DNA of 64,000 nucleotides from Armatimonadota bacterium (GTDB taxonomy: Bacteria > Armatimonadota > UBA5829 > DTJY01): positions 57,838-121,837 of the forward strand of contig DATKXU010000082.1 in NCBI GenBank assembly GCA_035528905.1, given 5' to 3'. Position 1 is the stretch's first letter. Every line of letters begins with the position of its first letter. Of the stretch, positions 1 through 64,000 are shown one piece after another. The position numbers and the translations under genes are program-made. The notes beneath the pieces were generated by a model. The model worked only from the letters and a program-made list of their open reading frames with translations. It did no database searches and had not been told where the DNA came from.

Positions 1-2
1 TC

Positions 3-1205
3 GGCTGGTGGGCGCACTACGTCTTCAATACGGGCTTCATCTTGTGGAATTTGGGCAATCACTATCGCCTCACCGGTGACCGCGCATGGCTGGAGCAGGT
101 GATCCCGAACATGATCAGGGCTTGCGACTGGCTGGCCGAGCAGCGCAGGACCACCGTGGCGAAGGGTTTGAACGGGCGGCCTGTGATGGAATCCGGCTTC
201 TTCCCGCCGTGTCGCCTTGAGGACGAAGGCCGCTGGTTCTATTGGGTGATGACGAACGGCTACTCCTACCTGGGCATGAGCACGGCAGCGGAATTGCTTG
301 CGGAGATCGGCCATCCTGATGCCGGACGAATCGCAGATGAGGCGAAGGCTTACCTGAAGGATCTGCGCCGGGGAATCGGCGAGAGCATCGTGCGCTGCCC
401 GGTCATGAGACTCCGCGATGGGAGCTATGTGCCCTATATCCCCAAGCACCTGTACCAGCGCGAGAGGTCAAAAGGTCATTACGAAGCCGAGCTGGGAGCT
501 TTGCACCTCCTGACTGACGGCGTCTATAAGCCTGATAGCCGCGAGATGGACTGGACGCTTGCGTTCCATGAGGACGTCGTCTATATCAGGGCGTGGAAGG
601 ACTCGATCATCTCCTACACAAACATCGAGCGTGACTGGTTCGACCTTGGTGGCTACGGCAAGACTCAGCCGTATCTCGCGCATACGCAGCTCGCCTACCT
701 GCGCCGGGATCAGCCGAAGCTCTTCCTGCGCTCTTTCTGGAACCAGCTCGTCGCCCAGAACTTCAGCGACGTGAACGCCTTCCCGGAGCACATCTGCTGG
801 CACGGACTGGCCGACTGCAAGACCTACGAAGAGGCTATGTGGCTCCAGCAATTCCGATCAATGTTAGTTCTGGATGAGGATGGCAAGCTGCGCCTGTCGG
901 TCGCTGCGCCGCGGGAGTGGTTCGAGGACGGAAAGACGATTTGTGTGAAGAACGCGCCGACCTTCTTCGGCCCGGTGAGCTATGAGATTCGCTCGGCGGC
1001 GAAGAGCGGCACGATCAAGGCTCGCATAGAGTTCGCGCCTCGCAAGAGGCCGAAGAGCTTCAACATACGCTTCCGGCATCCGAGCGAGGCGCGGATGAAG
1101 CGCGTCACGATGGACGGCAAGCCGTGGCGCCACTTCGACGCCGCAAACGAGACAATAGAGCTGCCCGTGCGGAAGGCAGCGTTCGAGGTGGTCGCTCACT
1201 ATTAG
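3..1205 (+). CDS. Glycoside-hydrolase-like protein, C-terminal portion; 5' end lies outside the window
   Basis: ORF is open from the first in-frame codon of the window (GWWAHYVFNTGF...). The aromatic-rich sequence with a C-terminal beta-sandwich-like tail resembles (alpha/alpha)6-barrel glycosidases. Family not recognised with confidence. Confidence 0.35.
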   Translation, partial: GWWAHYVFNTGFILWNLGNHYRLTGDRAWLEQVIPNMIRACDWLAEQRRTTVAKGLNGRPVMESGFFPPCRLEDEGRWFYWVMTNGYSYLGMSTAAELLAEIGHPDAGRIADEAKAYLKDLRRGIGESIVRCPVMRLRDGSYVPYIPKHLYQRERSKGHYEAELGALHLLTDGVYKPDSREMDWTLAFHEDVVYIRAWKDSIISYTNIERDWFDLGGYGKTQPYLAHTQLAYLRRDQPKLFLRSFWNQLVAQNFSDVNAFPEHICWHGLADCKTYEEAMWLQQFRSMLVLDEDGKLRLSVAAPREWFEDGKTICVKNAPTFFGPVSYEIRSAAKSGTIKARIEFAPRKRPKSFNIRFRHPSEARMKRVTMDGKPWRHFDAANETIELPVRKAAFEVVAHY

Positions 1206-1338
1206 GCGCTACAAGCAGTCCGGTAATAGGCCGCAGACTGCATGATTGGTATGAGCGTATGGGAGAATGGGGGAAACCTGGAATTTTGAGACTTGAAACC
1301 CGGATCCTTCAGGCAGTACGCATCACGAGTATGACCTG

Positions 1339-2370
1339 CTAGATCCGCACAATGACACGGAGCGCTCCGTCCTTCCGGTCGCGTGCGATCTGGAAGGCTT
1401 CGTCCAGTCGCTCAAGAGGGAAACGGTGGGTAATATAGGACGCAAGGTCTGCCTTGCCCTCTTCCACCAGCCGGATCGCGCGGCCAAGCGTGTCCTTGCT
1501 CCTTCGAAGCAAGCGAATTGTGAGCCCTTTGCGCCGGACGGTGCCCGCTCCGAGGACAATGCGGTCGTCGCTCGGGATGCCGCCCAGGATCACAAGCCCG
1601 CCCGGGCGAACCATCTCAGTAGCCTGGACGACGGCGTCGTTCTCGCCGGCAGCCTCGAAGACGATATCCAGCCCTTCCCTGCCAGCGGCCTGCGTCACAG
1701 CCTCCGCAACGCTCGCGTCACGGGCATCGAAGACCCGGCCTGCGCCCAGGCGACGTGCAAGCTCCAGGCGCGCGGGAATGAGATCGGTCGCGAACGTCTC
1801 GCCGCAACCGGCGGCCCTCGCAGCCTGTAGAATGGACAGGCCGATCGCGCCTGCCCCGAGCACCCCGATCGTCTTGCAGCGGATGTCGCCGGCTATGTCA
1901 ATCGCATATACGCCGATCGCTAGCGGCTCGAGCATCGCAGCCTCGCCCATGCTGATGGAACCGGGTATTGGCTCTACAAGCCGAGCAGGCCAGGTCAGGA
2001 ACTCGCGGAACCCACCGTCCGTCGGCGGCGTGCCGCAGAACCTCACGTTCGGGCAGATGTTGTATGCGCCTTCAGCGCAAATATCGCATTGATAGCAAGG
2101 GACTCCGGGCTCGACGGCGACCCGGTCGCCGGGCTTCACATTGGTCACGCCAGAACCAACCTCGGCAATAACTCCTGCAAACTCGTGGCCGAGGATGAGC
2201 GGCTCGGTCATGACCGTGTCGCCCATGTGCCCGTCCTGGTACCAATGGACGTCGGATGCGCAGATCCCGACCTCCCTTACTTCTACTAAGACCTCACCCA
2301 GGCCCGGTACCGGCCTCTCAACCTCCACCAGACGGAAATCACCCGGCGCATATAGCTTCGCCGCTCGCAT
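1339..2370 (-). CDS. Zn-dependent alcohol dehydrogenase, MDR superfamily (sorbitol / L-threonine dehydrogenase-like)
   Basis: GHEFAGVI catalytic-Zn motif, structural-Zn Cys cluster (CYQCDICAEGAYNIC), GxGxxG Rossmann motif (GVLGAGAIG); 343 aa. Confidence 0.85.
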   Translation of the reverse strand: MRAAKLYAPGDFRLVEVERPVPGLGEVLVEVREVGICASDVHWYQDGHMGDTVMTEPLILGHEFAGVIAEVGSGVTNVKPGDRVAVEPGVPCYQCDICAEGAYNICPNVRFCGTPPTDGGFREFLTWPARLVEPIPGSISMGEAAMLEPLAIGVYAIDIAGDIRCKTIGVLGAGAIGLSILQAARAAGCGETFATDLIPARLELARRLGAGRVFDARDASVAEAVTQAAGREGLDIVFEAAGENDAVVQATEMVRPGGLVILGGIPSDDRIVLGAGTVRRKGLTIRLLRRSKDTLGRAIRLVEEGKADLASYITHRFPLERLDEAFQIARDRKDGALRVIVRI

Positions 2371-2562
2371 AGATCACCTCTGAAAGACAAGGCACGAGTT
2401 CTGACGCGTGACCCTTCGGCATATTCGACGACGGCGCGTCGCGTACCTCTGAGGATTCTGGCAGACAGGATTACCCCGCAGTCGGTTGGTGGGTCGGCCA
2501 TGAGGAAACCTTACGAGGCCAAGACGCAGTCACCACAAGGCGTCAGGACGCTGCTGTGACTC

Positions 2563-2895
2563 CTAATCGCCGGGGAGACCGTCGGTGGACGAGAGCATGT
2601 TGAATACGGTATCCAAGCCGGAAATCCGGAAGATCCTCAGCACCGTTCCCTTCGCACCGCAGATGCTTAGACGGACACGCTCCCCGGCGGACTCACGCGC
2701 CCTAATCAACACCTTTATGCCCTCGGAATCCAGATAGGAGCATTTTTCCAGATCAACTGCAAGGTGCGTCCCGCCAGCGGTGATGAGCTGCTGAAGGCAA
2801 GTGTCAAGATCCGGCGCAGTGTATACATCAAGGTCACCCAGGACCCTCACGATCGAGGCATTACCTCGATATTGCACATCCAGTGCAAAACGCAT
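2563..2895 (-). CDS. STAS-domain anti-sigma-factor antagonist (SpoIIAA-like)
   Basis: 110 aa. ...CSYLDSEGIKVLI... carries the conserved phosphorylatable Ser/Asp-Ser region of STAS proteins. Confidence 0.75.
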   Translation of the reverse strand: MRFALDVQYRGNASIVRVLGDLDVYTAPDLDTCLQQLITAGGTHLAVDLEKCSYLDSEGIKVLIRARESAGERVRLSICGAKGTVLRIFRISGLDTVFNMLSSTDGLPGD

Positions 2896-3067
2896 CGGCT
2901 ATCCCCGCATCTTTCAAGGGATTGGCGCCATCCGTGGCTCGCCGGACAACGCGAGTATCGCTGTATTCACAGGTTAGCACTAACCAGCAGAAAAGTCAAG
3001 CGGTTTATTAGAATAGATCGCCATTAGGTAGCCGTCAATGACCGGTGGGCAAACCCCGGCCTCTGTC

Positions 3068-4810
3068 CTATGCGTGGCAGACGCCGCACCGCCGGCACTT
3101 ACCGACTATACAGGCAGGAGTGGGCGCAGCGTTCATCGCACGCTCGTACTCCCGCCAAAGATACTGCTTCCTGACACCCAGGTCAAGGTGGTCCCATGGG
3201 AACACCTCATCCTTGTGCCGGGCTCTCTGAGCATAGAAAACCGAGCTAACGCCCGCCTTCCGAAACGCCGCCCGCCAGCTAACATCCTCTCGATTCAGGA
3301 TCAGCAGAGCATCTTGCAGCCGACGGTCACCTCTCGCGAGGACTCCTTGCACCACCGCCTCCCGTGCGCTCTCACCCGCAACCTCGACAGCCCTTATGGA
3401 CGAGAGAGACCGACGCAGGCTGGACATCTTCTCTCTCAACTGCTTCTCGCTGTCCATGGAAGCCCACTGAAAAGGCGTCCAAGGCTTCGGGACAAAGCAG
3501 CTTATGGAGACGATGAGCTTCTCCCACGGGAACATCCCAGCAATATGCGACATCACATACGGAATCCCGGCCAGGTCTTCGACGGACTCGGTCGGGAGGC
3601 CCACCATGAAGTACAGCTTCAGCCTGCGGAATCCTCCATCCCAGGCGGTGGCAGCAGCGCCGAATATCTCCTCGTCGGCCATCGCTTTGTTTACGGCCAA
3701 CCGAAGCCTGGCGGTTCCCGCCTCAGGCGCGATCGTCAGTGTCTCATGGCCGCCCTTATGGAGGGTCTCGGCGATGTCCCGATTGAGCGTATCCGCGCGG
3801 GTAGACGATATCGAGAAGAGCCGCCCGCGCTCAACCAGCGACCGGCAGATCGAGAGAGAACTCGGATGATCGAATATTGACGGGCTGAGAAGCCCAATCC
3901 TTGGGTGCCGGACGGCACGCTCGGCAGCTTTCTCCTCTATCCGGCGGATGCCGCCAAGCACAGCCCGCGGCGAGATCGCCCTCGGAGGCAGGTACGCGTA
4001 GCCCGCCATACAAAAGCGGCATTGACGCCCACACCCTCTGGCAACCTCCGCCAGAACCATACTCGAGAATTCGGTCTCCGGCGTGAGTATCGCGCTCGTC
4101 GCCGGATACGCTTCGAGCGACGGGGCCCAGCGCCGTCGCACCCTCTCGGGAACCCCAGAAGTTGTCCGCACCCGCCGGATCGTACCGTCTTCCTTGTACT
4201 CCGGCTCGTAGAACCGGGGAACGTACACGCCGCCCACTTCAGCCAGTTTCAGGAGAAGCTCCATCCGGTCGCTCTGCTGGTATTCGAGCAGCACACGGGC
4301 CAGACCCGGCAAAACCTCTTCCGCCTCGCCGATCACGAACGCATCTATGAACGGGGACATAGGCTCCGGATTGAACGTCGCCGCCGGGCCGCCAGCGATG
4401 ACGAGCGGAGAACCTTTCCGGGCGAAACGCAGGCTCGAGGTCTCCTCCAGCCCGGAAAGCGTGAGCATCCTCAGCACATTGGGATAGTCGAGCTCGTATG
4501 AAAGCGAGAAAGCGAGGACATCGAAGTCGCGCACCTTCGTCCGGGATTCCATGGTGAAGAGCGGCGATCCGGACCGTTTGAGGTCATCTAGATCGGGTGG
4601 GTCAGGCAGAAAGACGCGCTCGCAGACGACTTCCTCATGGTCATTCAGCAGCCTGTAGACCACCTGAAACCCGAGGTTGGACATGCCTACGTAATACGTG
4701 TTGGGAAACGCCAGCGCGAACCTGAGCCTGCCTGCATGAGACTTGTAGACAGTCCCGACTTCCCTGCCCAGGCGCTCCCTGGTCTTCCCAATCAACCGCC
4801 GTGCCGCCAT
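3068..4810 (-). CDS. Radical SAM protein, TIGR03960-like (uncharacterised radical-SAM-linked family)
   Basis: CxxxCxxC (CGRQCRFC) radical SAM motif. N-terminal RLRFALAFPNTYYVGMSNLGFQVVY is typical of this family. Start moved to ATG 4810 (MAARRLIGK); the track ORF begins inside an upstream hairpin. Confidence 0.7.
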   Translation of the reverse strand: MAARRLIGKTRERLGREVGTVYKSHAGRLRFALAFPNTYYVGMSNLGFQVVYRLLNDHEEVVCERVFLPDPPDLDDLKRSGSPLFTMESRTKVRDFDVLAFSLSYELDYPNVLRMLTLSGLEETSSLRFARKGSPLVIAGGPAATFNPEPMSPFIDAFVIGEAEEVLPGLARVLLEYQQSDRMELLLKLAEVGGVYVPRFYEPEYKEDGTIRRVRTTSGVPERVRRRWAPSLEAYPATSAILTPETEFSSMVLAEVARGCGRQCRFCMAGYAYLPPRAISPRAVLGGIRRIEEKAAERAVRHPRIGLLSPSIFDHPSSLSICRSLVERGRLFSISSTRADTLNRDIAETLHKGGHETLTIAPEAGTARLRLAVNKAMADEEIFGAAATAWDGGFRRLKLYFMVGLPTESVEDLAGIPYVMSHIAGMFPWEKLIVSISCFVPKPWTPFQWASMDSEKQLREKMSSLRRSLSSIRAVEVAGESAREAVVQGVLARGDRRLQDALLILNREDVSWRAAFRKAGVSSVFYAQRARHKDEVFPWDHLDLGVRKQYLWREYERAMNAAPTPACIVGKCRRCGVCHA

Positions 4811-4851
4811 ACATGCCTCACAAAAGAAACGAGCAAACTGGCTTCCAGCGG

Positions 4852-4920
4852 CTGGTTCATAGTTGCTGGAGGAAAGGAGCCTGATCGGCACACATCCGCT
4901 TTCCAGCAACTATGAACCAG
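4852..4920. repeat. 19-bp perfect inverted repeat (ctggttcatagttgctgga ... tccagcaactatgaaccag) with a 31-nt loop, between the ftsZ stop and the radical SAM start
   Basis: Read directly from the sequence. No U-tract on either strand, so not a canonical intrinsic terminator. Confidence 0.6.
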
Positions 4921-4970
4921 CCACTAGAGATGCAGTTTGCTCAGTTCTTGCGTGTTGGAACGATCTGCTG

Positions 4971-6023
4971 TTATCTACGTCGCAGGAACGCCGGAATGTC
5001 CAACTCCTCGGCCACTCCGTCCACGGAAATCCGCTCGCGAGCCGCCATACGCTCCGACCTGACAGCACGACCGCCATCGAATCCCGTGGCGAGGACGGTC
5101 ACCTGAATCGAGCCGTCGAACCGGTCGCTGATAACCGTGCCGAAAATGATGTTCGCCTCGCGCTCGTCCGTAGCCTTGAAGATGACATCGGCAGCCTCGT
5201 AAACCTCCGCGAGTGTCAGGTCCGAGCCGCCTGTGATGTTCATCAGCACGCCCCTTGCTCCATCAATGGTGGTCTCCAGGAGCGGGCTCGCGATGGCGGC
5301 CTGGGCGGCTTCGACTGCTCTGTGCTCGCCCGTAGCCTGACCTATGCCCATGAGCGCGGACCCAGAGTCCGCCATAACAGCCTTCACATCGGCGAAATCC
5401 ACATTGATCATGCCGGGGATAGTGATTATGTCGGAAATCCCCTGGACGCCCTGCCTGAGCACGTCGTCCGCCATTCGGAAGGCTTCCAACAGTGTGGACT
5501 TCTTTTCAGTAACGCTGAGCAGGCGATCATTCGGGATCACGATAATCGTGTCCACCTTGTCTCGCAGGGAATCAATCCCCTCTTCCGCCACCCTCGCTCT
5601 CCTCGGACCCTCAAAGCTGAACGGCTTCGTGATGACTCCCACGGTCAGAGCGCCCAGTTCCCGAGCCATCTGAGCGACGATAGGCGCCGCGCCCGTCCCG
5701 GTGCCGCCGCCCATACCGGCCGTGACGAACACCATGTCCGCGCCTTCGAGCGACTTCTTTATATCCTGCTTGCTCTCCTCGGCCGCATTGCGCCCGATCT
5801 CCGGGTCGCCGCCAGCGCCCAGGCCCTTCGTCAGACTCTGCCCGAGCTGCAGTTTCTCCTCAGCACCCGACGCGCTCAGGACCTGAAGATCGGTGTTCAT
5901 TGCCAGGAAACCAACGCCGGACACGCTACACTCTATCATGCGGTTGACAGCGTTGGTACCTCCCCCGCCGATGCCTACAACCTTGATCGCCGCACCGTGG
6001 TCGTAACCTCCTGCCTGTGCCAT
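4971..6023 (-). CDS. ftsZ: Cell division protein FtsZ
   Basis: GGGTGTG tubulin signature and NTDLQVL motif; 350 aa; sits at the end of the dcw cluster. Confidence 0.97.
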
Positions 6024-6061
6024 TTGCTATGCCCCCCTTTTCTTTTTGAAAACTGTAAAAC

Positions 6062-7300
6062 CTACTCTCCGCCAATTCTGGCAAACAACTCTCTGACTCT
6101 CTTCACTATGCCAAGCAGACCAACGCCGCCGTCATCATCCGCTGCGTGCTCTGCATAGTGCCGGATCCAGAACAGCACGAGGCCTACGGCCGTCGCACAC
6201 GCCGGGCTGCTGACCGCGTCTACGAGGCCGCCCACACCACCGGGTATGCCCTCTCGGGCTGGCAGACCGGTTACTCTCGATGCCAGCTCCGGCAGCCCTT
6301 CGAGCTGCGAACCTCCCCCGGTCAGCACCAGCCCGGCCGGTATGCGGTCCTCGCATCCGGCTTCTTCAACTCTCTGCATGACGAGCTGGCAAATCTCGGC
6401 CATTCTGGGCTCGATAATCTCCGCGAGCACTCTTCTCGGAAGCCGCCTAGTCACCATGCTTCCCAGGCTCGCGACCTCGAATGGTTCGAGTCCGTCAGCG
6501 CCGTCGAGCAGTGCGCGGCCATGTTCGATTTTGACGCGCTCGGCCTCATCAATGGCAGCACGCAGGCCGATGGCAATATCCCTTGTGACATGGTTGCCGC
6601 CCACGGGAATTGCCGCCGAGTGATAGATCTGGCCGTCCAGGTAGACAGCCATATCGCTGGTGCCGCCGCCGATATCCGCCAAGGCTATCCCCAGGTCCTT
6701 CTCCGCAGGGAGCAGCACACTCTCACCAGTGGCTATCGGCTCGAGGATGGTTGCCTCGACCGATAGGCCAGCCATGTGCACACATTTTACCACATTCTGG
6801 ATAAAGCTGGAAAGCCCCGTAACGATGTGGGTTTCAACCTCCAGCCGATTACCGTGCATTCCGACGGGCGATCGTACTCCAACCTGGCCATCTACGGAGT
6901 ACCAGCGCGGAATCGCATGTATTATCTCCCGGTCCGGCGGCAGGACGATGACCCTGGCCGAGTCGAGCAAACGGCCAACATCATTGGCTGAAACCTCACT
7001 CGACGGGTGCGTGATTGCGACCACGCTGCGGCTGTTCAGAGAGGCGATATGTTCCCCGGTGACGCCGACCAGCACCGAATGCGCTTCCGCGCCCGCCATT
7101 CTCTCGGCCTTACCGACTGCGTCTCGGATGGCAGCCGTCGTTGACTCCAGGTCAACTACCACGCCCCTCCTCAAACCGGCGCACGGGCTGATGCCAACCC
7201 CGATGACTTTCGCCTGGCTGTCCGGTTCAGCCTCCGCGATAACAGCGCAGACTTTCGTCGTGCCCACGTCGAGGCCAGTTATGAGATGAGTGTGCGCCAC
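6062..7300 (-). CDS. ftsA: Cell division protein FtsA
   Basis: Actin-like ATPase: N-terminal GLDVGTTKVC, DIGGGTSD phosphate-2 motif; directly upstream of ftsZ. Confidence 0.95.
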   Translation of the reverse strand: MAHTHLITGLDVGTTKVCAVIAEAEPDSQAKVIGVGISPCAGLRRGVVVDLESTTAAIRDAVGKAERMAGAEAHSVLVGVTGEHIASLNSRSVVAITHPSSEVSANDVGRLLDSARVIVLPPDREIIHAIPRWYSVDGQVGVRSPVGMHGNRLEVETHIVTGLSSFIQNVVKCVHMAGLSVEATILEPIATGESVLLPAEKDLGIALADIGGGTSDMAVYLDGQIYHSAAIPVGGNHVTRDIAIGLRAAIDEAERVKIEHGRALLDGADGLEPFEVASLGSMVTRRLPRRVLAEIIEPRMAEICQLVMQRVEEAGCEDRIPAGLVLTGGGSQLEGLPELASRVTGLPAREGIPGGVGGLVDAVSSPACATAVGLVLFWIRHYAEHAADDDGGVGLLGIVKRVRELFARIGGE

Positions 7301-7313
7301 GCCGCCTACCTGC

Positions 7314-7670
7314 CTATTGTTCCTTCTTGGCCAAAGCGATCTTGGTCAGCCAGTACCGACGAATGAGCGACACGTTCAGGAAGATCCTACCGCCGATCAC
7401 CACGACAGCGGCCAGGAAGAGATCAACGCCCACCTGTTCTCCGATGTAGGCCAGAAGAACAGCGAGAAGCGTGTTCGCCAGGAAACCCGATATGAAGATG
7501 TCGGTTTGGAATTTCTCCTCGATGCCGGAGCGTATCCCGCCTATTATCGCATCCAAACCCGCCAGAGTAGCCAGGGAGAGATAGCTTGCGTAGGCCGCCG
7601 GCACCGTGACATCGAGGAGATAGATCGCCGCGAAACCTCCGATAAGTCCGATCAACGGCAGCAGGACCAT
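7314..7670 (-). CDS. sbp: Small basic protein Sbp (DUF1290), division-cluster membrane protein
   Basis: 118-aa, 3-4 TM, basic C-terminus; lies between the DUF881 gene and ftsA, as in Firmicutes divIB-ylxW-ylxX-sbp-ftsA. Confidence 0.55.
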   Translation of the reverse strand: MVLLPLIGLIGGFAAIYLLDVTVPAAYASYLSLATLAGLDAIIGGIRSGIEEKFQTDIFISGFLANTLLAVLLAYIGEQVGVDLFLAAVVVIGGRIFLNVSLIRRYWLTKIALAKKEQ

Positions 7671-7672
7671 TT

Positions 7673-8491
7673 CTAGTGCTTCCTTTCCGAGTCCACCGGC
7701 GCCGCATATAGGAACAGGGAACTGGTACTCCCGGAGTAGGCCGAGACAACCACATGGTCTCTTCGTTTTACCTTCACCATCTGCGACGCAAGCCCCTTGG
7801 TCGCACGCCAGTTATCGAGAATGCCGTTTGGCATCCTGAGCCCTGATTCCAGAGTGTTCGGCGGACCGACGGCTGTTATGACAAAAGGAGAGGCCATATC
7901 AACGTGATTGATCTGTATCGAACCTCCGACGCAACGTACGGCAGTTGAAGCGATGATGCGCTGTTCAGTATCCAGGTCGCGTATGCTTATCGCCTCCGCT
8001 CCGTTTGCGAAGAGCTCGTTTACGATATCGCGAATGTCCATGTCGTGGACTATGTAGTCGTCCTTGAGCACCGCCAGCGTGTCAGCGGGTATTCGGCCGA
8101 GGTAGTCTTGCAGGGTAACCTCCACGCCTTTGCCTTCCACGGGCATCAGGCCTGCGAGGAGTTTGACCCTCTGCAACTCCTCGGTGATGAGCCCGACCTC
8201 GGTCGTCTTCTTACCCCGGGCTTGCTGATAGTCGTCAATCTTCGCACGCAGGTCCGTAATCTCATTCCGCAGGAGTTTATTCTTGTCCTTCTCGTCAAGC
8301 AGTGCCTGTGCGAGCCCAGAAAAACGCGTGGTGGGGATACCGGAAATGCGTCGAACGCTCCACTGTGTTTTCAGTGCGGCGGCGAGAAGCATACCCAGTA
8401 TGAGACTTAGTATGGTCACCTGCCAAATCCATCCGCTGCGCTTGGGGTCGAGCGGTGCCATAGCCGAACAGTGCCTCCTGCAAGAGGACAT
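7673..8491 (-). CDS. DUF881-family (YlxW/YlxX-like) division-associated protein
   Basis: N-terminal TM, then coiled coil, then a C-terminal domain with AEAISIxD-type motif; position between ftsQ and sbp matches the Firmicutes ylxW/ylxX locus. Confidence 0.55.
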   Translation of the reverse strand: MSSCRRHCSAMAPLDPKRSGWIWQVTILSLILGMLLAAALKTQWSVRRISGIPTTRFSGLAQALLDEKDKNKLLRNEITDLRAKIDDYQQARGKKTTEVGLITEELQRVKLLAGLMPVEGKGVEVTLQDYLGRIPADTLAVLKDDYIVHDMDIRDIVNELFANGAEAISIRDLDTEQRIIASTAVRCVGGSIQINHVDMASPFVITAVGPPNTLESGLRMPNGILDNWRATKGLASQMVKVKRRDHVVVSAYSGSTSSLFLYAAPVDSERKH

Positions 8492-8689
8492 ACTCCCACT
8501 TCATTGGGGGACGGTAACGGAAGCCGGACCAGGCGCATGCGCCGCGCTGCAAACAATCGCCACCCGAAACCCTTCCGCGAGACGTCACGGGTGTCCAGTG
8601 AGAAGTTGCTTCTCGATACGCAGCAGGCTGTCAACGGCAGCATTCGGGACGGCCGACCAACCCAGAGAACCGCGTGGAAGCAGAAAAGG

Positions 8690-9469
8690 CTATTCCTTGT
8701 ACTTCAATGCGGGAGCCTCAGGAACAGTCAAATCTATATACGCCCCGCGCTGCCGAAACTCAGGAATCTGCTCAACCACCCGCGCGGCCATGTCGAGCTT
8801 GGCAGAAAGCTGCTCTGGCCTTCCCAGCTTGACCTGAAATCCGTCGCGAACATTTAAACACAAATCATTGCTTTGGTCAACGGTTATTTCGGCGACCTGG
8901 AAAATCTTTTTTTCGCGCACGAGAAGCAAGCACTTCCTGGCAGTGTTAAACGAGGAAGCCCTTATGGGGCGGCCAAGTACGATATGCCGCGGCACTTTGC
9001 ACGAGAGAATCGGCACCCCCGCTTTCGGATGCTCGGCGACGCGGAATGGCACCCCCGTAGAGTCAACCTCATACACGGCGCCGGTCGCATTCAGTATGAG
9101 ATCGGGCGTCCGCTCCACAATACGGACGATCAGTATATCCGGCAGCCTCCGATAGAGCCGTACTTCATTCACAACCGGATTCTCCATCACCCGATCAGCC
9201 ATAGCGCGTTTGTCTATGCGGAATATGTTCGTGCCTGGCCGCAAGCTGAGTCGCCGCGAAATGTCGTTGGAGGCGACCGTCTCGTTGCCAGTGAACCGTA
9301 TCCTCTTGATGCTGAACCACGGGGAGGTAAACGCGGCCACTCCAAGTTCGACCAATAGCATCACGAACAGCGCGGAGAGGATAAAGCGTTTCGCGTTGAG
9401 GACGTATCGCTTCCGGGCCCTGCGGCGAGCAAAGGATACTGGCTCGGAGCGTCTCTTCATGAGAGTCAT
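8690..9469 (-). CDS. ftsQ: Cell division protein FtsQ/DivIB (POTRA domain)
   Basis: Single TM followed by a POTRA-like segment (IKRIRFTGNETVASNDI...); follows ddl in the dcw order. Confidence 0.85.
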   Translation of the reverse strand: MTLMKRRSEPVSFARRRARKRYVLNAKRFILSALFVMLLVELGVAAFTSPWFSIKRIRFTGNETVASNDISRRLSLRPGTNIFRIDKRAMADRVMENPVVNEVRLYRRLPDILIVRIVERTPDLILNATGAVYEVDSTGVPFRVAEHPKAGVPILSCKVPRHIVLGRPIRASSFNTARKCLLLVREKKIFQVAEITVDQSNDLCLNVRDGFQVKLGRPEQLSAKLDMAARVVEQIPEFRQRGAYIDLTVPEAPALKYKE

Positions 9470-10470
9470 TCCTTTTCCAGCGCGTATCCGATAAGGCGGT
9501 CGAGAAGCTCAGGGAATTCGATACCGGCGGCCTGGGCTGCGCGCGGAAGCAGGCTGGTCGGCGTCATGCCCGGGATCGTGTTCAATTCGATAACGTAGAT
9601 ATCGTCGCCCCGAACCATCATGTCCGTCCTGGACATGCCTCGGCATCCGAGTGCCTTGTGGCAAGCGAGGCCGAGCTCCTCCGCCCGGCGATACAGATGC
9701 TTGGGGATGCGGGCGGGTACGATCTCCTCCGTGGCTCCGGGCGTGTACTTCGAGTAATAGTCATAGAAGCCGCCTTCGGGCACGATCTCGATCAGGGGCA
9801 GTATCTGCGGCTCGTCGTTTCCTATAACCGCTGCAGTAATCTCCGTTCCTTCGATGAACTCTTCCAGGAGGACATCATCGTCATAGGAGAAGGCCAGATC
9901 AAGGGCGGAAGGAAGATCCGAAGCGGTGCGCACAATGCTCAGTCCTATGGTAGAGCCCTGCTGGTTCGGTTTCACGACGACGGGATAGCCCAGCTCCCGA
10001 CCGATCCGCCGTGAGAGAGAATGCATATCGAACGGGCGCCGTATGGCTATTCCCTTTGGTATAGGGATGCCCTCGTGCTCCAGCATCTTCCGGGTCATTA
10101 TCTTATCGAGTGCCAGGGCGCTGGCCAGCACGCCCGACCCGACGTACGGGATCCCAAGCAGTTCGAGCAGGCCCTGTACGGTGCCGTCCTCTCCGAACTT
10201 CCCATGCAGAGCTATGATGACCACGTCAGGCTTTGGCTGAGAGCCATCAGGGCGAAGGATGTAGTCGAGCGGCAGCATCTCACCGGAAGCCGCAGACGAA
10301 CGGCATCTTCCGATTTCGGGCGATCCCATGCCGAAGCGAGCCGCGTCTACCGCCAAGGCGTTGTACTTGTCAGGATTCAGAGCGCCCAGTATCATCCTGC
10401 CGGTTGACAGAGATACCTCGCGCTCCTCGGATTTGCCACCCATGAGCACTGCGACATTAAGCCTGCTCAA
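9466..10470 (-). CDS. ddl: D-alanine--D-alanine ligase
   Basis: ATP-grasp motifs, N-terminal VAVLMGGKSEEREVSL, C-terminal ELNTIPGMT; overlaps ftsQ by 4 nt. Confidence 0.95.
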   Translation of the reverse strand: MSRLNVAVLMGGKSEEREVSLSTGRMILGALNPDKYNALAVDAARFGMGSPEIGRCRSSAASGEMLPLDYILRPDGSQPKPDVVIIALHGKFGEDGTVQGLLELLGIPYVGSGVLASALALDKIMTRKMLEHEGIPIPKGIAIRRPFDMHSLSRRIGRELGYPVVVKPNQQGSTIGLSIVRTASDLPSALDLAFSYDDDVLLEEFIEGTEITAAVIGNDEPQILPLIEIVPEGGFYDYYSKYTPGATEEIVPARIPKHLYRRAEELGLACHKALGCRGMSRTDMMVRGDDIYVIELNTIPGMTPTSLLPRAAQAAGIEFPELLDRLIGYALEKE

Positions 10471-10474
10471 CGCG

Positions 10475-11401
10475 CTACCACTCCCCTACTAACTGTATCT
10501 CGGGCTCCAGGGCTATGCCGAACTCGTCCATCACCCGGCGCTGGAGGATCATCATCAGCTCGTGGACATCCACGGCGGTGGCGAGGCCCGTGTTCTCAAT
10601 AAAGTTCGCATGTTTGCTCGATACGCGGGCTCCACCAACCTGCATCCCCTTTGCGCCGATGGCCTCCAGAACCTGTCCAGCATATCTACCCGGCGGGTTC
10701 TTGAAAACCGACCCGGCGGTTCCCACGCCGACCGGCTGGGTGCGCCTGCGACTAAATAGCAGAGCCTTCACGATGCCGTCCACGTCCGTTGGACCCTCGC
10801 GGCGCAGGTTGAAGACCGCCTCCAGGATGATCAGCCCGCTGCCGGGAACCATGCTCCCCCTGTATCTCAACCCCAAGTCGGAGGCGGAGAGCTCGCGCAG
10901 CACTCCATCAGCATCCATAGCTGTCACGCTCGCCAGTGTGTCCTTTATGCATCCCGCAGGTGTCCCTGCGTTCATGCAGATAGCGCCGCTCACGCTCCCG
11001 GGGATTCCCACCAAACCCTCAAGGCCGCAGAGGCCGCTGCCAAGGGACTTGCGCACGGCTCTGGACAGTCTTGCCGCCCCGCCCGTCCTAAGCTCACAGC
11101 CCTTAATACGGACCTTATCGAAACCCGATCCGAGCTGGACAACCAGACCACGGATCCCGCGATCGGCTACCAGCACGTTGGTTCCGGCGCCCAGCACAAA
11201 GAAAGGAACAGACTCCGCGTTCGCCCAGCGACGCAGAGCCTGGAGGTCAGGAACACCGCTGGGTACCGCGAAGATATCGGCCGGCCCGCCGATCCTGAAC
11301 GAAGTATGGAGCGCCATCGGCTCGTCGAACATGAGCAATCCCTGGATTTCGGGAGCGGACCCGCCGAGACAACGAGCGCCCGTGTTCATCGAAGTTCCCA
11401 C
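10475..11401 (-). CDS. murB: UDP-N-acetylenolpyruvoylglucosamine reductase
   Basis: FAD-binding PCMH domain (FRIGGPADIF..., GAGTNVL); 308 aa. Confidence 0.93.
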   Translation of the reverse strand: MGTSMNTGARCLGGSAPEIQGLLMFDEPMALHTSFRIGGPADIFAVPSGVPDLQALRRWANAESVPFFVLGAGTNVLVADRGIRGLVVQLGSGFDKVRIKGCELRTGGAARLSRAVRKSLGSGLCGLEGLVGIPGSVSGAICMNAGTPAGCIKDTLASVTAMDADGVLRELSASDLGLRYRGSMVPGSGLIILEAVFNLRREGPTDVDGIVKALLFSRRRTQPVGVGTAGSVFKNPPGRYAGQVLEAIGAKGMQVGGARVSSKHANFIENTGLATAVDVHELMMILQRRVMDEFGIALEPEIQLVGEW

Positions 11402-11431
11402 TTCTCCGTATGTCCCTCCCTTGAATACAAG

Positions 11432-12826
11432 CTAAGTCACCTTCTGGGCCATGTTCAAACGTGCGAGCACCGCTTCCGCCGCCGATCTGATATCGCCGGC
11501 GCCCATCACGACGACCAGATCGCCCGGTTTCAGTACGGGAATGAGCTCATCCGCCAGGCGTTCCTCGTCGGCGACAAATCGCGCTCTGCCCGGCACGTCC
11601 TGATTAATCAAGCCGGCGATCATTGCCGCGCTCACGCCTGGCATCGGCTTCTCCCTCGCGGCATAGATCTCCGTGAGGAAGACTACATCCGCCTCCCTCA
11701 GGCTCTTGGCAAAGTCGCCCGCCAGGAGCTGCGTTCGGCTGTACAAGTGCGGCTGGAACACGGCCACCATGCGCCGTCCCCAGGTTCGTGCAGCGGCGAG
11801 CGTCGCCCGAATCTCGGTCGGGTGGTGCGCGTAATCGTCCACCACCATGATTCCGTTGGCAGTCCCCAGCACCTCAAACCGACGGCCGGCTCCGTGGAAG
11901 TCGCCCAGCGCGTCACGGATGGACTCAGGATCAGCGCCGAGCTCGCAGCCGACAGCAATCGCAGCCAGCGCATTTTGCACGTTATGCAAGCCCGGGACAC
12001 GCAGACTGAACATTCCCAGGCTGCGGCCCCGAAGGGCCACCTGGAACGAGGGCTCTGGTGTCGCGGCATCCACATCGCGAGCACGGCAATCCGCATCCTC
12101 GCTGAGGCCATAAGTCACGATCCGCCTGCCGATGGCCGGGATGATCTCACGCACGTTCGGGCAGTCAATGCACATCACGGCGCAGCCGTTCGCCTCTATC
12201 TGACACAGGAACTTGCGGAAGCTGCTGACGACACCCTCGAGAGAGCCGTGGTAGTCCAGATGATCGCCCTCGATATTCGTCACGACGGCTATTCGCGGCG
12301 CGAGCTCGAGGAAAGAGTTGAACGCCTCGCACGCCTCGGCGACGAACAGATCGCTCTGCCCCAGCTTGGCATTGCCGTTCAGAAGCTCCAAGTCGCCGCC
12401 GATCAGAACGGTCGGATCCAGCCCGGCGGCCTCCAGGATTGCGGCCAGCATCGCTGTTGTAGTGGTCTTCCCGTGCGTGCCGGCAACCGCAATCCCCACA
12501 TTACCCGACATCAGACAGCCCAGCATCCTGGCTCTGGACCAGACGGGAATGCCATCAGCCCTTGCCGCGACTAGCTCAGGGTTGTCGTCCGGCACGGCAG
12601 CCGAGGCCACTACTAAATCTGCACCGCTCACATGCGCACCGTCGTGACCGGTGAATACAGTGACCCCGAGCGGCGCGAGCCTCTCGGCTGCCGCGTCCGG
12701 ACGCAGATCGGAGCCGGTGATCCGGTAGCCCATCTGAGCCATAACTATGGCAAGGGCGCTCACTCCCGCACCGCCGATTCCAACCATATGGACTTGTGCG
12801 CTTTCAGGTATGTCTGGCTTACGCAT
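11432..12826 (-). CDS. murC: UDP-N-acetylmuramate--L-alanine ligase
   Basis: HMVGIGGAGVSALA N-terminus; Mur ligase P-loop GTHGKTTTT. Confidence 0.95.
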   Translation of the reverse strand: MRKPDIPESAQVHMVGIGGAGVSALAIVMAQMGYRITGSDLRPDAAAERLAPLGVTVFTGHDGAHVSGADLVVASAAVPDDNPELVAARADGIPVWSRARMLGCLMSGNVGIAVAGTHGKTTTTAMLAAILEAAGLDPTVLIGGDLELLNGNAKLGQSDLFVAEACEAFNSFLELAPRIAVVTNIEGDHLDYHGSLEGVVSSFRKFLCQIEANGCAVMCIDCPNVREIIPAIGRRIVTYGLSEDADCRARDVDAATPEPSFQVALRGRSLGMFSLRVPGLHNVQNALAAIAVGCELGADPESIRDALGDFHGAGRRFEVLGTANGIMVVDDYAHHPTEIRATLAAARTWGRRMVAVFQPHLYSRTQLLAGDFAKSLREADVVFLTEIYAAREKPMPGVSAAMIAGLINQDVPGRARFVADEERLADELIPVLKPGDLVVVMGAGDIRSAAEAVLARLNMAQKVT

Positions 12827-12876
12827 ATAGTCACCGCGGAATGCGTGATGCGTATTGCGTAATTACGTGATACGCA

Positions 12877-13980
12877 CTACGCGATACGCCCTGCGATAGC
12901 TGCTATGTCTCTGGCCGCGTGGGGCTTGCCCAGCCTTCGGCTGGCTTCCGCCATCTTCGCCAGATCTGCCGGCGACTTCAGGAACCGCTCGACGACACCG
13001 GTAAGGAGCTCGGGGCTGATCTCCGCGTCGCTTATCACTATGCCCCCACCCTTTCGCGCGACGAACTCGCCGTTATACCTCTGGTGGTCGGCATAAGCAT
13101 AAGGGTACGGCATAAATATCGCGGGAAGCCCGACCGCCGTTATCTCCGCTACGGTTGACGCTCCGCATCTGCTCACCACGAGGTCGGCTGAGCCGTAAGC
13201 CGGCCTCATGTCATCAAAGTAGGCATACACGCGATAGCCGTCCCACCCGGCCGACTCTCTGCGAGCTTCTGCTTCCTCGTAGTTTCGCTCTCCCGCCTGA
13301 TGGAGCACCTGAACGGGCAGCTCGCTCAACAGCGGAATCGCGTCCGCAATGACATTGTTGAGCCGCTTGGCGCCCTGGCTCCCTCCCAGCACCAGGATCG
13401 TGAATCTGCCCGGTTCAAGACCCAGCGCCGTCCGAGCATCCTCCTTGACCGGCAGGCTCAGAAGCTCCAGGCGAATAGGCAGCCCGGTCACGAACGTCTT
13501 GCCTGGCGGGAAGTACCGGGTCGAGTCCTCAAACGTCACGCAAATCTTGCAGGCAAACCTGCTCAACCACAGGTTCGTGCGTCCAGGAACGGCGTTCTGC
13601 TCGTGGATGATTATTCGCCCTCTTCGCAGGGCCTGCGCCAGCAGCACGGACGCCGATACATAGCCGCCCGTCCCGATCACAACGTCCGGTTTGAACCTGT
13701 TCAGCGCTCCCAGAGCCTCGGCAAGACCTCTGGCGAGCGCGGCTGCGGTCAGAACCGTGCCCGGCGAAAAGACCCTCTTAAGCGGCCGGCTGGTCAACCC
13801 GCAGAACGGTATCCCCGCTGCTGCGGCCAGCCGTGCTTCCAGGCTGTTCCTACTCCCCAGGTAAAGCAGCTCACAATCCAGCCCGCCGGGACGAGCTGAG
13901 CGCAGGGCTTCGACTATACCGATCGCCGGATAGGCGTGGCCTCCGGTGCCGCCCCCCGTTAACACGACTCTCATACTCAT
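12877..13980 (-). CDS. murG: UDP-GlcNAc:undecaprenyl-PP-MurNAc-pentapeptide GlcNAc transferase
   Basis: MSMRVVLTGGGTGGHAYPA G-loop. Start trimmed to ATG 13980; the 5' end still overlaps the ftsW 3' end by ~110 nt. Confidence 0.92.
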   Translation of the reverse strand: MSMRVVLTGGGTGGHAYPAIGIVEALRSARPGGLDCELLYLGSRNSLEARLAAAAGIPFCGLTSRPLKRVFSPGTVLTAAALARGLAEALGALNRFKPDVVIGTGGYVSASVLLAQALRRGRIIIHEQNAVPGRTNLWLSRFACKICVTFEDSTRYFPPGKTFVTGLPIRLELLSLPVKEDARTALGLEPGRFTILVLGGSQGAKRLNNVIADAIPLLSELPVQVLHQAGERNYEEAEARRESAGWDGYRVYAYFDDMRPAYGSADLVVSRCGASTVAEITAVGLPAIFMPYPYAYADHQRYNGEFVARKGGGIVISDAEISPELLTGVVERFLKSPADLAKMAEASRRLGKPHAARDIAAIAGRIA

Positions 13981-15094
13981 AACTCTCGATAGGCCCTGGG
14001 TATCTGGAGACCGCGAGCAAGATGCCCACACACAGCAGGTTCATCGCCAGGGATGAACCTCCATAGCTGATGAATGGAAGCGGCACACCAGTAGCAGGGA
14101 CAGATGATGTAACCACGTACATGTTCAGGAGCGCCTGCCCGCATATCAAAGCGCTGATACCCCCGGCCAGCAGCCTGCCGAAATCGTGCCTCGTGCGGTA
14201 AGCCACCGTGAATCCCCGCGCCCCAAAGCAGAGGAAGAGCCCGGCGACTACCAGAGTGCCGATCAAGCCCATCTCCTGCCCCAGCACTGCCAATATGAAG
14301 TCCGTGAACTCCGCCGGTAGGTAGAACAGCTTCCCACGGCCCTCGCCCACACCAACGCCAAGTACCCCTCCCGAGCCCAGTGCGATTAGCGACTGACAGA
14401 CCTGGTAGCCGCTGCCGTGATAGTCCTCAAATGGATCAACGAACGAGAGTATCCTCTCACGCCTGTAGGGTGAGGTCAAAATGAGCGCAGACCCCAGGAC
14501 GAAGGCAATGGCGAGCACGAGCGCGAGATGACGCTTCCGAGCGCCCGCTATATAAACCATGGCCAATGCCGTGCACGTCAGCACGATCGTCGTGCCCATA
14601 TCCGGCTGCGCCATAACGAGCGCACCTATTAGCAAGAGTGGAGCCAGCGCCGGCACCAGCCCGTGTTTCCAGTCGCGTATGTCCCGCTTCTTGGCCGACA
14701 GCAGGGCAGCCAGATACACAATCAGGCCCAGCTTGGCGAACTCCGACGGCTGGATAGTAATACTCCCCACTCTTATCCACCGCCTGGCTCCATGCACCAG
14801 GACGCCGAATCCAGGCACGAAAAGCAGCGCCAGACCGATGATCGAGAGAAGCAGCAGAACCAGCCCCCACCGCCGGAGCTTCCAGTAGCGCACGTACATG
14901 GCCAAGAACATCGCTACTATGCCAGCGAGCGCATATACAGCCTGGCGCTTTAGGAAGTAGAAGCTGTCGCCACCGGTGTACTTGACCTGACCGGCACGGC
15001 CGTAGCTGGCATCGAACACCATGAACACGCCGATGACGAGAAGCGCGATCGTCAGGCTGAAAAGCCACATATCGGGCAATCTCTTCGTGTTCAT
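13871..15094 (-). CDS. ftsW: Peptidoglycan glycosyltransferase FtsW (SEDS family)
   Basis: 10-TM SEDS protein with the conserved LPFISYGGSS motif. Start set at MNTKRLPDMW (15094), which abuts the murD stop. Confidence 0.9.
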   Translation of the reverse strand: MNTKRLPDMWLFSLTIALLVIGVFMVFDASYGRAGQVKYTGGDSFYFLKRQAVYALAGIVAMFLAMYVRYWKLRRWGLVLLLLSIIGLALLFVPGFGVLVHGARRWIRVGSITIQPSEFAKLGLIVYLAALLSAKKRDIRDWKHGLVPALAPLLLIGALVMAQPDMGTTIVLTCTALAMVYIAGARKRHLALVLAIAFVLGSALILTSPYRRERILSFVDPFEDYHGSGYQVCQSLIALGSGGVLGVGVGEGRGKLFYLPAEFTDFILAVLGQEMGLIGTLVVAGLFLCFGARGFTVAYRTRHDFGRLLAGGISALICGQALLNMYVVTSSVPATGVPLPFISYGGSSLAMNLLCVGILLAVSRYPGPIESYEYESRVNGGRHRRPRLSGDRYSRSPALSSSRRAGL

Positions 15095-16500
15095 TGCTGT
15101 ACTCCCATTCGGTCCGCCAGCGCAACCACAGCAGCTTTGAAAACCTGGCCGCGGTGTTCGAAATCGCTGAACATATCGAAGCTTGCACAGCCCGGAGACA
15201 GAAGAACCGTGTCTCCCGGTTCGGCGTGCTGCCACGCGACTTCCACAGCCTCTTCCATAGAGCGCGCAGAGCTGATGCGGTCGAAACCGGCGCTACGCGC
15301 CGCTGCTTCGATCAGGCCGGCATCCTCCCCGATCAGCACCACATGCTTGGCATACCGATTGAACGCCTCGCCGAGGGGCGCGTAATCGCTGCCTTTGCCT
15401 TTGCCCCCAGCTATCACGATGGCGGGCCTCCCTATCGCCTCCAGAGAGCGAACCGCCGCAACCACATTGGTACACATCGAATTATTGAGAAACTCCACGC
15501 CGCCGATCTGCGTCACCGGCTCCAGCCTGTGTTCCAACGGCTCGAATGCGTCGAGAGCCTCCTGCACGCAGTGTCTGCCTGCTCCGAATGCGATGGCGGC
15601 CGCGGCTGCCGCGAGCACATTCTCGAAATTATGCGTGCCGCGCAACTTCATCGCTGCCGTGTCGCACACGAACTGCTCCTCGCCCTGTGCCCTGATCCAG
15701 ACCTCGCTTCCCCTGGCAAATGTGCCCGCCTCCACTTCCCGCGTGCGGCTGAACTGCCAGACCTGGCTCTTGATGCCGAGGGCAAACGCCATCACGCGGG
15801 GATCGTCCGCATTCAGAATGGCGTAGTCCGCTGTCTCCTGATAATCGAATATGCGAGCCTTGGCATGCACGTACTCGTGCAAGCCAGCGTGCCGATCCAG
15901 GTGGTCCGCAGAGATGTTGAGAAGCGCCGCCACCCTCGGCCGAAACGTGCTTATCCATTCCAGTTGGAACGAGCTGATCTCTGCGACGATGGCCTCGGAG
16001 GCCGACGCACGGAATGCAGCTCTCACGAGGGGCAGGCGGATTTCCGCAGCCACGATGTTTCCAGCCACATATACCTGCCTGCCATCGCATTTCAGGATTT
16101 CGCCTATGAGAGCGGCAGTCGTAGTCTTTCCATTTGTCCCGGTGACGGCGATTATAGGCGCGGGAGAGATCCTGTATCCCAGCTCAATCTCAGACATTAT
16201 GGGTATGCCGCGGTCTCCCGCCATGACCAGGCCCGGGCACGCATCCGGCACACCGGGACTCGTGACAACGATGTCCGCCATGCCGATGCCTTCGTAAGCG
16301 GCCGGGCCGACTCTCGTCTCCAGGCCGAGCTCGCGCACCATGTTCAGCGCATCTTGAAGTTCCGCCGCATCCTTGTGGTCGTGCAAGATCACAGTCGCGC
16401 CGAGGGAGCTGAGCACCTCAGCCGCCGCGAGGCCGGACCTCCCCATGCCGATGATGTGCGCTCTCTTGCCGTAGAAATCCGTCTGCTTGCTCAATCCCAT
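15091..16500 (-). CDS. murD: UDP-N-acetylmuramoylalanine--D-glutamate ligase
   Basis: N-terminal Rossmann segment (IIGMGRSGLAAA) and Mur ligase P-loop GTNGKTTT. Start set at MGLSKQTDF (16500), overlapping the mraY stop. Confidence 0.92.
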   Translation of the reverse strand: MGLSKQTDFYGKRAHIIGMGRSGLAAAEVLSSLGATVILHDHKDAAELQDALNMVRELGLETRVGPAAYEGIGMADIVVTSPGVPDACPGLVMAGDRGIPIMSEIELGYRISPAPIIAVTGTNGKTTTAALIGEILKCDGRQVYVAGNIVAAEIRLPLVRAAFRASASEAIVAEISSFQLEWISTFRPRVAALLNISADHLDRHAGLHEYVHAKARIFDYQETADYAILNADDPRVMAFALGIKSQVWQFSRTREVEAGTFARGSEVWIRAQGEEQFVCDTAAMKLRGTHNFENVLAAAAAAIAFGAGRHCVQEALDAFEPLEHRLEPVTQIGGVEFLNNSMCTNVVAAVRSLEAIGRPAIVIAGGKGKGSDYAPLGEAFNRYAKHVVLIGEDAGLIEAAARSAGFDRISSARSMEEAVEVAWQHAEPGDTVLLSPGCASFDMFSDFEHRGQVFKAAVVALADRMGVQQ

Positions 16501-17468
16501 AATCGCAATACCCCAACCCAGGCAAGCGCCGCGAGTGAAATCAAACCCTGCAGAATCCAAAGCCTGGTTACGATCTTCTGCTCGGCCCAGCCGGAGAGCT
16601 CGAAATGGTGGTGGATCGGCGTCATCTTGAACACGCGCCTGCGCGTGGTCTTGAACGATACCACCTGTATCATGACTGAGAGCGCCTCAATTGCGAAGAT
16701 CGCTCCGACGATGAGAAACAGGAACTCTCTCCTGCCGGCGATTGCGATACCCGCGAGGGCTGCTCCCAGGGCAAGTGAACCTATATCGCCCATGAACACC
16801 CTCGCCGGATTGCAGTTGTACCACAGAAAGCCCAGGCATCCTCCTGCGAGCGCCCACGCCAGTATCACCAGACCCAGGTTGGCACCATGCGCGCCGAGCA
16901 CCAGTGCACCAAGCGTCGAGGCCGCTATGGTAACCAGCCCTGCCACAAGGCCGTCAAGCCCGTCCGCCAGGTTGACCGCATTCGACATGCCGACTACTAG
17001 GAGAACCGCGAACGGGTAATAGAGCCACGCGAGATCAATTGTCCTGTCGCCCCATAAAGGTAATACGGTCGGATAGACGGCTCGGTTAGCATTTACCCAT
17101 AGCACGAAGCCGATTGCTATCAGAAATTGCACGAGCAGCTTCTGCCTGGCTTTCAGGCCGAGTGACTTTCCCCGCAGAGCGATCAGATAGTCGTCCACAA
17201 ACCCCAGTGCGGCAAATGCCAGCGTCATCAATACGACAGCCCATACCCTGGGATCGGTCATCCGACAAACCGCTACGCCGACGGCAGCCCCGATCAAGAT
17301 AATGAGGCCGCCCATTGTGGGCGTGCCCTGCTTCTCGCGATGCCGTTCAGGCGCGTCTTCGCTTATCGTCTGACGCAGTTTCAGCCCGGCCAGCACGCGA
17401 ATCACTCTCGCGCCGACAGCCATGGAAACCACGGCTGCCACCAAGAAGGCCGCAGCAGCGCTAGTCAC
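16491..17468 (-). CDS. mraY: Phospho-N-acetylmuramoyl-pentapeptide transferase
   Basis: Polytopic membrane protein with PTMGG and VNLADGLDGL motifs. Confidence 0.95.
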   Translation of the reverse strand: MTSAAAAFLVAAVVSMAVGARVIRVLAGLKLRQTISEDAPERHREKQGTPTMGGLIILIGAAVGVAVCRMTDPRVWAVVLMTLAFAALGFVDDYLIALRGKSLGLKARQKLLVQFLIAIGFVLWVNANRAVYPTVLPLWGDRTIDLAWLYYPFAVLLVVGMSNAVNLADGLDGLVAGLVTIAASTLGALVLGAHGANLGLVILAWALAGGCLGFLWYNCNPARVFMGDIGSLALGAALAGIAIAGRREFLFLIVGAIFAIEALSVMIQVVSFKTTRRRVFKMTPIHHHFELSGWAEQKIVTRLWILQGLISLAALAWVGVLRLWD

Positions 17469-18858
17469 TCAGCAGCACCCTCACTATCTCCTCCATCTTC
17501 ATGGCACGCGAACCCTTGACTAGAACGGCATCGCCCTTAGCGAGCTGCCCAGCCAGCTTCTGCGCAGCCTCGGAGCTGTCGGCACAGGACTGGATTCTAT
17601 CCTCCGGAAACCCGGCGCCTCTCGCACCATCGCCGATCATCTTGCCAAGCGGCCCCACGGTGACCAGCATCTGAACATCGCTGCACGCAAGCGAGCCGCC
17701 GATGTCTCTATGGGCCTTCGGGGCATAGCTGCCCAATTCGAGCATGTCGCCAAGCACGGCGATCTTGCGCTTACGCCCAGTGAGCGCATCCAGGGTTTTC
17801 AGAGCGGAAAGCATCGAGGCGGGGCTCGCATTATACGCGTCATTCAGGATTATGTAGCCTGCCTTGGATTTGACCAACTCCATCCGCATGGCAGGCGGCG
17901 AGAAGCTCTCCAATCCATCGCGGATCGTGCCCAGATCTACGCCCATCCCGACGGCGGCAGCAGCCGCAGCCAGGGCGTTGTAGACGTTGTGATGCCCAAG
18001 AACCGGCATCTTAACCGAGACAGCACCGCCTTCAACTAATAGAGCAAAGCTGTAGCGCCCCAGACTCGAGCACTTGATCCTGGCGCCGACCACATCCGCG
18101 CCTTTGCACGATCCGAAGCTGACAACCCGACCGCTAAACCGGCGCCTCATGACCTCAAAATAGCCGTCTTCGGCGTTTATCACCGCCAGCCCGTCTGGAG
18201 GCAGCTCCTCGAGCAGCTCCGCCTTCGCGTTTGCAATCGCGCCCTGCGAACCTAATCGCTCGATATGCGCAATTCCGATGTTCGTGATGATGCCCACCGA
18301 CGGCCCCGCAATGGATGCGAGCCGCCGTATCTCCCCCAGGCCGCGCATCGCCATTTCAAGCACGGCCACATCATAACTCCGATCCAATCGGAAAAGCGTG
18401 AGTGGAACTCCTATCTCGTTGTTGAAGTTTGCCGCGTTCTTCAGCACCTTCCACTTTCGGGCCAGGATGGATGCCAGCATCTCCTTCGTCGTCGTCTTGC
18501 CGACGCTGCCGGTTACTCCTACTATACGCACATCGAACTTGTTTCGGTAGTACCTGGCGAGATCCCCCAGCGCCCACAGCGGGTCGTCCACCTTCACGAC
18601 AGCCACGGAGCGGTGTGAGGGTGCCGCGCTCTCATCGGAAATCACAACGCCGGCGGCGCCGGCCTCGGCTGCAGCGCCAACGTATCGGTGCCCGTCGGCG
18701 CGCGCCCCCTTCAATGCAAAAAAGAGATCGCCCGGCTTAACGGTCCGCGTATCAGTGCTGACCCCCACTACGCACGAGGAAGAGTCTCCCAGCAGGAGTT
18801 CTCCCTCCACAGCGGTGACTATCTCATGGACGAACAGCTTCTCCAAGGCGCTATCCAC
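17461..18858 (-). CDS. murF: UDP-MurNAc-tripeptide--D-alanyl-D-alanine ligase
   Basis: Mur ligase family, GSVGKTTT P-loop; sits between murE and mraY. Confidence 0.92.
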   Translation of the reverse strand: MDSALEKLFVHEIVTAVEGELLLGDSSSCVVGVSTDTRTVKPGDLFFALKGARADGHRYVGAAAEAGAAGVVISDESAAPSHRSVAVVKVDDPLWALGDLARYYRNKFDVRIVGVTGSVGKTTTKEMLASILARKWKVLKNAANFNNEIGVPLTLFRLDRSYDVAVLEMAMRGLGEIRRLASIAGPSVGIITNIGIAHIERLGSQGAIANAKAELLEELPPDGLAVINAEDGYFEVMRRRFSGRVVSFGSCKGADVVGARIKCSSLGRYSFALLVEGGAVSVKMPVLGHHNVYNALAAAAAAVGMGVDLGTIRDGLESFSPPAMRMELVKSKAGYIILNDAYNASPASMLSALKTLDALTGRKRKIAVLGDMLELGSYAPKAHRDIGGSLACSDVQMLVTVGPLGKMIGDGARGAGFPEDRIQSCADSSEAAQKLAGQLAKGDAVLVKGSRAMKMEEIVRVLLSD

Positions 18859-20332
18859 TTCCAGAGCCGCAGAGCAGCTCGCGAACTACTTCACGGTCGT
18901 CGAAATGCACTGTTCGGTCTTTGAATATCTGGTAGGTCTCATGCCCTTTGCCCGCGACGAGAACCAGATCGCCTGCTCCGGCGGCGTCGAGCGCGCGCTT
19001 GATGGCTTCGAGGCGATCCACGATCGCCTCGACACTCGCTCGTTCGTCCATACCGGCAACGATCTCATTGATGATTGCCTGCGGCTCCTCACTTCGAGGA
19101 TTATCAGAGGTAACTATGCACAAATCTGCAAGATCGGAGGCTATCTTACCCATGACCGGGCGCTTCATCTTGTCTCTGTCGCCGCCGCAGCCGAACACCA
19201 GTATGAGCCGCCCGCGGGTCAGCTCCCTGGCCGATTTCAGGACGTTCTCAAGGCTGTCAGGGCTGTGCGCGTAGTCCACGATGACCGCGAAATCCTGGCC
19301 GCAGTCAACGGACTCGAATCTCCCATCCACCGCGCGTATGGACTCCAGGCCGGATTTGATCTGCTCCGCCTCGACCCCGAGTGACAAGGCTGCGCCGATC
19401 GCAGCCAGCGAGTTGTAGACGTTGAAGATCCCACCAAGGCTGAGAGCGACGTGAAACTGTCCTGCCGGACAGAGAACGAGGAATGACACGCCCTTCGCAT
19501 TGACCGATACGTTCGTACCCTGGACATCAGCAGGATTCCGGATCCCGAAGGTGAGTATGTCGCCGTAAGTGGCGCGGCAGACGCGCTCGCTCCTCGGATC
19601 GTCCGCATTGATCACCGCAGTGAACGGTTTCTTCGACGCACGGGGATAGCTATCGAATAGCATGAGCTTTGTTTCAAGATAGTCCTCTATCGAGCCGTGG
19701 AAATCCAGGTGGTCATGTGTCAGGTTGGTAAACACTCCGACGTCGTACTCGCAGCCGTCTGTTCGGTGCATCGCCAGCGCATGCGACGATACCTCCATGG
19801 CAGCCGCAGCTACCCCTTCGGATACCATGCTTGCCAGCAATCCCTGGAGTTCTACAGCCTCTGGGGTAGTACGTTCCAACGGGACGGGCGCACCGCGGAT
19901 TCGAGCGCCGAGGGTTCCTATGACGCCTGCGCTGAGGCCAGCCTGCCGCAGCACGCCTTCGATGAGATAGGTCGTCGTGGTCTTGCCTTTCGTCCCGGTG
20001 ACGCCAACGAGCTTCAATCTGCGCGATGGGTAACCGAAAAAGTGATTTGCGAGGATCGGCAGAGCCCGCCGCGTGTCAGGTACAGCGATAAGAGGCACAT
20101 CCAGGCGGAAGGCTTCGATACGCTTGGGGTCATCAGCCATCACGGCACATGCCCCGGAATGGAGCGCCTCGTCCACAAAGTCGTGGCCATCAAACTGTTG
20201 TCCGCGTGTGCTTACAAAAAGCGCCCCCGCGGTGACGCACCTGGAATCATATGCGATCGAGCTTATGTCCGGGTTTCCCGACCCGATCTGGCGCTTTTCT
20301 TCCAGCGGTTCGACTAATTCGCTTAGCAACAT
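18851..20332 (-). CDS. murE: UDP-MurNAc-L-Ala-D-Glu--2,6-diaminopimelate ligase (DNPR motif indicates meso-DAP type)
   Basis: GTKGKTTT P-loop; C-terminal DNPR motif (TSDNPRSEEP) specifies meso-DAP rather than Lys. Confidence 0.92.
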   Translation of the reverse strand: MLLSELVEPLEEKRQIGSGNPDISSIAYDSRCVTAGALFVSTRGQQFDGHDFVDEALHSGACAVMADDPKRIEAFRLDVPLIAVPDTRRALPILANHFFGYPSRRLKLVGVTGTKGKTTTTYLIEGVLRQAGLSAGVIGTLGARIRGAPVPLERTTPEAVELQGLLASMVSEGVAAAAMEVSSHALAMHRTDGCEYDVGVFTNLTHDHLDFHGSIEDYLETKLMLFDSYPRASKKPFTAVINADDPRSERVCRATYGDILTFGIRNPADVQGTNVSVNAKGVSFLVLCPAGQFHVALSLGGIFNVYNSLAAIGAALSLGVEAEQIKSGLESIRAVDGRFESVDCGQDFAVIVDYAHSPDSLENVLKSARELTRGRLILVFGCGGDRDKMKRPVMGKIASDLADLCIVTSDNPRSEEPQAIINEIVAGMDERASVEAIVDRLEAIKRALDAAGAGDLVLVAGKGHETYQIFKDRTVHFDDREVVRELLCGSGSG

Positions 20333-20522
20333 CGGCCGAGACTCCCTCCGAACGTGGACTATCAGACTACGGACAGGGGATCCAGGGAACCACTCCTACT
20401 CGTGCATCCACGTGTGGGCGAATCCACACGCGAATCCCGCAAACCCCTGCCTGAGAATTATAGCATACGAATAACCACCTGTGAATCGTGAGCGCCGAAC
20501 GCCAAGGAACCGGTCGTGGTTC

Positions 20523-22334
20523 TCAGCCTCGCATCTCGCCATGGCTGGGAGAGCCTCTCCTGCCCCCTCCCTGGTCGGTTTTCCCCGTCCCTCCGGCTAC
20601 CGGGGCTGCTTCCGAAGTCGGGTCGTCCGGCGGGACCTTCATGTGCCACATAGCCTTCCTGGCCACGCTTTGGAATACGGGCGCAGCGACCGTCGCTCCC
20701 CAGTGAATCCCCTTGGGCTCATCCACCAACACGAAGATCACCACGCGCGGATCGGAGATCGGAAGAAACCCGACGAACGATGCGACAAACTTGCCGGAAG
20801 CATACCCACGTCCCGTAGTGCTGGCCTTCTGGGCGCTGCCGGTCTTGCCGGCAACCCTGTACCCATCCACCCTCGCCGTCTTGCCTGTGCCACCGCTGAC
20901 CACCGCACACAGCATCTCGGAAACCAAGCCGGCCGTTTCCTCAGACACCACGCGCCTGACCGTGTGAGGCCCGAAAACCTTTTCGGGCCTGCCATCGGGA
21001 AATCGCATCTCTTTGACGACGTAGGGACGCATCAGCACTCCGCCATTGGCGACGGCGGCATATGCCCTGGCCATCTGCAGCGGAGTCACTGCGATGCCCT
21101 GCCCAAAAGCGATATTTGCGAGACGGACGTCCGCCCAGTCCTGCCAGCGGTCGTGCCAGCCGCACACCTCGCCGAGCAGCCCCGAGCCAGGCTTCTCGTA
21201 GAGACCGAATGCCTTCTCGTATGCGTAGAGCTTCTCCTTGCCCAGCCTGAGTCCTATGCCTGCCGCGCCCATATTGCACGAGTAGCGAAGCACTTTTGCG
21301 ACGTTGCAGGCGCCATGCCCGTTCATGAATGGCGGGTGCAGCGAGCACCTGATCGTGCGCCGACCGATGCGCATGCTCCCGCTGCAGTAGAAGGTATCGT
21401 CCAAATCAATGGCTTTCTCCTCAAGGGCAGCACATGCGGTCACCGTCTTCAGGGTTGACCCGGGCTCGTAAAGGTCCGTAACTGCGCGGTTTCGACGACT
21501 GGCCGGGTCCGATTTGCCCACCTCGTTCGGGTCGAAGGTCGGCATGTTCGCCAGCGCCAGGATCTCGCCCGTTTTCGGATCCATGACAACGGCCGACGCG
21601 CCTGCCGCGCTGTATGTGGAAAACGAATCCTCCAGATACGTCTCCAGGGCGCGCTGGATAGTGCTGTCAATCGTGAGCACCAGGTCATCGCCGTGGACTG
21701 GCTCGACGCGCTCTCTTCGCGACCCGGGGATGATCTTGCCCCTGGCATCTCTTTCCGCGATGCTGTATCCGTCGGCTCCACGCAGCTCCTTGTTGTAGCT
21801 CTTCTCCAGGCCCGCAATACCGCGGCCGTCCACGTCGGTAAACCCGATGATGTGAGACGCCAGGCCGCCACACGGGTAAACGCGCTTCATGGCGCGGAGG
21901 ACATCTATTCCAGCAAGCTTGGCCTCTTGCACCTCAGCGCCGACTTTGGCATCAATCCCGCGCAGGAGGTAGAAAGGCTTGGCCCGGCTGTCCAGCTTCG
22001 CCAGGAGTTCGCCGGTTTCCCAACCTATGAGGGGCGCCAAGCGGGCCGCCGTGGCGGCCTTATCCCTGACCGCAGCCGGACGCACGCCGATGTCGTATGC
22101 GTCTACGGTAGTCGCGAGCCTATTGCCGTTCCGATCATAGATAGTGCCGCGCCCGGCAATGAGCTTGGTCCGTGCGACGATCAATTCCTCTGCCTTGGCC
22201 TTGAAGTGAGGGGCACGAATAACTTGAATGTAGAATAAGCGGGCTGCAAGCACGAGGTAGGCTATTGCCAGCAGGTAGAACAACTTCTTGGTACGGCGCT
22301 GGACGAATTGGTCGTAAGATAGGCGACGCTTCAA
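20523..22334 (-). CDS. ftsI: Penicillin-binding protein, class B transpeptidase (FtsI/PBP3-like)
   Basis: N-terminal TM anchor, PBP dimerisation domain, STLK (SxxK) active-site motif; position between ftsL and murE. Confidence 0.9.
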   Translation of the reverse strand: MKRRLSYDQFVQRRTKKLFYLLAIAYLVLAARLFYIQVIRAPHFKAKAEELIVARTKLIAGRGTIYDRNGNRLATTVDAYDIGVRPAAVRDKAATAARLAPLIGWETGELLAKLDSRAKPFYLLRGIDAKVGAEVQEAKLAGIDVLRAMKRVYPCGGLASHIIGFTDVDGRGIAGLEKSYNKELRGADGYSIAERDARGKIIPGSRRERVEPVHGDDLVLTIDSTIQRALETYLEDSFSTYSAAGASAVVMDPKTGEILALANMPTFDPNEVGKSDPASRRNRAVTDLYEPGSTLKTVTACAALEEKAIDLDDTFYCSGSMRIGRRTIRCSLHPPFMNGHGACNVAKVLRYSCNMGAAGIGLRLGKEKLYAYEKAFGLYEKPGSGLLGEVCGWHDRWQDWADVRLANIAFGQGIAVTPLQMARAYAAVANGGVLMRPYVVKEMRFPDGRPEKVFGPHTVRRVVSEETAGLVSEMLCAVVSGGTGKTARVDGYRVAGKTGSAQKASTTGRGYASGKFVASFVGFLPISDPRVVIFVLVDEPKGIHWGATVAAPVFQSVARKAMWHMKVPPDDPTSEAAPVAGGTGKTDQGGGRRGSPSHGEMRG

Positions 22335-22455
22335 CGCTCCACCCCGAGATGAGTCATGGCCGCCGCCTGCAGGAGCCGGCTCGCAACCCTACGATGTCAT
22401 AAGCCCACTCCTCGAACGACGTAATGCGGGGGAGCCCAGGCCACTACCCCGAAGT

Positions 22456-22851
22456 CTATCTCATATCCTGGCGCTCCACATTCCGCGCTACGCGAGGTTC
22501 GCGAATGGACTTCAGATACGCCATCTTGCTTCCCTGGACCATTCCGTTCGCAAGGGCGAATCCCTCGATGTCATCGGGCTTGCGAATAGCATCCAGGTTC
22601 AGTCGCAGCGACTCGTTTTCGATACTCACCGCCCTGAGGCAGCCTAGGAGGTCGCTCTTGTGATAACCGTTCTCCGTGGCTCTGGCGTATGCGCCGACGT
22701 ATACGCTGAGCACGAAGGAGACGGCCACCGCCAATAGGAGCACGCAGGCCATGCGGCTCCGGACCAACATACGGAGAAGGCTCTTCCGCCTGCGCCCTCT
22801 GGGTCGGCGATCAATCGGAAGCAGTACCTCATGCCTCCTCTGTGCCAACAT
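22456..22851 (-). CDS. ftsL: Cell division protein FtsL / septum-formation-initiator family
   Basis: 131 aa, basic N-terminus, single TM, short coiled coil. Call relies mainly on the position between rsmH and ftsI. Confidence 0.5.
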   Translation of the reverse strand: MLAQRRHEVLLPIDRRPRGRRRKSLLRMLVRSRMACVLLLAVAVSFVLSVYVGAYARATENGYHKSDLLGCLRAVSIENESLRLNLDAIRKPDDIEGFALANGMVQGSKMAYLKSIREPRVARNVERQDMR

Positions 22852-22894
22852 CTGCCAGTCACCTCTTCCCCAACCGAAAGTGTAAACCTGTCCA

Positions 22895-23830
22895 TCAAAT
22901 CTTCTCAGCCGCCCTTAATCTGGCGCTTCTCGCCCTCGGGTTCACGCGGATTTCGTCCTCAGACGGAACCACTGGGCGCTTCGTGAGTATTCTGATTCTT
23001 CTCTCAGCTCCGCATGCGCATACCGGAAGGGCGGAAGGGCAGACACACCTTCCGGCTTGCCTTGCAAAGGTTTGCTTGACTATCCTGTCCTCCAGCGAGT
23101 GGTAGGATATGACGCACACCCTTCCAGACCGTGGCAGCAGGTGGATCGCGGCGTCCAGACCCGCCTGCAGCGATTCCAACTCACGATTCACAGCGATTCT
23201 GAACGCCTGAAACGTCCTGGTCGCCGGATGGATTGTTTCCGTCCTTGCGCCGGCTGGTATCGCCGCCAGGATGACCTCAACGAGTTCTGAGGTTGTCTCT
23301 ACGGGCCGCCGGGCGCGGCGCTCTACAATGAACTTTGCTATCCGTTTGGCCCACCGCTCCTCGCCGAACTTCCACATGAGCTCAGCGAGCCGGCGCTCAG
23401 ACAGTGAATTAACCAGCTCTCGCGCGGTGACAGTCTGCGCTGTGTCCATCCGCATATCAAGCGGAGCCTCGTACCTGAAGCTGAATCCCCTCTCGGCCGA
23501 TTCCAACTGACGAGAGGATACTCCAAGGTCGAACAAGACCCCGTCAGCCGCTTGCAAGCCAAGTCCGGCAGCGATCGCTTCCAGGTCCACAAAATTGCCT
23601 TTCTCAAGGATCACATTCTCGGAATAAGGCCCGAGGTATCGGGCCGCAGCACGCAGCGCTTCTTCGTCACGGTCAATCCCGACCAGTCTACCGCCCGGGA
23701 GGATGCGCTTCACGATCTCGAGTGCGTGGCCGCCGCCGCCCACAGTGCAGTCGATGAACGTCTGCCCGCTCTGCGGCTGCAGAGAGCTCAACACTTCCGC
23801 CACCATCACGGGCTTGTGGAACTCACGCAT
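22895..23830 (-). CDS. rsmH: 16S rRNA (cytosine1402-N4)-methyltransferase RsmH/MraW
   Basis: N-terminal HKPVMVAEVL, SAM motif DCTVGGGGH; second gene of the dcw cluster. Confidence 0.95.
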   Translation of the reverse strand: MREFHKPVMVAEVLSSLQPQSGQTFIDCTVGGGGHALEIVKRILPGGRLVGIDRDEEALRAAARYLGPYSENVILEKGNFVDLEAIAAGLGLQAADGVLFDLGVSSRQLESAERGFSFRYEAPLDMRMDTAQTVTARELVNSLSERRLAELMWKFGEERWAKRIAKFIVERRARRPVETTSELVEVILAAIPAGARTETIHPATRTFQAFRIAVNRELESLQAGLDAAIHLLPRSGRVCVISYHSLEDRIVKQTFARQAGRCVCPSALPVCACGAERRIRILTKRPVVPSEDEIRVNPRARSARLRAAEKI

Positions 23831-23842
23831 GGCGAACTCGCG

Positions 23843-24271
23843 CTATCCGATTCCAAGCTCTCGGGCAGCCTCGCCGATTGACTCGTCGGTCATCGAGGAA
23901 GTCACCTCTTCCCATTTGGGCTTGCTCCAGATCTCAATCCGATTGCCCGTCCCCACGATCGTTACTTCCTTGTCAATCGCCGCGTATTCCCTGAGGTTCA
24001 GCGGGAGAGCTATCCTGCCTTGCGCATCAGTGGTCCCATCCACCGCGTCGGCGGAGAAAAACCTTTGGAGGCGAACTGCACCCGGATCGAGCATCGGCTG
24101 TGCCTTCAGGCGCTCGTCCAGGTTGCGGAACTCCTCTTCCCGGAATACCCAGAGACACCTATGCAGGCCCTTGGTGATCACGAATTTCTCGCCCAAGAGG
24201 AGCCGAAACTTCTGAGGAATGATTATTCGGCCCTTATCGTCCAGGTTGTGCGTGAAGCCTCCACGGAACAT
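23843..24271 (-). CDS. mraZ: Transcriptional regulator MraZ
   Basis: Duplicated MraZ half-domains (MFRGGFTHNLDDKGRIIIP... and ...DAQGRIALPLNLRE). Start set at ATG 24271, preceded by GGAGG; the long upstream extension in the track ORF is not credible. Confidence 0.92.
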   Translation of the reverse strand: MFRGGFTHNLDDKGRIIIPQKFRLLLGEKFVITKGLHRCLWVFREEEFRNLDERLKAQPMLDPGAVRLQRFFSADAVDGTTDAQGRIALPLNLREYAAIDKEVTIVGTGNRIEIWSKPKWEEVTSSMTDESIGEAARELGIG

Positions 24272-24314
24272 CCCCCAGCCTCCATCGGGTCGCCCTCCGA
24301 CACCACTTGCTACC

Positions 24315-24343
24315 CTACTATACCGGCGCACTAGCAGTTTGTC
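24315..24343 (-). promoter_or_regulatory. Putative sigma70 promoter of the dcw operon (TTGACA-N17-TATAGT on the minus strand)
   Basis: On the minus strand: TTGACA at 24343..24338, 17-nt spacer, TATAGT at 24320..24315, about 45 nt upstream of the mraZ start. Confidence 0.5.
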
Positions 24344-24597
24344 AATCACTCTGCCATGACAGGCCGAAGAATTTTCCTGGAACTTTTCTGGCGGGGAGTG
24401 GCACTTCTGCAATTCCAGGACCGATACTCGCAAGCCCGCTTGCCTAGGAGTAAATAAAGGGATATGTGGGGTCATACTTGGTTGCCAGCAGAGGGTACAA
24501 CATTCCGCACGCGCGCGTCCAGGAGTGGATGCTAGCGCAAGCAAATTCACAGAATCGCCACTGGTTGGTCGTATCTCAGGGGAGAGGATTGCCGAGC

Positions 24598-25335
24598 TTA
24601 CTCCAACGGCGGAATCTCGGAAAGCAGCCTTTGGGGAGAGTAGCACTTCACATGACAGTCTGCAAACAAGACATTCGACCCGCTGACATGACGCGTGTGA
24701 GACTCGGATCCGATCGCTCCGGCCTCATATGTGCCGGCGGGCGCATTGGCGTAGGCAACATCCATCATGCCCTCCGGCGTCTGCACAAACGTGAAGCTCG
24801 AACAATCAGCCATCATCATTGCGCCGGTTGGTGCGGACAGCACGCTAACCTTGGGGCCGTACCACGTATAGCCGGACCCGCCTCCCGGGCCGCAGTGATA
24901 TGTCAACTCAAGATTGAGCCCGAAACCGAATGGCATGCCGTTGAACGTGTCAACAGTACCTACCTCCGCAGCCTTGCACCGCATCACTTCCGAGCTTTTC
25001 AAGTACCGATACAGCTGGCCGATCCAGACAACGTCCTCTGGGCCGGCGATAGTTCTGGGAGACGTTGCGCCGAAGAATCCCGACAGTTGTGAAAGATCCT
25101 GTGCGGGCATCGTCTCTTCCCAGTCCTGCTGGTACAACTGAAGCGCCATGCCGCACTGTCGCAGGTTCGATATGCAGACCGTCTGGCGTGCGACACCCCT
25201 GGCGCGGGCAAAAGTCGGGAAAAGCATGCTCGCCAGCACCATGATGATGGACATGACAACCAGAAGCTCTATCAACGTGAAACCGCACCGTTTTGCAGGT
25301 GGAGCAGTGCAGCGCAATCCAAAACGGGTCGCCAT
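24598..25335 (-). CDS. Prepilin-type N-terminal cleavage/methylation domain protein with DUF1559 (H-X9-DG) domain
   Basis: Leader then GFTLIELLVVMSII (type IV pilin-like class III signal); C-terminal HVSGSNVLFADCH matches the H-X9-DG motif. Start set at ATG 25335, preceded by GGAG. Confidence 0.85.
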   Translation of the reverse strand: MATRFGLRCTAPPAKRCGFTLIELLVVMSIIMVLASMLFPTFARARGVARQTVCISNLRQCGMALQLYQQDWEETMPAQDLSQLSGFFGATSPRTIAGPEDVVWIGQLYRYLKSSEVMRCKAAEVGTVDTFNGMPFGFGLNLELTYHCGPGGGSGYTWYGPKVSVLSAPTGAMMMADCSSFTFVQTPEGMMDVAYANAPAGTYEAGAIGSESHTRHVSGSNVLFADCHVKCYSPQRLLSEIPPLE

Positions 25336-25545
25336 AGCCCCCATCTCCGAACCAAACTCTGAGCGCATCTTCGGCACGGGCTTGAAAAGCTAACTCCAGC
25401 AACAGTGCTGCGCGCTACTCGCTGATTCATATAGTTTGACTGCCATTCACGCGAAAACGTTTCATATCCGAGCGCCAGCACTTTTCAAGACACGGCCACA
25501 AATCCCTACTAATGGAAAACGCCTGATGCATTCACGGAAGAAAAC

Positions 25546-26544
25546 CTACCCGGCCTTCGCTGCCTCTAGCGACTCAGTGACGACGGCAAACACCCCCATG
25601 CGTCGGAACTTCTGATACCGCTGCTCGACCAGCTTCTTGGGCGAGAGCTTCTCCACCGCGGCGAGGTTGCGCACGATGGCAGCCTTGACGTTCGCCGCCG
25701 CAACTTCATAGTTCCTGTGCGCACCGCCCAGCGGCTCAGGGACGATCTCATCTAACACGCCGTACTCAAGACAATGCTGCGCTGTGATCTTCATGGCCTC
25801 GGCTGCCTCTGGGGCCCTCTGGGGATCGCGTTGGAACTCGGAGAGGATCGCGGCACAGCCCTCAGGAGGAATCACCGAGTAGATCGCGTGCTCCTGCATG
25901 AGGATTCGGTCTCCGACAGCGATGCCCAGGGCGCCGCCGCTTCCTCCTTCTCCCGTCACGGCGACAATCACCGGAACCTTCAGCACCGACATCTCGCGCA
26001 TATTCCGGGCGATGGCCTCACTTATCCCGCGCTCCTCCGAGCCGAAGTTGCAGTCCGCCGCTGGAGTGTCTACGAAACTGATGATCGGGCGACCGAACTT
26101 CTCCGCCATCTTCATCAGGCGGAGGGCTTTCCGGTATCCCTCGGGCTTCGCGCATCCGAAGTTGCGGAACTGCCGCTCTTTCAGGTCGCGGCCCTTTTGC
26201 TGGCCGATGACCATAACCGGCTTCCCATCCAGGAAGCCAAACCCGCCGATGATCGCCTTGTCATCTGCGAAGAGCCTATCGCCGTGCAGCTCGACGAAAT
26301 CGTCGAAAATGGCGCGGACGTAGTCTAACGTATAGGGCCTGTTCGGATGCCTGGCCAGGAGCGTCTTGTCCCACGGAGTAAGGTTGGCGAATATCTCCGC
26401 AATAAGCCGATCTCTATGTTCCTCGAGTGCGGCTATCTCTGCACTTCGGTCTACCCCTTCCTGCTCGGAAACCTGCTTCAACTGGGCGATATTGGCATCC
26501 AGCTCGGCGATAGGTTTTTCGAAGTCAAGGACGTTAAGCGCCAT
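25546..26544 (-). CDS. accA: Acetyl-CoA carboxylase carboxyltransferase subunit alpha
   Basis: AccA signature throughout (GGARMQE-like region, FGxPxxEGY). Start at MALNVLDF overlaps the accD stop. Confidence 0.93.
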   Translation of the reverse strand: MALNVLDFEKPIAELDANIAQLKQVSEQEGVDRSAEIAALEEHRDRLIAEIFANLTPWDKTLLARHPNRPYTLDYVRAIFDDFVELHGDRLFADDKAIIGGFGFLDGKPVMVIGQQKGRDLKERQFRNFGCAKPEGYRKALRLMKMAEKFGRPIISFVDTPAADCNFGSEERGISEAIARNMREMSVLKVPVIVAVTGEGGSGGALGIAVGDRILMQEHAIYSVIPPEGCAAILSEFQRDPQRAPEAAEAMKITAQHCLEYGVLDEIVPEPLGGAHRNYEVAAANVKAAIVRNLAAVEKLSPKKLVEQRYQKFRRMGVFAVVTESLEAAKAG

Positions 26545-27419
26545 TACTGCCTCCGCGCGCCGCAATCGAGCAGCTTGATCAGAGTGTCCCTGATCTCCCT
26601 GCGGGGAAGTACCATGTCAACCATCCCATGCTCCAACTGCCATTCCGCAAGACGATATCCGGGCGGCTCCTTGAGCACCTGGGCCTGCGCTGCAACCCGC
26701 TGGCCTGCAAGGCCGATGAGCGCCCCGGGCTCAGCTATGATAACATCCGCCAACATCGCAAAACTGGCATGAACCCCAGCCATCGTAGGGTCGCCAAAGA
26801 TCGCGATGTACATCAGCCCAGCCCGGTCGAACTGCGCCGCGGCCGCGCTCGTTTTGGCCATCTGCATCAGCGAGATGATGCCCTCTTGCATGCGCGCGCC
26901 ACCAGACGTATTCACTATCAGAACGGGCAGCCTCTCATCCATGCCCCGCTCAAACGCACGGGTCACCTTCTCACCGTAGACCGATCCCATGCTGCCGCCG
27001 AGAAACCCAAAATCGGCTACCCCAATCACGACAGGCTGACCGCCGATCGCCGCGACCCCTGTGACCATGCCATCGTTCAGACCCGAAGCAGTTTTCCATT
27101 TCTCTATCTTCGACTCATATGCGGGAAAATCGAGTGGATTCACGCTGACCAGATCAGTGTCCATCTCAACGAAGCTGTCTTCGTCCACAGTGATCGCCAG
27201 GCGCTCGGCAGCCCCCAGCTTGAAGTGATAGCCGCACCTGTTGCAGACTCTTAGGTTCCTCTCAAGCTCTTTGCTGAAGAGTATCTCGCTGCACTTCGAG
27301 CACTTGGTCCAAAGCCCGTCCGGCAGGGCGTCGAGCTGTTTTCTGACGGCCTTGTTAGCAGCTTTCGATCTTCTCTTGAACCAGCCACCGGGTGACATTA
27401 CCCTACCCCATTCTGCCAA
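26544..27419 (-). CDS. accD: Acetyl-CoA carboxylase carboxyltransferase subunit beta
   Basis: N-terminal Zn-ribbon CSKCSEILF...CNRCGYH followed by the carboxyltransferase domain. Confidence 0.93.
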   Translation of the reverse strand: MAEWGRVMSPGGWFKRRSKAANKAVRKQLDALPDGLWTKCSKCSEILFSKELERNLRVCNRCGYHFKLGAAERLAITVDEDSFVEMDTDLVSVNPLDFPAYESKIEKWKTASGLNDGMVTGVAAIGGQPVVIGVADFGFLGGSMGSVYGEKVTRAFERGMDERLPVLIVNTSGGARMQEGIISLMQMAKTSAAAAQFDRAGLMYIAIFGDPTMAGVHASFAMLADVIIAEPGALIGLAGQRVAAQAQVLKEPPGYRLAEWQLEHGMVDMVLPRREIRDTLIKLLDCGARRQ

Positions 27420-27546
27420 ACGAGTTCAAAACGTGGATACAGAATACCCGATCCACCTGAAAAAAGCAAGCAGCGGGGCATCGGGCATGGGAGACTTGGC
27501 GACCGGGCGAAAGGGAGAATGGGTGAATGGGAGAAGGGGAGAACAT

Positions 27547-27592
27547 TGAACGTTCAACATCCAGTATCCAGCATCAAGCATCCAGTATCTAG
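27547..27592. repeat. Perfect palindrome TGAACGTTCA followed by two direct repeats CATCCAGTATC spaced 21 bp apart, upstream of the hppA promoter
   Basis: Read directly: tgaacgttca(27547-27556) acatccagtatccagcatcaagcatccagtatctag. Confidence 0.5.
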
Positions 27593-27645
27593 AATCACGC
27601 GGGACGATCCGCACACGGTACGCGGGCTGCCTTACGAGGCATTGG

Positions 27646-27674
27646 TTGACATCGGGGAAGCAGGCCACTATAAT
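27646..27674 (+). promoter_or_regulatory. Consensus sigma70 promoter (TTGACA-N17-TATAAT) for hppA
   Basis: TTGACA at 27646-27651, 17-nt spacer, TATAAT at 27669-27674; leaves a ~90-nt leader with a small hairpin (ccggcg...cgccgg) before the start at 27772. Confidence 0.6.
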
Positions 27675-27771
27675 CGGAAGGGTTTTTCGGGTAATCTGAA
27701 TCCGGCGGTTCTCTCGCCGGAACAGGTTGAACACAGCCTGATTACTCGTTCAGAAGGGAGAATTGTGAATC

Positions 27772-30183
27772 ATGCTTCACGCATCCGAGGGCGCCCGGCC
27801 ATTCAGCTACTCGAAGACGGCGGCCTTCTCAGTGCTCGGCGTGTTCGCCTTGGCGGACGGCGCCCGGGCGTCTGAGGCCATCGAGCTTCCGGCCTTTGGC
27901 AGCTTCGAGAACTCGATCCTATGGGTGGTCTTCTTCTCCGCCATCGTCGGCATCCTATTCGGGCTGGGATGGCTGCTCAAGGTTCTGAAAGAGAGTCCCG
28001 GCTCGGCGGCCATGCAAGAGGTATCCGCGGCGGTCCAGGAAGGCGCGATGGCCTACCTGAAGCGCCAGTTCAAGACGATGATCTGGTTCGTAGCGCTAAT
28101 CACCATCGGCCTCTATTTCCTGTATAAGCCTATCTACGCGAGGCCGCAGGAAGCCGCGGTGCCGATAGGGGTTTCCATCGCCTTTCTAATGGGCGTATTC
28201 GCCTCCTACATTGCCGGCTTCGTAGGCATGTATATGGCCGTGCGCGCGAACGTCCGCACTGCGAATGCGGCGCTTTCCAGCTTCAAGAAGGCACTGGCGA
28301 TCGCATTCCAGGCGGGCGCTGTATCGGGCATGGCGACCGTCGGCCTGGGACTCCTCGGCGCGACGATCATCTTCTTCATCTTCCAAGAGCAATCCATGAA
28401 GGTTCTGATCGGCTTCGGCTTCGGCGGATGTCTGGCAGCTCTTTTCATGAGGATCGGAGGCGGCATTTACACGAAGGCGGCCGACGTCGGCGCTGACCTC
28501 GTAGGGAAGATCGAGAAGGGGATCCCCGAGGACGACCCCAGGAACGCGGCGACCATCGCGGACAATGTGGGCGACAACGTGGGCGACTGCGCCGGTATGG
28601 CGGCCGATGTATTCGAGAGCTATGAGGTTACGCTGGTGGCAGCGATCATCCTCGGCGCGGCGGCTGCAGGCGCAGTCGGCGCAGGTAATGTGACGAAGCT
28701 CATCATGTATCCGCTGCTGGTTCGCGCGGTCGGAGTCATAGCCTCCATAATAGGCGTGTTCATGGTTCGAGGGCGCGACGACAGAGATATAGACCCGATG
28801 AAACCGATCAACATCGGCTTCTGGGGATCGGCGATCCTGGCGACGATTGGCTTCAGCGCGGTGAGCTACTGGATGTTCAAGGGCGGCATAGGCCAGTTCA
28901 AATGGTGGCAGTTCGCCGGCGCGAACTTCATGGGCATTGTACTAACGCTGGTGATCGGCAGGTTGACCGAGCACTTCACCGATATTGACAAAGGGCCTGT
29001 GACTGAGGCCGCATATGCCACCAGAACCGGCCCTGCCACTCTCATTCTGACCGGCTTTGCGAGCGGCCTGGAATCGAGCGTCTGGTCAATAGTGGCGATC
29101 GCCGGTGCGATATTCGGATCCTATCTGATATTCGCGGGAAATGCCGCTCTGGCGGCCTATGGAATTGCTCTTTCGGGCCTGGGGCTGCTGACCACGACCG
29201 GCTACATCCTGGCGATGGACACCTACGGCCCGATCTCCGACAATGCAAACGGAATCTTCGAGATGTCCGGCGCGCTCAGGGAGCAGGGCGAAGACTCTCC
29301 TGCCTCCAGGATCGTCGCGAAGCTCGACGCGGTGGGCAACACAACCAAAGCGCTGACCAAGGGGTTTGCGATCGCGACCGCCGTCATCGCCGCGACGGCA
29401 CTTTTCCGCTCCTTCATGGCGGACGCCAACCTGCTGGAAATCGGCCTCCACATCGAGTGGACGGAAGTCTTTATCGGATTCCTCATCGGCGGCGCAGTGC
29501 CGTTCCTGTTCTGCTCGTTCGCCATCAAAGCGGTGAGCCGCGCTGCCTTCCTGCTGGTAGAGGAGGTGCGGCGGCAGTTCCGCGAGCATCCGGGCATCAT
29601 GGATTTCAAGGAGAAGCCCGACTACGCCCGATGCGTGGCAATCAGCACCGCGGCCGCTCAGAAGGAACTTCTCGGCCCTGCAATCCTGGCTGTGGCGACT
29701 CCAATCCTGGTGACATTCGGACTGGGGTACACGGACCCTATGCGCGGCGCGGCGGCATTGGGAGGCTATCTCGCCGGAGCGATCCTGACCGGCCAGCTCA
29801 TGGCCGTCCTGCTTGCGAATTCAGGCGGCCTGTGGGACAACGCCAAGAAGAAGATCGAAGCGGGCCTATTCGGCGGAAAGGGCACTGAGTATCACAAGGC
29901 CGCTGTGGTAGGCGACACCGTCGGCGATCCGTTCAAGGACACCGCCGGCCCGGCGCTGAACCCGCTGATCAAGGTCATGAACCTGGTCGGCATCCTGGCC
30001 GCCCCGATCGCCATTGCTCCGATCGCCCCTGCTGTGAGAACTGCAATAGTGCTGCTAACCGTATTCGCACTTGCCGCGGCAGTCGCATTCAACAAGCGAG
30101 GCGGCATCACGGTCCAGGGGGAAGTCGTAGCGGAGGCGCAAACCGCGGTGGAAGACCTGCCGGAGCCCATCGAGAGCAAGTAG
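27772..30183 (+). CDS. hppA: Membrane-bound proton-translocating pyrophosphatase, K+-independent type (GNTTKA)
   Basis: 803 aa, ~16 TM; motifs GGG(I/V)YTKAADVGADLVGK and DNVGDNVGDCAGMAADVFESY; GNTTKA (Lys) marks K+-independent H+-PPases. Confidence 0.95.
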   Translation: MLHASEGARPFSYSKTAAFSVLGVFALADGARASEAIELPAFGSFENSILWVVFFSAIVGILFGLGWLLKVLKESPGSAAMQEVSAAVQEGAMAYLKRQFKTMIWFVALITIGLYFLYKPIYARPQEAAVPIGVSIAFLMGVFASYIAGFVGMYMAVRANVRTANAALSSFKKALAIAFQAGAVSGMATVGLGLLGATIIFFIFQEQSMKVLIGFGFGGCLAALFMRIGGGIYTKAADVGADLVGKIEKGIPEDDPRNAATIADNVGDNVGDCAGMAADVFESYEVTLVAAIILGAAAAGAVGAGNVTKLIMYPLLVRAVGVIASIIGVFMVRGRDDRDIDPMKPINIGFWGSAILATIGFSAVSYWMFKGGIGQFKWWQFAGANFMGIVLTLVIGRLTEHFTDIDKGPVTEAAYATRTGPATLILTGFASGLESSVWSIVAIAGAIFGSYLIFAGNAALAAYGIALSGLGLLTTTGYILAMDTYGPISDNANGIFEMSGALREQGEDSPASRIVAKLDAVGNTTKALTKGFAIATAVIAATALFRSFMADANLLEIGLHIEWTEVFIGFLIGGAVPFLFCSFAIKAVSRAAFLLVEEVRRQFREHPGIMDFKEKPDYARCVAISTAAAQKELLGPAILAVATPILVTFGLGYTDPMRGAAALGGYLAGAILTGQLMAVLLANSGGLWDNAKKKIEAGLFGGKGTEYHKAAVVGDTVGDPFKDTAGPALNPLIKVMNLVGILAAPIAIAPIAPAVRTAIVLLTVFALAAAVAFNKRGGITVQGEVVAEAQTAVEDLPEPIESK

Positions 30184-30225
30184 GGCTTGGCGCTTCGTCA
30201 TAGTAGGCATGGCTAGAAACACCGA

Positions 30226-30257
30226 GGCCGGGGGTCTTGTGATCCCCGGCCCTTTTA
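30226..30257 (+). terminator. Intrinsic terminator of hppA (GGCCGGGG / CCCCGGCC stem followed by TTTT)
   Basis: 8-bp GC stem 30226-30233 / 30244-30251 with 10-nt loop and a T-tract at 30253-30256. Confidence 0.7.
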
Positions 30258-30457
30258 TGTGCTGGACCCCCATAGTGCAATCCTGTAACGACTTGGAGTT
30301 GTACACTCGTTACATCAGAGCAGGAAAAAAGTGCCTTATGGTGAATCATCTATACAAGGGTCACATTAGGGCATGGCTGGTAGCTTGTGTAAGTACAGAT
30401 GTTTTCTCTAATGTCAGCGCCGATAACGCCGTAGTACCAGTATAGGAGGGGATACTA

Positions 30458-31525
30458 ATGCGACGCAAGGCCGCTACAAAGCCGGACGAGGCGAGCACCA
30501 CCGCCACAGCCCCCATCGAACCGGGAGGTGTGTTCATAAGCCACGTCCACGAGGACGAGCCTCTTGCCGAGGCTTTTGAATTACTTATCCACAACGTAAG
30601 CGCTGGTGTAGTCCCCACTTTCAGATCAACCGCAAAACAGTTTGGTGGGGGAATCCAATACGGCGAGGAATGGTTCCGCTGGATATGTGAAAGCGTAAAC
30701 AAGGCAAAGCACATTGTAGCTCTGCTGACTCCGGCAAGCGTAAGTCGTCCGTGGATTCTATTCGAAGCCGGCCTGGGAAAAGGAAAGTCTGATGGTGTGG
30801 TTTTTGGTGTCGGACTTGGAATTTCCCGCGAAGATGCCTATAAGGGGCCTTTTGCTGCGCTTCAAAACTGCGGCGCAGAAGAAAAAGAACTGGTAAAGCT
30901 GTGCAAGGAATTAATCGAGGGAACTCAGGCAAAACCACGTGACGAGATGATCAGCAAATGTGTTGCGGAATTTCGCGCTACGGTCGAGGCGCATTTCGCG
31001 AACCAGAAATCAGGAAAGAAGGCAAGCGAAGATCCGACCAGCGTTGCGGTCTTTCAAGCGTTGGAAGAAATGAAGCTCATGCTCCGGGATCAAACCCGAA
31101 TGTTTGAAACGGATATGCCAAGGTTTCCCAGGCGAGACCGCGACATTGAGCGCCTTACTATGGTTGTCTTTGAACACTCCGGATTGCTCGAATCTGAACC
31201 AAAACTGCACTTAGCTTTCCTCGCAGGGCTCGCTACTGAACTAGGATACTTCTTCGTAAAGCCGCTTGTCGATTACATAGTAAATTCAAAACAAGCCATC
31301 CCAGGGGAACGTCTTGATGGAATGCACTTCTTGCTGCATGATATGTTTATGCGCCTGGAACCCCGCGGCAAGATGGATCACCATTTGCTTAGAACCATTG
31401 AGCAGGCGCTTCATACACGCCTCGACCAAAGGCTCAGCTCTAAAAACACCGGTTCGCCAGGGAAGTTCACCCCCTCAACTGCCTTAAGGTCAAGGGTTGC
31501 GAAGGCCCGGAGCGACAATCCGTAA
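30458..31525 (+). CDS. TIR-domain protein (bacterial TIR NADase-like) with uncharacterised C-terminal ~200-aa helical domain
   Basis: [16 protein letters not shown] matches the bacterial TIR (D/V)FISHAxEDK box; [12 protein letters not shown] and [10 protein letters not shown] match the WxxxE catalytic-Glu region; RBS AGGAGGGG upstream; gene GC ~50% against ~63% flanking. Confidence 0.8.
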
Positions 31526-31628
31526 GACCGGGAGTTTTGGCTGCCAGGCTGCCAGATGGACATCAGCAGGAAGAAGTTACCTGAGTGGTGAAATGTATGA
31601 TCCGATCCTGCAGAGGAGGATAACCTCC

Positions 31629-31928
31629 ATGAGCTTGCACATCCACGTTAATCCCGAGCAGATAGCCGACTTTTGCCGTCGCAACCATATCCGCAGGCTA
31701 GCTTTCTTTGGGTCGGTTTTGACAGATGAATTTCGCCCGGACAGCGACGTTGATGTTCTGGTGGAATTCGAGCCGAATTACCGCGTCGGTTTGCTGCGCA
31801 TGGCCGAAATGGAAATAGAACTTTCCCGCATCATCGGGCAGAAAGCAGATATGCGGACCCCCAATGACCTGAGCAGGTACTTCAGAGATGAAGTTGTAGC
31901 GAAAGCTGAGGTGCAATATGCTGCCTAA
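31629..31928 (+). CDS. mntA: Nucleotidyltransferase-domain antitoxin MntA (minimal NTase, type VII TA)
   Basis: GS-x9-DxD NTase motif ([22 protein letters not shown]). Start set at ATG 31629, preceded by GAGGAGG; overlaps hepT by 11 nt. Confidence 0.8.
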
Positions 31929-32262
31929 AGACGATGCTATTCGTTTGCGCCATATGCTGGAGGCCGCGCAGGAAGCCGTTGCATTCACCAACAATCGAAA
32001 CAGACAGGACCTCGACGCTGATCGCATGCTAACTTTTGCGCTTGTTCACGCTATTGAGATAATCGGAGAGGCAGCTTCAAAGGTTAGTGCTGAGGGACGA
32101 TCAGCTTGTCCACGTTTACCTTGGACAAGTATTATCGGCATGCGAAACCGACTGATTCATGCGTATTTCGATATTGATCTTGACCGCGTCTGGGAAACGG
32201 TTACTGATGACTTGCCACCATTGATGGCCAAACTGGAAGCGATCATCTCGAAGAACGATTAG
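31918..32262 (+). CDS. hepT: HEPN-domain toxin HepT (DUF86)
   Basis: Rx4HxY HEPN RNase motif (RNRLIHAY); 114 aa; overlapping arrangement with the NTase gene typical of HepT/MntA. Confidence 0.85.
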
Positions 32263-33050
32263 ACTTAGGGCAGCCCTCAAAGTCCCGAATCATCCGCATT
32301 CTGCCCTAGCAGAATCAATTGTTCCAGCCGTTCCACCAGGCTGCGGATCGGGCGGCCTGCGGTATCGGGCCGGCTGGAAAGCTGCCGATACCTCTCCACT
32401 ATCTCCCGACGAACCTCCTGCGGCAAGATCGGGACTAGTATTGACTTTATCCGGTCGAAGTTGATTCCACACGGGCCGACGCCGCATTTCTCGCGGTGGA
32501 TCTGAAGGCGGGCGAACCGCGTTTGCAGGTAGACCGCCAGGTACTCCGGCTCTACATCTCTGACACGCACGAGATTGATGTGCTGGCTGATATTGCACGG
32601 CTCGTCCGAGTAGAAGACCGCCGCCCGGCCGATGCACCCTACCCCACTGTTTGCCAGAAGCAGGTCGCCCTTTTGTAGTCGGCTCCGCGCCGGATCATTA
32701 CGAGAGCCTGGTGGCACAAACCGTTCGGGTGAACGGATATCCACCCCGATCACGAAGCCCTCGCCGGTTGTGACGAGGTTCGCAGGTGTCAGCAGCCGGA
32801 CGCCGGATTCCGCCAACTCCCGTTTCCCCACCTGGCCGTAAGTCGTGTACTCGATCAATTCGCCCAAAGTGACCGCGTTCGGCAGGCCCCTCAGGAGGCG
32901 GAGGTTTTCGGTGTATTTACGGTGATAGTAGGCAGGATCCAATCTGTCGCCTGGGGACAAGATTTCCGCCGGAAAGACCACCCACGGCAGGCATTCGATT
33001 TCGGACTTGTCCGCCGGAGCCTTGGCATAGGAGGATTTGGGATTTCGGGT

Positions 33051-33178
33051 TGCGGATTGACCTACCCCCCTTCCTGCCTCCCCCCGAAGCGGAGGGAGGA
33101 GCACCTTCTCCCCTCTCCGCATCGGAGAGGGGCCGGGGGTGAGGTTTGGCTCGTCGGCTGCCGACCACTGTGCAAAAT
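33051..33178. repeat. Dispersed ~100-130-bp repeat, copy 1, inside the methyltransferase reading frame
   Basis: ~96% identical over ~95 bp to 47251-47355 (gcggagggaggagcaccttctcccctctccgcatcggagag...gaggtttggct.gtcggctgccgacca.tgtgcaaaat). Contains palindrome GTCGGCTGCCGAC and an imperfect hairpin; copy 1 has a 26-bp C-rich insertion. Confidence 0.75.
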
Positions 33179-33641
33179 CGGCGAACTGCTCGGCCAGGCG
33201 CTCAATTCCAGCCTGCCAGGAGGCACGAGATTCGAGTGCGGCGCTGAATACACGGCCCGGAAGCGCAGGATTCCTCTGGAAAACCAATACACTGGCCTTC
33301 GAAGCCGCGCCGGTGCGGTAAAACGTGTGCCGGGGAAGGCTGACAATCGCCCTGATCGCCGCGCGGCTCGAGAGCCATTCACGCACGTAGGAAAGCCGTG
33401 CGTTCGCCAGGATTCCGTCAGGCACAACCATCGCGACGTATCCGCCCGGCCTCGCAAGCTGCCAGAAGCGCTCCAGAAAGAGCACCTCGATCCGATACTT
33501 GGCGAGATCGGCGGCGTGTTGTCCATCCCGCCATATCGTGAAGTTTTCCCTGATGGCGCGAGCGAGCTGCTCGAAGTCCGGCGACGATCTCAGGCTCAAT
33601 GTGCCGAATGGAGGATTGCCGACGACCCAGTCGAAAGGAGT

Positions 33642-33684
33642 ATGGGGGTATGGGAGTGTGGGTGGATGGGAGTGTGGGTGGATG
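33642..33684. repeat. Tandem 16-bp duplication (ATGGGAGTGTGGGTGG x2, partial third) adjacent to a G5 tract, inside the methyltransferase
   Basis: Read directly: tatgggggtatgggagtgtgggtggatgggagtgtgggtggatg. On the coding strand it encodes the His/Pro/Thr-rich linker HTPIHPHSHTP. Confidence 0.8.
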
Positions 33685-34016
33685 TAGTTCTGTCCACATC
33701 TCCCAGTACGCATAAGCCGTCGCCGATGAAAAGGTTCGCGCGGCCCAGCAAGCCGTTTTCTTTCCAGGCTGCCGCCATCCGATTGTCTTTCTCGATGCCG
33801 AAAAGCCGATCTGGAGAAGTAATGCCGTGCTCCAGGGCATAGGCCAGAAAAGCACCTTCGCCGCACGCAGGGTCAATAATGCGCGGACACCGGGCATTGG
33901 AATCGAGGGCTCGGAGCATACGGTAGCACAGTTCGACTACCGGCTCGGGGGTGAAGTACTGGCCGAGCATCCTGGCGCGATCCATGCCCTGATATAGCAC
34001 AGAAACCCGCGCGTGG

Positions 34017-36029
34017 TCAACAGCCGACGCGAAGCGTCCTTACAACGCCGCCTTTCAAATCCGTGCGCATCCAGATTGCGTCGCCGGTAAACTCGAAGCC
34101 CAGGAATCGCTTGACCCTGCCGACCATCTCCTGCTCGTGGCAGATAACGAAAATGTCCTCGCATTCGGGAAGACGGATGGAAATCGCGGATATCTGTCCG
34201 GGGCGGGGTTCCGTTTCGTCTATCGTGCACCTCAGCGGCCGGACTTCCGGAACAACAGTTTTGCCCGCAGGAGACGGATAGAGCACAGTCTCAAAGGCTA
34301 TCGGCGCTACGCAAGTTCTGGTGAAAACCGCCGTGGGGGCAGGCTCGCGCTCGTTGTACTGGTAGGAAACGAATCCCAGAACAGGCGTCTCCTCCGCCTC
34401 AACAATGCGAACTTCCGCGTCATCCGACCTCACCACAGCCAAGTTCGCGGCATCAGGAACGTCGGTTCGAGCGAAACCCCTGCCCGCCGCAACTTTTCCC
34501 GGCACGAAATGCCAGAGTTGCTCGAACTTGTGCTCGCCATCGCCCCTCAGGAGATCAATCACAATCCAGTATTCCGGCTTAACGAAGAAGACCTTCCGAA
34601 TATGGGCCACGGAGGCGTCGTTCTGCGGCCCGAAGCCCTCGTCGTATGCACCTTCGGCATAGTCAAACTCCGCCGACGACACCCACCGATTACCTGGCGC
34701 AGGCGCCTTCACGACCCACCTGCTCGGATCGGTTGCTGCGCGGTTCTGGCCCATCCCATCCACGAGGATAAGATTATGCCCGCCCGCCCCATGAAAAGGC
34801 GCTCCAACGTGATAAGAGTAGCGCCCGGGATCCACAACAAGCGCCCTGCCATAGGCGCAGACCTCGATATTCAGCTTGTCTTCGTGCTGGTGCCGCTCGC
34901 CGAAGGGCCCGGCATCCATCATCAGATACAAATCCTGCGGACCATCGCCGGTTCGCATGCAAGATATCCCGGCGTAGGGGAAGAAGACGGAATCGCGCTC
35001 CCGCTCGATTTCCAGCAGAGCCTTGGTCTCCGGCGCCTTGTCCGCGCCGAGCGAGATAGCCGGCTCCACAATCCAGTAAGACGCGCTGCCCAGGTCGGAG
35101 TCGTTGATCATCGGCCAGTTTGCGTCGGGCCGCATGATGCCGGCATTGAACTGCATCATCCTCCTCAGCCCATCATAGTACTCTGCTGGAAAATCGAATC
35201 CGGGAGCGATCCGTTTCAGGACTATCGGCTGGAGGAAGTTCCAGAGACTGAGGGTATGGTAGGAGGCCGTCAACTCGAACTGAGCGCCGTCCGGGTATAC
35301 CTGTGCCGCCATTCCCTCGGACAAGCGTCCGATCGCCGCCTCGCGCCACTCCGGGGCATCCCTGAACTCCGGAAAAAGCGCGCCGACGTGCAGAAGGCCG
35401 TTGTTCTCCATAAGAGTCCAGTTGCAGGCCGTCGGGAACTTCAGCAGATAATCGGCGTGGTCGGCGAATGACTTCAGCATCAGGATCCGAGCGTCCACGG
35501 TGAAGCTGGGCGAGTTTCTGAAGAAATGCCAGGCCATCGGCCACGAGCTGAGCATCCGGATGCCCGCCTCTATCGTGCGCCAGGCCGCGCTGTCGTTCGC
35601 ACACTCCGCCGGGACAGGGTTGCTGATTACCCAGTCGGCGACGATTTCATTGAAATCCGCGGCGTATTCCTCATCCCCGGTGCGCTGATACTCCTGAGCG
35701 AGCGTCTGGAAGAAATAGTGGCGGTTCAGTACCCACGTCCACTCGCGGTCGCCAAACGGATTAGTAGCCCAGGCGATCTTGCCTTCCAGCTGAGCCGTTT
35801 TCAGAAGAATGGTGAACTTCCGCGCCAGGATTTCATCGGCTGTTGCATCATCCTGAAACACGAACAGCCTTTGCTCCAACTTATCAGAATACCAACCGGG
35901 CTGCCCGCGGGTCCTATAGTACTCGACAAGCAATCCCTTTGCCCGGTTGCAGTTCCCGGACGTCACCGCTGCCTTTACAGCCTCCAGGCCGGGGCGCTCA
36001 AGGTCCAGCAGATCAAATACATCCAGCAC
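34017..36029 (-). CDS. Heparinase II/III-like polysaccharide lyase (alginate-lyase-like N-domain + heparinase II/III domain)
   Basis: 670 aa. WATNPFGDREWTWVLNRHYFF is alginate-lyase-like; central HQHEDKLNIEVCAYGRALVVDPGRYSY resembles the heparinase II/III HxHxD region. Confidence 0.7.
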   Translation of the reverse strand: MLDVFDLLDLERPGLEAVKAAVTSGNCNRAKGLLVEYYRTRGQPGWYSDKLEQRLFVFQDDATADEILARKFTILLKTAQLEGKIAWATNPFGDREWTWVLNRHYFFQTLAQEYQRTGDEEYAADFNEIVADWVISNPVPAECANDSAAWRTIEAGIRMLSSWPMAWHFFRNSPSFTVDARILMLKSFADHADYLLKFPTACNWTLMENNGLLHVGALFPEFRDAPEWREAAIGRLSEGMAAQVYPDGAQFELTASYHTLSLWNFLQPIVLKRIAPGFDFPAEYYDGLRRMMQFNAGIMRPDANWPMINDSDLGSASYWIVEPAISLGADKAPETKALLEIERERDSVFFPYAGISCMRTGDGPQDLYLMMDAGPFGERHQHEDKLNIEVCAYGRALVVDPGRYSYHVGAPFHGAGGHNLILVDGMGQNRAATDPSRWVVKAPAPGNRWVSSAEFDYAEGAYDEGFGPQNDASVAHIRKVFFVKPEYWIVIDLLRGDGEHKFEQLWHFVPGKVAAGRGFARTDVPDAANLAVVRSDDAEVRIVEAEETPVLGFVSYQYNEREPAPTAVFTRTCVAPIAFETVLYPSPAGKTVVPEVRPLRCTIDETEPRPGQISAISIRLPECEDIFVICHEQEMVGRVKRFLGFEFTGDAIWMRTDLKGGVVRTLRVGC

Positions 36030-36642
36030 GGCCCTGCCTCCTTATGCTCTGGCATCTTAGACCTTAAACGCGGCTTGGGAACACACCTCCCTACCAACAA
36101 GAAAACGGCCGTTCCCATGGTTCATGAGAACGACCGTGCGAATGAGAATGCGATACCGGGCAGCTTGGCCGCGGTATCCAGGTCTCAGACAGCCTGGTCT
36201 ACGGGACTAGGACGGGATACTCGGAACGGCTGAATTCAGACGCGGATGCTTGGCTCTCAGGAGGGGCTCCCAATATCTCCCCGATCGAGGGACGCAAGAT
36301 CGCCACTAGAAAGGAAGACCACCGAAGGCTGCGGTTGCAACAAACACAGGACTCTTCATCAGACTGGTTCAAGGCACCGCACCAGAAGCACTTTTCCACC
36401 TGTACTTACTCCTTCCCGTTCTGCGCCAGGGTACGAGGTTAATACCCAAGGCAACAGTCTCCCAAACCTGCCATCTCTGCCCCGGCAGGCCAGGAGTTGT
36501 ACTTATGCCATCCGTGGGATGACAGAGGCACCTCACATAGAGGGGGCTGCAAGATTCATGCCAGTATTAATGCTGGCATTGAATTTCTAGCAAAAATACC
36601 GGGTAGACGTTCATGTACTAGAAAACATTTCAAAGGGGCCGG

Positions 36643-36676
36643 GGATGGAGTATTGGAGTAGTGGAGTGTTGGAGTA
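36643..36676. repeat. Four tandem 8-bp repeats GGAGTnnT (ggagtatt ggagtagt ggagtgtt ggagtaat) in the 670-bp intergenic gap
   Basis: Read directly; member of a G-rich micro-repeat family also seen at 27520, 33642 and 46262. Confidence 0.7.
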
Positions 36677-36701
36677 ATGCCTTCCCGCGGGTTGTGAGCA
36701 G

Positions 36702-36986
36702 CTAGGAATCGGAGTGCCCAGCCAGGTGGCGATGAATGTCCTCGCGCGAGATTCCCGTGATCTCAAACACCTTTTCTCGGCTCGCGGCACCGGTGACGAG
36801 CGTGACATGCGATTTCTTCACGCCCAACTGATCGGCCAGGAACTCAATGCAGGCTTTGTTCGCGGCACCCTCAACGGCCGGAGCGGTGACCTTGACACCA
36901 AGCACATCGCCCTGCCAGCCGGTGATCTGATTCCGAGAACTTCGTGGATTTACGCGAACTTTGAGGAGCGTTCTCTGTATGGACAT
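36702..36986 (-). CDS. yggU: DUF167 / YggU-family protein (UPF0235)
   Basis: 94 aa; LKVRVNPRSSRNQI...GVKVTAPAVEGAANKACIEFLADQLGVKKSHVTLVTGAASREK matches the YggU signature. Confidence 0.8.
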   Translation of the reverse strand: MSIQRTLLKVRVNPRSSRNQITGWQGDVLGVKVTAPAVEGAANKACIEFLADQLGVKKSHVTLVTGAASREKVFEITGISREDIHRHLAGHSDS

Positions 36987-36987
36987 G

Positions 36988-37386
36988 TCAGCTTCCGACT
37001 ACTCTGCGATAGACGTCCTCAGCCTCTTCGCTCCCTGACTTCGGCTCGAATCTCTCGAACCGTCCGCTGCTGAGGTAGAGCGTGCCCTCCTGTCCGACTC
37101 GCGCGGCCTCATAGGTGGCGGATTCGACTTTGTACTCGCCCTGCCGTCCGTCGAACTGGAAGGTGAGGAGGCGCTCGACGGCAGGCCGAGCCTCCGAGCC
37201 TTTTGACGGCAGAATGTTCTCACGCGTCTCGATTACGCGCGCAGAGAACCTCTGGAGGCGACCGGCCCGGTTGCGTTTCCACTCCTGGTAGCCTCTGCGC
37301 CATGCGAAAAACAGGAGCATCCAGAGGATGACCGCATATATCACCAGGATTACACCCAACGTCGTCGAGCACATTCCGCTAGCCAC
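36988..37386 (-). CDS. Small membrane-anchored hypothetical protein (possibly DUF2500-like)
   Basis: N-terminal TM followed by ~100-aa soluble domain; 1-nt gap to yggU. Confidence 0.4.
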   Translation of the reverse strand: MASGMCSTTLGVILVIYAVILWMLLFFAWRRGYQEWKRNRAGRLQRFSARVIETRENILPSKGSEARPAVERLLTFQFDGRQGEYKVESATYEAARVGQEGTLYLSSGRFERFEPKSGSEEAEDVYRRVVGS

Positions 37387-38890
37387 CTGTCAGTATCAGA
37401 ATCAGCACAAAGAGCACGCCGTTGTTCAAGCCATGCGCCACCGCTGACGAGAGCAGCGAGCCCCTCTCATGGAAGAGTGTTGCGAATACGGACCCCAGCA
37501 CAAAGATGGGCAGGAACTGAACCGGCAGCGGGTGCACCGACGCAAAAACCGCCGCCGAGAGCACAATCCCCGCCGCGACACTCCACTTTGCACGGAAGCT
37601 GTTGAACAGCACGCCTCGGAAGAACAGTTCCTCCACAAACGGAGCTATCAGGACAGCGAGAGCGAACAGAATCGCACGGCCGACAAGGGTTTCCGTCTCG
37701 GCAAACAGTGGAATCACCGGGTTAGTCGGGCTCTCCACAAATCGGCCCACGAACCGGGATATCACCCCGGCGATAAGCAGAAGCGGAAGCGCCGCCGCGT
37801 AGCCACCTATCCCCCAGAGGATGTCGCGGAACGGATTTCGCGTCGTAAAGCCAACAAGGCGCCAAGACCATCCGACGGAGCGCAGTCGGTAGGCGAGATA
37901 GAGCAGCGCCAGAAGTCCTGACAGCACGTACACGCACGCGGTGAACAAGGCCTCCGCTGTAGGGCTTGCCTCACCCACTACGGCCATGCGGGCTCCGGCG
38001 ATTACCCCCGCGGTCATCTGCGTGACGACCGTGACGGCCAGATAGACGACGAATGCCTCAAGCAGAAGCCCTGCCCTCAGTTCCCGGACATAACCGGCTG
38101 GTTCCCGGACAGCGGCTTCAGCGCGCTGACCCCCCTTCCGCAGAACATACCATCTGAGGAGCACCACCCCGATGAGGCCAAGCAGCCCCAACAGCGCCAG
38201 GAGGCTCAGCAGCGATCCGACGGTCCAGGCTGCGGATCCAGCTGCCGCAAGGCGTGCCTTCTCTGCCGCACCGGGCATCCCTGCGCGCCTGAAGAGATCC
38301 GCCAACGCAAGATGCTCGTACCAGCCGAGATCCAGGCTGCGTATTCTCGCTGCGTAGGCACGGACCTGCGCGGGCAGAAGCGTGCGGCGGCTCAAGTATA
38401 TGTCACGCCACATCGCTGCTTCGCCCTGCAGACCCCGGCGCGTGTGTAAGTCAAGGCGTTCCCTGACGGCGAGCTGCTCGATGGCCGCAGCGCGCTCCGA
38501 AGGATACTGAACGATTATAAGCCGGCGTAGGTTCTCCGGGGACGGCTTCTCAGCAACTGCACGCCGGTATAGAGCAATGGCCGATACCCTCTGCGCCTCC
38601 TCGAAGGCCTCGATTCGCTGCTCTAGTCCGCGATTCGCCGGCAGGGAGGACATCCACCGCCGGTAGGCATATGACAGCTTCATCGAGACATCGCCTTCGA
38701 GCGCCGATTCCTGCATCGCCGGTTCCTCTCCAGCCTGCAGGCTCAGCCGCTCCACTACACCGATGAAGATCAGCAGCGCCGCCACGAGGACGAGAAACAG
38801 GACAAACCTGCCCCGTGGGTAACCCGCGGGCGGATAACCTTCATAAGCTTGAGGGCTGCTAGGTTCTTCATCCACCGGCTCTATCCTCAT
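37379..38890 (-). CDS. CPBP-family intramembrane metalloprotease (CAAX protease / Abi family) with long N-terminal extension
   Basis: C-terminal EELFFRG, FxxxH (FASVH) and HGLNN motifs of PF02517; ~350-aa N-terminal domain with additional TM segments. Confidence 0.75.
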   Translation of the reverse strand: MRIEPVDEEPSSPQAYEGYPPAGYPRGRFVLFLVLVAALLIFIGVVERLSLQAGEEPAMQESALEGDVSMKLSYAYRRWMSSLPANRGLEQRIEAFEEAQRVSAIALYRRAVAEKPSPENLRRLIIVQYPSERAAAIEQLAVRERLDLHTRRGLQGEAAMWRDIYLSRRTLLPAQVRAYAARIRSLDLGWYEHLALADLFRRAGMPGAAEKARLAAAGSAAWTVGSLLSLLALLGLLGLIGVVLLRWYVLRKGGQRAEAAVREPAGYVRELRAGLLLEAFVVYLAVTVVTQMTAGVIAGARMAVVGEASPTAEALFTACVYVLSGLLALLYLAYRLRSVGWSWRLVGFTTRNPFRDILWGIGGYAAALPLLLIAGVISRFVGRFVESPTNPVIPLFAETETLVGRAILFALAVLIAPFVEELFFRGVLFNSFRAKWSVAAGIVLSAAVFASVHPLPVQFLPIFVLGSVFATLFHERGSLLSSAVAHGLNNGVLFVLILILTGG

Positions 38891-38893
38891 GCT

Positions 38894-39169
38894 CTATCTC
38901 CATAATAGCCGCGGCAGGAATTGAATCACAACTTGCCTGACGATGCCGAGCGCTATGATCGCCAGAACGGGTGAGATATCCAGTCCGCCCGTCTTATGAG
39001 GCGGCACAAGGCGGCGGAATGGCTGCAGGACGGGCTCCGTGATCCTTTCCACCCACCTAGTTATTCCCCGGTACCGCCAGGTAACCTCAGGAATCCAGGA
39101 AAGAACCGCCCGCACTATGATGAGCGCTATCAGGGCGTTGATCGCCAGGTTCACTATGCCGAATAACAT
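38894..39169 (-). CDS. yggT: YggT-family (YlmG/Ycf19) membrane protein
   Basis: 91 aa; RAVLSWIP...ITEPVLQPFRRLVPP..GGLDISPVLAI matches the YGGT signature. Confidence 0.85.
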   Translation of the reverse strand: MLFGIVNLAINALIALIIVRAVLSWIPEVTWRYRGITRWVERITEPVLQPFRRLVPPHKTGGLDISPVLAIIALGIVRQVVIQFLPRLLWR

Positions 39170-39374
39170 CGCGTCGTATCCTATCTGATATGCCCGCTGC
39201 CCTACCTAGCAAAATCCCCCAGTCCTGATGGACGGGGGCATACGTATTGCGTGATGCGCATTGCGTAAGGGACGCCGGGTTTCAAGTTCCAGGTTTCGAG
39301 TTTCCGCTGCGGCGCATTGAGAATTCGGCGTTCTCCCCGGTCCACCCATTCCCCAATCGCTGCAGTCTGCCAAA

Positions 39375-40199
39375 TCACCGGTCCTTCTTCGGCTTGCCGA
39401 GTTCCGCAGCACGGTTGGCTGCGGCCGTCACCGCCTCTATAGCGGCGGACCGGAACCCGGAGCCTTCGAGGCTCGCGACACCGGCAACGGTAGTGCCACC
39501 GGGGGTCATCACGCGGTCGCGGAGTTCCGCAGGATGGGCGCCGGTCTCCAGCACCATTCGGGCCGCACCGGCTACGGTCTGCGCCGCCAACACGAGAGCG
39601 GTCTCCCTCGGAAGTCCCATGCGGACTCCGCCGTCAGCCAGCGCCTCTATAAAGATATATACATATGCCGGACCGCTGCCGCTGAGACCCGTCACGGCGT
39701 CTAACTTATCCTCGGCGACCTGAACCACTCTGCCGACTGCACCGAATATCTGGGATGCAAGCTCCCTGTGCACTGAAGCAGCGAATTCGCCGGGAGCGAT
39801 GGCACTTGCTCCCTCGCCTACGAGACACGGGGTATTCGGCATCACTCGGACGACAGGGACATCCGCTCCGAGTTTGCTCTGGATCGAGTCAATTCTAATT
39901 CCCGCAGCGATAGATACGAGAAGCTGATGGGGTTTGAGGACGCCGCCGATCTCTGCGAGGACTTCGTGAACTACATGCGGCTTGACGGCGAGGATGATGA
40001 TATCGGAGGACTGCGCCACGGATGCGTTATCCGCCGTCGCAGTTATACCAAGCTCTCTCCGGCAGAATTCGCGCCTGCGTTCGTCGGGGTCCGACGCGCT
40101 GATTTGCGCCGGGCTTACTCCAGCCTTTAGTAAACCGCGCCCGATGGCTTCCGCCATCGTTCCCGCGCCTATGAAGCCGATTCTCTTGTTCTCAAGCAA
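39375..40199 (-). CDS. proC: Pyrroline-5-carboxylate reductase
   Basis: IGFIGAGTMAEAI Rossmann start; conserved C-terminal dimerisation region with PGGTT. Confidence 0.92.
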   Translation of the reverse strand: MLENKRIGFIGAGTMAEAIGRGLLKAGVSPAQISASDPDERRREFCRRELGITATADNASVAQSSDIIILAVKPHVVHEVLAEIGGVLKPHQLLVSIAAGIRIDSIQSKLGADVPVVRVMPNTPCLVGEGASAIAPGEFAASVHRELASQIFGAVGRVVQVAEDKLDAVTGLSGSGPAYVYIFIEALADGGVRMGLPRETALVLAAQTVAGAARMVLETGAHPAELRDRVMTPGGTTVAGVASLEGSGFRSAAIEAVTAAANRAAELGKPKKDR

Positions 40200-40213
40200 G
40201 GTATTCGCTCGCC

Positions 40214-40660
40214 TCAGGAACTGCGCTCGAACAGCACGGGGGATACTTTGTGCATATCGTCCGGCAGGTCAATCAAGACGTTGCTCGGCGCGAAGAGATA
40301 CACGCGGTCGCCGACCTTCTCCACAAAGCCATTTAGCGCATACGTGACCCCGTTAAGAAAATCTATGATCCGCTCGGACATCTCCGGCGTTGTCTTCTCG
40401 AGGTTTATTATCTGCTGCCGGCCGTCCTTAAGGCCATCGGCCGCCAACCTTGCATCGTCGAATGACTGTGGCAATCTTACAGACACATGATTCACCCTCG
40501 TCGAATGAAGTCTCAACGTTACCGGTCGCTTCCTTGCCTCCCCGACGACCTCCTCGACATCCTCATACTCCTCCTCGAGTTCGCTGATGCCGATCCTTTC
40601 CTTGAACCTCGCCCACAGGCTCCTCTGCTCCAGTTCGTCCGTGGACATGTTATTGCCCAT
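40214..40660 (-). CDS. sepF: Cell division protein SepF
   Basis: 148 aa; C-terminal DUF552 core (IINLEKTTPEMSERIIDFLNGVTYALNGFVEKVGDRVYLFAP); sits between yggS and proC. Confidence 0.88.
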   Translation of the reverse strand: MGNNMSTDELEQRSLWARFKERIGISELEEEYEDVEEVVGEARKRPVTLRLHSTRVNHVSVRLPQSFDDARLAADGLKDGRQQIINLEKTTPEMSERIIDFLNGVTYALNGFVEKVGDRVYLFAPSNVLIDLPDDMHKVSPVLFERSS

Positions 40661-40752
40661 CGCACATCCTCCTTCCCGCTATGTGCGCCGCGCCCATCAA
40701 ACTGAGAAACCGACCAACCACAAAGCCCTAAGAGCCGGGCTGATCGCACTCG

Positions 40753-41436
40753 CTAACTGGGCCGCTGCTCCCGTGGGCCGAAGATCGCTGTGCCGATCCT
40801 CACCATGTTCGACCCTTCTTCGATGGCTACCTCGAAATCCGCCGTCATCCCTATCGAGAGCCACGTCCTGTGCTCTCGCGGCAGCCGATCCCACAGTCCC
40901 CGGAGCGTCACAAATGACCGTCGGATAACGGAAGGCTCATCCACGAAGGGAGCCATCCCCATCAGACCCTTGAGCGCTACGCTCTCGATGCCGGCGGCTG
41001 CCTCGCAGAACGCAAGCACATCCGCAGGCTGCACGCCGAACCTAGATGCCTCCCCGGAGATGTTGACTTCCACAAGGATCCCGGTATGCTTCCCCAGGGC
41101 CAGCGAGCGCCTGCCGATCTCCTCCGCGAGATGGATGCTGTCTACGCTCTGGATTAGATCGAAGATCGGCACTGCATGCCGGACCTTATTGGTCTGCAAG
41201 TGGCCGATCATGTGCCACCGGACGGCCCTGCCCATTACACCGTACTTGAGAACGGCATCCTGGACGTAATTCTCCCCGATATCCGTGACGCCTGCCTGGA
41301 TCGCCTCCTGAATCGCCTGGACATCCACCGTCTTCGTCACAGCTACGAGGGCTATGCGCTCCGGGTCGGTCCCAGCCCGCGCCGCTGCATCGGCTATGCG
41401 TCTTCGAACTTCCAGGAGGTTCTCTGCGACCGACAT
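40753..41436 (-). CDS. yggS: PLP-homeostasis protein YggS/YlmE
   Basis: Alanine-racemase-N-like TIM barrel; VTKTV (PLP Lys) and GHLQTNK motifs. Confidence 0.92.
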   Translation of the reverse strand: MSVAENLLEVRRRIADAAARAGTDPERIALVAVTKTVDVQAIQEAIQAGVTDIGENYVQDAVLKYGVMGRAVRWHMIGHLQTNKVRHAVPIFDLIQSVDSIHLAEEIGRRSLALGKHTGILVEVNISGEASRFGVQPADVLAFCEAAAGIESVALKGLMGMAPFVDEPSVIRRSFVTLRGLWDRLPREHRTWLSIGMTADFEVAIEEGSNMVRIGTAIFGPREQRPS

Positions 41437-41586
41437 AGCGCCATCCTAGAAACCATCCAGCCACACCCGGCGGCCGGTGACTTCAGCCACAACCACTTCG
41501 TCGGCAAGGGCCAACTGCCTCGCACCCGCAGAGATTATAGCACAAAAGGAAGGCATCAACAATAAGAAAAGGACGGACTGACGAAC

Positions 41587-42375
41587 TTATTTTCTCGCGA
41601 CGAAGAACACGCGGTCGCTGCGCTTGGTCGCCTTTCTGAACGTGTAGGCATGGTAGACGCCGAGGGTCGGCAGCCCGGCGGAGCTCAGCATCTCCACGAT
41701 TTCTTCCTCATCATACGCGCGCTGGTGGTGCACGACCTCGACCCGCTTTTCTGCGCCGCCACGCCTGTATCTGAAATCCATCTGTATGCGGCAGATTCGA
41801 GCCATCGGGTCGTACGAACTGCGCCAGTCATAGATGAGCGAAGATTTGCTGCCGATATTGCTCTGATCGAACAGCCCGATAGCCAGAGCGACGTCCGTGT
41901 TCATGTCGAAGACGAGCAGCCCGCCGGGCTCGAGATGCTCCGAAATCCGATAGAACGCCTCTTGAAGCGCCGACGACTCGAGGATGTAGTTCAGGCTGTC
42001 GAACAAGGAGAGCACCAGGTCGAACCGGCGGCCCAGGCGCAGTGAAGAGGCATCCTGCACATAGTAGTCCACTGGGAGGCCCACTTCATCAGCCCGACGC
42101 CGAGCGAGCGCTATCATTGCAGGGGAGATATCAGCGCCCGCGACACGACGGCCTTCCTCCGCGAGCAGAAGACTCATGCTGCCGGTACCACAACAGAGGT
42201 CGAGCACCGTGCCAGGATGGCAGTCGAACCGCTCCAGGATGCGATGCACATAGGCGACCCACGAGCGGTACGGCACTCCCGACATCAGCTCGTCATAAAG
42301 AAAAGCAATCTTGTCGAACTGCGAAGCCGGACTGGAGGTTCCTTCCGTGTAGTTGGACGCACGCCCTCTGCTCAT
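41587..42375 (-). CDS. Class I SAM-dependent methyltransferase
   Basis: VLDLCCGTGSMS motif I and downstream motifs II/III. Confidence 0.8.
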   Translation of the reverse strand: MSRGRASNYTEGTSSPASQFDKIAFLYDELMSGVPYRSWVAYVHRILERFDCHPGTVLDLCCGTGSMSLLLAEEGRRVAGADISPAMIALARRRADEVGLPVDYYVQDASSLRLGRRFDLVLSLFDSLNYILESSALQEAFYRISEHLEPGGLLVFDMNTDVALAIGLFDQSNIGSKSSLIYDWRSSYDPMARICRIQMDFRYRRGGAEKRVEVVHHQRAYDEEEIVEMLSSAGLPTLGVYHAYTFRKATKRSDRVFFVARK

Positions 42376-42459
42376 GCAGATAGTGTATCATAACGGACCG
42401 GATAAATGAACACGCAGGGATAACGCCGGCATGTCCCGGACGGGAGTCGGGACAGTCAT

Positions 42460-43188
<729 letters not shown>

Positions 43189-43195
43189 TCACAGA

Positions 43196-43693
43196 TCACT
43201 TAGCCGACCCGGACTCTCCCTGCCCGGCCTCTTCTCCCTCAAGCACCAGCCGGCCTGGCGGGCGCACATATCCCCGGCCGGGCTCCTCAGTCGGCCCCAC
43301 AAGCTGGCTGGACCAGTACTCGTAATACGGCTCGTACATCGGCGCTCCCTCATGGAATTCGGGCGCCAGCGCTATGCGCTCCTCGTGCGTGAGGATTCTC
43401 GCCTTATCGTCCACGACTTCGATCTCCTCCACGGGAACGAGCACCCGCTTTCCGCCGTATCCCCCGACCCCACTGAATGTGATCGCAGCCATCTCCACCT
43501 GCCGATCGCGCGGGTTCACATAGAGATCGTCCACCGTGCCCACTTCATCGCCCTTCGGGTTGATCACCGGACGCCCGCGGATATCGGGGTAGTGCTCCAG
43601 AAACTCCTCCTGATCTTCGAGGTCGCTGAGGCGTTCGAGTATCAAAGGCTCCTGAGTGCCGGGCTCCTCCATTGATGTCTCTGTCATGCGCAT
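43196..43693 (-). CDS. PRC-barrel domain protein
   Basis: RGRPVINPKGDEVGTVDDLYVNPRDRQVEMAAI...KRVLVPVEEIEV matches the PRC-barrel fold. Start set at internal M (MRMTETS). Confidence 0.55.
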   Translation of the reverse strand: MRMTETSMEEPGTQEPLILERLSDLEDQEEFLEHYPDIRGRPVINPKGDEVGTVDDLYVNPRDRQVEMAAITFSGVGGYGGKRVLVPVEEIEVVDDKARILTHEERIALAPEFHEGAPMYEPYYEYWSSQLVGPTEEPGRGYVRPPGRLVLEGEEAGQGESGSAK

Positions 43694-43793
43694 CACCCCC
43701 GAGCGAATCTGCCATAGGATTTGTTCCCGCTCGGAAAGACGGGCAAACTCGACACTACCGGATATGAATTCGCTGGTGCTGCAGCCGCCTTCC

Positions 43794-44780
43794 CTACCTT
43801 GGCAGGCATTTCCTCCGCCGCATGACACAGGTTCCAGCCAAGGAAATCAGCCCTGTGGCAAAGCAGATCAGCGAGCACGGCTCCGGCACAGGCACGATGG
43901 TAGATATGACGCCGACTGCATTGCCGCCGTCCGTCGCTCCGCCCACCAGCATCGAAAAGCTGTTGTCCGATGGGTTGCAGCGCAGAGTAGTGAGCGTGCA
44001 CTCGCTGGACGCGAAGGCAGTGGCCGCAGTGGATCCGTTCAGCAGGCGATACAGGACCCCACCGCTCGTGAAGAACACGTTTCCAAGGGCATCCATCTCC
44101 ATGTCGGCTGGCGGATTGACGCTGGCGAGCACCTGGCCATCAGCCTGCGTCAGTGAGCCGCTGCCGATGGCTCCCGCCACCTCGGCTTCGTCGAATCTCA
44201 GAATCGAGTCTCCACCAGCCGCGTATGCCGTCTCGTACAGCAAGTTATCCTGCGCATCAAATGCCAGCGGGCCGGAATACCCGCTCAGACCGGTTACAAC
44301 CTCATCACCAGCACCGTCGAAGAAGAACAATTTCTGCCCGGCCCAACCAGGATTGGCTGAAACAAATGCCTGTCCGAGCGAATTGAACTCAAGGTCGTAG
44401 TTGTTACCCAGCGTTCCCATCATTGCCGGATTGCTGCCATCCAGCCCCATGCTCCAGATGGCACCATTGGAGCTCTCTCCGAAGTAGATCGTGCTGTCTC
44501 GGACTTTGACAAACGAGCCATAAACCGAGTCTTTGAAGGAGTACAGAGGGGCGCCGACCACTCCAGCCTTCGTTACCTCGACAACATCCTGGCCGATGAA
44601 CGCGACAAAGTTGCCGCTGGGAAGCCTGTCGAAACCATACACGGACCAGGCATATGGGATCGGAAACACCGTATCCTGGACTGTATAGCCCACAGGTGCA
44701 TCAACATAGGCAGCATGAGCCTGCCCGACCATGAGCAGCAGGGCGGCACATGCGAGAAGCAACCGACATTTTGTATTCAT
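43794..44780 (-). CDS. PEP-CTERM sorting-domain protein, beta-propeller-like
   Basis: Signal peptide (LLLACAALLLMVGQAHA); C-terminal VPVPEPCSLICFATGLISLAGTCVMRRRK matches the PEP motif, TM helix and Arg cluster. Confidence 0.75.
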   Translation of the reverse strand: MNTKCRLLLACAALLLMVGQAHAAYVDAPVGYTVQDTVFPIPYAWSVYGFDRLPSGNFVAFIGQDVVEVTKAGVVGAPLYSFKDSVYGSFVKVRDSTIYFGESSNGAIWSMGLDGSNPAMMGTLGNNYDLEFNSLGQAFVSANPGWAGQKLFFFDGAGDEVVTGLSGYSGPLAFDAQDNLLYETAYAAGGDSILRFDEAEVAGAIGSGSLTQADGQVLASVNPPADMEMDALGNVFFTSGGVLYRLLNGSTAATAFASSECTLTTLRCNPSDNSFSMLVGGATDGGNAVGVISTIVPVPEPCSLICFATGLISLAGTCVMRRRKCLPR

Positions 44781-44874
44781 AGGAATCTCCTTTCCAAAAG
44801 AGACATAATCCAGTCGAGCTTGTGTCCAGCGCAGAGAATCAAGACGGATGAGACTATCTCCTCACAGTCACCTC

Positions 44875-46407
44875 CTATTCCGGCACAACAATCACGTCGG
44901 CCTGCTTCCTTACTCGCACAACCGGGGTCAAGTCAGGCTGTCTGTCGCCGACCCCCGTGACTACAACGTACTCGCCTTCGCCCGGCGGCGTTAGCCCGTC
45001 ACACCGCACCTTCAGCCCCGGATCGGGAAGGGAGCCATCGTTCACGTAGAAGCATGCGGAGCCGACGGCCTTGACGCGCCCACAAGTCGTCACAAGCAGG
45101 CCGATATTGCTCAGCCCGGCGCCGCCGACTCTATCCGCCGGCATGCCGAGCACCTTCGGGGGGTCGCCCGACGACACAAAGTACACGGAAGCCTTGTCGA
45201 GGAACCGCTCGCCATTGAGCGTGCTCAGAATGCCTATGACATCCACGCGATCGCCTTCCGCTGCCGAATCGCTCGTCTTCACGCGGATTCCGGACGAGCG
45301 CTGTTCCTCCTGGACGTACAACTCCCCATCGAAAACGGCGCTGACCACTTTCTGAGAGAGCGAGATCACGCTCCCATCAGGTTGGCTCTTCGCAGGCCCG
45401 ATGCTCTGACCGCCCGGCAGGGGCGACACGTCCGACACCGCATCAATCTCCGCCGAAATCTCGCCAAGCTCGCCCGCCGAATCTCCCGCGAGGGCATCCG
45501 TGATCCGTATGAAGTCGAAATACGGAATTTGGGCATACACATATGGAGCCACCGGCACACCGGGCGAAGTCTGCTTCACCGCGGCCGCTATGTCGAAAGC
45601 ATCTCCGCCGCCCGAACCTTCATCAATCAATAGGCTCTGTGGATCGCCCGCGTAGCTCTGGCGATCCGGCACTGTGTAAAACTCCTCGGGCGTTTTCCCC
45701 GGCGGCAATCCAAGGGTCGGCGTGTACTCGGCATAGTGCCGGAGCACAGTGCGCGAGTCGCCGGTATCGCAATTCGGGGCCGGGGAGCCGACCAGCTCTG
45801 ACGGGAGCTTGTTCGGCAGCACCAGGAACCACTCGTCGTCCGGGAGGCCGTTTCCGTTCGCGTCCATGCTGATCTCGACGAAGGCGGGCTCCTGCCAGCG
45901 ATGCCCGGGGTCGCCGCTTACCCAGGTCGGGTTGCCGAATACGATGAAATCCAGGCCGTGCGGGTTCCTTGGATCGTCCCAGACCGGCCGATTGAAGTCG
46001 AGCGTGATCCAGCCGTGATCGCCCAGCGTGACGAGGGAGCTGTTATCCGGGGCGGTTGCCGAAATCCCGTATGGCCGCCCGAGCGCCCGCTCACGATCGT
46101 TGAATCGCGAGTCATTAACCCACTGCCCCGGCCCTGGCTCATACTCGATCACGCAGTCGGCGAACGGCCACGCGCCAGCCCATGCGTTAACCGCCAAGAC
46201 GCCAAGCAGACAAAGGAAGAGAGACTGCAGACGGCAGATCCGCCTCAGGCGGAACTGCAGATGATGAGTGACGAGTGAGGAGTGATGAGTGATGGGAGAT
46301 GGTATTCCTCCCCCCTCTCCCTTGCTCCCGCTCTTCCATTGTGCGCCCGGACCCCTGGATCCCTGGACCCCTGGACCCCTGATTCCCTTAGTCCTTCGAC
46401 TCCACAC
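44875..46407 (-). CDS. Hypothetical membrane-anchored/secreted protein with Gly/Pro/His-rich N-terminal tail
   Basis: ATG at 46407; hydrophobic anchor LQSLFLCLLGVLAVNAWA after a low-complexity tail encoded by micro-repeats; no recognisable domain. Confidence 0.45.
   Translation of the reverse strand: MWSRRTKGIRGPGVQGSRGPGAQWKSGSKGEGGGIPSPITHHSSLVTHHLQFRLRRICRLQSLFLCLLGVLAVNAWAGAWPFADCVIEYEPGPGQWVNDSRFNDRERALGRPYGISATAPDNSSLVTLGDHGWITLDFNRPVWDDPRNPHGLDFIVFGNPTWVSGDPGHRWQEPAFVEISMDANGNGLPDDEWFLVLPNKLPSELVGSPAPNCDTGDSRTVLRHYAEYTPTLGLPPGKTPEEFYTVPDRQSYAGDPQSLLIDEGSGGGDAFDIAAAVKQTSPGVPVAPYVYAQIPYFDFIRITDALAGDSAGELGEISAEIDAVSDVSPLPGGQSIGPAKSQPDGSVISLSQKVVSAVFDGELYVQEEQRSSGIRVKTSDSAAEGDRVDVIGILSTLNGERFLDKASVYFVSSGDPPKVLGMPADRVGGAGLSNIGLLVTTCGRVKAVGSACFYVNDGSLPDPGLKVRCDGLTPPGEGEYVVVTGVGDRQPDLTPVVRVRKQADVIVVPE
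46349..46388. repeat. Five tandem 8-bp repeats GGAyCCCT, and an adjacent GAGTGATGAGTGATGGGAG block (46262-46302), at the 5' end of the 44875..46407 gene
   Basis: Read directly; encode GPGVQGSRGPGAQ and HHSSLVTHH in the N-terminal tail. Confidence 0.7.
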
Positions 46408-46414
46408 TCTCTCA

Positions 46415-47224
46415 TCACCTCAGGTCAAAGAGTTCATTACTGTCCGGGCCGAACCAGCCGATCCTGAACCGCTCATTATCGCCGCCGTACGCACTCCGCG
46501 CAGTGAAGGTCATCTCCTCCGACGTCACATGCCCGTCACACCAGGCGACCAGCGTCCTTTCGTTGTGTCGGAAGTGAATTGACGGCGTATAGCGATAAGA
46601 AGTGGGCTGGCCGTCCGGACCGAGGATATACGGAGGCTCGCAGAACGAGTACTCGGTAACGTGCTGCTGCGGATAGTCCTGCGCGATGGCGGTGTCTGTG
46701 AACATCACCGTCCGGCTCGGATTTCGCACATGGCACACGCGGGCTGCCACGGTGCTGGAGCGCATATCGCTCCAGCCGTACTTCCAGTAGCTTCCGCCTA
46801 TGTAGTCATCGTTGTACCCGTAACCGCCGCATCCAGCCTCGAACGCATTGGGCGAGTAGGAATCCGAGGCATCCATCGCCGGACATATCTTCAGGCCACT
46901 GGATCTGCCCAGGTACTGCCAGAGCGGACCTTTCTCCGGGTCGAACGCCGCACTAGGCGACGGACGCCAGCCGTGCCAGCGCCAGTGACCTCCGCCGGAT
47001 GCGAAGATATCGCACGCGGCAGGGACAAACCGCCCATCGTAGTCCTGGGAATACATCTGGTTTGCCATCGCGAGCTGCCTCAGGTTCGAAGCGCATTTCG
47101 CTTTGTAGCCAGCCCGCCTCGCAGACGCGAGAACCGGGAACAGTATCGAGGCCAGAACTCCAATTATCCCAATGACCACCAGGAGCTCGATGAGGGTGAA
47201 GCCGATTGTGGATTGCGGACGCAT
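46415..47224 (-). CDS. Prepilin-type N-terminal cleavage/methylation domain protein with DUF1559 (H-X9-DG) domain
   Basis: GFTLIELLVVIGIIGVLASILFPV N-terminus; C-terminal HFRHNERTLVAWCDGHV H-X9-DG motif. Start set at MRPQSTIGF (47224); the upstream in-frame extension is the dispersed repeat. Confidence 0.85.
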   Translation of the reverse strand: MRPQSTIGFTLIELLVVIGIIGVLASILFPVLASARRAGYKAKCASNLRQLAMANQMYSQDYDGRFVPAACDIFASGGGHWRWHGWRPSPSAAFDPEKGPLWQYLGRSSGLKICPAMDASDSYSPNAFEAGCGGYGYNDDYIGGSYWKYGWSDMRSSTVAARVCHVRNPSRTVMFTDTAIAQDYPQQHVTEYSFCEPPYILGPDGQPTSYRYTPSIHFRHNERTLVAWCDGHVTSEEMTFTARSAYGGDNERFRIGWFGPDSNELFDLR

Positions 47225-47250
47225 CCTCCGTAGCTTTAGCGAAGGAGGAG

Positions 47251-47355
47251 TGCGGATTGCCCAAAGCGGAGGGAGGAGCACCTTCTCCCCTCTCCGCATC
47301 GGAGAGAAGCCGGGGCTGAGGTTTGGCTGGTCGGCTGCCGACCAGTGTGCAAAAT
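47251..47355. repeat. Dispersed ~100-bp repeat, copy 2 (5' leader of the DUF1559 gene)
   Basis: ~96% identical to 33051-33178 minus that copy's 26-bp insertion; immediately followed by a terminator-like hairpin. Confidence 0.75.
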
Positions 47356-47359
47356 GAAA

Positions 47360-47405
47360 CCGGGCTCTCGTCTGAGCCCGGAAGCTTTTTTCGACGAGAG
47401 CCCGG
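47360..47405. terminator. Bidirectional terminator-like nested hairpin (CCGGGCTC/GAGCCCGG followed by TTTTTT on the plus strand; 13-bp outer IR ccgggctctcgtc/gacgagagcccgg)
   Basis: Inner stem 47360-47367 / 47374-47381 then aagctttttt; outer 13-bp perfect inverted repeat 47360-47372 / 47393-47405. Confidence 0.5.
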
Positions 47406-47766
47406 CATAAGTTACCGATAGCGCGCTTCGCCATCTTTGCCTCCGAAGACGGTCCGATGCTGCGAAGCAGGCAGGTCTTCTGACTTCCGGATCAGCCGAT
47501 GTCCGGCTCCTTCCCAGAGCATCTTCGCCCCAAATCTGAGAGCTAGCTCCAGTGGTTTCTGCCGAACCCGTACCCGGTTACAGCGGCGGGCCCGTGACGG
47601 ACTTTCACCGTCTTCCCTCATCACCTCCCGACGCAATCCAGGGAGGCGCCTGCTCGCACGGATATTCAATTATCGAGAAGAGTCTACCACAGCGGAATTG
47701 GCCTGTCAAGCATCCTTGCAGACATTTTCAAGCAGCCGGGGAGCCAGCGCCGCTAGAATCCGTGCA

Positions 47767-48597
47767 CTAGAATCCCAGGATGAGCGTAACGTAGTAGTAG
47801 AAGAGAGGCGCGGCGAAGAGCAGGCTATCGAAGCGGTCGAGTATTCCCCCATGGCCGGGCAGAATGCTGCCGAAATCCTTTATGCCGAGGTCGCGCTTGA
47901 TGCCAGATTCGGCAAGGTCGCCAATCAGGCTGGCGACACCGATACCGATCCCCAGGACAGCGGCATTCGCCCAAGGCATCGCCATCGCTCTGCCCATTAT
48001 CAGGCTCATGAGGATCGAGGATGCGAATCCGGCAAATGTTCCCTCCCAGCTTTTTCCTGGGCTGAGGACTAGCGCGAGGCGATGGCGGCCCCATTTTCGC
48101 CCCACGAGGTACGCGCCGGTGTCGGCGGCCCACGCTGCGAAAACGACGAACAGCACCAGCCATGCGCCGCTCGGGACAGGCCAGGGAACCCCCCGCAAGT
48201 GGAAGCTGCCCTGTATGCTCCTTATCCCTACCAGATAGCTGAAAAGCCATCCGACGTAGACAGCGCCGAGGAACGTGCTGCCGAGGTTTTTGATCGGAGC
48301 GCGGTTCTTGCGAAGAAGCTCGATGGTCAGCGTAGCGATCACGAACACGGTCAGAACTCCAGGGAGGCTGAATCGCTCCGCGTGGAACTGGTGCCTGGCA
48401 GCAAAGAGGAAGAGGAAAGCGGAGGCAAGGCCGACCCATTCCTGGGGCTCGGCTCCGGTCTGGCGGACACCTCGATAGAACTCGTGCAGCCCGATGATGG
48501 AAATCAGCCCCACCCCCAGGATGAAGGGAAGGCCGTTTTCCACAAATACCAGAATGAGGAGGAGCGGTATGCCGATAAAGCCGCTTACAAATCGCAT
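47767..48597 (-). CDS. cdsA: Phosphatidate cytidylyltransferase
   Basis: Multi-TM protein with C-terminal CTP-transferase signature GIKDFGSILPGHGGILDRFDS. Confidence 0.88.
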   Translation of the reverse strand: MRFVSGFIGIPLLLILVFVENGLPFILGVGLISIIGLHEFYRGVRQTGAEPQEWVGLASAFLFLFAARHQFHAERFSLPGVLTVFVIATLTIELLRKNRAPIKNLGSTFLGAVYVGWLFSYLVGIRSIQGSFHLRGVPWPVPSGAWLVLFVVFAAWAADTGAYLVGRKWGRHRLALVLSPGKSWEGTFAGFASSILMSLIMGRAMAMPWANAAVLGIGIGVASLIGDLAESGIKRDLGIKDFGSILPGHGGILDRFDSLLFAAPLFYYYVTLILGF

Positions 48598-48739
48598 GAC
48601 CAACGCGCAGTACCTCCAACAGTGCGTTCCATCCGTCTCAAGCGGCATGGCAGCGGGCACATTATAGCACAGCTCAGCGTTGAAGGCAATGTAGTGCTTG
48701 GTCCTCGGTCCGTCGTCCTAGGTGGCTGGCATCCTTCCC

Positions 48740-48768
48740 TTTACTAGGACGCCTGCTTCTGCTACAAT
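48740..48768 (+). promoter_or_regulatory. Putative sigma70 promoter upstream of proS (TTTACT-N17-TACAAT)
   Basis: -35 at 48740-48745, 17-nt spacer, -10 at 48763-48768; leaves a ~130-nt leader. Confidence 0.35.
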
Positions 48769-48902
48769 TCGGTCAAGGCGTTCCGGGCGTCGTTACCAAA
48801 GAAGCATGGGGCAGCGTTCGGGATTTCCGGATACCGGCTGCCAGGGCGACCGAGCGGAAGGTTTCATCGCCGGCGGCTCAACTTCTGTAGAGGCATACGA
48901 CA

Positions 48903-50615
48903 TTGCGATATTCACGTCTCTTTGCACCCACACTGAGGGAGATTCCGGCGGATGTGGAAATGACAAGCCACCGCCTGCTGCTGCGCGCCGGGTTCATTCG
49001 CCAGACCGCTGCGGGGGTCTACAGCTTCCTGCCGCTCGGCTGGCGCGTTCTGGACAAGGTGTCAGACATCATCCGCGAGGAAATGAACCGCGCCGACGCG
49101 CAGGAATTGCTCCTGCCGGCTATCAACCCCCAGGAATTGTGGGCGGAGAGCGGCCGCGAGGCCACGATGCACGACGTACTCATCGGCTTCAAGGACCGTA
49201 AGGGCACGCAGTATTATCTCGGCCCTACCCATGAAGAGGTCATCACCGACCTTGTGCGGCACAGTGTACAGTCATATCGCGATCTGCCCCTGAACCTGTA
49301 CCAGATCCAGATGAAGTTCCGCGATGAGCCCCGTCCGCGCGGCGGATTGGTGCGAGCGCGCGAGTTCCTGATGAAGGACGCTTACTCTTTCCACACGGAC
49401 GAAGCAAGCCTGGATGCCACGTACATGCAGATGTACGACACGTACGCGGCAATCTTTCGGCGCTGTGGGCTAAATACGATCGCTGTAGACGCAAGCGCCG
49501 GCGCTATCGGCGGCAAGGAGACGAAGGAGTTCATGCTCCTGACTGAGTCCGGCGAGGATGCCATCCTCCTATGCCCATCCTGCGGATATGCGGCGAACCA
49601 GGAGATCGCCGATTTCCGCATCGTCATCCCGGAGCCGGCGGAAGCCCCAAAACCAAAGGCCAAAGTGGACACGCCGGGAGCGCACACCGTCGAGCAGGTA
49701 TGCGACTTCCTGCACGCGTTCCCCGAAAGGCTTGTGAAGACGCTGATCTACATGGCCGATGGCAAACCGGTAGCAGCGTTGATCCGAGGCGATCACGAGC
49801 TGAACGAGGGACGCTTCCGCGTCCTTCTGGGCGCGGCACAACTGGAGATGGCTGCACCTGAGCAGATACAGGAGGCGACCGGCGGCCCGATGGGATTCAG
49901 CGGCCCTGTGGGTCTGAAAGTTCCCATGTACGGAGACGAGGAGCTTCGCGGCATGGTGAACTTCGTCACCGGAGCCAACGAGACGGATGCGCACCTAGTT
50001 AATGTCAACTGGTCGGATATCGAAGGCGAGATCGCGTGGGCGCGGCTCAGGCTCGCGGGCGCAGGTGACATCTGCCCGACTTGCGAGACGCCTTTCGAGG
50101 AGCACAGGGGCATGGAGCTGGGACACATCTTCAAGCTGCGCTATGCGATTTCCGAGCCGCTGAATGCAACTTTCACCGACGAGGACGGCAGCGAGAAGCT
50201 GATCATCATGGGCTGCTACGGCATCGGAGTGAGCCGAATTCCGGCCGGCGTCGCCGAGGCGAGCAACGACGAAAACGGGCTTATCTGGCCGATGAGCATT
50301 GCTCCGTTCCAGGTGCATGTCATCGCCGCAAACGTGACGGACGAAGCCCAGCGTGCGCTGGCCGAGCGCGTTTACCAAGACCTCTGCGAGGCGGGCATCG
50401 AGGTGCTCTACGACGACCGCGAGGAGCGGGCAGGCGTCAAGTTCAACGACGCCGACCTAATCGGCGTGCCCCTGCAGATCGTCGTGGGTAAGACCGCTGC
50501 GGAGGGGAAAGTCGAGATCCGCGACCGCGCGACCAAGACCCCCGAGATCGTCCCCGCTGACGAGGCAGTAGCGAACATCGGCAGGCGAATCAAGCAGCAC
50601 CTCGAAGCCCGGTAA
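48903..50615 (+). CDS. proS: Proline--tRNA ligase (bacterial type, with INS editing domain)
   Basis: Class II aaRS motifs; N-terminal MRYSRLFAPTLREIP...; 570 aa is consistent with the bacterial form carrying the editing insertion. Confidence 0.96.
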   Translation: MRYSRLFAPTLREIPADVEMTSHRLLLRAGFIRQTAAGVYSFLPLGWRVLDKVSDIIREEMNRADAQELLLPAINPQELWAESGREATMHDVLIGFKDRKGTQYYLGPTHEEVITDLVRHSVQSYRDLPLNLYQIQMKFRDEPRPRGGLVRAREFLMKDAYSFHTDEASLDATYMQMYDTYAAIFRRCGLNTIAVDASAGAIGGKETKEFMLLTESGEDAILLCPSCGYAANQEIADFRIVIPEPAEAPKPKAKVDTPGAHTVEQVCDFLHAFPERLVKTLIYMADGKPVAALIRGDHELNEGRFRVLLGAAQLEMAAPEQIQEATGGPMGFSGPVGLKVPMYGDEELRGMVNFVTGANETDAHLVNVNWSDIEGEIAWARLRLAGAGDICPTCETPFEEHRGMELGHIFKLRYAISEPLNATFTDEDGSEKLIIMGCYGIGVSRIPAGVAEASNDENGLIWPMSIAPFQVHVIAANVTDEAQRALAERVYQDLCEAGIEVLYDDREERAGVKFNDADLIGVPLQIVVGKTAAEGKVEIRDRATKTPEIVPADEAVANIGRRIKQHLEAR

Positions 50616-50968
50616 AGAACGTAACGGAAAACCAACTGCCTGCGCACGACCATCTCCGCTGCTCCGACAGTCGCCTGGCGCGCTGCCTGATCGGAGGCAG
50701 GAATAGACTCTCCTCTGTACTCCCCGATGGCTTATCTTGCTTCCCGCCGCGTGTAACCAATCTCCCGCGAATGCCACGATCCCTACACAACAGCAAACCC
50801 TTTCCAGCCAACCCTACATTCCGCCCATCTGTAAAAATTACGGGAATTTTCCCCTAAACCGGCTCATTTGGCCCGGAACTTGCAACTACACCCGGTAGGT
50901 CAAGCGCTGTGCAAGCAAGTTTCAGAGCTGGCACGGCAATCCTGACCTGCGAAAGGGTGGTAGTTCTG

Positions 50969-51691
50969 ATGTTGTTACGTCGTCTTGTGATCCTATCCTT
51001 GTGCCTGCTGTTGCTGTCTGTCGCAGCGGCAGAGGCAGCAAAGGTGCGAATGCCACCAGGCTCGTTCCTGACGAAGCCCGTCGGCAGTCCGAGCGAGCTC
51101 GCCAATCTTGTTCAGACGGACAAGGTCGTTGCACAGCGGTTTTCGAAGCACTTTGGCATGGATCCCTCCTCTCTGGCCGAGTACTTCAGGGATAACCTGA
51201 AGTTGACCACGCTGGCCAAGTCGGGCCAATACAGAGTGTACTTCATTACGAAAGGCGGAAAAATCACCCTGCATAAGAAGAGGCTGAAGGCCGGTACGAA
51301 GATGTTCGTGGCGTGGAACGGCCAGTTGATCCTCGAGGGGAGATGCGGCAACCCGATGACTAAGACCCTGCCGCAGCGACCGAAAGTTTCAGTGGTTCCA
51401 GAGCCGCCTCCAACTACCCCGCTAGCTCCGACTGCTGTGGTGGAACCGGTACAGGTTGAAATTCCACCGCTGGCGCCTGAACCCGAGGTGGAAGTTCTGG
51501 CTGAGCCTCCGATCGAACTGGTGACAGCTCCGGCAGCGCGATGGCTTCTCCCCGCACTGCTGGGAGCGGGTGCGATCGGCGCACTGGGCGGAGGAGGCGG
51601 TGGCGAGCCGGTTCCCGAGCCTACAGGGCTGCTTGTGCTGAGCCTTGGCGGAGCGAGTCTGTTCTTTTACTCCTGCAAGCGGCGGCGCTGA
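50969..51691 (+). CDS. PEP-CTERM sorting-domain protein
   Basis: Signal peptide (LLRRLVILSLCLLLLSVAAA); Pro-rich linker; C-terminal PVPEPTGLLVLSLGGASLFFYSCKRRR. Start set at ATG 50969. Confidence 0.7.
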   Translation: MLLRRLVILSLCLLLLSVAAAEAAKVRMPPGSFLTKPVGSPSELANLVQTDKVVAQRFSKHFGMDPSSLAEYFRDNLKLTTLAKSGQYRVYFITKGGKITLHKKRLKAGTKMFVAWNGQLILEGRCGNPMTKTLPQRPKVSVVPEPPPTTPLAPTAVVEPVQVEIPPLAPEPEVEVLAEPPIELVTAPAARWLLPALLGAGAIGALGGGGGGEPVPEPTGLLVLSLGGASLFFYSCKRRR

Positions 51692-51760
51692 GCATTCAAG
51701 CGCTCGCGGGCAAGAGAGACGAAACAAGAACGAGAAGCATGAGAGAGGTATGAGAGTAGC

Positions 51761-52435
51761 ATGAAGAAGTTGTTGGTTTACGCGAGAATTTATCTACTGG
51801 TTGGGCTGTTGCTTGCGCTGACCATTCCTGCCCAGGCAGTGTCCTGGAACGCGGCAATAACCCAGGGATTGACTTCCGTGGACGTTCTCTGGGATCCGCC
51901 GGCCAGTACGTATACGTGGACGCTGAATAACCTGAGCGGCACGCCCGATTGCCCGTACCCGGACGAGACTGTGCTGGTCTGGTCGCTTCAGCCGTTCAAC
52001 GTACGTGAGCCGGCTGCAACTACTCCGCCGCCGGGATGGACCTGGGATGATTCCTCCGGCGCATGGCAGTGCTACGAGATAGAAAACGAGCCCGACAAAT
52101 ACTACACACCGCCCGCCATCGAACCGGGTGGCTCGCTGACGTTTATCTACGTCTGCGACCCCAGCGGAAGCATGATCAATCCCTTCCCTCCGGATTACGA
52201 GGGCGACCCGATAAACGACATCGGCTTTATCTCACACGTAGCCGCTGTCGTCCCCAGGACGGAGCCGATAGACTACAACCTCCCCTGGGTTCCCGCTGAA
52301 TCCCAGTATGGAGACACTTGGTACGACCGTTCGGACTACACCACCACTGTCGTCCCTGAACCCGCCAGCGCAACAGCGCTGGGAGCCTTCGGGATACCGC
52401 TGGTCTTAGCCTTCCTCAGGCGCAGACGCAGTTAA
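51761..52435 (+). CDS. PEP-CTERM sorting-domain protein
   Basis: Signal peptide MKKLLVYARIYLLVGLLLALTIPAQA; C-terminal VPEPASATALGAFGIPLVLAFLRRRRS. Confidence 0.75.
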   Translation: MKKLLVYARIYLLVGLLLALTIPAQAVSWNAAITQGLTSVDVLWDPPASTYTWTLNNLSGTPDCPYPDETVLVWSLQPFNVREPAATTPPPGWTWDDSSGAWQCYEIENEPDKYYTPPAIEPGGSLTFIYVCDPSGSMINPFPPDYEGDPINDIGFISHVAAVVPRTEPIDYNLPWVPAESQYGDTWYDRSDYTTTVVPEPASATALGAFGIPLVLAFLRRRRS

Positions 52436-52657
52436 TTGATCGTCGGTGCGCTCCCGTGGGGAGCGCACTGTCTAGCGAAACGGGGCACCTTCCGGCACGC
52501 GGTACAAAGCGGTTTCAGAGCCGCGCTACGGGCGGGTACAATCGGACTGAGTATTGTACCGGAAATGTCCGAGACGTGGCGTCCCGCTCCGGAAGACCTC
52601 CGGCAGTGAAGCAGGATTGATCCTGTATCACTGCCCGAACACAGGAGGTACGGTGCC

Positions 52658-53839
52658 ATGTTCCGCACAAGATTATCAACAATTGCGCTTACGGCGTCCC
52701 TCATCATTTCCCTCGTCGTGCTGCAAGCTGCGGTCCCACTCCCTGTCCACAGCGACGAAGATGCGAGAAAGCATGAGATTGAGATGGGACGGGAGGCTGC
52801 AGCCGAGGTCGAGAAGGAAAACAAACTCGTAACCGACCCCCAGATGAACGAGCGAGTTAACACGATAGGCCAAAGGATTGCGGCTGTGGCGAACTCGGAG
52901 CCCGTGCCGGCGACCTATGGCAGGCCGGACGTCTACCGATTCGACTACAAGTTCAAGGTCATTGATGACAACAGCGTAAATGCCTTCTCGCTCCCTGGCG
53001 GCCTCGTCTACGTGCACACGGGTCTCCTGAACTACGTGCAGTCGGATCATGAGCTGGCAGGCGTACTTGCCCACGAGATCGCCCACGCATCTCACCATCA
53101 TGTAGCCCAACTGCTGAAGCAGCAGAGCAGACTTGACGCGCAGATGGCGTTTGTCCTGCTGGCAGGCGTGGTGACCGGGGTAGACACGGAGGATCTGGGC
53201 AACCTGCTGATCGGCGCGCAGCTCGTGAGAATTGCGAGAGGCAGTCGCTACGGCCAGAAGGCTGAGGCGGACGCAGACGCGACAGCCGTGATCTATGTCG
53301 AGAAAGCCGGCTACAACCCGGTGGGAACCCTCACTTTCCTGGAACGGCTCGCCAGCGACTACGCCAACGGGCCGAACCTGGACATGGGCATAATGCAAAC
53401 ACACCCGGCAACCCGCGCCCGCAGCAAGTCCGTCCTGGGTCAGATAAGGTCGCTGGGTCTCCCGGTCAACAGGCGTGCGGTCGCGGACGCGCTGAAGGCC
53501 AAGACCGAGCAGGTTACCGTGGAAGGCCAACCGATCACCCAGGTGAAGCTGGGGGACAACGTGCTGTTTGAGCCGGCGCCGATAGACGATGCGGTCACTT
53601 CCGAACAGCGGGCGGAGGCCATCGCGACGAAGGTCAACCAGCTTTTGGATTCCGAGCCTCTGCTGCGGGAAGTAGCTCTCAGCTCAGACGGGCGAACGGT
53701 GCTCGCCCGCGGCGAGCCGATCATAGTGGTGACGGCCCAGGACAGCAGCCTTTACCAAAAGCCTGTCAGCGAGGTGGCAGCACAAGCCGCGGCCGTATTG
53801 AAGCATGCGATCTGGCAGGAAATGATACACAGACTGTAG
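52658..53839 (+). CDS. Secreted M48-family zinc metallopeptidase
   Basis: Signal peptide; HEIAHASHHH (HExxH) plus downstream Glu of the M48/HtpX-BepA-like fold. Confidence 0.85.
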   Translation: MFRTRLSTIALTASLIISLVVLQAAVPLPVHSDEDARKHEIEMGREAAAEVEKENKLVTDPQMNERVNTIGQRIAAVANSEPVPATYGRPDVYRFDYKFKVIDDNSVNAFSLPGGLVYVHTGLLNYVQSDHELAGVLAHEIAHASHHHVAQLLKQQSRLDAQMAFVLLAGVVTGVDTEDLGNLLIGAQLVRIARGSRYGQKAEADADATAVIYVEKAGYNPVGTLTFLERLASDYANGPNLDMGIMQTHPATRARSKSVLGQIRSLGLPVNRRAVADALKAKTEQVTVEGQPITQVKLGDNVLFEPAPIDDAVTSEQRAEAIATKVNQLLDSEPLLREVALSSDGRTVLARGEPIIVVTAQDSSLYQKPVSEVAAQAAAVLKHAIWQEMIHRL

Positions 53840-53963
53840 CGCCCACAGCGATTCGCAAGCAGGTTGGGACATTCTCTCGCTCCCTCGGTCTCCCCATCGC
53901 CCATTCTCCCAGTCGCCCCGTCGCCTGCGCGTTTAGGCCTGAGCGACTTGGGGTACACATGCC

Positions 53964-53999
53964 ACCGGCAGGCCAGCAAGCCAACATACCTGCCGGTTT
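53964..53999 (+). terminator. Intrinsic terminator after the M48 peptidase gene (CCGGCAGG / CCTGCCGG stem followed by TTTT)
   Basis: Stem 53964-53971 / 53988-53995 with 16-nt loop, T-tract 53996-53999. Confidence 0.6.
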
Positions 54000-54035
54000 T
54001 CCACATTGACAACCCATCTATTGGAGGAATCAGAC

Positions 54036-54437
54036 ATGGCCGAGTTTGTAAATCCGTTTTCCGGTGCAGTGCCACGCAAGATGACGCAGAGCGAGCTGGC
54101 GCGGGCAATCCTGCTCGACATCGCCGCAGAGCTGGAGGCCGTCCATCTTTACCTGGCCCACATGGACGCCACAGACAATGAAGACGCGAAAAAGGTGCTG
54201 TATGACATAGCGCTCGAGGAGTACGTCCACGTTGGGGAGTTCACTAGCGTCCTATATCGGCTGGACCCAACCGCTGCGACGAAGGCACAGGAGGGCTTTG
54301 CGGAAGTGCAGGACTTGCTCGCCGGCCGCGCCCCGGCTGAGGTGACTACGACGACCGAGACTGCGTCCGTAGAGAAACCCCAAACACCGGCGCCCGAGGG
54401 CCTCACCGTCGGCAGCCTGATTGGAGCCGAGCAGTAG
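54036..54437 (+). CDS. Ferritin-like protein of the EncFtn type with putative C-terminal encapsulin cargo-loading peptide
   Basis: Two ExxH di-iron half-sites (AELEAVHLY, EEYVHVGEF) in the EncFtn pattern (compare EELEAVDWY...EEKEHAAM); flexible Ala/Thr/Pro linker; C-terminal EGLTVGSLIGAEQ resembles the targeting consensus (SLGIGSLK / LTVGSL). Start set at ATG 54036, preceded by GGAGGA. Confidence 0.55.
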   Translation: MAEFVNPFSGAVPRKMTQSELARAILLDIAAELEAVHLYLAHMDATDNEDAKKVLYDIALEEYVHVGEFTSVLYRLDPTAATKAQEGFAEVQDLLAGRAPAEVTTTTETASVEKPQTPAPEGLTVGSLIGAEQ

Positions 54438-54466
54438 CAAGAGGAGCAGCGGCCGGCTGCCAGCTG

Positions 54467-57400
54467 CTACTCCGCCTTCTCAACGGTAATCGCCATGACC
54501 TTGATGGCCGGATTATTCGGCAGAGACAGAGATGTCAGCTCGGCTTTGGAATCCACCGAGAGAACGTAGTGGTTCAGGTAGCACGCCTGGCCTCGTTGGT
54601 CCGCGTCCGGCGAATGCCGGTGCAGGCAGACGAAAGCAGGATGCTCCCCGTGCTTCGGCGCTTCGTTCCACGCGCTGAACTGAACCGTCGAAGCGGCCTT
54701 GCTCCCATTGTACGTCAAAGCAAACTCGCCGGTCGTGTCCTGCGTCGCCAGCGCCAGAACGTGGACAGCCGCATACCGGCCGGGCTTCAGCACGACCGAC
54801 TGGCCCTTGCAAGATACGGCGTTCTTCGCCCCGTCGGCCTTGGACGGGTACCTGAACGATATCCGCCTCGATGATTCCAGGCCTGCGCCCTGAGCGGATG
54901 TCCAGAGCCCGCACGGCCACAACTTGTCAGGAGCAGCAACCGCAGTTACCTGCGGAGGAATAAACTCCGCGGCAAGGCTGAGGCCGGCACCATCCGCATC
55001 TCCGTCCGCCCGGTTCGCATCGAAGCTGACCACATCCGAGTCGAACAGTTGCGTCAAGTCCTGCACCGCCAACTTGCCATTTGTGACTTTCACAGGCACG
55101 ACGAGGATATCGCCGCCGCGCGTATTCGCCGAGGTCGAGACCCATTTGTCTCCGTGGGCGAGATCCCACACCAGGTAGTACTGGCCGTCGTATGGGGGCG
55201 GCGTCACAGAGGCTTTCACGATAACCCGCTCGCCCGGACGCACATCCGTCGGCAGCCGCGTCTTTGCGCCATCCCAGATGGCTTCTATCCCATCCAGGTA
55301 GTACCAGTGGTATCCGACGCTGAATTCGGCCTTGGTCCAGACATCCGCTCCCGCGTTCTCGATGGTGAGGCTGACCTTGCACTGCCTGCCCGCCGGCATC
55401 TCTCCTGGGCTGTCGTTCGCGACAAACCTCGGGCCGTAGTCATCCGCGAGTACCTTCACTGCCTCCTGGCCGAAGCGCACCGGAACGCACTGGCCGTCCG
55501 CCTGAACCATTTCCCAGGAGAGGACATAGGTCCACAGATCGTTCTGTGTCCACACGGGAATCGGTGCGCCGTCCTGGCTTGCGACTTTCACAGGCACGGT
55601 TAACTCGATCGCCCGGCCAGGCTCCAAGTCCGCCGCCAAATCCGCAGTGCCTGCGCATCCCGGCAGGCTCTCAACCGAATCCTCGGAATCCTTGCTCAGG
55701 TGGACGGATGCCTTCCGCCAGCGATAGCCCAGCTTCAGGTCGCCCGCCTTCCAAGTGGCGGCGCCGTCGTTTCTGAGCTTCACACTGACATCGTACGCCC
55801 CACCGGACTTCACGAGCGTGGGCAGCGTCGAACCAACCAGGCTGAAGCCAACGGCGGGCGCCGTGCCTATCTTTACCGGCACACACAGGGGCACGTCTCC
55901 GCCGTTTGAGAACCACTCATCGCGCGAGCGGACAAGTTCCCATCGAAGCTCGTAGTCACCCTCAGGGAGGGGCTTGCCATCCTGGTCAGCAGATCGAATG
56001 CCAATCGTCTTTTCCAGCACATGCCCCGCGAGAACAGTCTCCTGAAGCGGCAGCCGTGCCCCAGAGTCGGCAAACAGAGTACCATCCTTGAACCACCGGC
56101 CGGCAAGGAATACGCCTTGCAGTCCGGGATACCATGGCCTTGTGCCAGCATTCTTAACTGCCAGCGTCACCTGATAAAGCGCCCCGGGCGGCATCACAGA
56201 TGGCGTATTGTGCTTGAGGAACTTCGCATCATACGCCCGCATGCCGTTGAAGCGGAGCATGTTGATCTTGGTCAGGCTGACGTACTGGTTGCCATACTCG
56301 CTGCTGGGACAGATGTCGCTTCCCTCGTGAAGCTCATTCCAGCCGTCCACGATCACCCAGTCGGGCGCCTTCTCAATCAGGGCATCCCAGTCTTTCTTGT
56401 ACGTATCCCCGCCCACTCTGGACCGCATCGGCGTCCCAAGCCGGACAGCCGAATCTTCGTATCCTGCTCCAACTCCGGCAATGCGTATCCAGCCGGTCTC
56501 ATCGAACTGCAAGCCCAATCCTGCTCCGTAGTTCGAGTATCCATCCATTACAGCCGCCTTGGGCCGGAAGTCCGAATGGCCGATCCAGATGAGCTTGCTC
56601 CCGTCGAAATCCTTCGCAAACCGCTCGCCGCAATACTCCACGAAGCCAGCGTCCAGATCGCTGAACCGCGAAGCCGTGTACAAGACCACAATATAGGCCG
56701 GCTGTCCGCCCCTCTCCAGGGGAAGTTGAACGGCCGCCCGGAACTCGTCCGGCACCTGGAGGAAGAAATCCTTGATCATGCCGTAAAAGGTCTCCTTGAC
56801 CTCGGCGTCCTTCAGGTCGGGCGTGCCCCCGTATTGAACCCACATGCCGCTTGTATCGTTGAACATTGCCACAAGAGGGTAGCTCTTGCCCTCGGCTTTC
56901 AACTCCTTCAAAGCCTGCACCATGCAATTCAGGCCCTTCGAGGCAAACTGTTTTTTGGTGGCGGCCGCTCCCCAGTATACGGGGATTACCACGTCTATTC
57001 CGGCGTTACTGATATTGGTAAGCTGGTCCTTATGCCACTGCATACGGTCGTGTGAGAACCAAGGGCCGACTCCTTCGAGAGGGTGGTCGGTGAGCTCGCT
57101 ATGTCCATCCATATCGCGCACGTGGCTGAACGGAGCTTCGCGGCGCTCGTCGGCCTGGTACCAGTAGAAGTAGTGGGTCAGCGCGAGCTTCTCGATCATC
57201 AATCTCTTCCCTGACACGACACCGGGCGGCTCAGGTTTGGTCACCTGGAAGCGCATATCCCGAATCCACTCACCCGGACCAAGGTTCCCATCAACAAGCG
57301 GCGCCCTGCGAGTGACCTTACGGCAGACGATAGCGCTGTCTTGCCGGGCGATTATAGTAGGAGTATCCACGAACTTTACAGTCCCCCACTTTGCGGGGAC

Positions 57401-57955
57401 GTGCACATCCTCCTCGCTTGCCGCCTCGGGCGAGAGGCTGACAAACCCCGTATTCTCACCTCTCATCCGGCAGATCACGTTGAAGCCCATGACCTGTCCC
57501 GGCGACGGCGGGCCGCCCATCTCCTTCCACGGCATGGCAAGCTCTACGATGTAGCCGATGTCCCGGTCATACGACCTGTTCACCGTGCCTTGGACTCTTC
57601 TGGCGCATTTGAAGGTGAAGATCTTCTTGGGCTTGGGCGATCCGTTCTCGCCGACTACGAAGCTGGAACCGCCTCCTGCACTGACTGACATTTGGAAAGT
57701 ACTCGGCGTGCGATTAGGCGCACGCTGGTTGTCCGTCTCCAGAAACACCTCAACGCAGTCATCTTCCCACGGGTTCGACATGTGGGTAGTGTTGGTGCTC
57801 ACCACGTCGGGATCCTGGACCTCGAATGCCGCGTAGAAAAAGGAGTCATCCCATATGGTGTAGCAAGTCACTTTGTCTGCGGCACGAGCAGGCAAGCAGA
57901 ACATGAGGGCAAGCAGGAGGAATAGACACGTGAATATGCGCAAATTCTGCATCAT
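54467..57955 (-). CDS. Large secreted multidomain glycan-active protein (N-terminal CBM9-like domain, GH99-like central domain, repeated Ig-like domains)
   Basis: Signal peptide; CBM9 signature (TIWDDSFFYAAFEVQDPDVV...WEDDCVEVFLETD); central DGWNELHEGSD resembles the GH99/GH71 NEWHEG motif; three ~100-aa repeats (..KNAGTRPW.., ..RNDGAATWK.., ..ENAGADVWT..). Confidence 0.55.
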   Translation of the reverse strand: MMQNLRIFTCLFLLLALMFCLPARAADKVTCYTIWDDSFFYAAFEVQDPDVVSTNTTHMSNPWEDDCVEVFLETDNQRAPNRTPSTFQMSVSAGGGSSFVVGENGSPKPKKIFTFKCARRVQGTVNRSYDRDIGYIVELAMPWKEMGGPPSPGQVMGFNVICRMRGENTGFVSLSPEAASEEDVHVPAKWGTVKFVDTPTIIARQDSAIVCRKVTRRAPLVDGNLGPGEWIRDMRFQVTKPEPPGVVSGKRLMIEKLALTHYFYWYQADERREAPFSHVRDMDGHSELTDHPLEGVGPWFSHDRMQWHKDQLTNISNAGIDVVIPVYWGAAATKKQFASKGLNCMVQALKELKAEGKSYPLVAMFNDTSGMWVQYGGTPDLKDAEVKETFYGMIKDFFLQVPDEFRAAVQLPLERGGQPAYIVVLYTASRFSDLDAGFVEYCGERFAKDFDGSKLIWIGHSDFRPKAAVMDGYSNYGAGLGLQFDETGWIRIAGVGAGYEDSAVRLGTPMRSRVGGDTYKKDWDALIEKAPDWVIVDGWNELHEGSDICPSSEYGNQYVSLTKINMLRFNGMRAYDAKFLKHNTPSVMPPGALYQVTLAVKNAGTRPWYPGLQGVFLAGRWFKDGTLFADSGARLPLQETVLAGHVLEKTIGIRSADQDGKPLPEGDYELRWELVRSRDEWFSNGGDVPLCVPVKIGTAPAVGFSLVGSTLPTLVKSGGAYDVSVKLRNDGAATWKAGDLKLGYRWRKASVHLSKDSEDSVESLPGCAGTADLAADLEPGRAIELTVPVKVASQDGAPIPVWTQNDLWTYVLSWEMVQADGQCVPVRFGQEAVKVLADDYGPRFVANDSPGEMPAGRQCKVSLTIENAGADVWTKAEFSVGYHWYYLDGIEAIWDGAKTRLPTDVRPGERVIVKASVTPPPYDGQYYLVWDLAHGDKWVSTSANTRGGDILVVPVKVTNGKLAVQDLTQLFDSDVVSFDANRADGDADGAGLSLAAEFIPPQVTAVAAPDKLWPCGLWTSAQGAGLESSRRISFRYPSKADGAKNAVSCKGQSVVLKPGRYAAVHVLALATQDTTGEFALTYNGSKAASTVQFSAWNEAPKHGEHPAFVCLHRHSPDADQRGQACYLNHYVLSVDSKAELTSLSLPNNPAIKVMAITVEKAE

Positions 57956-58082
57956 TGCGACATCCTTTCAAGAGCGGTGGGTAGAAGAATAAAGGAATGG
58001 GAGAAAGGCAGTGGGAGAGAAAAAGTTGCAGAGATGTCCCATTCCCCCATTGCGCAAGTCTCCATTTCCAAAATACCTTACG

Positions 58083-59240
58083 TCAGCGGCTAATCTTTTG
58101 CACGAACCTTGCCATGCGCTCCATCGCCTGCTGGATGTTCTGCAGGTTGGTCGCATAGGAGCAGCGGATATATCCCTCACCGCACTTGCCGAACACATTG
58201 CCCGGCACGACCGCGACCTTTTCCTCATACAGCAGGCGTTCGGAAAACTCATCCGAGGACAGGCTGGTGCTCTTTATGCAGGGGAACGCGTAGAATGCGC
58301 CCTTTGGGTCTAAGCAGTCCAGCCCCATCTTGTTCAGGCTGGCTACAATCAGGCGCCGTCTGCGGTCGTACTGCCGGAGCATTTCCGCCGTATCGCCTTC
58401 TCCGTTCTTCAGTGCCTCTATCGCAGCCATCTGGGCGGTGATCGGAGCGCACATGATTATGTACTGATGGATCTTCATCATGGCCTCGATCACCTCGGGG
58501 TTGGAAGCCGCATACCCTATGCGCCACCCGGTCATCGCGAAGGCTTTCGAAAAACCATTGAGGTATATCGTTCGCTCATAGGCACCATCCAGGGAAGCAA
58601 CGCAGGTATGCTCGACGCCGTAGATGAGCTTGTCGTAGATTTCGTCGCTTATGATGTACAGATCGTGGGCTTTAGCGATGTCCACCAGCGCCTGCAAATC
58701 GTCCCTGGGCATTATTGCCCCGGTCGGGTTGCTCGGAAAGCTGAGCATGATCGCCCTGGTCTTCGGAGTCACTGCGCGGTCTATCTGCTCGGGCTTAGGG
58801 GCAAATCCGGTCTCAGGGCCGGTGCTGACAGACACGGGCACGCCGCCCGCGAACACCACGCAGGGCTGGTACGCGACGAAACAGGGCTCGGGAATGATGA
58901 CTTCCTCGCCCGGCTCGAGGATCGCCCGCAGAGCGAGGTCTACCGCCTCGCTCACTCCCACGGTTATCAGGATTTGATTCTTCGGATCGTACCTTACACC
59001 GTACTTGTCCTCGATGTAGGCCGACAGCGCCTCGCGGAGTTCGAGCAGCCCGTAGTTGGACGTATAGGTGGTGTATCCCTTTTCGAGGGAATAGATGCAC
59101 GCCTCGCGGATGCGCCAGGGCGTGACGAAGTCCGGCTCTCCCACGCCGAGAGAGATCACGTCCTCCATCTGCGAGACGATATCGAAGAACTTCCGAATGC
59201 CGGAAGCCGGAACCGATTTGACTCTGCTTGAAATATGCAT
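58083..59240 (-). CDS. PLP-dependent aminotransferase, class I/II (aspartate aminotransferase-like)
   Basis: GIRKFFD N-terminal motif; PLP Lys region SKAFAMTGWRIGY. Start set at MHISSRVK (59240). Confidence 0.88.
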   Translation of the reverse strand: MHISSRVKSVPASGIRKFFDIVSQMEDVISLGVGEPDFVTPWRIREACIYSLEKGYTTYTSNYGLLELREALSAYIEDKYGVRYDPKNQILITVGVSEAVDLALRAILEPGEEVIIPEPCFVAYQPCVVFAGGVPVSVSTGPETGFAPKPEQIDRAVTPKTRAIMLSFPSNPTGAIMPRDDLQALVDIAKAHDLYIISDEIYDKLIYGVEHTCVASLDGAYERTIYLNGFSKAFAMTGWRIGYAASNPEVIEAMMKIHQYIIMCAPITAQMAAIEALKNGEGDTAEMLRQYDRRRRLIVASLNKMGLDCLDPKGAFYAFPCIKSTSLSSDEFSERLLYEEKVAVVPGNVFGKCGEGYIRCSYATNLQNIQQAMERMARFVQKISR

Positions 59241-59302
59241 CGTTGTCCTACACGGTGCGTGATACATGAAGGAACTGCTGCCCTCGCGCATTACGGACTG
59301 CC

Positions 59303-59782
59303 CTATGGCGTGATGGCGAGGCGCCTGTCGCCCTCCGGAGCCTCGAAGATGACCCCGTCCTCCTTGTATCTCTTCAGCAGGAAGTGTGTATTGGTTGACT
59401 GAACGCGGTCAATCGTGGCCAGCTTCTCTGCCACGAAGAACGCTACCTCCTTCATGGACTTGCCGCTGACCTGAACGCGCAAATCGTGCGGACCCGACAC
59501 AAGATACACCGCCCGAACCTCAGGGAAGCGGTATATGCGCTCGGCCACATCATCGAACCCAACCCCGCGTTCCGGGGAGACTCTGACATCAATGAAGGCA
59601 ATAACCGGCTCCTCCCCCAGTTTTTCCCAATCTATGACCGTCTTGTAGCGCCGGATGATCCCCTTCCGCTCATATTCCTCAATGGTTGCTTTTACCTCAT
59701 CCGGTGACTTACCAGTCATGGATGCGATTTCTTCGGCGCTCAGACGGCAGTCTTCCTCCAGGATTCTCAGTATCTCTTCCAT
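59303..59782 (-). CDS. Lrp/AsnC-family transcriptional regulator
   Basis: N-terminal HTH (ILRILEEDCRLSAEEIASMTGKS) plus RAM domain; typical pairing with the adjacent aminotransferase. Confidence 0.9.
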   Translation of the reverse strand: MEEILRILEEDCRLSAEEIASMTGKSPDEVKATIEEYERKGIIRRYKTVIDWEKLGEEPVIAFIDVRVSPERGVGFDDVAERIYRFPEVRAVYLVSGPHDLRVQVSGKSMKEVAFFVAEKLATIDRVQSTNTHFLLKRYKEDGVIFEAPEGDRRLAITP

Positions 59783-59902
59783 ACAGATAGTCCTTCCTGC
59801 ATTGGGGATTTGCAGCTTGACTATAGCATCGAAGGGTCATCATTGTCAACGTCAACCCGGCCAGGATCGGCTCAGCAGGAGCTTCGCCCTCCCGTGGCTG
59901 AA

Positions 59903-60904
59903 TTACTTGCCGCCGCGAGTGAGCTGATCGAGGATGACGGCGGCGAGGATGACAAAGCCCTTCGCCACCATCTGGTAGAACGCGGAGACGTCGAGCAGAC
60001 TCAGCCCGTTGTCCAGAACGCCGATCACCAGGGCGCCGATGAGCGTCCCCAGAACAGTTCCCCTGCCGCCCATCAGGCTTGTGCCGCCGAGGACAACCGC
60101 CGCGATGGCGCTCAGCTCGAACATAATCCCCGATTTCGGATCGCCGGAAGCGAGCCGCGTCGCCAGGAGCATTCCGCTCAGCCCGGAGAGCATCCCGCAG
60201 AGTGTGTACACCTGAAGCTTCACGCGATTTACACTCACACCAGAGAGCCGCGCCGCCTCTTCGTTCCCGCCGATAGCGTAGACGTGCCTGCCGAAGTTCG
60301 TGCGCGAGAGGATGACATAGCCGACCGCTACTATGAGCAGCGCGATCAATACCAGCGACGGGATGTGCAGAAATGGGACATCTGACGCGCCGAGATCGCC
60401 AACTTCGGGCGGCAGCGGGCTTACGGGCCTCCCGTCCGTGTAGACGTAGGCCAAGCCTCTGGCAATGGTCATCACCGCGAGGGTGGCTACGAACGGAGCC
60501 ACGCGAAACCGTGTGACCACCAGACCACTGAATGCGCCACAACCGCTTCCTATCACACCTGCGACCACGGCCGACAGCGGAATCGCCAGCAGCATCGGGA
60601 GCTGTGGTATCAGCGGCAGGGAACCAATCGAGAAACCATCCCTCAGGAACGTCATGGAAATGACGCCTGCCAGGGCCAGCACGGATCCCACGGAGAGATC
60701 AATGCCTGCCGTAATGATGACAAAGGTGAGTCCGACGGCGAGGATCGTGTTTATGGCTATCTGGCGGGAAACGTTCGCAATGTTCTCGGGCGTGATGAAA
60801 ACGTGCTTCGGCGTCTTCCAGGTGAAATAGGCGCAGAGCAGCACGAGGAAGATGACGATCCCGTACTGGGATACGTTCCTGAGGACACTGTTCGGCTTAC
60901 CCAC
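59903..60904 (-). CDS. Sugar ABC transporter permease (RbsC-like)
   Basis: 10-TM ABC-2-type permease with the conserved EAA-like loop region; 333 aa. Confidence 0.88.
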   Translation of the reverse strand: MGKPNSVLRNVSQYGIVIFLVLLCAYFTWKTPKHVFITPENIANVSRQIAINTILAVGLTFVIITAGIDLSVGSVLALAGVISMTFLRDGFSIGSLPLIPQLPMLLAIPLSAVVAGVIGSGCGAFSGLVVTRFRVAPFVATLAVMTIARGLAYVYTDGRPVSPLPPEVGDLGASDVPFLHIPSLVLIALLIVAVGYVILSRTNFGRHVYAIGGNEEAARLSGVSVNRVKLQVYTLCGMLSGLSGMLLATRLASGDPKSGIMFELSAIAAVVLGGTSLMGGRGTVLGTLIGALVIGVLDNGLSLLDVSAFYQMVAKGFVILAAVILDQLTRGGK

Positions 60905-60907
60905 GAA

Positions 60908-62410
<1,503 letters not shown>

Positions 62411-62548
62411 TCTTCTTTCCTCGTACTCGTGCTTACCAGTCAGTTATCAGCTGTCAGCTAAAAACTGCCCTCACCGACATGACTCCGAACACTCTTGATA
62501 CCGGATTCACGAGTGAGAGTAGGATTCATAAGTAGGAATCCCCGCGTC

Positions 62549-63496
62549 TCACTTTGTCTCCGCCTCGAGGGAGGCCTTATCGATTATGCCGACCTCGACG
62601 GGCACCTTCTTCGGGACCTGTTCACCGTTAAGGTACTTCACTACCATCTCGATCATCGTCGAGCCGATCTCGCGCGGGTACTGGACTGCATCCGCCTTGA
62701 GAGGGGTCCCCTTCAGGATCTCCTCCCTGGCTTCGGGATCGCCGTCATAGCCTACGATGACGACGTCCTTCCTCTTCGACTGCCGAAGTGCTGCGAGCGC
62801 CCCGAGAGATGTGCTGTCGTTGATTGCGAAGACGCCGCTTATGTCCGGGTGCGACTGGAGCATGTTCTCCATGACGCTCATGGAGGTCGTCCGCTCGCCG
62901 TCTCCCGGCGGCCTGGCCACTATCTTAATGCCTGGGTACTTGGAAATCGCCTCCACAAACCCCTTGGTTCGGTCAACCACGCTCATGACCTTCGGATGGT
63001 CAATAATGATGATTTTGCCTTTGCCTTTCAGCAGCTTGGCCATGTACTCGCCGGCGACGCGGCCGCCTTCAACGTTATCCGATGCAACATGGCAGACCAC
63101 ATCCCCGCTGTTCGCGGCGATATCCGCAGTGAAAACGGGAATGCCCGCCTTGTTTGCACGCGTGATAGCCCCGCCGATGGTGTCTGAATCAACCGGGCAG
63201 ACCACGAGCGCATCCACATGCTGGGTTATGAAGTTCTCGATCTGCGACTGCTGCTTCTCCATCTCAAACTGCGCGGACTGGATGTTGAGCTTGACATTGT
63301 GCTCGGCGGCGGTCTCCCTCATCGCAGCTTCCAGCTCCTGGTAGAAGGGATGCTCCTTGGTCAGAAGCGTCACGCCGACCGTGTAAGCCTTCCCGCCACC
63401 CTTAGCGCCAAGCTGCTTCTTCCCACACGAAGCTATTCCGACAGCCAGCGCAACACTCATCACCACAACGATTGCATAAAATGATCTCCTCTTCAA
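62549..63496 (-). CDS. Sugar ABC transporter substrate-binding lipoprotein (RbsB-like periplasmic binding protein)
   Basis: Signal peptide with lipobox (GIASCG); type I periplasmic binding fold. Confidence 0.85.
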   Translation of the reverse strand: MKRRSFYAIVVVMSVALAVGIASCGKKQLGAKGGGKAYTVGVTLLTKEHPFYQELEAAMRETAAEHNVKLNIQSAQFEMEKQQSQIENFITQHVDALVVCPVDSDTIGGAITRANKAGIPVFTADIAANSGDVVCHVASDNVEGGRVAGEYMAKLLKGKGKIIIIDHPKVMSVVDRTKGFVEAISKYPGIKIVARPPGDGERTTSMSVMENMLQSHPDISGVFAINDSTSLGALAALRQSKRKDVVIVGYDGDPEAREEILKGTPLKADAVQYPREIGSTMIEMVVKYLNGEQVPKKVPVEVGIIDKASLEAETK

Positions 63497-63556
63497 ATGA
63501 CTGCCCCCTCTCTATCCGAAATCCTCTACGCCTCCAGAACATGACCGGTTCCGGCC

Positions 63557-64000
63557 CTACTTCGGCTGCTCCTGACCGGCATCCGCGCCTGGCACCAGAG
63601 GAGCCGCCCCTGCGTCCGGCGCGGCCTTCTCTCCACCCTCCGAACCAGGCGGAGGCGGCACCCTGCCCTCCAACCGATCAATGGTTTGCTTTATGAACGG
63701 ATTGTCCGGGTACTTCTCAAGAAGCTTCTTAAGTATCTCCAGAGCTTTCCCCTTTTCTCCCTTTCTTTCGTAAACCGCTGCCACTCTGAACTGAAGGAAC
63801 GTGTCATCGGGTTTGGCCTTCACAGCAACCTCATACTCAGCCAGCGCATCGTCGAGTCTATCAATCCCTTCCAGATAGTGGGCAAGGGAGACCCTCGCCG
63901 CCGTGTCATCGGGATTCTTCTCAAGCATGCCCCGGAGGAACTTGATGGCCTCGTCGTGCTTTCCGGCATTCCGGTAGACTTCAATCAATGCCTGCTTTGT
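63557..64000 (-). CDS. Tetratricopeptide-repeat protein, C-terminal part; 5' end outside the window
   Basis: TPR-like helical repeats (AxxYLEGxxRLDDALAEYEVAVKAKPDD...); reading frame stays open to the window edge. Confidence 0.6.
   Translation of the reverse strand, partial: TKQALIEVYRNAGKHDEAIKFLRGMLEKNPDDTAARVSLAHYLEGIDRLDDALAEYEVAVKAKPDDTFLQFRVAAVYERKGEKGKALEILKKLLEKYPDNPFIKQTIDRLEGRVPPPPGSEGGEKAAPDAGAAPLVPGADAGQEQPK

Follow-up and report, generated by a model that had tools for sequence, protein, structure and literature searches.

A small conflict islet, probably built in two steps, between hppA and a converging methyltransferase gene in Armatimonadota

Genes and signals in the hppA–methyltransferase gap

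The window analysed here, a 64-kb stretch of DNA, contains a gap between two convergent genes that act as conserved anchors. On the left lies hppA (27772-30183, plus strand), which encodes a membrane H+/Na+ pyrophosphatase (Pfam H_PPase, E 7e-244), is 93% identical to the gene of the closest syntenic relative (L088) and stands outside the islet. On the right, a gene for an N6-adenine DNA methyltransferase (32277-34000, minus strand; Pfam N6_Mtase, Eco57I and Methylase_S) converges on it. Three plus-strand genes are found in between, as a first-pass annotation of the sequence had proposed: a gene for a 355-residue TIR–helical protein (30458-31525), mntA for a 99-residue minimal nucleotidyltransferase antitoxin (31629-31928; Pfam NTP_transf_2, E 1.8e-12) and hepT for a 114-residue predicted HEPN RNase toxin (31918-32262; Pfam HepT-like PF01934, E 1e-25), the last two overlapping by 11 nt. 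The whole locus was recovered in four independent assemblies.

The same annotation was also right that the three genes abut a frameshifted methyltransferase. Its open reading frame is broken into two minus-strand frames (33596-34000 and 32277-33866), and intact orthologues are present in relatives (568 aa in L088, 505 aa in L018, 494 aa in L015 and 508 aa in L089). The frameshift is located in an 8/16-bp repeat tract (33637-33684), where the window lacks 10 nt relative to L088, and an independent assembly (L169) crosses the methyltransferase region with zero gaps and one mismatch. The enzyme possesses a single target-recognition domain and no restriction endonuclease gene adjoins it, giving it the look of an orphan methyltransferase and not of one half of a restriction–modification system with both partners intact.

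The composition of the gap is unlike that of its host. The GC content of 30190-32280 is 51.0% compared with a mean of 59.5% (sd 1.8%) over all the 2,091-bp windows of the 64 kb (z ~ -4.8), and 30252-32342 is the global minimum among windows of this size. The drop to about 50% GC over some 2.1 kb described initially is thus real and marks the lowest stretch of its size in the 64 kb, while the figure of about 63% given for the flanks was slightly high, since these measure 60-63% (61.4% for hppA). Codon usage, named with windowed GC as a way to probe the islet, deviates in the same direction: GC at third codon positions is 0.53 for the TIR gene, 0.60 for mntA and 0.47 for hepT versus 0.714±0.042 (minimum 0.608) for the 43 other long open reading frames of the window, corresponding to z-scores of -4.3, -2.7 and -5.8, respectively.

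Upstream of the TIR gene, an intrinsic terminator (30226-30251, plus strand) combines an 11-bp stem with the run UUUUAU (folding energy -25.1 kcal/mol, z -3.4) and precedes an AT-richer leader (30252-30457). An AGGAGG at 30444-30449, 8 nt ahead of the ATG of the TIR gene, corresponds to the strong ribosome-binding site that had been claimed there. The promoter-like region reported with it is not confirmed. The intergenic segment 30184-30457 is only AT-richer (49.6% GC), and no sigma-70-type consensus is found in 30252-30457, a scan of 29900-34300 having returned two sites (2.7 expected), both elsewhere. The leader may still house the promoter of the TIR gene. Further downstream, mntA has its own 63-nt leader, which carries a ribosome-binding site, GAGGAGG, at 31613-31619.

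The mntA and hepT genes, together with this leader, form a module of their own (31566-32262). GSX10DXD and RX4HXY, the defining motifs of the HepT/MntA family (PMC7641770), were both retrieved by regular-expression search, the former at residues 28-42 of MntA (31710-31754) and the latter as RNRLIHAY at residues 76-83 of HepT (32143-32166). With an MNT gene located upstream of an overlapping DUF86/HepT gene and the Pfam couple PF01909/PF01934, the pair is a type VII toxin–antitoxin system by motifs and gene order, for which AMPylation and toxicity are predicted. The NCBIfam scores of 37.1 bits (MntA_antitoxin) and 36.4 bits (HepT_toxin) miss the 60-bit equivalog cutoff of these models (NF047752, NF047751), and the pair is therefore a divergent member and no equivalog of the reference one. 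In PADLOC, HepT matches no model, and MntA matches four models of PDC-S09 (E 7e-23 to 2e-14), a candidate family of single-gene MNT-type defence, whereas the MNT gene studied here clearly belongs to a two-gene pair, as its antitoxin.

The TIR–helical protein

The TIR domain spans approximately residues 23-156 (30524-30925) and is followed by a helical C-terminal domain at about residues 190-340 (31025-31477). The Pfam profile TIR_2 (PF13676) scores 26.2 bits, just under its gathering cutoff of 28 bits; it is on record for many homologues of the protein (31.3 bits for P0151). No NCBIfam model matches, and the PADLOC match is weak. The AlphaFold2 model, with pLDDT values of 85-98 over most of residues 21-180 that fall as low as 59 at residues 61-70, predicts a five-strand beta/alpha flavodoxin-like TIR fold, and nearly all of its top Foldseek matches are TIR domains (SpbK, SPARTA, RUN1, RPS4, AbTir and MyD88 among them). 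SpbK is the best structural match (Foldseek E 8e-5, TM 0.65 over the TIR domain) and also the best match of the family profile in the PDB (E 0.003), a single-sequence search of the PDB with the TIR domain yielding non-significant matches only.

The domain carries the motif RPWILFEAG, whose R97, P98, W99, L101, F102, E103, A104 and G105 do not vary across 35 homologues. Glu103 (codon 30764-30766) lies 77 residues past the Phe of strand beta-A, close to the spacing of about 75 residues for E192, the residue mutated in SpbK, and the motif can be weakly aligned with the ThsB-type sequence RPWVKYE. Both features suggest that Glu103 is the catalytic glutamate that follows strand beta-C in the W-x3-E / E-x-G region of TIR NADases. 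No known fold specifically matches the C-terminal domain. This domain is always found behind a TIR domain, diverges fast among homologues and is distributed over 584 clusters at 50% identity.

The conserved glutamate and the TIR fold are shared with ThsB-type proteins, and it could be argued that the protein is a signal producer of this kind, whose cyclic ADP-ribose isomer would switch on an effector encoded at another locus, with no NAD+ depletion by the protein itself. SpbK itself generates N1-cADPR (PMC12847820), which lends this idea some credit. However, the neighbours of the TIR gene are hppA, MntA/HepT and the methyltransferase, and no ThsA-like gene (SIR2, Macro or SLOG type) adjoins it in the window or in any of the homologue contexts looked at, so the ThsB–ThsA arrangement that defines Thoeris is not found. 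A fused C-terminal domain also fits better with a self-contained protein, and we regard the signalling role as unlikely. ThsB and the stand-alone TIR proteins AbTir, BcThsB and PdTIR resemble the protein in their fold and W-x3-E type catalytic region; they differ from it in that the extra helical domain is found only here.

The nearest known counterpart of the protein is SpbK, the single-protein TIR abortive infection system of the Bacillus subtilis element ICEBs1 (PDB 9phb). In both cases, one gene encodes a TIR domain linked to a small helical non-TIR domain, with a Glu-x-Gly at an equivalent distance from strand beta-A. Nevertheless, the order of the domains is reversed: in SpbK a 4-helix bundle forms the N-terminus and the TIR domain comes last, while the TIR domain is N-terminal here. 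Identity is limited to 18% over the TIR domain only, and the helical domains, of ~150 aa here versus 94 aa in SpbK, are not related. In addition, SpbK is carried by a conjugative element, whereas no mobile element surrounds the gene described here. Neither the bundle-then-TIR layout nor the full-length similarity expected of the SpbK family is thus found.

The indel and the order of acquisition

The genome L088, found through a metagenome scan, is syntenic with the window from ~10 kb upstream to ~10 kb downstream of the locus. It harbours MntA/HepT at the same position, together with the intact methyltransferase, and lacks the TIR gene. The blastn alignment between the window and L088 is interrupted at 30193 | 31566 (12460/12461 in L088) and resumes from 31566 on, where it matches L088 12460-13964 with 87.8% nucleotide identity. 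The two genomes differ by a clean indel of 1,372 bp (30194-31565), whose junctions (30193/30194 and 31565/31566) are ambiguous by 2 bp (shared GC) and which holds the terminator, the 5' leader and the TIR gene. The terminator hairpin is indeed missing from the hppA–mntA spacer of L088. The islet had been described as starting after the terminator of hppA, but the terminator sits within the cassette and the left junction lies 10 nt past the hppA stop codon; the terminator of the cassette now terminates hppA. A terminator that apparently belongs to a housekeeping gene can therefore come in with cargo.

The MntA and HepT proteins are 91% and 94% identical to those of L088. Their dN/dS ratios relative to L088 are 0.24 and 0.08, respectively, and their dS values (0.21-0.33) are similar to those of the flanking genes (0.32-0.44), showing that the pair is under purifying selection and vertically inherited in this lineage. 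Relatives carrying all three genes at host-typical composition had been named beforehand as the pattern that would speak against acquisition. L088 has two of the three, and they are still low in GC (52.3% versus 58.1% for the L088 locus).

More distant genomes extend the comparison. In L089, whose hppA is 83% identical, hppA is followed by an MntA-like gene, here again with no TIR gene. In L110 and L018, hppA faces the methyltransferase directly at ~100 bp, and in L015 the gap is filled by a GDSL lipase; these three genomes lack both MntA/HepT and the TIR gene. The GTDB representatives closest by hppA (L001 and L002, 78-80%) have nothing in common with the window beyond this gene and are for that reason uninformative on synteny. 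Since L088 and L089 carry MNT-type genes with no TIR gene and the distant relatives have neither module in the gap, two nested acquisitions are deduced: MntA/HepT first, and the TIR cassette later. The earlier proposal of acquired cargo is borne out by this presence/absence pattern, which reveals additions to an older arrangement in which hppA and the methyltransferase converge. The single islet that it assumed resolves into two separate additions.

The direction of the indel, a gain of the TIR gene, rests on parsimony over two relatives. An indel alone is directionless and, with two informative relatives, the TIR gene might instead be ancestral at the site and precisely deleted in the lineages of L088 and L089. 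Such a loss would nevertheless require two independent deletions, and that in L088 must also have removed the terminator and left a clean junction. It would leave aside that the third-position GC of the TIR gene is 4.3 sd under that of the host genes and that the distant relatives L110, L018 and L015 are also devoid of it. We consider this scenario improbable and retain the late gain of the cassette.

No integrase, transposase or other mobility gene marks either module, no tRNA gene is present in 15000-48000, the cassette has no second copy within the 64-kb window, and neither module is bounded by terminal repeats or target-site duplications beyond chance level. Among the short matches, all at chance level, are a TAGGGCWTGGC-like sequence that occurs three times and a stretch at 30319 that agrees with the right-junction sequence at 14/18 positions. 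The sole junction feature is the 2-bp microhomology, suggestive of illegitimate recombination or, alternatively, of homologous recombination in the flanks that replaced the allele.

Homologue contexts and possible mode of action

In the nine other contexts examined, homologues of the TIR gene are solitary and have different neighbours each time. Some of them lie next to defence or mobile functions, such as an integrase, AbiJ and a HATPase in L086, a ResIII helicase, Bro-N and RhuM in L174, or an RHS toxin island in L172. About half are in plain metabolic surroundings (L081, L083 and L085). In all four loci measured, the homologue is 5-10 GC points under its host locus.

These ordinary metabolic neighbourhoods, and the fact that the family is under host GC in 5/5 loci (the window and the four others), could be taken to mean that the TIR–helical protein fulfils a housekeeping or regulatory role, its low GC being an intrinsic bias of the gene family that owes nothing to horizontal transfer. 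We find this very unlikely. The gene is present or absent between genomes with 93%-identical hppA, its neighbourhoods are variable and partly defence-related or mobile, and its C-terminal domain diverges quickly, a combination that is typical of defence genes. As for a single three-gene defence system acquired jointly, with sensing or signal generation by the TIR protein and HepT acting as the RNase effector, it would account for the three genes on one strand, their shared low GC and the absence of a convincing terminator between the TIR gene and mntA (intergenic fold z -1.0), but this functional trio is largely refuted and highly improbable, given that L088 retains MntA/HepT under purifying selection without the TIR gene, that an MNT/HEPN neighbour occurs in 0/9 of the other TIR contexts and that a literature search found no such system.

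In our opinion, the most probable explanation is that two self-contained conflict modules are stacked here, having settled at different times in the same convergent gap between hppA and the methyltransferase. In the older module, and by analogy with characterised pairs, HepT would act as a HEPN RNase that MntA holds inactive by AMPylating the tyrosine of its RX4HXY motif. The younger one would be a recent single-gene cassette of 1.37 kb equipped with its own upstream terminator, leader and ribosome-binding site. If it behaves like SpbK and other bacterial TIR NADases, its helical C-terminal domain may sense or dock onto an infection-derived protein. Docking would lead the TIR domains to cluster and build composite active sites around Glu103, and the resulting oligomerisation-dependent degradation of NAD+ could arrest the infected cell, a putative anti-phage outcome.

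TIR effectors are a well-known kind of system, as are HepT/MntA pairs, and the locus is a tidy, fairly ordinary case that leaves current concepts unchanged. With base-pair junctions, and in a phylum that has received little study, it records how a micro defence islet was built up step by step; its successive states (empty gap, MntA/HepT, and TIR plus MntA/HepT) are displayed by relatives. It also illustrates that a compositional islet of uniform appearance can hold the record of separate events. Besides, a TIR subfamily bearing a helical domain of no specific fold match would be a reasonable candidate for work on single-protein TIR immunity. A bolder proposal, towards which we remain tentative and would rather lean against, is that the TIR–helical protein represents an uncharacterised and fairly widespread single-gene anti-phage family (~580 clusters), whose C-terminal domain would be a new infection sensor clustering TIR NADases, and that the hppA–methyltransferase gap is at the same time a small recurrent landing pad devoid of recognisable mobile-element machinery.

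Two further leads on the TIR gene were rejected. As to a viral origin, the protein has no relative in IMG/VR, and GenBank phages and PLSDB plasmids match it at the level of the TIR domain only. A motif at the 5' end of the cassette, AGTAGGC…AAAC, appeared to be conserved in the window, L081 and L083; tested a priori, it is absent upstream of the homologues of L175 and L176 and is attributed to chance or to a lineage-specific feature. Aligning the regions upstream of the TIR homologues revealed nothing conserved. Finally, TTGACA-like hexamers are found immediately 5' of the homologues of L081, L175 and L176.

History of the hppA–methyltransferase interval

The region 30190-32280 coincides with the global GC minimum of the 64 kb (51.0% against a mean of 59.5%, sd 1.8%, over all windows of the same length), and the low GC noticed in the first-pass annotation is borne out at third codon positions of all three genes (GC3 of 0.53 for the TIR gene, 0.60 for mntA and 0.47 for hepT versus 0.714±0.042, minimum 0.608, for 43 other long ORFs). 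The same locus is carried by four independent assemblies with at most two mismatches, and the TIR protein is a 100% match to the NCBI entry 'MAG TPA: toll/interleukin-1 receptor domain-containing protein [Armatimonadota bacterium]'. On the plus strand, hppA (27772-30183; Pfam H_PPase; stop codon TAG) is followed by a strong hairpin with a U-run (30226-30251; -25.1 kcal/mol, z -3.4). An AT-richer leader, in which no sigma-70 consensus was detected, then extends to the ATG of the TIR gene (30458-31525, plus strand, 355 aa), with AGGAGG 8 nt upstream of this start codon. A 103-nt spacer devoid of significant RNA structure (z -1.0) separates the TIR gene from mntA (31629-31928, plus strand; GAGGAGG ribosome-binding site), which overlaps hepT (31918-32262, plus strand) by 11 nt. 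Finally, hepT ends 14 nt from the stop codon of a converging methyltransferase gene.

Scanning species-representative genomes with hppA returned distant relatives only (at most 80% identity, without shared synteny). A metagenome scan with hppA yielded L088, a contig whose hppA is 93% identical to that of the window and which is collinear with it from ∼10 kb upstream to ∼10 kb downstream. Directly after hppA, L088 encodes MntA (91%), HepT (94%) and then an intact 568-aa methyltransferase, and it has no TIR gene. Since the DNA alignment stops at 30193 and restarts at 31566, both corresponding to L088 12460/12461, the difference consists of a 1,372-bp segment (30194-31565) containing the terminator, the leader, the TIR ORF and a 40-nt trailer. 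The left boundary, previously placed after the hppA terminator, must therefore be moved to 30193/30194, with the terminator inside the cassette. The hppA–mntA spacer of L088 (71 nt) has no hairpin; because the cassette inserted downstream of hppA, the hairpin that came with it now terminates this gene. The junction is ambiguous by 2 bp (GC), and this microhomology is its sole feature; neither tRNA, integrase nor terminal repeats were found as mobility signatures of the cassette.

The cargo of the gap differs in more distant loci. In L089 (hppA 83%; gap at 3443-4916), hppA is followed by an MntA-like gene as an MntA-only remnant, then by a terminator and an NAD-dependent epimerase before the methyltransferase is reached, again without a TIR gene. 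In L018 and L015, two of the distant relatives from the species-representative scan, hppA faces an intact orthologue of the window methyltransferase; the gap between the two genes is empty in the former (∼100 bp, 12485-12583) and holds a GDSL lipase in the latter (gap at 12323-13374). In L110 (hppA 73%), the gap is likewise empty, with ∼110 bp from hppA to the methyltransferase (2126-2234). Judged from these sequences, the most parsimonious history would start from hppA facing the methyltransferase as the ancestral state; MntA/HepT would then have been gained in the ancestor of lineages with hppA at least 83% identical, and, as the final step, the TIR cassette in the window lineage. In the comparison of the window with L088, dN/dS is 0.24 for MntA and 0.08 for HepT, and their dS values (0.21-0.33) are near those of hppA (0.44) and heparinase (0.32), which fits vertical co-inheritance and function of the pair. 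MntA/HepT is also GC-poor in L088 (52.3% vs 58.1%). The initial reading was thus right in spirit, since 30190-32280 is acquired conflict cargo, but not in the number of events, as L088 carries MntA/HepT without TIR. The implied unity of the three genes is lost on the same ground, and also because the TIR homologues of nine other loci occur without an MNT/HEPN pair.

A TAGG(G)CWTGGC-like motif occurs three times 5' of the TIR gene (30181-30191, 30203-30214 and 30367-30378), with one copy extending over the stop codon of hppA and the left junction. In addition, the right-junction sequence AGCAGGAAGAAGTTACCT has a 14/18 match within the cassette at 30319-30336. These similarities may be due to chance or be a trace of cassette recombination.

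Fold, putative active site and contexts of the TIR protein

The TIR protein scores 26.2 bits against Pfam TIR_2 (cutoff, 28 bits), obtains only a weak 'TIR-TM' match with PADLOC and has no match in NCBIfam. An AlphaFold2 model built from 35 homologues (mean pLDDT 80) displays a canonical TIR fold (∼residues 23-156). A long helix comes next in the model, and then an R/K-rich linker of low confidence leading to a helical bundle. The best Foldseek matches are almost all TIR domains, headed by the TIR filament of SpbK (PDB 9phb; E 8e-5, TM 0.65 on target), the single-protein abortive-infection system of Bacillus subtilis ICEBs1, and next by SPARTA TIR-APAZ, plant TIRs and AbTir. SpbK is also retrieved from the PDB with a profile of the protein's own family (E 0.003). 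The stretch R97-P-W-I-L-F-E103-A-G105 is invariant except I100 in 35/35 sequences. The distance from the beta-A Phe to E103 is 77 residues, similar to the ∼75 residues that separate the mutated E192 of SpbK (E-x-G194) from the beta-A Phe of SpbK when the 24-residue PDB-chain tag is allowed for. We infer a catalytic role for the glutamate E103.

Searched against 1.84 billion representatives, a profile of the C-terminal helical domain matched 584 clusters (50% identity). The domain was always found C-terminal. Full-length members, of 320-390 aa, carry a TIR domain N-terminal to it; of the shorter matches, those read are for the most part fragments of this TIR–helical architecture. Neither this TIR subfamily nor its C-terminal domain has been characterised, but conceptually they are not new.

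The TIR homologue is solitary in nine other loci, and its neighbours change from one locus to the next: GH32 and a radical SAM gene (L081), GH32 again (L175), a fucosidase and unknown genes (L083), amino-acid metabolism genes and an IS200-type transposase (L085), integrase, AbiJ and HATPase (L086), an RHS toxin island (L172), ImuB/DnaE2 and a relaxase fragment (L173), or ResIII helicase, Bro-N and RhuM (L174). An MNT/HEPN pair accompanies it in none of the nine. In the four loci measured, the homologue is 5-10 GC points under its surroundings. This distribution is patchy; IMG/VR contains no relatives of the protein, and plasmid and phage matches are at the TIR-domain level only. In L083, where the homologue is 63% identical over the TIR domain, two overlapping 81-aa ORFs without Pfam match lie directly 3' of it (7430-7917); they may form an unrelated small toxin–antitoxin-like pair, echoing the window arrangement.

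The most likely product of the cassette is a self-contained abortive-infection protein resembling SpbK, for which we infer enzymatic activity, trigger and phenotype. Binding of an infection-specific protein to the variable helical domain would be followed by clustering of the TIR domains and by hydrolysis of NAD+ at composite sites that include E103.

The MntA/HepT pair

MntA contains the GSX10DXD motif and HepT the RX4HXY motif (RNRLIHAY), the two defining motifs of class I type VII pairs; MntA of those pairs poly-AMPylates the motif tyrosine of the HEPN RNase (PMC7641770). The pair is a divergent member, since it scores under NCBIfam equivalog cutoffs. MntA also matches the PADLOC candidate family PDC-S09. 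In our view, HepT/MntA would be a typical type VII module acting in addiction or stress; both modules, this pair and the TIR cassette, belong to known kinds. In L089, no HepT accompanies the MntA-like antitoxin gene (3538-3960; 51% identical to window MntA), after which come ∼90 nt and a terminator; the toxin was apparently lost and the antitoxin orphaned.

The converging methyltransferase and its repeats

The frameshift reported in the methyltransferase is confirmed: this N6-adenine DNA methyltransferase with a single target-recognition domain is read on the minus strand in two frames (33596-34000 and 32277-33866). The frameshift falls within an imperfect 8/16-bp tandem repeat, GGAGTGTGGGGGGATG, in three copies (33637-33684, minus strand). 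This tract is 10 nt shorter in the window than in the intact L088 gene, and an independent assembly (L169) aligns over it with 0 gaps and 1 mismatch. The gene could be a fixed pseudogene or, alternatively, an orphan methyltransferase that is switched by repeat length (phase-variable). Across Armatimonadota, the convergent adjacency of hppA and methyltransferase persists at hppA identities of 67-83%, whereas the rest of the neighbourhood does not, and the methyltransferase kept linked to hppA is orphan-looking.

A 92-bp repeat is found in two copies (94.6% identical) 14 kb apart, at 33087-33178 and 47264-47355. The first is in frame in the methyltransferase ORF, between the catalytic and target-recognition domains, where 33060-33270 is not homologous to the equivalent 199 bp of L088. 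The same linker holds other repeat-derived peptides in the L018 methyltransferase, and the 92-bp repeat appears to be a MITE-like element that this variable linker tolerates. Besides, the repeat-derived peptides 'NPKSEIRNPKS' and 'TPLLQYSI' recur in ORF translations of several Armatimonadota loci, with such motifs at 36611-36808 in the window and in the N-terminus and linker of the L018 methyltransferase, suggesting that short interspersed repeats are abundant in the genomes of these loci.

Follow-up and report, generated by a model that had tools for sequence, protein, structure and literature searches.

TIR-X, a protein of 355 amino acids encoded on the forward strand of the window (the whole 64,000-nucleotide stretch of DNA analyzed here), pairs an already known effector logic with an accessory domain not yet described. 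With a probability of about one half, it is a self-contained, single-gene TIR NADase resembling SpbK, in which a fast-evolving C-terminal domain (the C-domain) would sense a trigger or restrain the TIR domain. It would most likely act alone, as an antiviral switch of the abortive-infection kind, in line with one option of the earlier note, a stand-alone NAD+-depleting defense protein. This reading is favored because the nearest relatives by fold and by profile are NADases, the catalytic residues are under selection, the protein is a single-gene unit, its parts are modular, and the distribution of the family fits.

The TIR-X gene

The coding sequence (30458..31525, + strand; 355 aa plus stop) is intact, and its position agrees exactly with that given in the earlier note. 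A Shine-Dalgarno sequence read from the DNA, AGGAGG (30444..30449, +), lies 8 nt upstream of the ATG. An intrinsic-terminator-like hairpin with a T-run (30226..30251, +; 11-bp stem with 9 GC pairs, CTTTTATGTG tail) ends the upstream H+-pyrophosphatase gene and is the 5' boundary of the TIR-X transcription unit. A regulatory RNA 5' of TIR-X was ruled out because Rfam gives zero matches upstream of the gene and the structure of the leader is not out of the ordinary. The open reading frame is not a chance one, since the identical protein occurs on seven contigs from independent metagenome samples and has 41 homologous clusters (best E 1e-129). It is annotated in an Armatimonadota MAG.

The TIR domain and its catalytic motif

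The TIR core occupies residues 23–155 (30524..30922, +), as placed by the structural model, Foldseek, Pfam TIR_2 and a profile comparison with SpbK. In the full-length AlphaFold model, for which 35 family sequences were the input, five strands (residues 24–28, 54–56, 83–90, 114–119 and 136–138) alternate with helices (residues 31–48, 70–82, 98–108, 124–134 and 142–152). The mean pLDDT is 80.4 and most of the TIR core lies at 85–98. With a pTM of 0.52, how the two domains are placed relative to each other is uncertain.

The Pfam TIR_2 match alone is marginal (E 1.2e-5; 26.2 bits, just under the gathering score of 28), and the assignment is settled by the fold. The top Foldseek match in the PDB is the SpbK TIR filament (E 7.8e-5). 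Further TIR matches are SPARTA TIR-APAZ, whose chains are among the best fold matches, the plant proteins RUN1, RPS4 and RPP1, and AbTir, which like SpbK are NADases, and MyD88, TRAM and MAL are also among them. The best-scoring matches are all TIR domains, and TIRs make up the majority of the top 50. A profile of the family's TIR region matches SpbK with an E of 3e-5.

The three motifs quoted in the earlier note are all present: F-I-S-H at residues 26–29, G69-x-x-W72, and S94...R97-P98-W99-I-L-F-E103-A-G105. The catalytic motif, W99-I-L-F-E103-A-G105 (W-x3-E-x-G; 30752..30772, +), is placed by translation, family invariance and the SpbK alignment, and includes the presumed catalytic glutamate E103 (nt 30764-30766). 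The profile alignment sets a TIR-X segment starting with S against D-S-V-Y-C-L-N-E-M-G of SpbK and puts E103 on the catalytic Glu. Because it is aligned to E192 of SpbK, E103 is taken as the catalytic Glu position, in a W-x3-E context. Y188 and E192 of SpbK are NAD+-coordinating/catalytic residues of a composite active site, which arises by head-to-tail stacking of TIR domains (PMC12847820).

W99, E103 and G105 are invariant across 35 homologues. In a check unbiased by the motif, 29 full-length proteins were fetched through the C-domain alone, with no selection on TIR motifs. The Glu is kept in all 29 and W-x3-E-x-G in 27, and the remaining two contain a different TIR-like module with N-V-F-Y-E-L. 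The possibility raised earlier that the catalytic Glu might prove misaligned or absent is therefore contradicted by both the SpbK alignment and the homologues, in which it is correctly aligned and kept family-wide. Conservation of the motif suggests that TIR-X is catalytically competent, as first described.

A family-specific invariant element, G130-P131-F132...Q136-N137 (30845..30868, +), was found in the alignments and lies in the loop and strand ahead of the last TIR helix of the model. By analogy with the BE interface of SpbK, SARM1 and AbTir (PMC12847820), it may contribute to the BE (head-to-tail) interface or to the adenine side of the composite active site.

The C-terminal domain

The TIR core is followed by a moderately conserved linker (30923..31027, +) that contains a long helix (residues 162–185) and in which F172 is invariant. 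The first helix of the C-domain (residues 193–217; 31028..31108, +), seen in the alignments and the model, has a pLDDT of 96 in the domain-only model. It carries the sole near-invariant motif of the C-domain, E203-E204-M-K206 (nt 31064-31075), and E203, E204 and K206 are present in 97% of 139 members. A disordered, arginine-rich linker comes next (residues 218–227; 31109..31138, +; pLDDT <50). Canonical members have R-R-R-R-F-H-P-M-M in this linker and the window protein is without the motif. The rest of the domain is a soluble, all-alpha bundle of six helices (residues 228–330; 31139..31447, +; pLDDT about 80–92), which is followed by a basic C-terminal tail that is of low confidence and not conserved (residues 331–355; 31448..31522, +). 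Residues ~191–330 form a confident all-alpha bundle both in the full-length model and when modeled alone (pLDDT 81). The earlier note described an uncharacterized helical C-terminal domain of ~200 aa. Its helical and unrecognized character holds, and its size is revised to about 165 aa, of which ~30 are disordered tail.

No characterized family was found for the C-terminal region in the profile and fold libraries, so the placement in a known family that might have undone the earlier description did not emerge. The C-domain has no match in Pfam even at E 10, zero matches in NCBIfam, no known fold by way of PADLOC, zero sequence relatives in a profile search of the PDB, and no relative among the BFVD viral structures (best E 0.7). 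None of the SAVED, STING and APAZ folds is matched by it. A membrane effector, an idea raised by the likeness to the PADLOC model 'TIR-TM', was ruled out because hydropathy is low in TIR-X and in the family. The maximum 19-residue hydropathy is 1.35 in TIR-X against a family median of 1.19, with a value above 1.6 in only 6 of 139 members. The C-domain of TIR-X is thus predicted to be soluble.

The bundle evolves faster than the TIR domain, with a mean top-residue frequency of 0.39 compared to 0.72. Greater conservation of the TIR domain than of the bundle fits an enzyme core joined to a diversifying sensor. The family's two best C-domain motifs, F-H-P-M-M and P-W-L-Y, are both missing from the window protein, which belongs to a branch that diverges from the majority that have them. 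Because these motifs are absent, its sensor part may work differently from that of canonical members, or less well.

Extent and distribution of the TIR-X family

The TIR-X family is defined as one protein of ~330–390 aa with a TIR domain and an 'EE-x-K' all-alpha C-domain. The window protein has both domains, the W-x3-E-x-G motif, and the E-E-x-K helix that opens the C-domain. A search of 1.84 billion representatives with the C-domain profile yields 595 clusters (50% identity) at E<=1e-3 and 337 at E<=1e-10. The match is always C-terminal, starting at about residue 185–200 in full-length proteins, and all full-length proteins examined carry a TIR or TIR-like module ahead of it. In the annotated database, TIR_2 is the only Pfam domain that ever accompanies it. 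Both domains are contained in a single ORF of 328–414 aa in 74 of 77 genome loci. The C-domain is a genuine, recurrent domain.

Stand-alone C-domain proteins were considered and rejected, as the short hits either start inside the TIR domain or correspond to split or truncated gene calls. A few apparent fusions to unrelated N-termini (ATP-grasp, flavodoxin-like and an intron reverse-transcriptase fragment) each come down to one short protein in which the domains are incomplete, and these were taken as artefacts.

In two full-length proteins, P0113 and P0174, the same C-domain lies behind a different Rossmann-like module with the sequence C-F-V-I-S-P-I-G...N-P-N-V-F-Y-E-L-A. The N-terminal module of P0113 and P0174 matches the PADLOC CBASS model 'Effector TIR' (E 5e-9), and the module in P0113 is labeled TIR-like because of this match. 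When the family TIR profile is compared with the P0113 module by hhalign, Glu falls on Glu at an E of 0.16, which is not significant. Another protein, P0040, joins the family TIR to a different, longer C-terminus. Such mixing and matching of modules is typical of conflict systems.

The family is very sparse and patchy, with 155 relatives among 185,579 species genomes (one genome per species). The best 80 of these 155 span more than 10 phyla and include Armatimonadota, Acidobacteriota, Bacteroidota, Beta-, Gamma- and Deltaproteobacteria, Planctomycetota, Cyanobacteriota, Spirochaetota, Nitrospirota, Chloroflexota, Actinomycetota and others. A patchy spread over many phyla is typical of horizontally moving defense genes. 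No E. coli genome is among the best 80 of the 155 family loci. Plasmids contain five weak matches, to the TIR domain only or to part of the protein, phage genomes contain one match, and 2.9 million viral contigs contain one true member. Carriage of the family by mobile elements was rejected on the basis of this near-absence.

Neighborhoods of family members

All-versus-all clustering of 723 ORFs within 5 kb of the gene in 77 loci shows that the most recurrent neighbor family is an integrase, which occurs in 5 of the 77. In a Pfam scan of the 142 nearest neighbors, no family occurs more than twice. Together with a PADLOC scan of the same 142 neighbors, these results rule out any conserved partner gene.

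The majority of the 142 nearest neighbors are housekeeping enzymes or transporters, such as methylmalonyl-CoA mutase, KdpA, thymidylate synthase and ThiG. About 8–10 are of defense type in the PADLOC scan (dGTPase twice; several MTase models, HamA, AbiTii, a type II REase, PDC-S31 and pAgo once each). The enrichment of defense genes is mild at best, and the argument from defense islands is weak because housekeeping genes dominate. Individual loci do have a defense or mobile-islet look. For example, the P0013 gene is adjoined by an integrase, AbiJ and a MORC-like ATPase, and the P0037 locus has an RHS toxin nearby. The three closest homologues of the window protein are flanked by glycoside hydrolases, a radical-SAM enzyme, or genes of amino-acid metabolism.

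Comparison with known TIR systems

The closest solved TIR by both fold and profile is that of SpbK, the abortive-infection TIR NADase of the Bacillus subtilis element ICEBs1 (PDB 9phb), whose NADase activity and filament mechanism have been described (PMC12847820). SpbK and TIR-X are both single proteins with an F-I-S-H start and an aligned catalytic Glu, and each consists of one TIR domain and one non-catalytic domain for which trigger sensing is presumed or shown. They differ in domain order. SpbK has an N-terminal sensor and a C-terminal TIR, whereas TIR-X has its TIR at the N-terminus (residues 23–155) and its extra domain at the C-terminus. The sequence alignment covers only the first ~85 TIR residues, and the C-domain of TIR-X is unrelated to any part of SpbK. 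The SpbK gene lies on a mobile element, unlike the TIR-X family, which is mostly chromosomal and isolated. The trigger of SpbK is the portal protein YonE, for which no counterpart is known in TIR-X.

The E. coli systems TIR-II, -V, -VI and -IX resemble TIR-X in being encoded by one gene with otherwise unannotated sequence (PMC11350192). In the E. coli single-protein TIR systems, phage protection needs the TIR active site (PMC11350192), and they provide the precedent for a lone TIR protein as a complete antiphage system. Compared by description, TIR-V, -VI and -IX are short, TIR-only proteins and TIR-II has TPR repeats. None of the four is described with an all-alpha C-domain of ~165 aa.

The best profile matches that extend beyond the TIR core are PADLOC PDLC03016 'TIR-TM' (E 1.3e-7) and PHROG phrog_13899 (E 3.1e-9), both of which cover TIR-X residues 66 to ~215. 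The match of TIR-X to PDLC03016 scores 29.8 bits over model positions 39-194 of 293, and that of the canonical member P0015 scores 44 bits (E 6e-12) over positions 36-283 of 293. Distant kinship of the whole two-part architecture to these models is likely from the profile matches. The scores are low (30–44 bits), which suggests remote homology between these models and TIR-X more than membership of one family. The name 'TIR-TM' also implies a membrane segment, whereas the TIR-X family is soluble. A literature search for 'TIR-TM' or for the TIR-X architecture found no report.

The CBASS effectors TIR-SAVED and TIR-STING and the SPARTA protein TIR-APAZ share with TIR-X an order in which the TIR effector comes first and a regulatory or sensor domain lies behind it. 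These proteins are activated by sensor-driven oligomerization of the TIR domains. SAVED, STING and APAZ have alpha/beta folds and respond to a signal or partner from an adjacent gene, either a CD-NTase or a short pAgo. In contrast, the C-domain of TIR-X is all-alpha and has no conserved neighbor. Among CBASS and Pycsar features, no SAVED, STING or cNMP-binding domain is fused to TIR-X, and no CD-NTase or Pyc cyclase is adjacent in the 77 loci or among the 142 nearest neighbors. Among SPARTA features, there is no APAZ-like fold, and a pAgo is the nearest neighbor in 1 of the 142 cases.

TIR-X resembles ThsB in its weak matches to ThsB models, and its R-P-W-x-x-x-E motif is similar to the one in 8wcf, a short TIR protein of the PDB ('Molecular chaperone Tir'). 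ThsB proteins are not known to have the TIR-X C-domain. No ThsA-type effector (SIR2-SLOG or Macro/TM) is adjacent in the 77 surveyed loci or in the window. TIR-X is expected to work most like SpbK and the E. coli single-protein systems, yet it departs from SpbK in domain order, and from TIR-SAVED, TIR-STING and TIR-APAZ in sensor fold and adjacent partner.

A model for TIR-X and its alternatives

As an SpbK-like NADase, TIR-X would rest in an autoinhibited state, with the C-domain and the long linker helix keeping the TIR domains separated or masked. The fast-evolving C-domain would recognize a trigger, the likeliest being a phage protein or some change caused by infection. The TIR domains would then stack head-to-tail into assemblies of two strands that have composite active sites, in which E103 would cleave NAD+, yielding nicotinamide together with either ADP-ribose or a cyclic ADPR isomer. 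The collapse of NAD+ would leave the infected cell unable to support phage growth, which amounts to abortive infection. MntA/HepT and the probably decayed methyltransferase near TIR-X in the window would be mere co-residents of a small low-GC islet. Caution is warranted because the neighbors are mostly housekeeping genes, the window protein is without F-H-P-M-M and P-W-L-Y, hardly any members occur on plasmids, in phages or on viral contigs, the TIR_2 match is below gathering, and the pTM is 0.52.

Some of the same observations would suit a physiological switch outside immunity. The family gene stands mostly alone among housekeeping genes, it is nearly absent from mobile elements and viruses, and its TIR core is strongly conserved across phyla. 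TIR-X would then cleave NAD+ or nucleotides in stress, dormancy or metabolic regulation, with the C-domain sensing an endogenous cue. This is unlikely, as 155 hits in 185,579 species genomes is a sparse and patchy distribution unlike that of a housekeeping regulator, there is no conserved metabolic neighbor, and variable, defense-flavored islets are found at the window and several other loci. A related reading places the emphasis on the C-domain as an unrecognized sensor or regulator that became fused to NAD+-cleaving modules on at least two independent occasions, once to the classical TIR and once to the second TIR-like module. It would form a chromosomal switch for an endogenous or small-molecule cue that controls NAD+ or nucleotide pools, for example in dormancy or stress, and not an abortive-infection system of SpbK type. 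This would explain the usual lone position among housekeeping genes, and it too has only a small chance of being correct.

TIR-X might also act as in Thoeris, making a nucleotide signal of cADPR or another type for an effector whose gene lies elsewhere in the genome. In cyclizing TIRs of the AbTir type, a Trp at the W-x3-E position is linked to the formation of cADPR isomers, and TIR-X has a Trp at this position. The matches to ThsB models are weak in TIR-X (E 0.018–0.031) and stronger in relatives (E 4.5e-5). In all known TIR signaling systems, the producer is encoded next to the effector, unlike here: no SIR2/SLOG, Macro or other effector family recurs beside the family genes in the 77 loci or among the 142 neighbors. 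The large, dedicated C-domain is also more in keeping with a sensor or regulator than with a bare signal synthase, and a Thoeris-like role is improbable.

A catalytically silent TIR that serves as a scaffold or adaptor, comparable to animal TLR/MyD88, or one directed at nucleic acids instead of NAD+, is more improbable still. Pure-adaptor TIRs exist, and MyD88, TRAM and MAL are among the fold matches. In canonical members, the arginine-rich segment of the C-domain could bind nucleic acid. However, the family shows no variation in the catalytic Glu or its W/G context, which an adaptor would not need, the closest structural and sequence relatives are NADases, and there is no conserved partner to scaffold.

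MntA/HepT and the local islet

An MntA-like nucleotidyltransferase (31629-31928) and a HepT RNase (31918-32262) adjoin TIR-X in the window and make up a complete type VII toxin-antitoxin pair. TIR-X, MntA/HepT and an R-M-type methyltransferase share a low-GC islet, with a GC content of 0.51–0.54 at 30–32 kb compared to about 0.60 around it.

The methyltransferase gene encodes an N6-adenine methyltransferase with a specificity domain (32277-34000, −) and is split at an imperfect 8/16-nt tandem repeat. Its two frames are offset such that they would be joined if one repeat unit were gained or lost. Inside the gene lies a 96-nt MITE-like element, of which a 94%-identical copy is present at 47260-47355, and short-read contigs from other samples break at this element. 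The gene is probably decayed or phase-variable.

The earlier note had proposed that TIR-X and the HEPN/MNT pair could be a new arrangement, or that TIR-X could be a signal producer with the MNT/HEPN module as its partner, and had suggested a survey of co-occurrence with MntA/HepT or other effectors. When the window MntA and HepT were searched by blastp and tblastn against the best 80 of the 155 loci, HepT was found in none and an MNT-like gene in one. No neighbor family occurs in more than 5 of the 77 clustered loci, no recurrent companion emerged from the survey, and the closer homologues of TIR-X lie among unrelated housekeeping genes. Neither proposal is upheld, and the idea of an MNT/HEPN partner is rejected because the family has no conserved neighbor. 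TIR-X and MntA/HepT are independent passengers of a small islet and not a three-gene system. That TIR-X makes a nucleotide signal which releases or activates the HEPN RNase of this pair is thus very improbable: the genes adjoin each other on one strand, without an intervening terminator-like site, and their order is identical in independent samples of the window organism, but the pair is missing from the other loci as counted above, the closest homologues (63% and 54–46% identity) have wholly different neighbors, and MntA/HepT is complete by itself, with no signal-sensing domain in either protein.

Implications

For the window, the practical result is negative, in that it holds no new three-gene system with MntA/HepT. 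Among bacterial immune systems, single-protein TIR NADases form an emerging class in which the recognition of infection is expected to reside in the non-TIR domain. The TIR-X family is compact (~350 aa), soluble and partner-free, and its C-domain is reused with two TIR-type modules. If TIR-X does not protect against phages, its housekeeping neighborhoods would point to a non-immune use of bacterial TIR NADases. If it does, the family would extend the TIR repertoire by a new sensor fold and provide a simple model of trigger-induced TIR assembly.

Genomic context of the TIR-X gene

GC content falls to 0.51-0.54 at window positions 30001-32000, compared with approximately 0.60 in the flanks. This drop marks a small foreign islet, which holds the TIR-X gene, an MntA/HepT pair and a possibly decayed methyltransferase gene. 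The islet is bordered by an H+-pyrophosphatase gene on one side and by a heparinase II/III-like gene on the other.

The MntA-like nucleotidyltransferase and the HepT RNase (31629-32262, forward strand) form a complete type VII toxin-antitoxin pair, and their genes overlap by 11 nt. The nucleotidyltransferase matches the PADLOC candidate family PDC-S09 (E 1e-22). The earlier note had suggested that this pair might be the partner of TIR-X. Among the 80 best loci encoding TIR-X homologues, HepT was found in none and the nucleotidyltransferase in one; by this survey the pair is independent of the TIR-X gene.

The methyltransferase gene (32277-34000, reverse strand) encodes an N6-adenine DNA methyltransferase whose specificity domain is type-I-S-like; the gene is broken into two overlapping ORFs on that strand. 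The ORF at 33596-34000 contains the motif I part and the ORF at 32277-33866 contains the NPPF motif and the TRD. The break point falls at an imperfect tandem repeat (33637-33684), which can be read as three units of 16 nt or six of 8 nt. The frames of the two ORFs are offset by 2 nt, so that loss of one 8-nt unit or gain of one 16-nt unit would join them. The split methyltransferase could be a phase-variable gene, a pseudogene or an assembly error.

The window contains two copies (33083-33178 and 47260-47355; 94% identity) of a 96-nt MITE-like repeat that has an internal GC-rich hairpin. The first copy sits in the methyltransferase ORF, where it codes for the odd segment 'PSPMRRGE..LPPLRGEAGRGV'. 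In other samples, short-read contigs of this organism stop at the element. Sub-threshold Rfam matches in the islet (miRNA-like hairpins) all fall on the repeat.

Variation in the TIR-X family

In two metagenome proteins, P0113 (341 aa) and P0174 (348 aa), the TIR-X C-terminal domain is joined to a different TIR-like N-terminal module ('CFVISPIG...NPNVFYELA'). This module matched the PADLOC CBASS 'Effector TIR' model and no Pfam family. This combination seems to be a second architecture within the family, less frequent than the first. P0040 (566 aa; encoded on a 99.6-kb contig) is a domain swap in the opposite direction: the TIR domain of the family is followed by a different C-terminal region of approximately 395 aa, for which a faint DUF7624 match is the only one. 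In 3 of 77 genome loci (L065:7998-8956, L085:7914-9058 and L049:7947-8963), the TIR part and the C-terminal part are encoded by two different ORFs that adjoin or overlap. These are probably frameshift errors or pseudogenes in MAGs and not a genuine two-gene version.

Two kinds of gene directly adjoin TIR-X in three loci each. One encodes a TIR-like protein with helical repeats (L016:9125-10360 and two others; PADLOC 'Effector TIR', E 3e-9) and the other a dGTPase-like HD protein (L079:5333-6805 and two others; PADLOC dGTPase, E 3e-19). In a minority of genomes, these neighbours may be signs of small clusters of defence genes.

What the first reader, a model, noticed from the sequence alone, without database searches (positions are those of the whole stretch)
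33051..33178. Dispersed ~100-bp repeat present twice (33.05 kb inside the methyltransferase ORF; 47.25 kb in the DUF1559 gene leader), MITE-like
Two copies ~96% identical over ~95 bp, 14 kb apart, in the same orientation. The element contains the palindrome GTCGGCTGCCGAC and an imperfect hairpin (GCGGAGGGAGGAG/CTCCCCTCTCCGC). Copy 1 has a 26-bp C-rich insertion. In both places it is translated in the same frame on the minus strand (..SAAD.PNL.PG.SPMRRGEKVLLPPL..). So it either encodes a short mobile peptide module or is a non-autonomous element inserted in-frame into a gene and a leader. No transposase is nearby.
Basis: seen in the sequence. Interest (0 to 1): 0.55.

Follow-up and report, generated by a model that had tools for sequence, protein, structure and literature searches.

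The report
In-frame GC-rich palindromic repeat, two copies
The two-copy repeat is real: it is a roughly 85-108-base GC-rich hairpin element from a repeat class found in many bacterial phyla. It sits, with the reading frame kept open, in a methyltransferase linker and in the long leader peptide of a B12-riboswitch-controlled pilin-like gene, much like the palindromic elements known from Rickettsia.

Summary
The repeat is confirmed: 33083-33178 vs 47260-47355, 94% identical, with no other copy in the window. The source is an Armatimonadota MAG.

The core is 108 nt in copy 1 and 85 nt in copy 2 (copy 2 has lost about 23 nt). It consists of a short palindrome plus a nested hairpin. The hairpin's 36 non-loop bases equal the consensus ACCYCACC-CCCGGCCCCTCYCCG-loop-CGGRGAGGGGAG. 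That motif has more than 120 exact hits across many phyla and is multi-copy in some genomes. A profile built only from those hits finds copy 1 at E=1.5e-11.

Both sites are polymorphic among close relatives:
- Methyltransferase orthologs carry the core in frame (L002) or lack it (L003/L004).
- Leaders of the riboswitch-DUF1559 gene carry it (L001, L005) or hold unrelated repeats (L006/L007, 96-98% identical to L001 in the gene).

Both sites appear to be translated but unconstrained: a domain linker, and a cleaved prepilin leader peptide whose start codon lies next to the riboswitch.

There are no TIRs, no target duplications and no nearby transposase, so it resembles REP or Rickettsia RPE elements rather than a MITE. 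The two copies also share flanking modules, which suggests copying between the loci by recombination. In other genomes these hairpins bracket DUF559 endonuclease genes.

The parts
33060..33167 (-). Copy 1 core, 108 nt = 36 codons (WSAADEPNLTPGPSPMRRGEKVLLPPLRGEAGRGVG). It consists of the palindrome GGTCGGCAGCCGAC, the linker AGCCAA, and a nested hairpin ACCTCACCCCCGGCCCCTCTCCG-ATG-CGGAGAGGGGAG-AAGGTG-CTCCTCCCTCCG...GGGGGGTAGGT.
   Evidence: This is the segment present in the window and L002 but absent from the orthologous MTases of L003/L004 and from the distant homolog L009. It folds at -69.5 kcal/mol, z = -2.2. The family profile hits 33146-33106 at E=1.5e-11.
32995..33059 (-). Copy 1 right flank: heptamer repeats CAATCCG/CAACCCG/AAATCCC plus the 26-30-nt module TCCTCCTATGCCAAGGCTCCGGCGGA (QSATRNPKSSYAKAPADKSEI).
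   Evidence: It aligns with the copy 2 flank. It is present in L003/L004, which lack the core. The module is found only at these two locus types.
33168..33178 (-). Left junction ATTTTGCACAG. GATTTTGCA encodes the native MTase residues D-F-A.
   Evidence: The distant homolog L009, which lacks the element, has GCC GAT TTC GCC (F-A-D-F-A) at this position.
47260..47344 (-). Copy 2 core, 85 nt. It is the same element with about 23 nt of the outer 3' arm deleted.
   Evidence: The family profile hits 47323-47283 at E=1.8e-7. Orthologous copies occur in L001 and L005. It is absent from L006, L007, L008 and L131.
47200..47259 (-). Copy 2 right flank: heptamers, the module TCCTCCTTCGCTAAAGCTACGGAGGA, more heptamers, then the Gly(-1) codon of the prepilin cleavage site. 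It contains the ATG at 47224 that NCBI uses as the start codon.
   Evidence: In L001 this ATG is ACG.
47349..47403 (-). Terminator-like hairpin CCGGGCTCTCGTC...GACGAGAGCCCGG plus the U tract TTTCATTTTG. This is the riboswitch expression platform and lies inside the leader-peptide ORF. The element starts immediately 3' of it.
   Evidence: The same arrangement occurs in the short-leader homolog L131, where TTTTCATTTTGGG encodes F-H-F-G(-1).
47453..47668 (-). Cobalamin riboswitch aptamer.
   Evidence: Rfam RF00174: 110.1 bits against a gathering score of 31.5. It is also found in L005, L006, L008 and L131.
46415..47434 (-). DUF1559 / prepilin-like ORF read from the riboswitch-adjacent ATG (339 aa). 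The leader peptide is 77 aa and cleavage is predicted at G|FTLIELL.
   Evidence: Pfam N_methyl and SBP_bac_10. The upstream ATG is in frame and free of stops in 5 of 6 orthologous loci. 59 of 115 homologs encode the hairpin within their leader.
32277..34000 (-). N6-adenine DNA methyltransferase with a C-terminal TRD. In this window it is split into two ORFs (33596-34000 and 32277-33866) by a frameshift in a period-8/16 repeat at 33637-33684.
   Evidence: Pfam N6_Mtase, Eco57I and Methylase_S. The orthologs are intact. The repeat region is 112 nt here and 122, 122 and 128 nt in L002, L003 and L004.

Best explanation
The repeat is a small non-autonomous GC-rich nested-palindrome element. It belongs to a hairpin repeat class that occurs in many bacterial phyla, and I could not find a published name for that class.

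Shown:
- In this Armatimonadota lineage it occupies two sites.
- Each site is filled in some close relatives and empty or differently filled in others.

Inferred:
- Both sites are translated but tolerant of almost any sequence. One is the linker between the methyltransferase domain and its target-recognition domain. The other is the stretch of a long prepilin leader peptide between the riboswitch terminator and the G|F cleavage site.
- The element persists there because it has no stop codon in that frame and its length keeps the frame (108 or 105 nt in the MTase; a total leader insert of 150 nt).
- It is a passenger: it adds a Pro/Gly/Arg-rich loop and a stable mRNA/DNA hairpin, not a functional peptide.
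- The two window copies share extra flank modules and microhomology at the left junction. One was therefore probably copied from the other, or both from a third composite copy, by recombination or gene conversion across heptamer repeats rather than by cut-and-paste transposition.

Speculative:
- The class as a whole is spread or refreshed by a hairpin-associated DUF559 (Vsr-like) endonuclease encoded elsewhere in the genome.
For: Family membership:
- The 36 non-loop bases AACCTCACCCCCGGCCCCTCTCCG..CGGAGAGGGGAGAA of copy 1 are identical to the commonest variant among 124 hits of CCCGGCCCCTCYCCG-N4-CGGRGAGGGGAG in 120 GTDB loci.
- An nhmmer profile built from those hits alone finds copy 1 at E=1.5e-11, L001 at 2.7e-11, copy 2 at 1.8e-7, L002 at 4e-7 and L005 at 2e-4.
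- The stem position covaries: T-A 64, C-G 54, C-A 6, T-G 0.
- It is multi-copy within genomes: about 27 loci in Armatimonadia MAG CAYWBK01 and about 22 in Ca. Flexifilum breve.

Filled and empty sites:
- MTase: the window and L002 carry the core, while the syntenic L003/L004 and L009 lack it.
- Leader: the window, L001 and L005 carry it, while L006/L007 do not. L006/L007 have a riboswitch 100% identical to L001's and a coding region 95.6-98.1% identical.

Frame kept:
- L002 has an intact 561-aa MTase with the element in frame and an exact 3-nt deletion.
- The upstream ATG is in frame with FTLIELL, with no stops, in 5 of 6 leaders that carry unrelated inserts.
- 59 of 115 homologs encode the hairpin inside the leader peptide.

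No peptide-level constraint:
- Leader differences by codon position are 4/7/4, against 23/20/82 in the mature part.
- No database protein shares the peptide.

Same behaviour elsewhere:
- The hairpin lies in frame inside PriA, LeuRS, a type I R subunit and glycerate kinase in other phyla.

Flank sharing.
Against: - Only two copies are visible in 64 kb. No extra copy was found in about 60 kb of related contigs. The copy number in the source genome is unknown.
- Exact-pattern scans for the specific element found nothing in GTDB genomes and only the ortholog L001 in JGI metagenomes.
- The element has a 3-nt loop, whereas the pattern scanned for the wider class required a 4-nt loop.
- The left palindrome and the 30-nt module are seen only at these two loci.
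- No TIRs, no TSD, and no DUF559 gene in the window or related loci.
- The core diverges far more slowly than neutral sites: about 6% between paralogs and about 5-8% between orthologs, against 16-30% at third codon positions. A pure passenger model does not explain this.
- L005 has a 1-nt frameshift inside the element.
- The window MTase is itself frameshifted.
- Translation of the long leader is inferred, not shown.
Confidence: 0.62

Rival explanations
1. A one-off segmental duplication or gene conversion between the two loci 14 kb apart, with no mobile element involved. A composite stretch of about 150-185 nt (core plus heptamers plus 30-nt module) was copied once. Later deletions produced the 'empty' states in relatives.
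For: - Homology is colinear beyond the core, through the heptamers and the 30-nt module.
- Those modules and the left palindrome occur only at these two locus types.
- The left junction ATTTTG(CA) is native sequence at both sites, so it is microhomology.
- L003/L004 also lack the native 'ADFAQ' codons, as a deletion would leave them.
- Copies group by locus: GACGAG in the MTase copies and GACCAG in the leader copies.
Against: - The hairpin half is a significant match to an independent cross-phylum multi-copy family, so the sequence did not originate locally.
- The modules differ independently in presence: L005 has the core without the module, and L003/L004 have the module without the core.
- L006/L007 show replacement by unrelated repeats, not simple deletion.

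This rival is compatible with the best explanation for the last copying step only.
Confidence: 0.25
2. A functional cis-acting RNA or DNA element. Examples: an extra part of the B12 riboswitch expression platform, a protein-binding palindrome that modulates expression of the DUF1559 operon, or an internal regulatory signal in the MTase mRNA.
For: - It starts immediately 3' of the riboswitch terminator.
- The element part of the leader is 92.4% identical between the window and L001, against 84.5% for the coding region, with no codon-position bias.
- A stable hairpin is predicted on the sense strand, and copy 2's CC-to-TT change keeps pairing through G-U.
- GGTCGGCAGCCGACC is a perfect palindrome.
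Against: - It is absent from L006/L007, which have an identical riboswitch and a near-identical gene. It is also absent from L008, L131 and the 41 short-leader homologs.
- The same element sits in an unrelated coding region.
- Folding z-scores are only about -2.
- Only one covarying pair among five copies.
- No Rfam family reaches its threshold.
Confidence: 0.08
3. A translated, selected peptide module (a mobile protein linker or propeptide) that contributes to protein function.
For: - The core is read in the same frame in both genes.
- L002 carries an in-frame 3-nt deletion.
- Rickettsia RPEs offer a precedent for conserved peptides (PMC10969869).
Against: - No homologous peptide in the protein databases beyond the orthologs.
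- 7 non-synonymous against 1 synonymous codon change in the element part of the leader.
- Two of the three frames are open anyway.
- The flanking homology is read in different frames.
- The leader copy would be removed by prepilin peptidase.
- Orthologs function without it.
Confidence: 0.05

Closest known systems
Rickettsia palindromic elements (RPE; Ogata et al. 2000, as reviewed in PMC10969869)
   Same: - About 100-150-nt palindromic repeats.
- Found both in non-coding DNA and inserted in frame in unrelated protein-coding genes.
- Tolerated in loops or linkers.
- No transposase of their own.
   Different: - Different sequence and a different phylum; GC-rich rather than AT-rich.
- RPE families have tens of copies per genome and conserved peptides. 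Here only two copies are seen, with no peptide-level conservation.
- The hairpin core is shared across many phyla.
REP / REPIN elements with RAYT transposases (PMC3116915)
   Same: - A short GC-rich imperfect palindrome.
- Often arranged as inverted pairs; here the unit plus its degenerate inverse.
- Multi-copy in some genomes.
- Non-autonomous.
- A candidate partner gene bracketed by the repeats: DUF559 here, RAYT there.
   Different: - REPs are extragenic, and their partner is a Y1 (IS200/IS605-like) transposase.
- Here the elements occur inside ORFs.
- The only associated gene seen is a Vsr-like PD-(D/E)XK endonuclease.
- RAYT association was not tested.
MITEs (PMC10969869)
   Same: Small, non-autonomous, structured, with presence/absence polymorphism and occasional in-frame fusions with host ORFs.
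   Different: No terminal inverted repeats at the element ends, no target-site duplication, and no related IS element.
Vsr-like (EDxHD) homing endonucleases such as I-Bth0305I (PMC3239194, PMC2677866)
   Same: The DUF559 genes bracketed by this hairpin class belong to the Vsr/DUF559 group of the PD-(D/E)XK superfamily (PMC3424549). Here they are found inserted in conserved genes (PriA, LeuRS), as homing endonuclease genes are.
   Different: - The known examples sit in group I introns or between split inteins and are removed from the RNA or protein.
- Here no intron or Hint domain was detected and the insert is simply in frame.
- No such gene lies in the window.
Small dispersed repeats (SDR) of heterocystous cyanobacteria (Elhai et al. 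2008; from my own knowledge, paper not held in the library)
   Same: Very small hairpin-forming mobile repeats. The scan did hit Nostoc (L011, L120).
   Different: Identity of the Nostoc copies with the SDR families was not checked.

Membership tests
Cross-phylum GC-rich hairpin repeat (ACCYCACC-CCCGGCCCCTCYCCG-loop-CGGRGAGGGGAG; no published name found) | Sequence match to the consensus unit plus hairpin | tested here: met
   The nhmmer profile built from 120 GTDB hits (none from this clade) finds copy 1 at E=1.5e-11, copy 2 at 1.8e-7, L001 at 2.7e-11, L002 at 4e-7 and L005 at 2e-4. The loop is 3 nt here; the scan pattern required 4 nt.
Cross-phylum GC-rich hairpin repeat | Multi-copy dispersal within a genome | tested here: inconclusive
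   Other genomes have many loci: about 27 in CAYWBK01 and about 22 in Ca. Flexifilum breve. The source genome shows 2 copies in 64 kb, and the rest of that genome was not available.
Cross-phylum GC-rich hairpin repeat | Hairpin maintained by compensatory change | tested here: met
   The Y/R stem position is T-A in 64 hits, C-G in 54, C-A in 6 and T-G in 0.
MITE | Terminal inverted repeats at the element ends | tested here: not met
   The core ends TGGTCGGC... and ...GGGTAGGT are not inverted copies of each other. Only the inner part, ACCTCACCCCC...GGGGGGTAGGT, is.
MITE | Target-site duplication | tested here: not met
   There is no consistent direct repeat at the junctions of the filled sites. 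CAA flanks the hairpin in copy 1 but not in L005.
MITE | Related autonomous IS element or transposase | tested here: not met
   No DUF559 homolog in the window or related loci. Other transposase families were not searched for.
RPE-like in-frame palindromic element | Inserted in frame in a protein-coding gene whose orthologs lack it | tested here: met
   The MTase carries 108 nt (window) or 105 nt (L002, intact 561-aa ORF), while L003, L004 and L009 have none. The leader ORF is kept in frame in 5 of 6 loci.
RPE-like in-frame palindromic element | Conserved encoded peptide across copies | tested here: not met
   No codon-position bias, with 7 non-synonymous against 1 synonymous change. No peptide homologs.
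REP/REPIN | Extragenic location and an associated RAYT gene | tested here: not met
   Both copies lie inside ORFs. The RAYT association itself was not tested.
Cobalamin riboswitch expression platform | Conserved together with the aptamer in orthologs | tested here: not met
   L006, L007, L008 and L131 have the aptamer and the terminator but not the element.

The most novel reading that the evidence does not exclude
The hairpin is the cis-site or footprint of a selfish element that occurs in many phyla and that I did not find described in the searched literature. Its autonomous form would be a DUF559 (Vsr-like) endonuclease gene bracketed by these hairpins. That form inserts in frame, with no intron or intein, into conserved genes such as LeuRS and PriA. 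Solo hairpins such as the two in this window would be non-autonomous derivatives kept uniform by endonuclease-driven gene conversion. This would explain the near-identical 36-nt consensus from cyanobacteria to Proteobacteria and the slower-than-neutral divergence seen here.
Probability: 0.25. Interest if true: 0.8.

Novelty: new variant of a known kind. Interest (0 to 1): 0.5.

Why it matters
- It adds a case, outside Rickettsia, of a palindromic repeat living in frame inside coding sequence, with filled and empty orthologous sites at two loci.
- It shows which kinds of protein segment can absorb such DNA: a domain linker and a cleaved leader peptide.
- It ties the element to a hairpin class whose sequence is almost identical across phyla and which brackets DUF559 endonuclease genes. 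That gives a testable candidate for what moves or homogenises these repeats.
- It warns annotators: the 'PGPSPxRRGE' peptides and start-codon choices around such repeats are easily misread.

Tried and rejected
- The exact element pattern GCGGAGAGGGGAG-N6-CTCCTCCCTCCGC gave 0 hits in GTDB genomes. In JGI metagenomes it gave 1 hit, the ortholog L001.
- The left-half pattern gave 0 hits in IMG/VR.
- The peptide alignment searched against 5.8 billion proteins produced no candidate.
- The exhaustive HMMER search with the 65-aa peptide found only the source protein and four weak generic or low-complexity hits.
- Rfam at a permissive E-value gave only sub-threshold generic hairpin matches (mraW at 24.8 against 50, several miRNA models).
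- RNAalifold on the five copies gave one covarying pair, too few sequences to test a structure.
- Literature searches for the sequence words, for DUF559, and for DUF1559 with riboswitch found no description of this repeat class or of these associations.
- I first read the flanking repeats as octamers. They are heptamers.
- I first took ATTTTGCACA to be part of the element. Most of it is native sequence at both sites.
- Rejected: a phase-variation role for the element itself. It is not a tract of tandem repeats.
- Rejected: the proximal ATG at 47224 as the conserved start codon. GGAGG abuts that ATG with no spacer, and the codon is ACG in L001.

Full report
**1. The observation**

The repeat is real. 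The repeat finder reports a single long family, 33083-33178 and 47260-47355: 96 nt, 94% identical without gaps, same orientation, 14,177 nt apart. Two sub-patterns of 25-26 specified bases each occur exactly twice in the window, with none expected in shuffles. No third copy exists in the window, either by blastn with short words or by a family profile.

**2. Source and gene context**

The window comes from an Armatimonadota MAG. The methyltransferase ORF and the DUF1559 ORF are 100% identical to NCBI proteins from a 149-kb contig (P0001, P0072).

Copy 1 lies on the coding strand of an N6-adenine methyltransferase, between the catalytic domain (N6_Mtase/Eco57I) and a C-terminal Methylase_S specificity domain.

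Copy 2 lies on the coding strand upstream of a prepilin-like DUF1559 gene and immediately downstream of a cobalamin riboswitch (47668-47453, 110 bits) and its terminator-like hairpin plus U tract (47403-47349).

**3. Boundaries, from filled and empty sites**

*Methyltransferase site.* The locus is syntenic in three other contigs (heparinase II/III, MTase, HepT/MNT, H+-PPase).
- L002 (78% identical protein) carries the element in frame with an exact 3-nt deletion.
- L003 and L004 (70% and 68%) lack 108 nt, TGGTCGGC...GGGGGGTAGGT (WSAADE...GRGVG). They keep the downstream heptamer repeats and a 26-30-nt module (QSAIRNPQSSYAKAPADKSEIEC).
- A distant homolog without any of this (L009) shows that GCC GAT TTY GCC (F-A-D-F-A) is native methyltransferase sequence.
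- So most of the shared left 'flank' ATTTTGCACA is not part of the element.

*Leader site.* Six orthologous leaders were compared.
- The window and L001 carry the element with about 23 nt of the outer 3' arm missing.
- L005 carries a more diverged full-length copy.
- L006 and L007 instead carry unrelated short tandem repeats. Their riboswitch is 100% identical to L001's and their coding region is 95.6-98.1% identical.
- L008 and L131 have neither.
- The long form is therefore ancestral.

**4. Are both copies translated?**

*Methyltransferase.* Yes in L002, where the 561-aa ORF is intact. In the window itself the gene is split by a frameshift further upstream.

*Leader.* The evidence is comparative.
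- The ATG right after the aptamer (GGAGGCAAAGATG, 47434) is in frame with G|FTLIELL and free of stops in 5 of 6 loci. Their inserts are unrelated in sequence and length, and the other two frames carry stops in several of these loci, up to four in L008.
- Of 115 homologs with a recognisable cleavage motif, 59 encode the terminator hairpin inside their leader peptide (…RVLT…VRARFRF-G|FTLIELL). 41 of those have a 26-33-aa leader and 18 a longer one.
- L131 shows this directly at the DNA level: UUUUCAUUUUGGG encodes F-H-F-G(-1).
- The proximal ATG that NCBI uses has GGAGG abutting it with no spacer, and it is ACG in L001.
- I therefore infer that copy 2 lies in a translated leader peptide that is later cleaved off. 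This is inference, not demonstration.

**5. Peptide or nucleic acid?**

- Between the window and L001, the mature DUF1559 part is 84.5% identical with differences of 23/20/82 by codon position. The leader is 92.9% identical with 4/7/4, and the element part shows 7 non-synonymous against 1 synonymous change.
- The peptide has no relatives in 5.8 billion proteins. An exhaustive HMMER search finds only the source protein and weak generic hits.
- Past the indel, the homologous flanks are read in different frames: QSA... in copy 1 and AIR... in copy 2.
- So the unit of inheritance is DNA, not a peptide.
- RNA folding gives a strong but not exceptional hairpin (z about -2). Five copies give only one covarying pair. 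No Rfam family matches.

**6. What kind of sequence is it?**

A weak peptide hit (P0071/L010) showed a nearly identical hairpin with a compensatory T-A to C-G change.

I then scanned one genome per GTDB species with CCCGGCCCCTCYCCG-N4-CGGRGAGGGGAG. They came from Armatimonadia, Chloroflexota, Cyanobacteria, Bacteroidota, Clostridia, Planctomycetota, Myxococcota, Alpha-, Beta- and Gammaproteobacteria, Verrucomicrobia, Acidobacteria, Spirochaetota and Fibrobacterota. Several genomes have many loci: about 27 in the Armatimonadia MAG CAYWBK01 and about 22 in Ca. Flexifilum breve.

Features of the class:
- Nearly all copies are preceded by ACC[T/C]CACC.
- The variable stem position is T-A in 64, C-G in 54, C-A in 6 and T-G in 0.
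- Some copies are followed by a second hairpin and the inverse unit GGGGYYGGGGTGAGG.
- The window core has the same layout in compact form: unit, hairpin, then degenerate inverse unit GGGGGGTAGGT.

A profile built from the GTDB hits alone recovers copy 1 at E=1.5e-11 and copy 2 at 1.8e-7. I found no name for this class in the literature I could search.

**7. Behaviour of the class elsewhere**

- The hairpin lies in frame inside real genes, with Pfam domains on both sides: PriA (L091), leucyl-tRNA synthetase (L037), a type I restriction R subunit (L068) and glycerate kinase (L106).
- In 6 of the 120 loci a DUF559 (Vsr-like) ORF is bracketed by such hairpins. In L091 and L037 the whole hairpin-DUF559-hairpin unit is in frame inside the host gene, with no Hint or intron signature detected.
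- Vsr-like homing endonucleases are known (PMC3239194, PMC2677866; PMC3424549 groups Vsr and DUF559).
- No DUF559 gene lies in the window or in the related loci.

**8. How the two window copies relate**

- They share more than the core. The left junction is microhomology (ATTTTG is native at both sites).
- Both cores are followed by (C/A)AATCCG heptamers and by a 26-30-nt module that occurs only at these two locus types.
- The modules differ independently in presence: L005 has the core without the module, and L003/L004 have the module without the core.
- Copies group by locus, GACGAG against GACCAG. The duplication therefore predates the split of these lineages.
- Yet the paralogs differ by only about 6%. 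The orthologous cores differ by 5-8%, while third codon positions of neighbouring genes differ by 16-30%.
- This slower-than-neutral divergence is not explained by a pure passenger model. It could reflect selection for self-complementarity, recognition by an enzyme, or conversion from other copies.

**9. Verdict**

The element is best described as a REP/RPE-like nested-palindrome repeat. It persists in two translated but unconstrained segments because it keeps the reading frame. The last step between the two loci was probably recombination across short repeats rather than transposition.

It is not a MITE in the strict sense: there are no TIRs, no TSD and no partner IS element. It is not a peptide module. 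It is unlikely to be part of the riboswitch, because near-identical relatives lack it.

The mobilising mechanism is unknown. The DUF559 link is a lead, not a result.

Noticed in passing
window 47349-47668 (-); also L005, L006, L008, L131: A cobalamin riboswitch controls a DUF1559 / prepilin-like (H-X9-DG type) gene. The start codon sits directly after the aptamer. The terminator hairpin and its U tract lie inside the leader-peptide ORF, and UUUCAUUUUG encodes F-H-F-G(-1) of the prepilin cleavage site. About half of 115 homologs show the hairpin-encoded leader motif. No paper linking DUF1559 to B12 riboswitches was found.
   Followed up: partly
window 33637-33684 (within the MTase, 32277-34000, -): A period-8/16 repeat (CATCCACCCACACTCC-like) lies between methyltransferase motif I and the NPPF motif, and its length varies. 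The GDG-to-FDW distance is 112 nt here (out of frame, splitting the gene), against 122, 122 and 128 nt (in frame) in L002, L003 and L004. This could be a pseudogene, a phase-variation-like switch or an assembly error.
   Followed up: partly
window 32277-34000 vs L002, L003, L004: The methyltransferase is a mosaic. Between the window and L002, third-position divergence is 37-40% in the catalytic core and the TRD, but 16-18% in neighbouring genes and about 3-9% in the linker. The start of the TRD pairs the window with L003 and L002 with L004. This suggests domain shuffling across the repeat-filled linker.
   Followed up: partly
window 27487-27543, 27558-27597, 36646-36676, 46262-46294, 46349-46381, 53893-53925; L006/L007 leaders: There are many short tandem repeats of period 7 or 8 (ATGGGAGA, CATCCAG, TGGAGTAT, TGATGAG, GGACCCCT, CCAACGTC, CCCTGGAA, MAATCCG). 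They occur between genes and in the same permissive coding sites as the element. (C/A)AATCCG arrays translate as SAIRNPQ-type peptides.
   Followed up: no
L037:2384-5848 (-), L091:2-3616 (+); also L019, L038, L065, L086: DUF559 (Vsr-like endonuclease) ORFs are bracketed by the GC-rich hairpins. In a Chitinophagaceae LeuRS and an Anaerolineae PriA the whole unit is in frame inside the host gene, with no intein or intron signature by Pfam. This may be a class of in-frame selfish insertion that I did not find described.
   Followed up: partly
L010:5000-5700: In an unrelated metagenomic contig, a unit of about 290-300 nt that contains the same type of hairpin (3-nt loop) is repeated at least three times in tandem. 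It was called as a 197-aa ORF.
   Followed up: no
window 47681-47709 (-): A sigma-70-like promoter (TTGACA, 17-nt spacer, TAGACT, with an extended -10 TG) lies just upstream of the riboswitch.
   Followed up: no
L005:3145-3390: The leader copy in L005 has a 1-nt shift inside the small hairpin. The riboswitch-adjacent ATG is therefore out of frame, and the gene was called from an internal GTG. This could be a sequencing error, a pseudogene or an alternative start.
   Followed up: no

Follow-up and report, generated by a model that had tools for sequence, protein, structure and literature searches.

A DNA methyltransferase gene of an uncultured environmental bacterium of the Armatimonadota is present in public metagenome assemblies as both ON and OFF alleles, which lie in near-clonal DNA and differ in a short tandem repeat. 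This repeat-driven ON/OFF polymorphism is real, and is neither a dead gene nor an error in a G tract. The window (the whole 64,000-nt stretch of DNA that was analyzed) carries an out-of-frame (OFF) allele at 32277..34000 on the minus strand, identified by Pfam matches, by an intact allele of the same strain (protein P0123) and by its dN/dS ratios. We consider it probable that the gene encodes a conserved, solitary m6A methyltransferase whose reading frame depends on how many copies of a 16-bp repeat are present, and that slippage of this repeat gives rise to ON and OFF alleles in the population.

The window allele is divided between two reading frames. The upstream frame (33596..34000, minus strand) encodes a truncated product of 134 aa, MLYQGMDRARMLGQYFTPEP...DPACGEGAF...GDGL, with motif X (YFTPEP) and motif I (DPACGEGAF); it then runs through a His/Pro/Thr-rich stretch and reaches a stop codon 36 nt beyond the repeat array. 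A 529-aa ORF in the next frame (32277..33866, minus strand), ...PFDWVVGNPPFG..., carries motif IV (NPPF, in the context FDWVVGNPPFG), the remaining catalytic domain, a linker, an HsdS-like recognition domain matching Methylase_S, and the C-terminal helix. The two frames overlap by 271 nt (33596-33866), and joining them requires one additional base or the loss of two. The first-pass annotation, in which the strand was missing, had reported a frameshift interrupting a methyltransferase gene in this repeat region, and the separation of the motif X/I frame from the frame with motif IV and the recognition domain is confirmed. Its estimate of about 640 aa for the fused enzyme was too high, as the actual product is 569-579 aa. 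Computed repairs gave 574 aa from the GTG start when G5 is changed to G6 (the addition of one G does fuse the frames, as had been claimed), 579 aa when a third 16-mer is added, and 563 aa when both 16-mers are removed; P0123 is called at 569 aa. Deletion of both 16-mers restores the frame arithmetically and was considered as an ON state. It was rejected, as no such allele is in the collection and the loops of relatives are long. The database entry for this gene (P0001, HUV05216.1, 'MAG TPA: N-6 DNA methylase [Armatimonadota bacterium]', 478 aa) corresponds to part of the downstream frame, and the annotated 'N-6 DNA methylase' is thus the 3' part of a frameshifted allele and an incomplete protein.

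The frameshift lies in an octamer-derived array of six AYACTCCC-like units in gene orientation (33634..33684, minus strand; detected by TRF), which codes for the loop between motifs III and IV. TRF reports the stretch 33637-33684 both as 3.0 copies of period 16 and as 5.2 copies of period 8. Within the array are two perfect copies of a 16-mer (33650..33681, minus strand), ATCCACCCACACTCCC in gene orientation; on the plus strand they read as two perfect copies of ATGGGAGTGTGGGTGG followed by ATG. A perfect 32-nt tandem duplication would, judged by its length, be far beyond chance. These copies form the proposed switch, three of which restore the frame. The adjacent G5 tract (33644..33648, minus strand; C5 in gene orientation) is not the switch, being of equal length in the intact allele on contig L058 and in the relative L002. 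The first-pass annotation had placed the lesion at this G5 tract beside a 16-bp duplication; both repeats are where it put them, but the missing bases are one 16-mer and not a G. These bases fall inside the 16-mer repeat, 5' of the G5 tract, because the C5 run is unchanged in the intact L002 and is there read in the downstream frame. The 16-mer had been regarded as a mere neighbor of the G tract, yet with the advice that its copy number be checked, and that number does vary between assemblies (two or three copies).

An exact look-up of the 90% protein cluster of P0001 returned four more members. P0123 (569 aa; JGI, two contigs, the longest of 126.8 kb) represents the intact three-copy allele; called from an internal MLGQ start, it equals the three-copy reconstruction residue for residue minus the first 10 residues. 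P0121 (124 aa) and P0122 (440 aa), on three ENA contigs of up to 171.8 kb, reproduce the frameshift of the window, P0121 being the upstream truncated product as called on those contigs. P0124 (130 aa, one ENA contig) represents a third allele. At the DNA level, ATCCACCCACACTCCC is present twice in the window and in contigs L059 and L067 (loop of 53 nt, out of frame) and three times in L058 (69 nt, in frame). It is also present three times in L060 (one ENA contig), where CACAC in the first unit is expanded to CACACAC and the extra AC yields a loop of 71 nt, out of frame. The two-copy allele is carried by the window and by at least two ENA contigs of 150-170 kb.

Outside the array the flanks are 99.94-100% identical to the window, and no indel other than the array was seen in up to 21 kb across ten loci on nine distinct contigs, in a comparison of samples that apparently come from one project and of assemblies that may not be fully independent. 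Two other repeat arrays (27487-27543 and 36646-36676) are invariant in the contigs that cover them, which carry the two-copy allele or end inside the methyltransferase array. Look-ups via the neighboring HepT and heparinase genes returned mostly contigs that break at a dispersed element (described below) or inside the array, with one further two-copy contig (L067) and no new allele. A metagenome scan with a flank pattern found only relatives of 73-80% identity (L004 and L005, both in frame) and no new alleles. A scan of genome contigs did not recover the species of the window, only relatives of at most 70% identity, which served for synteny, and a literature search for the sample identifiers gave no match. 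With one intact and two different out-of-frame alleles in otherwise identical DNA, the alternatives of a dead gene and of an assembly error are largely excluded. Repeat slippage in a methyltransferase gene, as the first-pass annotation had suggested, best explains the switch, given ON and OFF copy-number alleles in near-identical DNA.

Intact relatives help to place these alleles in order. A homologue search returned the window's own P0001 together with intact proteins of 561-568 aa at 69-80% identity, and in all of these relatives GDGL and FDWVVGNPPFG are separated by a low-complexity loop that varies and is often of the HTPILPHSHTP type. DNA alignment with three intact relatives shows the AYACTCCC-like octamer array, with the window lacking 16 nt relative to L002 and 10 nt relative to L001 and L003; arrays of other length and sequence occupy the same place in relatives. 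The three-copy loop (69 nt) has the length of the L002 loop, and the two peptides align without a gap (STHTPIHPHSHPPTLPYPHTPFDW versus STNTPILPHSHTPKLPYPHTSFDW), so the in-frame three-copy length is most likely ancestral, with each OFF allele derived from it in a single step. In a sister lineage the array is imperfect, and two independent contigs that differ by 15 SNPs in 9.6 kb have identical arrays. Because this imperfect array is unchanged despite the 15 SNPs, the perfect 16-mers appear to change much faster than single bases. The dN/dS values between the intact allele and three relatives (0.23-0.32 overall and 0.16-0.24 in the recognition domain) indicate that the methyltransferase gene is under purifying selection.

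The enzyme itself is predicted to belong to the gamma class of N6-adenine methyltransferases and to have an HsdS-type recognition domain fused to it. The repaired protein matches the Pfam families N6_Mtase (PF02384; 69.2 bits, cut-off 20.4), Eco57I (PF07669; 34.7 bits, cut-off 25.3) and Methylase_S (26.6 bits, cut-off 22). NCBIfam gives below-threshold matches only (MAD2, MAD5, hsdM and PglX), and PADLOC calls a Type II methyltransferase. The best PDB sequence matches are BsaXI (1.6e-13), M.TaqI, the StySJI M subunit, and EcoKI S and M. Motifs X, I and IV follow in gamma order and are invariant in the alignment; in P0123, YFTPEP begins at residue 5, DPACGEGAF at 33 and NPPF at 124. The AlphaFold model of the intact allele has a pLDDT of 82.7 and a pTM of 0.82, and its full-length structural neighbors in Foldseek are CamA and M.BseCI (TM 0.57-0.62) and M.TaqI (0.68-0.72, normalized to the target). 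The earlier description of an M.TaqI-like N6-adenine methyltransferase with an HsdS-like recognition domain agrees with the Pfam, PDB and Foldseek matches and is a fair one at the level of the fold. Besides the chain termini, only residues 91-114 and 285-327 of P0123 have a pLDDT below 50. Residues 91-114 overlap the array-encoded peptide (residues 97-117), which suggests a disordered loop between well-folded elements, and residues 285-327 overlap the linker with the dispersed repeat element. BREX membership was rejected on NCBIfam scores.

No restriction endonuclease or HsdR was recognized in the six genomic contexts examined, where a few small ORFs lack a Pfam match and might encode an unrecognized nuclease, and the absence of an evident endonuclease noted in the first-pass annotation extends to the contexts of relatives. 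Neighboring domains in the window, L001, L003, L059 and the more distant L006-L008 are of housekeeping, toxin-antitoxin or TIR type. The order heparinase II/III-like gene, methyltransferase, HepT/MNT and H+-pyrophosphatase is kept in L001, L003, L058 and L059. In the distant relatives (best-segment identity 49-70%) a fumarase gene lies upstream, and the H+-pyrophosphatase gene still adjoins the methyltransferase. By its conserved position, the gene behaves like an orphan methyltransferase that is inherited vertically within this Armatimonadota clade. The heparinase II/III-like gene (670 aa; 34017-36029, minus strand) ends 16 nt before the GTG start of the methyltransferase on the same strand, and the two may be co-transcribed. 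It was rejected as a functional partner, being a neighbor only in close relatives (69-80%), with fumarase in its place in L006-L008. A toxin-antitoxin pair of a nucleotidyltransferase (MNT) and HepT (31497-32262, plus strand) converges on the methyltransferase gene; it adjoins the gene in L001, L003, L058 and L059 and is not found there in the more distant L006-L008. Between this pair and the H+-pyrophosphatase gene lies a 355-aa ORF (30458-31525, plus strand) that matches TIR_2 weakly (26.2 bits, under the threshold of 28) and also PADLOC TIR-TM (1.3e-07). It stands at this place in this lineage only and is absent there from L001 and L003, and it probably represents a defense-type gene inserted in this lineage. 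In L008 (OY970325.1, a 5.37-Mb chromosome-level MAG), the H+-pyrophosphatase region at 7953-9500 consists of short fragmented ORFs only, which suggests frameshift errors in that assembly and calls for caution on its repeat lengths.

Repeats are found at a second place in the gene and elsewhere in the window. The linker between the catalytic and recognition domains contains a 96-nt dispersed element (33083..33178) with a hairpin, CCCCTCTCCGCATCGGAGAGGGG, which is read in frame and translates as FAQWSAADEPNLTPGPSPMRRGEKVLLPPLRG. A second copy, 94% identical, lies at 47260-47355 in an intergenic region upstream of a prepilin-type gene. The element is evidently tolerated in the linker, since the intact allele carries it too. 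At the same linker position, relatives L002 and L003 have a different palindromic element. The dispersed element is also where several of the Logan and JGI contigs end. Between genes, the window has further arrays with units of 7-8 nt, at 27487-27543 (ATGGGAGA), 27554-27597 (CATCCAG), 36646-36676 (TGGAGTAT), 46262-46294 (TGATGAG) and 46349-46381 (GGACCCCT); the octamer array of the methyltransferase resembles a member of this genome-wide class of repeats that lies within a coding region. In homologues P0009, P0014, P0019 and P0027 the linker contains the reverse-complement reading (MGVWEYGS...). An inverted repeat at 4844-4928 has 27-nt arms, 93% complementary and 31 nt apart.

In the mechanism that we propose, the number of perfect 16-bp direct repeats in the motif III-IV loop would determine the reading frame. 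As 16 is 15 + 1 (1 modulo 3), each unit gained or lost would shift the frame: three copies would be ON and yield the intact enzyme of 569-579 aa, and two or four would be OFF. With two copies, translation would stop after 134 aa to leave a fragment with motifs X and I-III only, so that the SAM-binding half would be parted from the NPPF catalytic half and the recognition domain. Loss of methylation would be expected in the OFF state, because the downstream frame is without the SAM-binding motif. The copy number would change by slipped-strand mispairing or unequal exchange between the perfect repeats, and slipped-strand mispairing is the most likely cause. The gene would then act as a contingency or phase-variation switch altering genome-wide methylation.

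The first-pass annotation had assigned the switch to slippage of the homopolymer from G5 to G6. One added G does restore an open frame of 574 aa, but the tract has five bases in all five sequenced alleles, ON and OFF, and the intact L058 and L002 read the same five-base run in the downstream frame. In mononucleotide tracts appreciable slippage needs 7-9 nt (PMC7383803), far more than this tract offers, and the 64-kb window holds 67 G/C runs of at least 5 nt and none of at least 7. The tract being invariant in length and below known phase-varying lengths, we regard this origin of the switch as very improbable. We give equally little credence to an OFF allele that is still active, through programmed +1 ribosomal frameshifting or as a split methyltransferase assembled from two separately translated halves. 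The overlap of the frames, and a downstream frame that keeps motif IV if started at an upstream GTG or ATG, would allow for it, but no recognizable frameshift signal was found on reading the overlap by eye, the overlap arose by accident from an indel that the ON allele does not have, and a split gene occurs in none of the intact relatives examined. An artefact of assembly or sequencing, in which the true sequence always has three copies and one is collapsed in some assemblies, is improbable, if less so. Assemblers classically err at repeats, short contigs carry the minority alleles L058 and L060, and a Logan contig built at k=31 (L068) breaks off within the array. However, the NCBI MAG has the two-copy allele, as do at least three MEGAHIT assemblies from ENA with k141 in their names (two were fetched), clean 16-nt indels are not an Illumina error product, and the other repeat arrays do not vary among covering contigs. 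Both k = 141 and the read length exceed the array (at most 71 nt), which therefore forms no graph cycle at that k; collapse is unlikely for this reason. The end of L068 within the array would be expected if that sample has at least three copies, because only then are 30-mers repeated.

A more serious competitor, though one we still hold to be unlikely, is one-way loss of function: a dispensable or costly methyltransferase in which independent inactivating indels (loss of a 16-mer, gain of AC) segregate or sweep, with the repeat as a mutational hotspot and no reversible switch. The only steps that can be inferred run from ON to OFF, with a single step separating each OFF allele from the three-copy allele, and reversion from OFF to ON was not seen. 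In at least three assemblies the long contigs carry the OFF allele, which would fit a rise in its frequency, and the tract is short relative to typical criteria and rates. Against such decay, no further lesion interrupts the 1.6-kb downstream frame, the gene is under purifying selection and keeps its position in relatives down to 49% identity, and the ON allele also dominates a 126.8-kb contig. Remodeling of the array in this lineage at the in-frame length of L002 suggests, moreover, repeated gain and loss under selection for frame.

We return to the copy-number switch, which can be compared with published criteria. Under those of Atack et al., the tract lies inside a methyltransferase ORF (array 33634-33684, between motifs III and IV), its unit is not divisible by three (16 nt, with a sub-unit of 8 nt), the ON allele L058 has the required three or more units (3 perfect units; the G5 tract fails here), and the repeat number varies among strains (two copies, three copies, and three copies plus AC). 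Tract-length criteria are at least 9 units for mononucleotide, at least 5 for dinucleotide and at least 3 for longer repeats (PMC7383803). In its sequence, the locus has the features expected of a phase-variable methyltransferase gene. Phase variation by definition also requires rapid, reversible switching (PMC11475388). Two or three copies of a 16-mer make a short tract, and the switching rate may be far below that of classical phase variation. A broader reading, which we put forward tentatively, is that a core-like orphan m6A methyltransferase, constant in its position within a free-living, uncultured lineage of Armatimonadota, serves as a true reversible environmental epigenetic switch (a phasevarion), built from octamer repeats that are dispersed in the same genome and were recruited into a tolerant loop of the catalytic domain; this loop and the inter-domain linker might then be landing pads for in-frame insertions of repeat elements across the family.

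To our knowledge, nearly all phase-variable methyltransferases described so far come from host-adapted pathogens, and they have usually been inferred from repeat tracts alone. What sets the present case apart is its host, from an uncultured environmental phylum, the orphan M.TaqI/CamA-like fusion, and the long repeat unit, and free-living phyla too may use contingency-type control of DNA methylation. As the read sets are public, allele frequencies can be counted directly in each sample.

The enzyme resembles M.TaqI, M.BseCI and CamA, itself a conserved orphan enzyme, in its order of motifs (X, I, then IV as NPPF) and its C-terminal DNA-recognition domain. Sequence identity to these is merely 12-17%, however, and unlike them the present enzyme has a recognition domain that matches Methylase_S (HsdS type) with an HsdS-like terminal helix, and two long repeat-encoded insertions predicted to be disordered. 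With Type I (HsdM + HsdS) and Type IIB (BsaXI) systems it shares its best PDB sequence matches and the HsdS-like recognition domain, but it is one fused polypeptide with a single recognition domain, and no HsdR or nuclease domain or gene was found. Assignment to a Type I restriction-modification system was rejected, as M and half an S are fused, HsdR is missing, and TIGR00497 (hsdM) scores 22.6 bits against a cut-off of 242.75. The methylation-associated defense system (MADS) provides the best partial NCBIfam matches, MAD2 and MAD5, to the catalytic core and the S-like domain. Membership in MADS was likewise rejected, as MAD2 (88.7 bits) and MAD5 (42.2 bits) fall below cut-offs of 720 and 400 and no other MADS genes are nearby. 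The closest parallel in regulation is with phasevarions, namely the Type III mod genes of Haemophilus, Neisseria, Helicobacter and Moraxella and the Type I hsdM/hsdS genes with SSRs (PMC5909438, PMC7383803). As in these, a tract within the ORF of an N6-adenine methyltransferase has a unit whose length is not divisible by 3, the frame would toggle whenever a unit is gained or lost, and copy number differs between otherwise identical strains. Unlike phasevarions, which usually have units of 1-8 nt in longer tracts, the locus described here has a 16-nt unit (two octamers) in 2-3 copies; its enzyme is a solitary M.TaqI/CamA-like fusion rather than a Type III Mod or a Type I HsdM/S, and its host is an uncultured environmental member of the Armatimonadota rather than a host-adapted pathogen.
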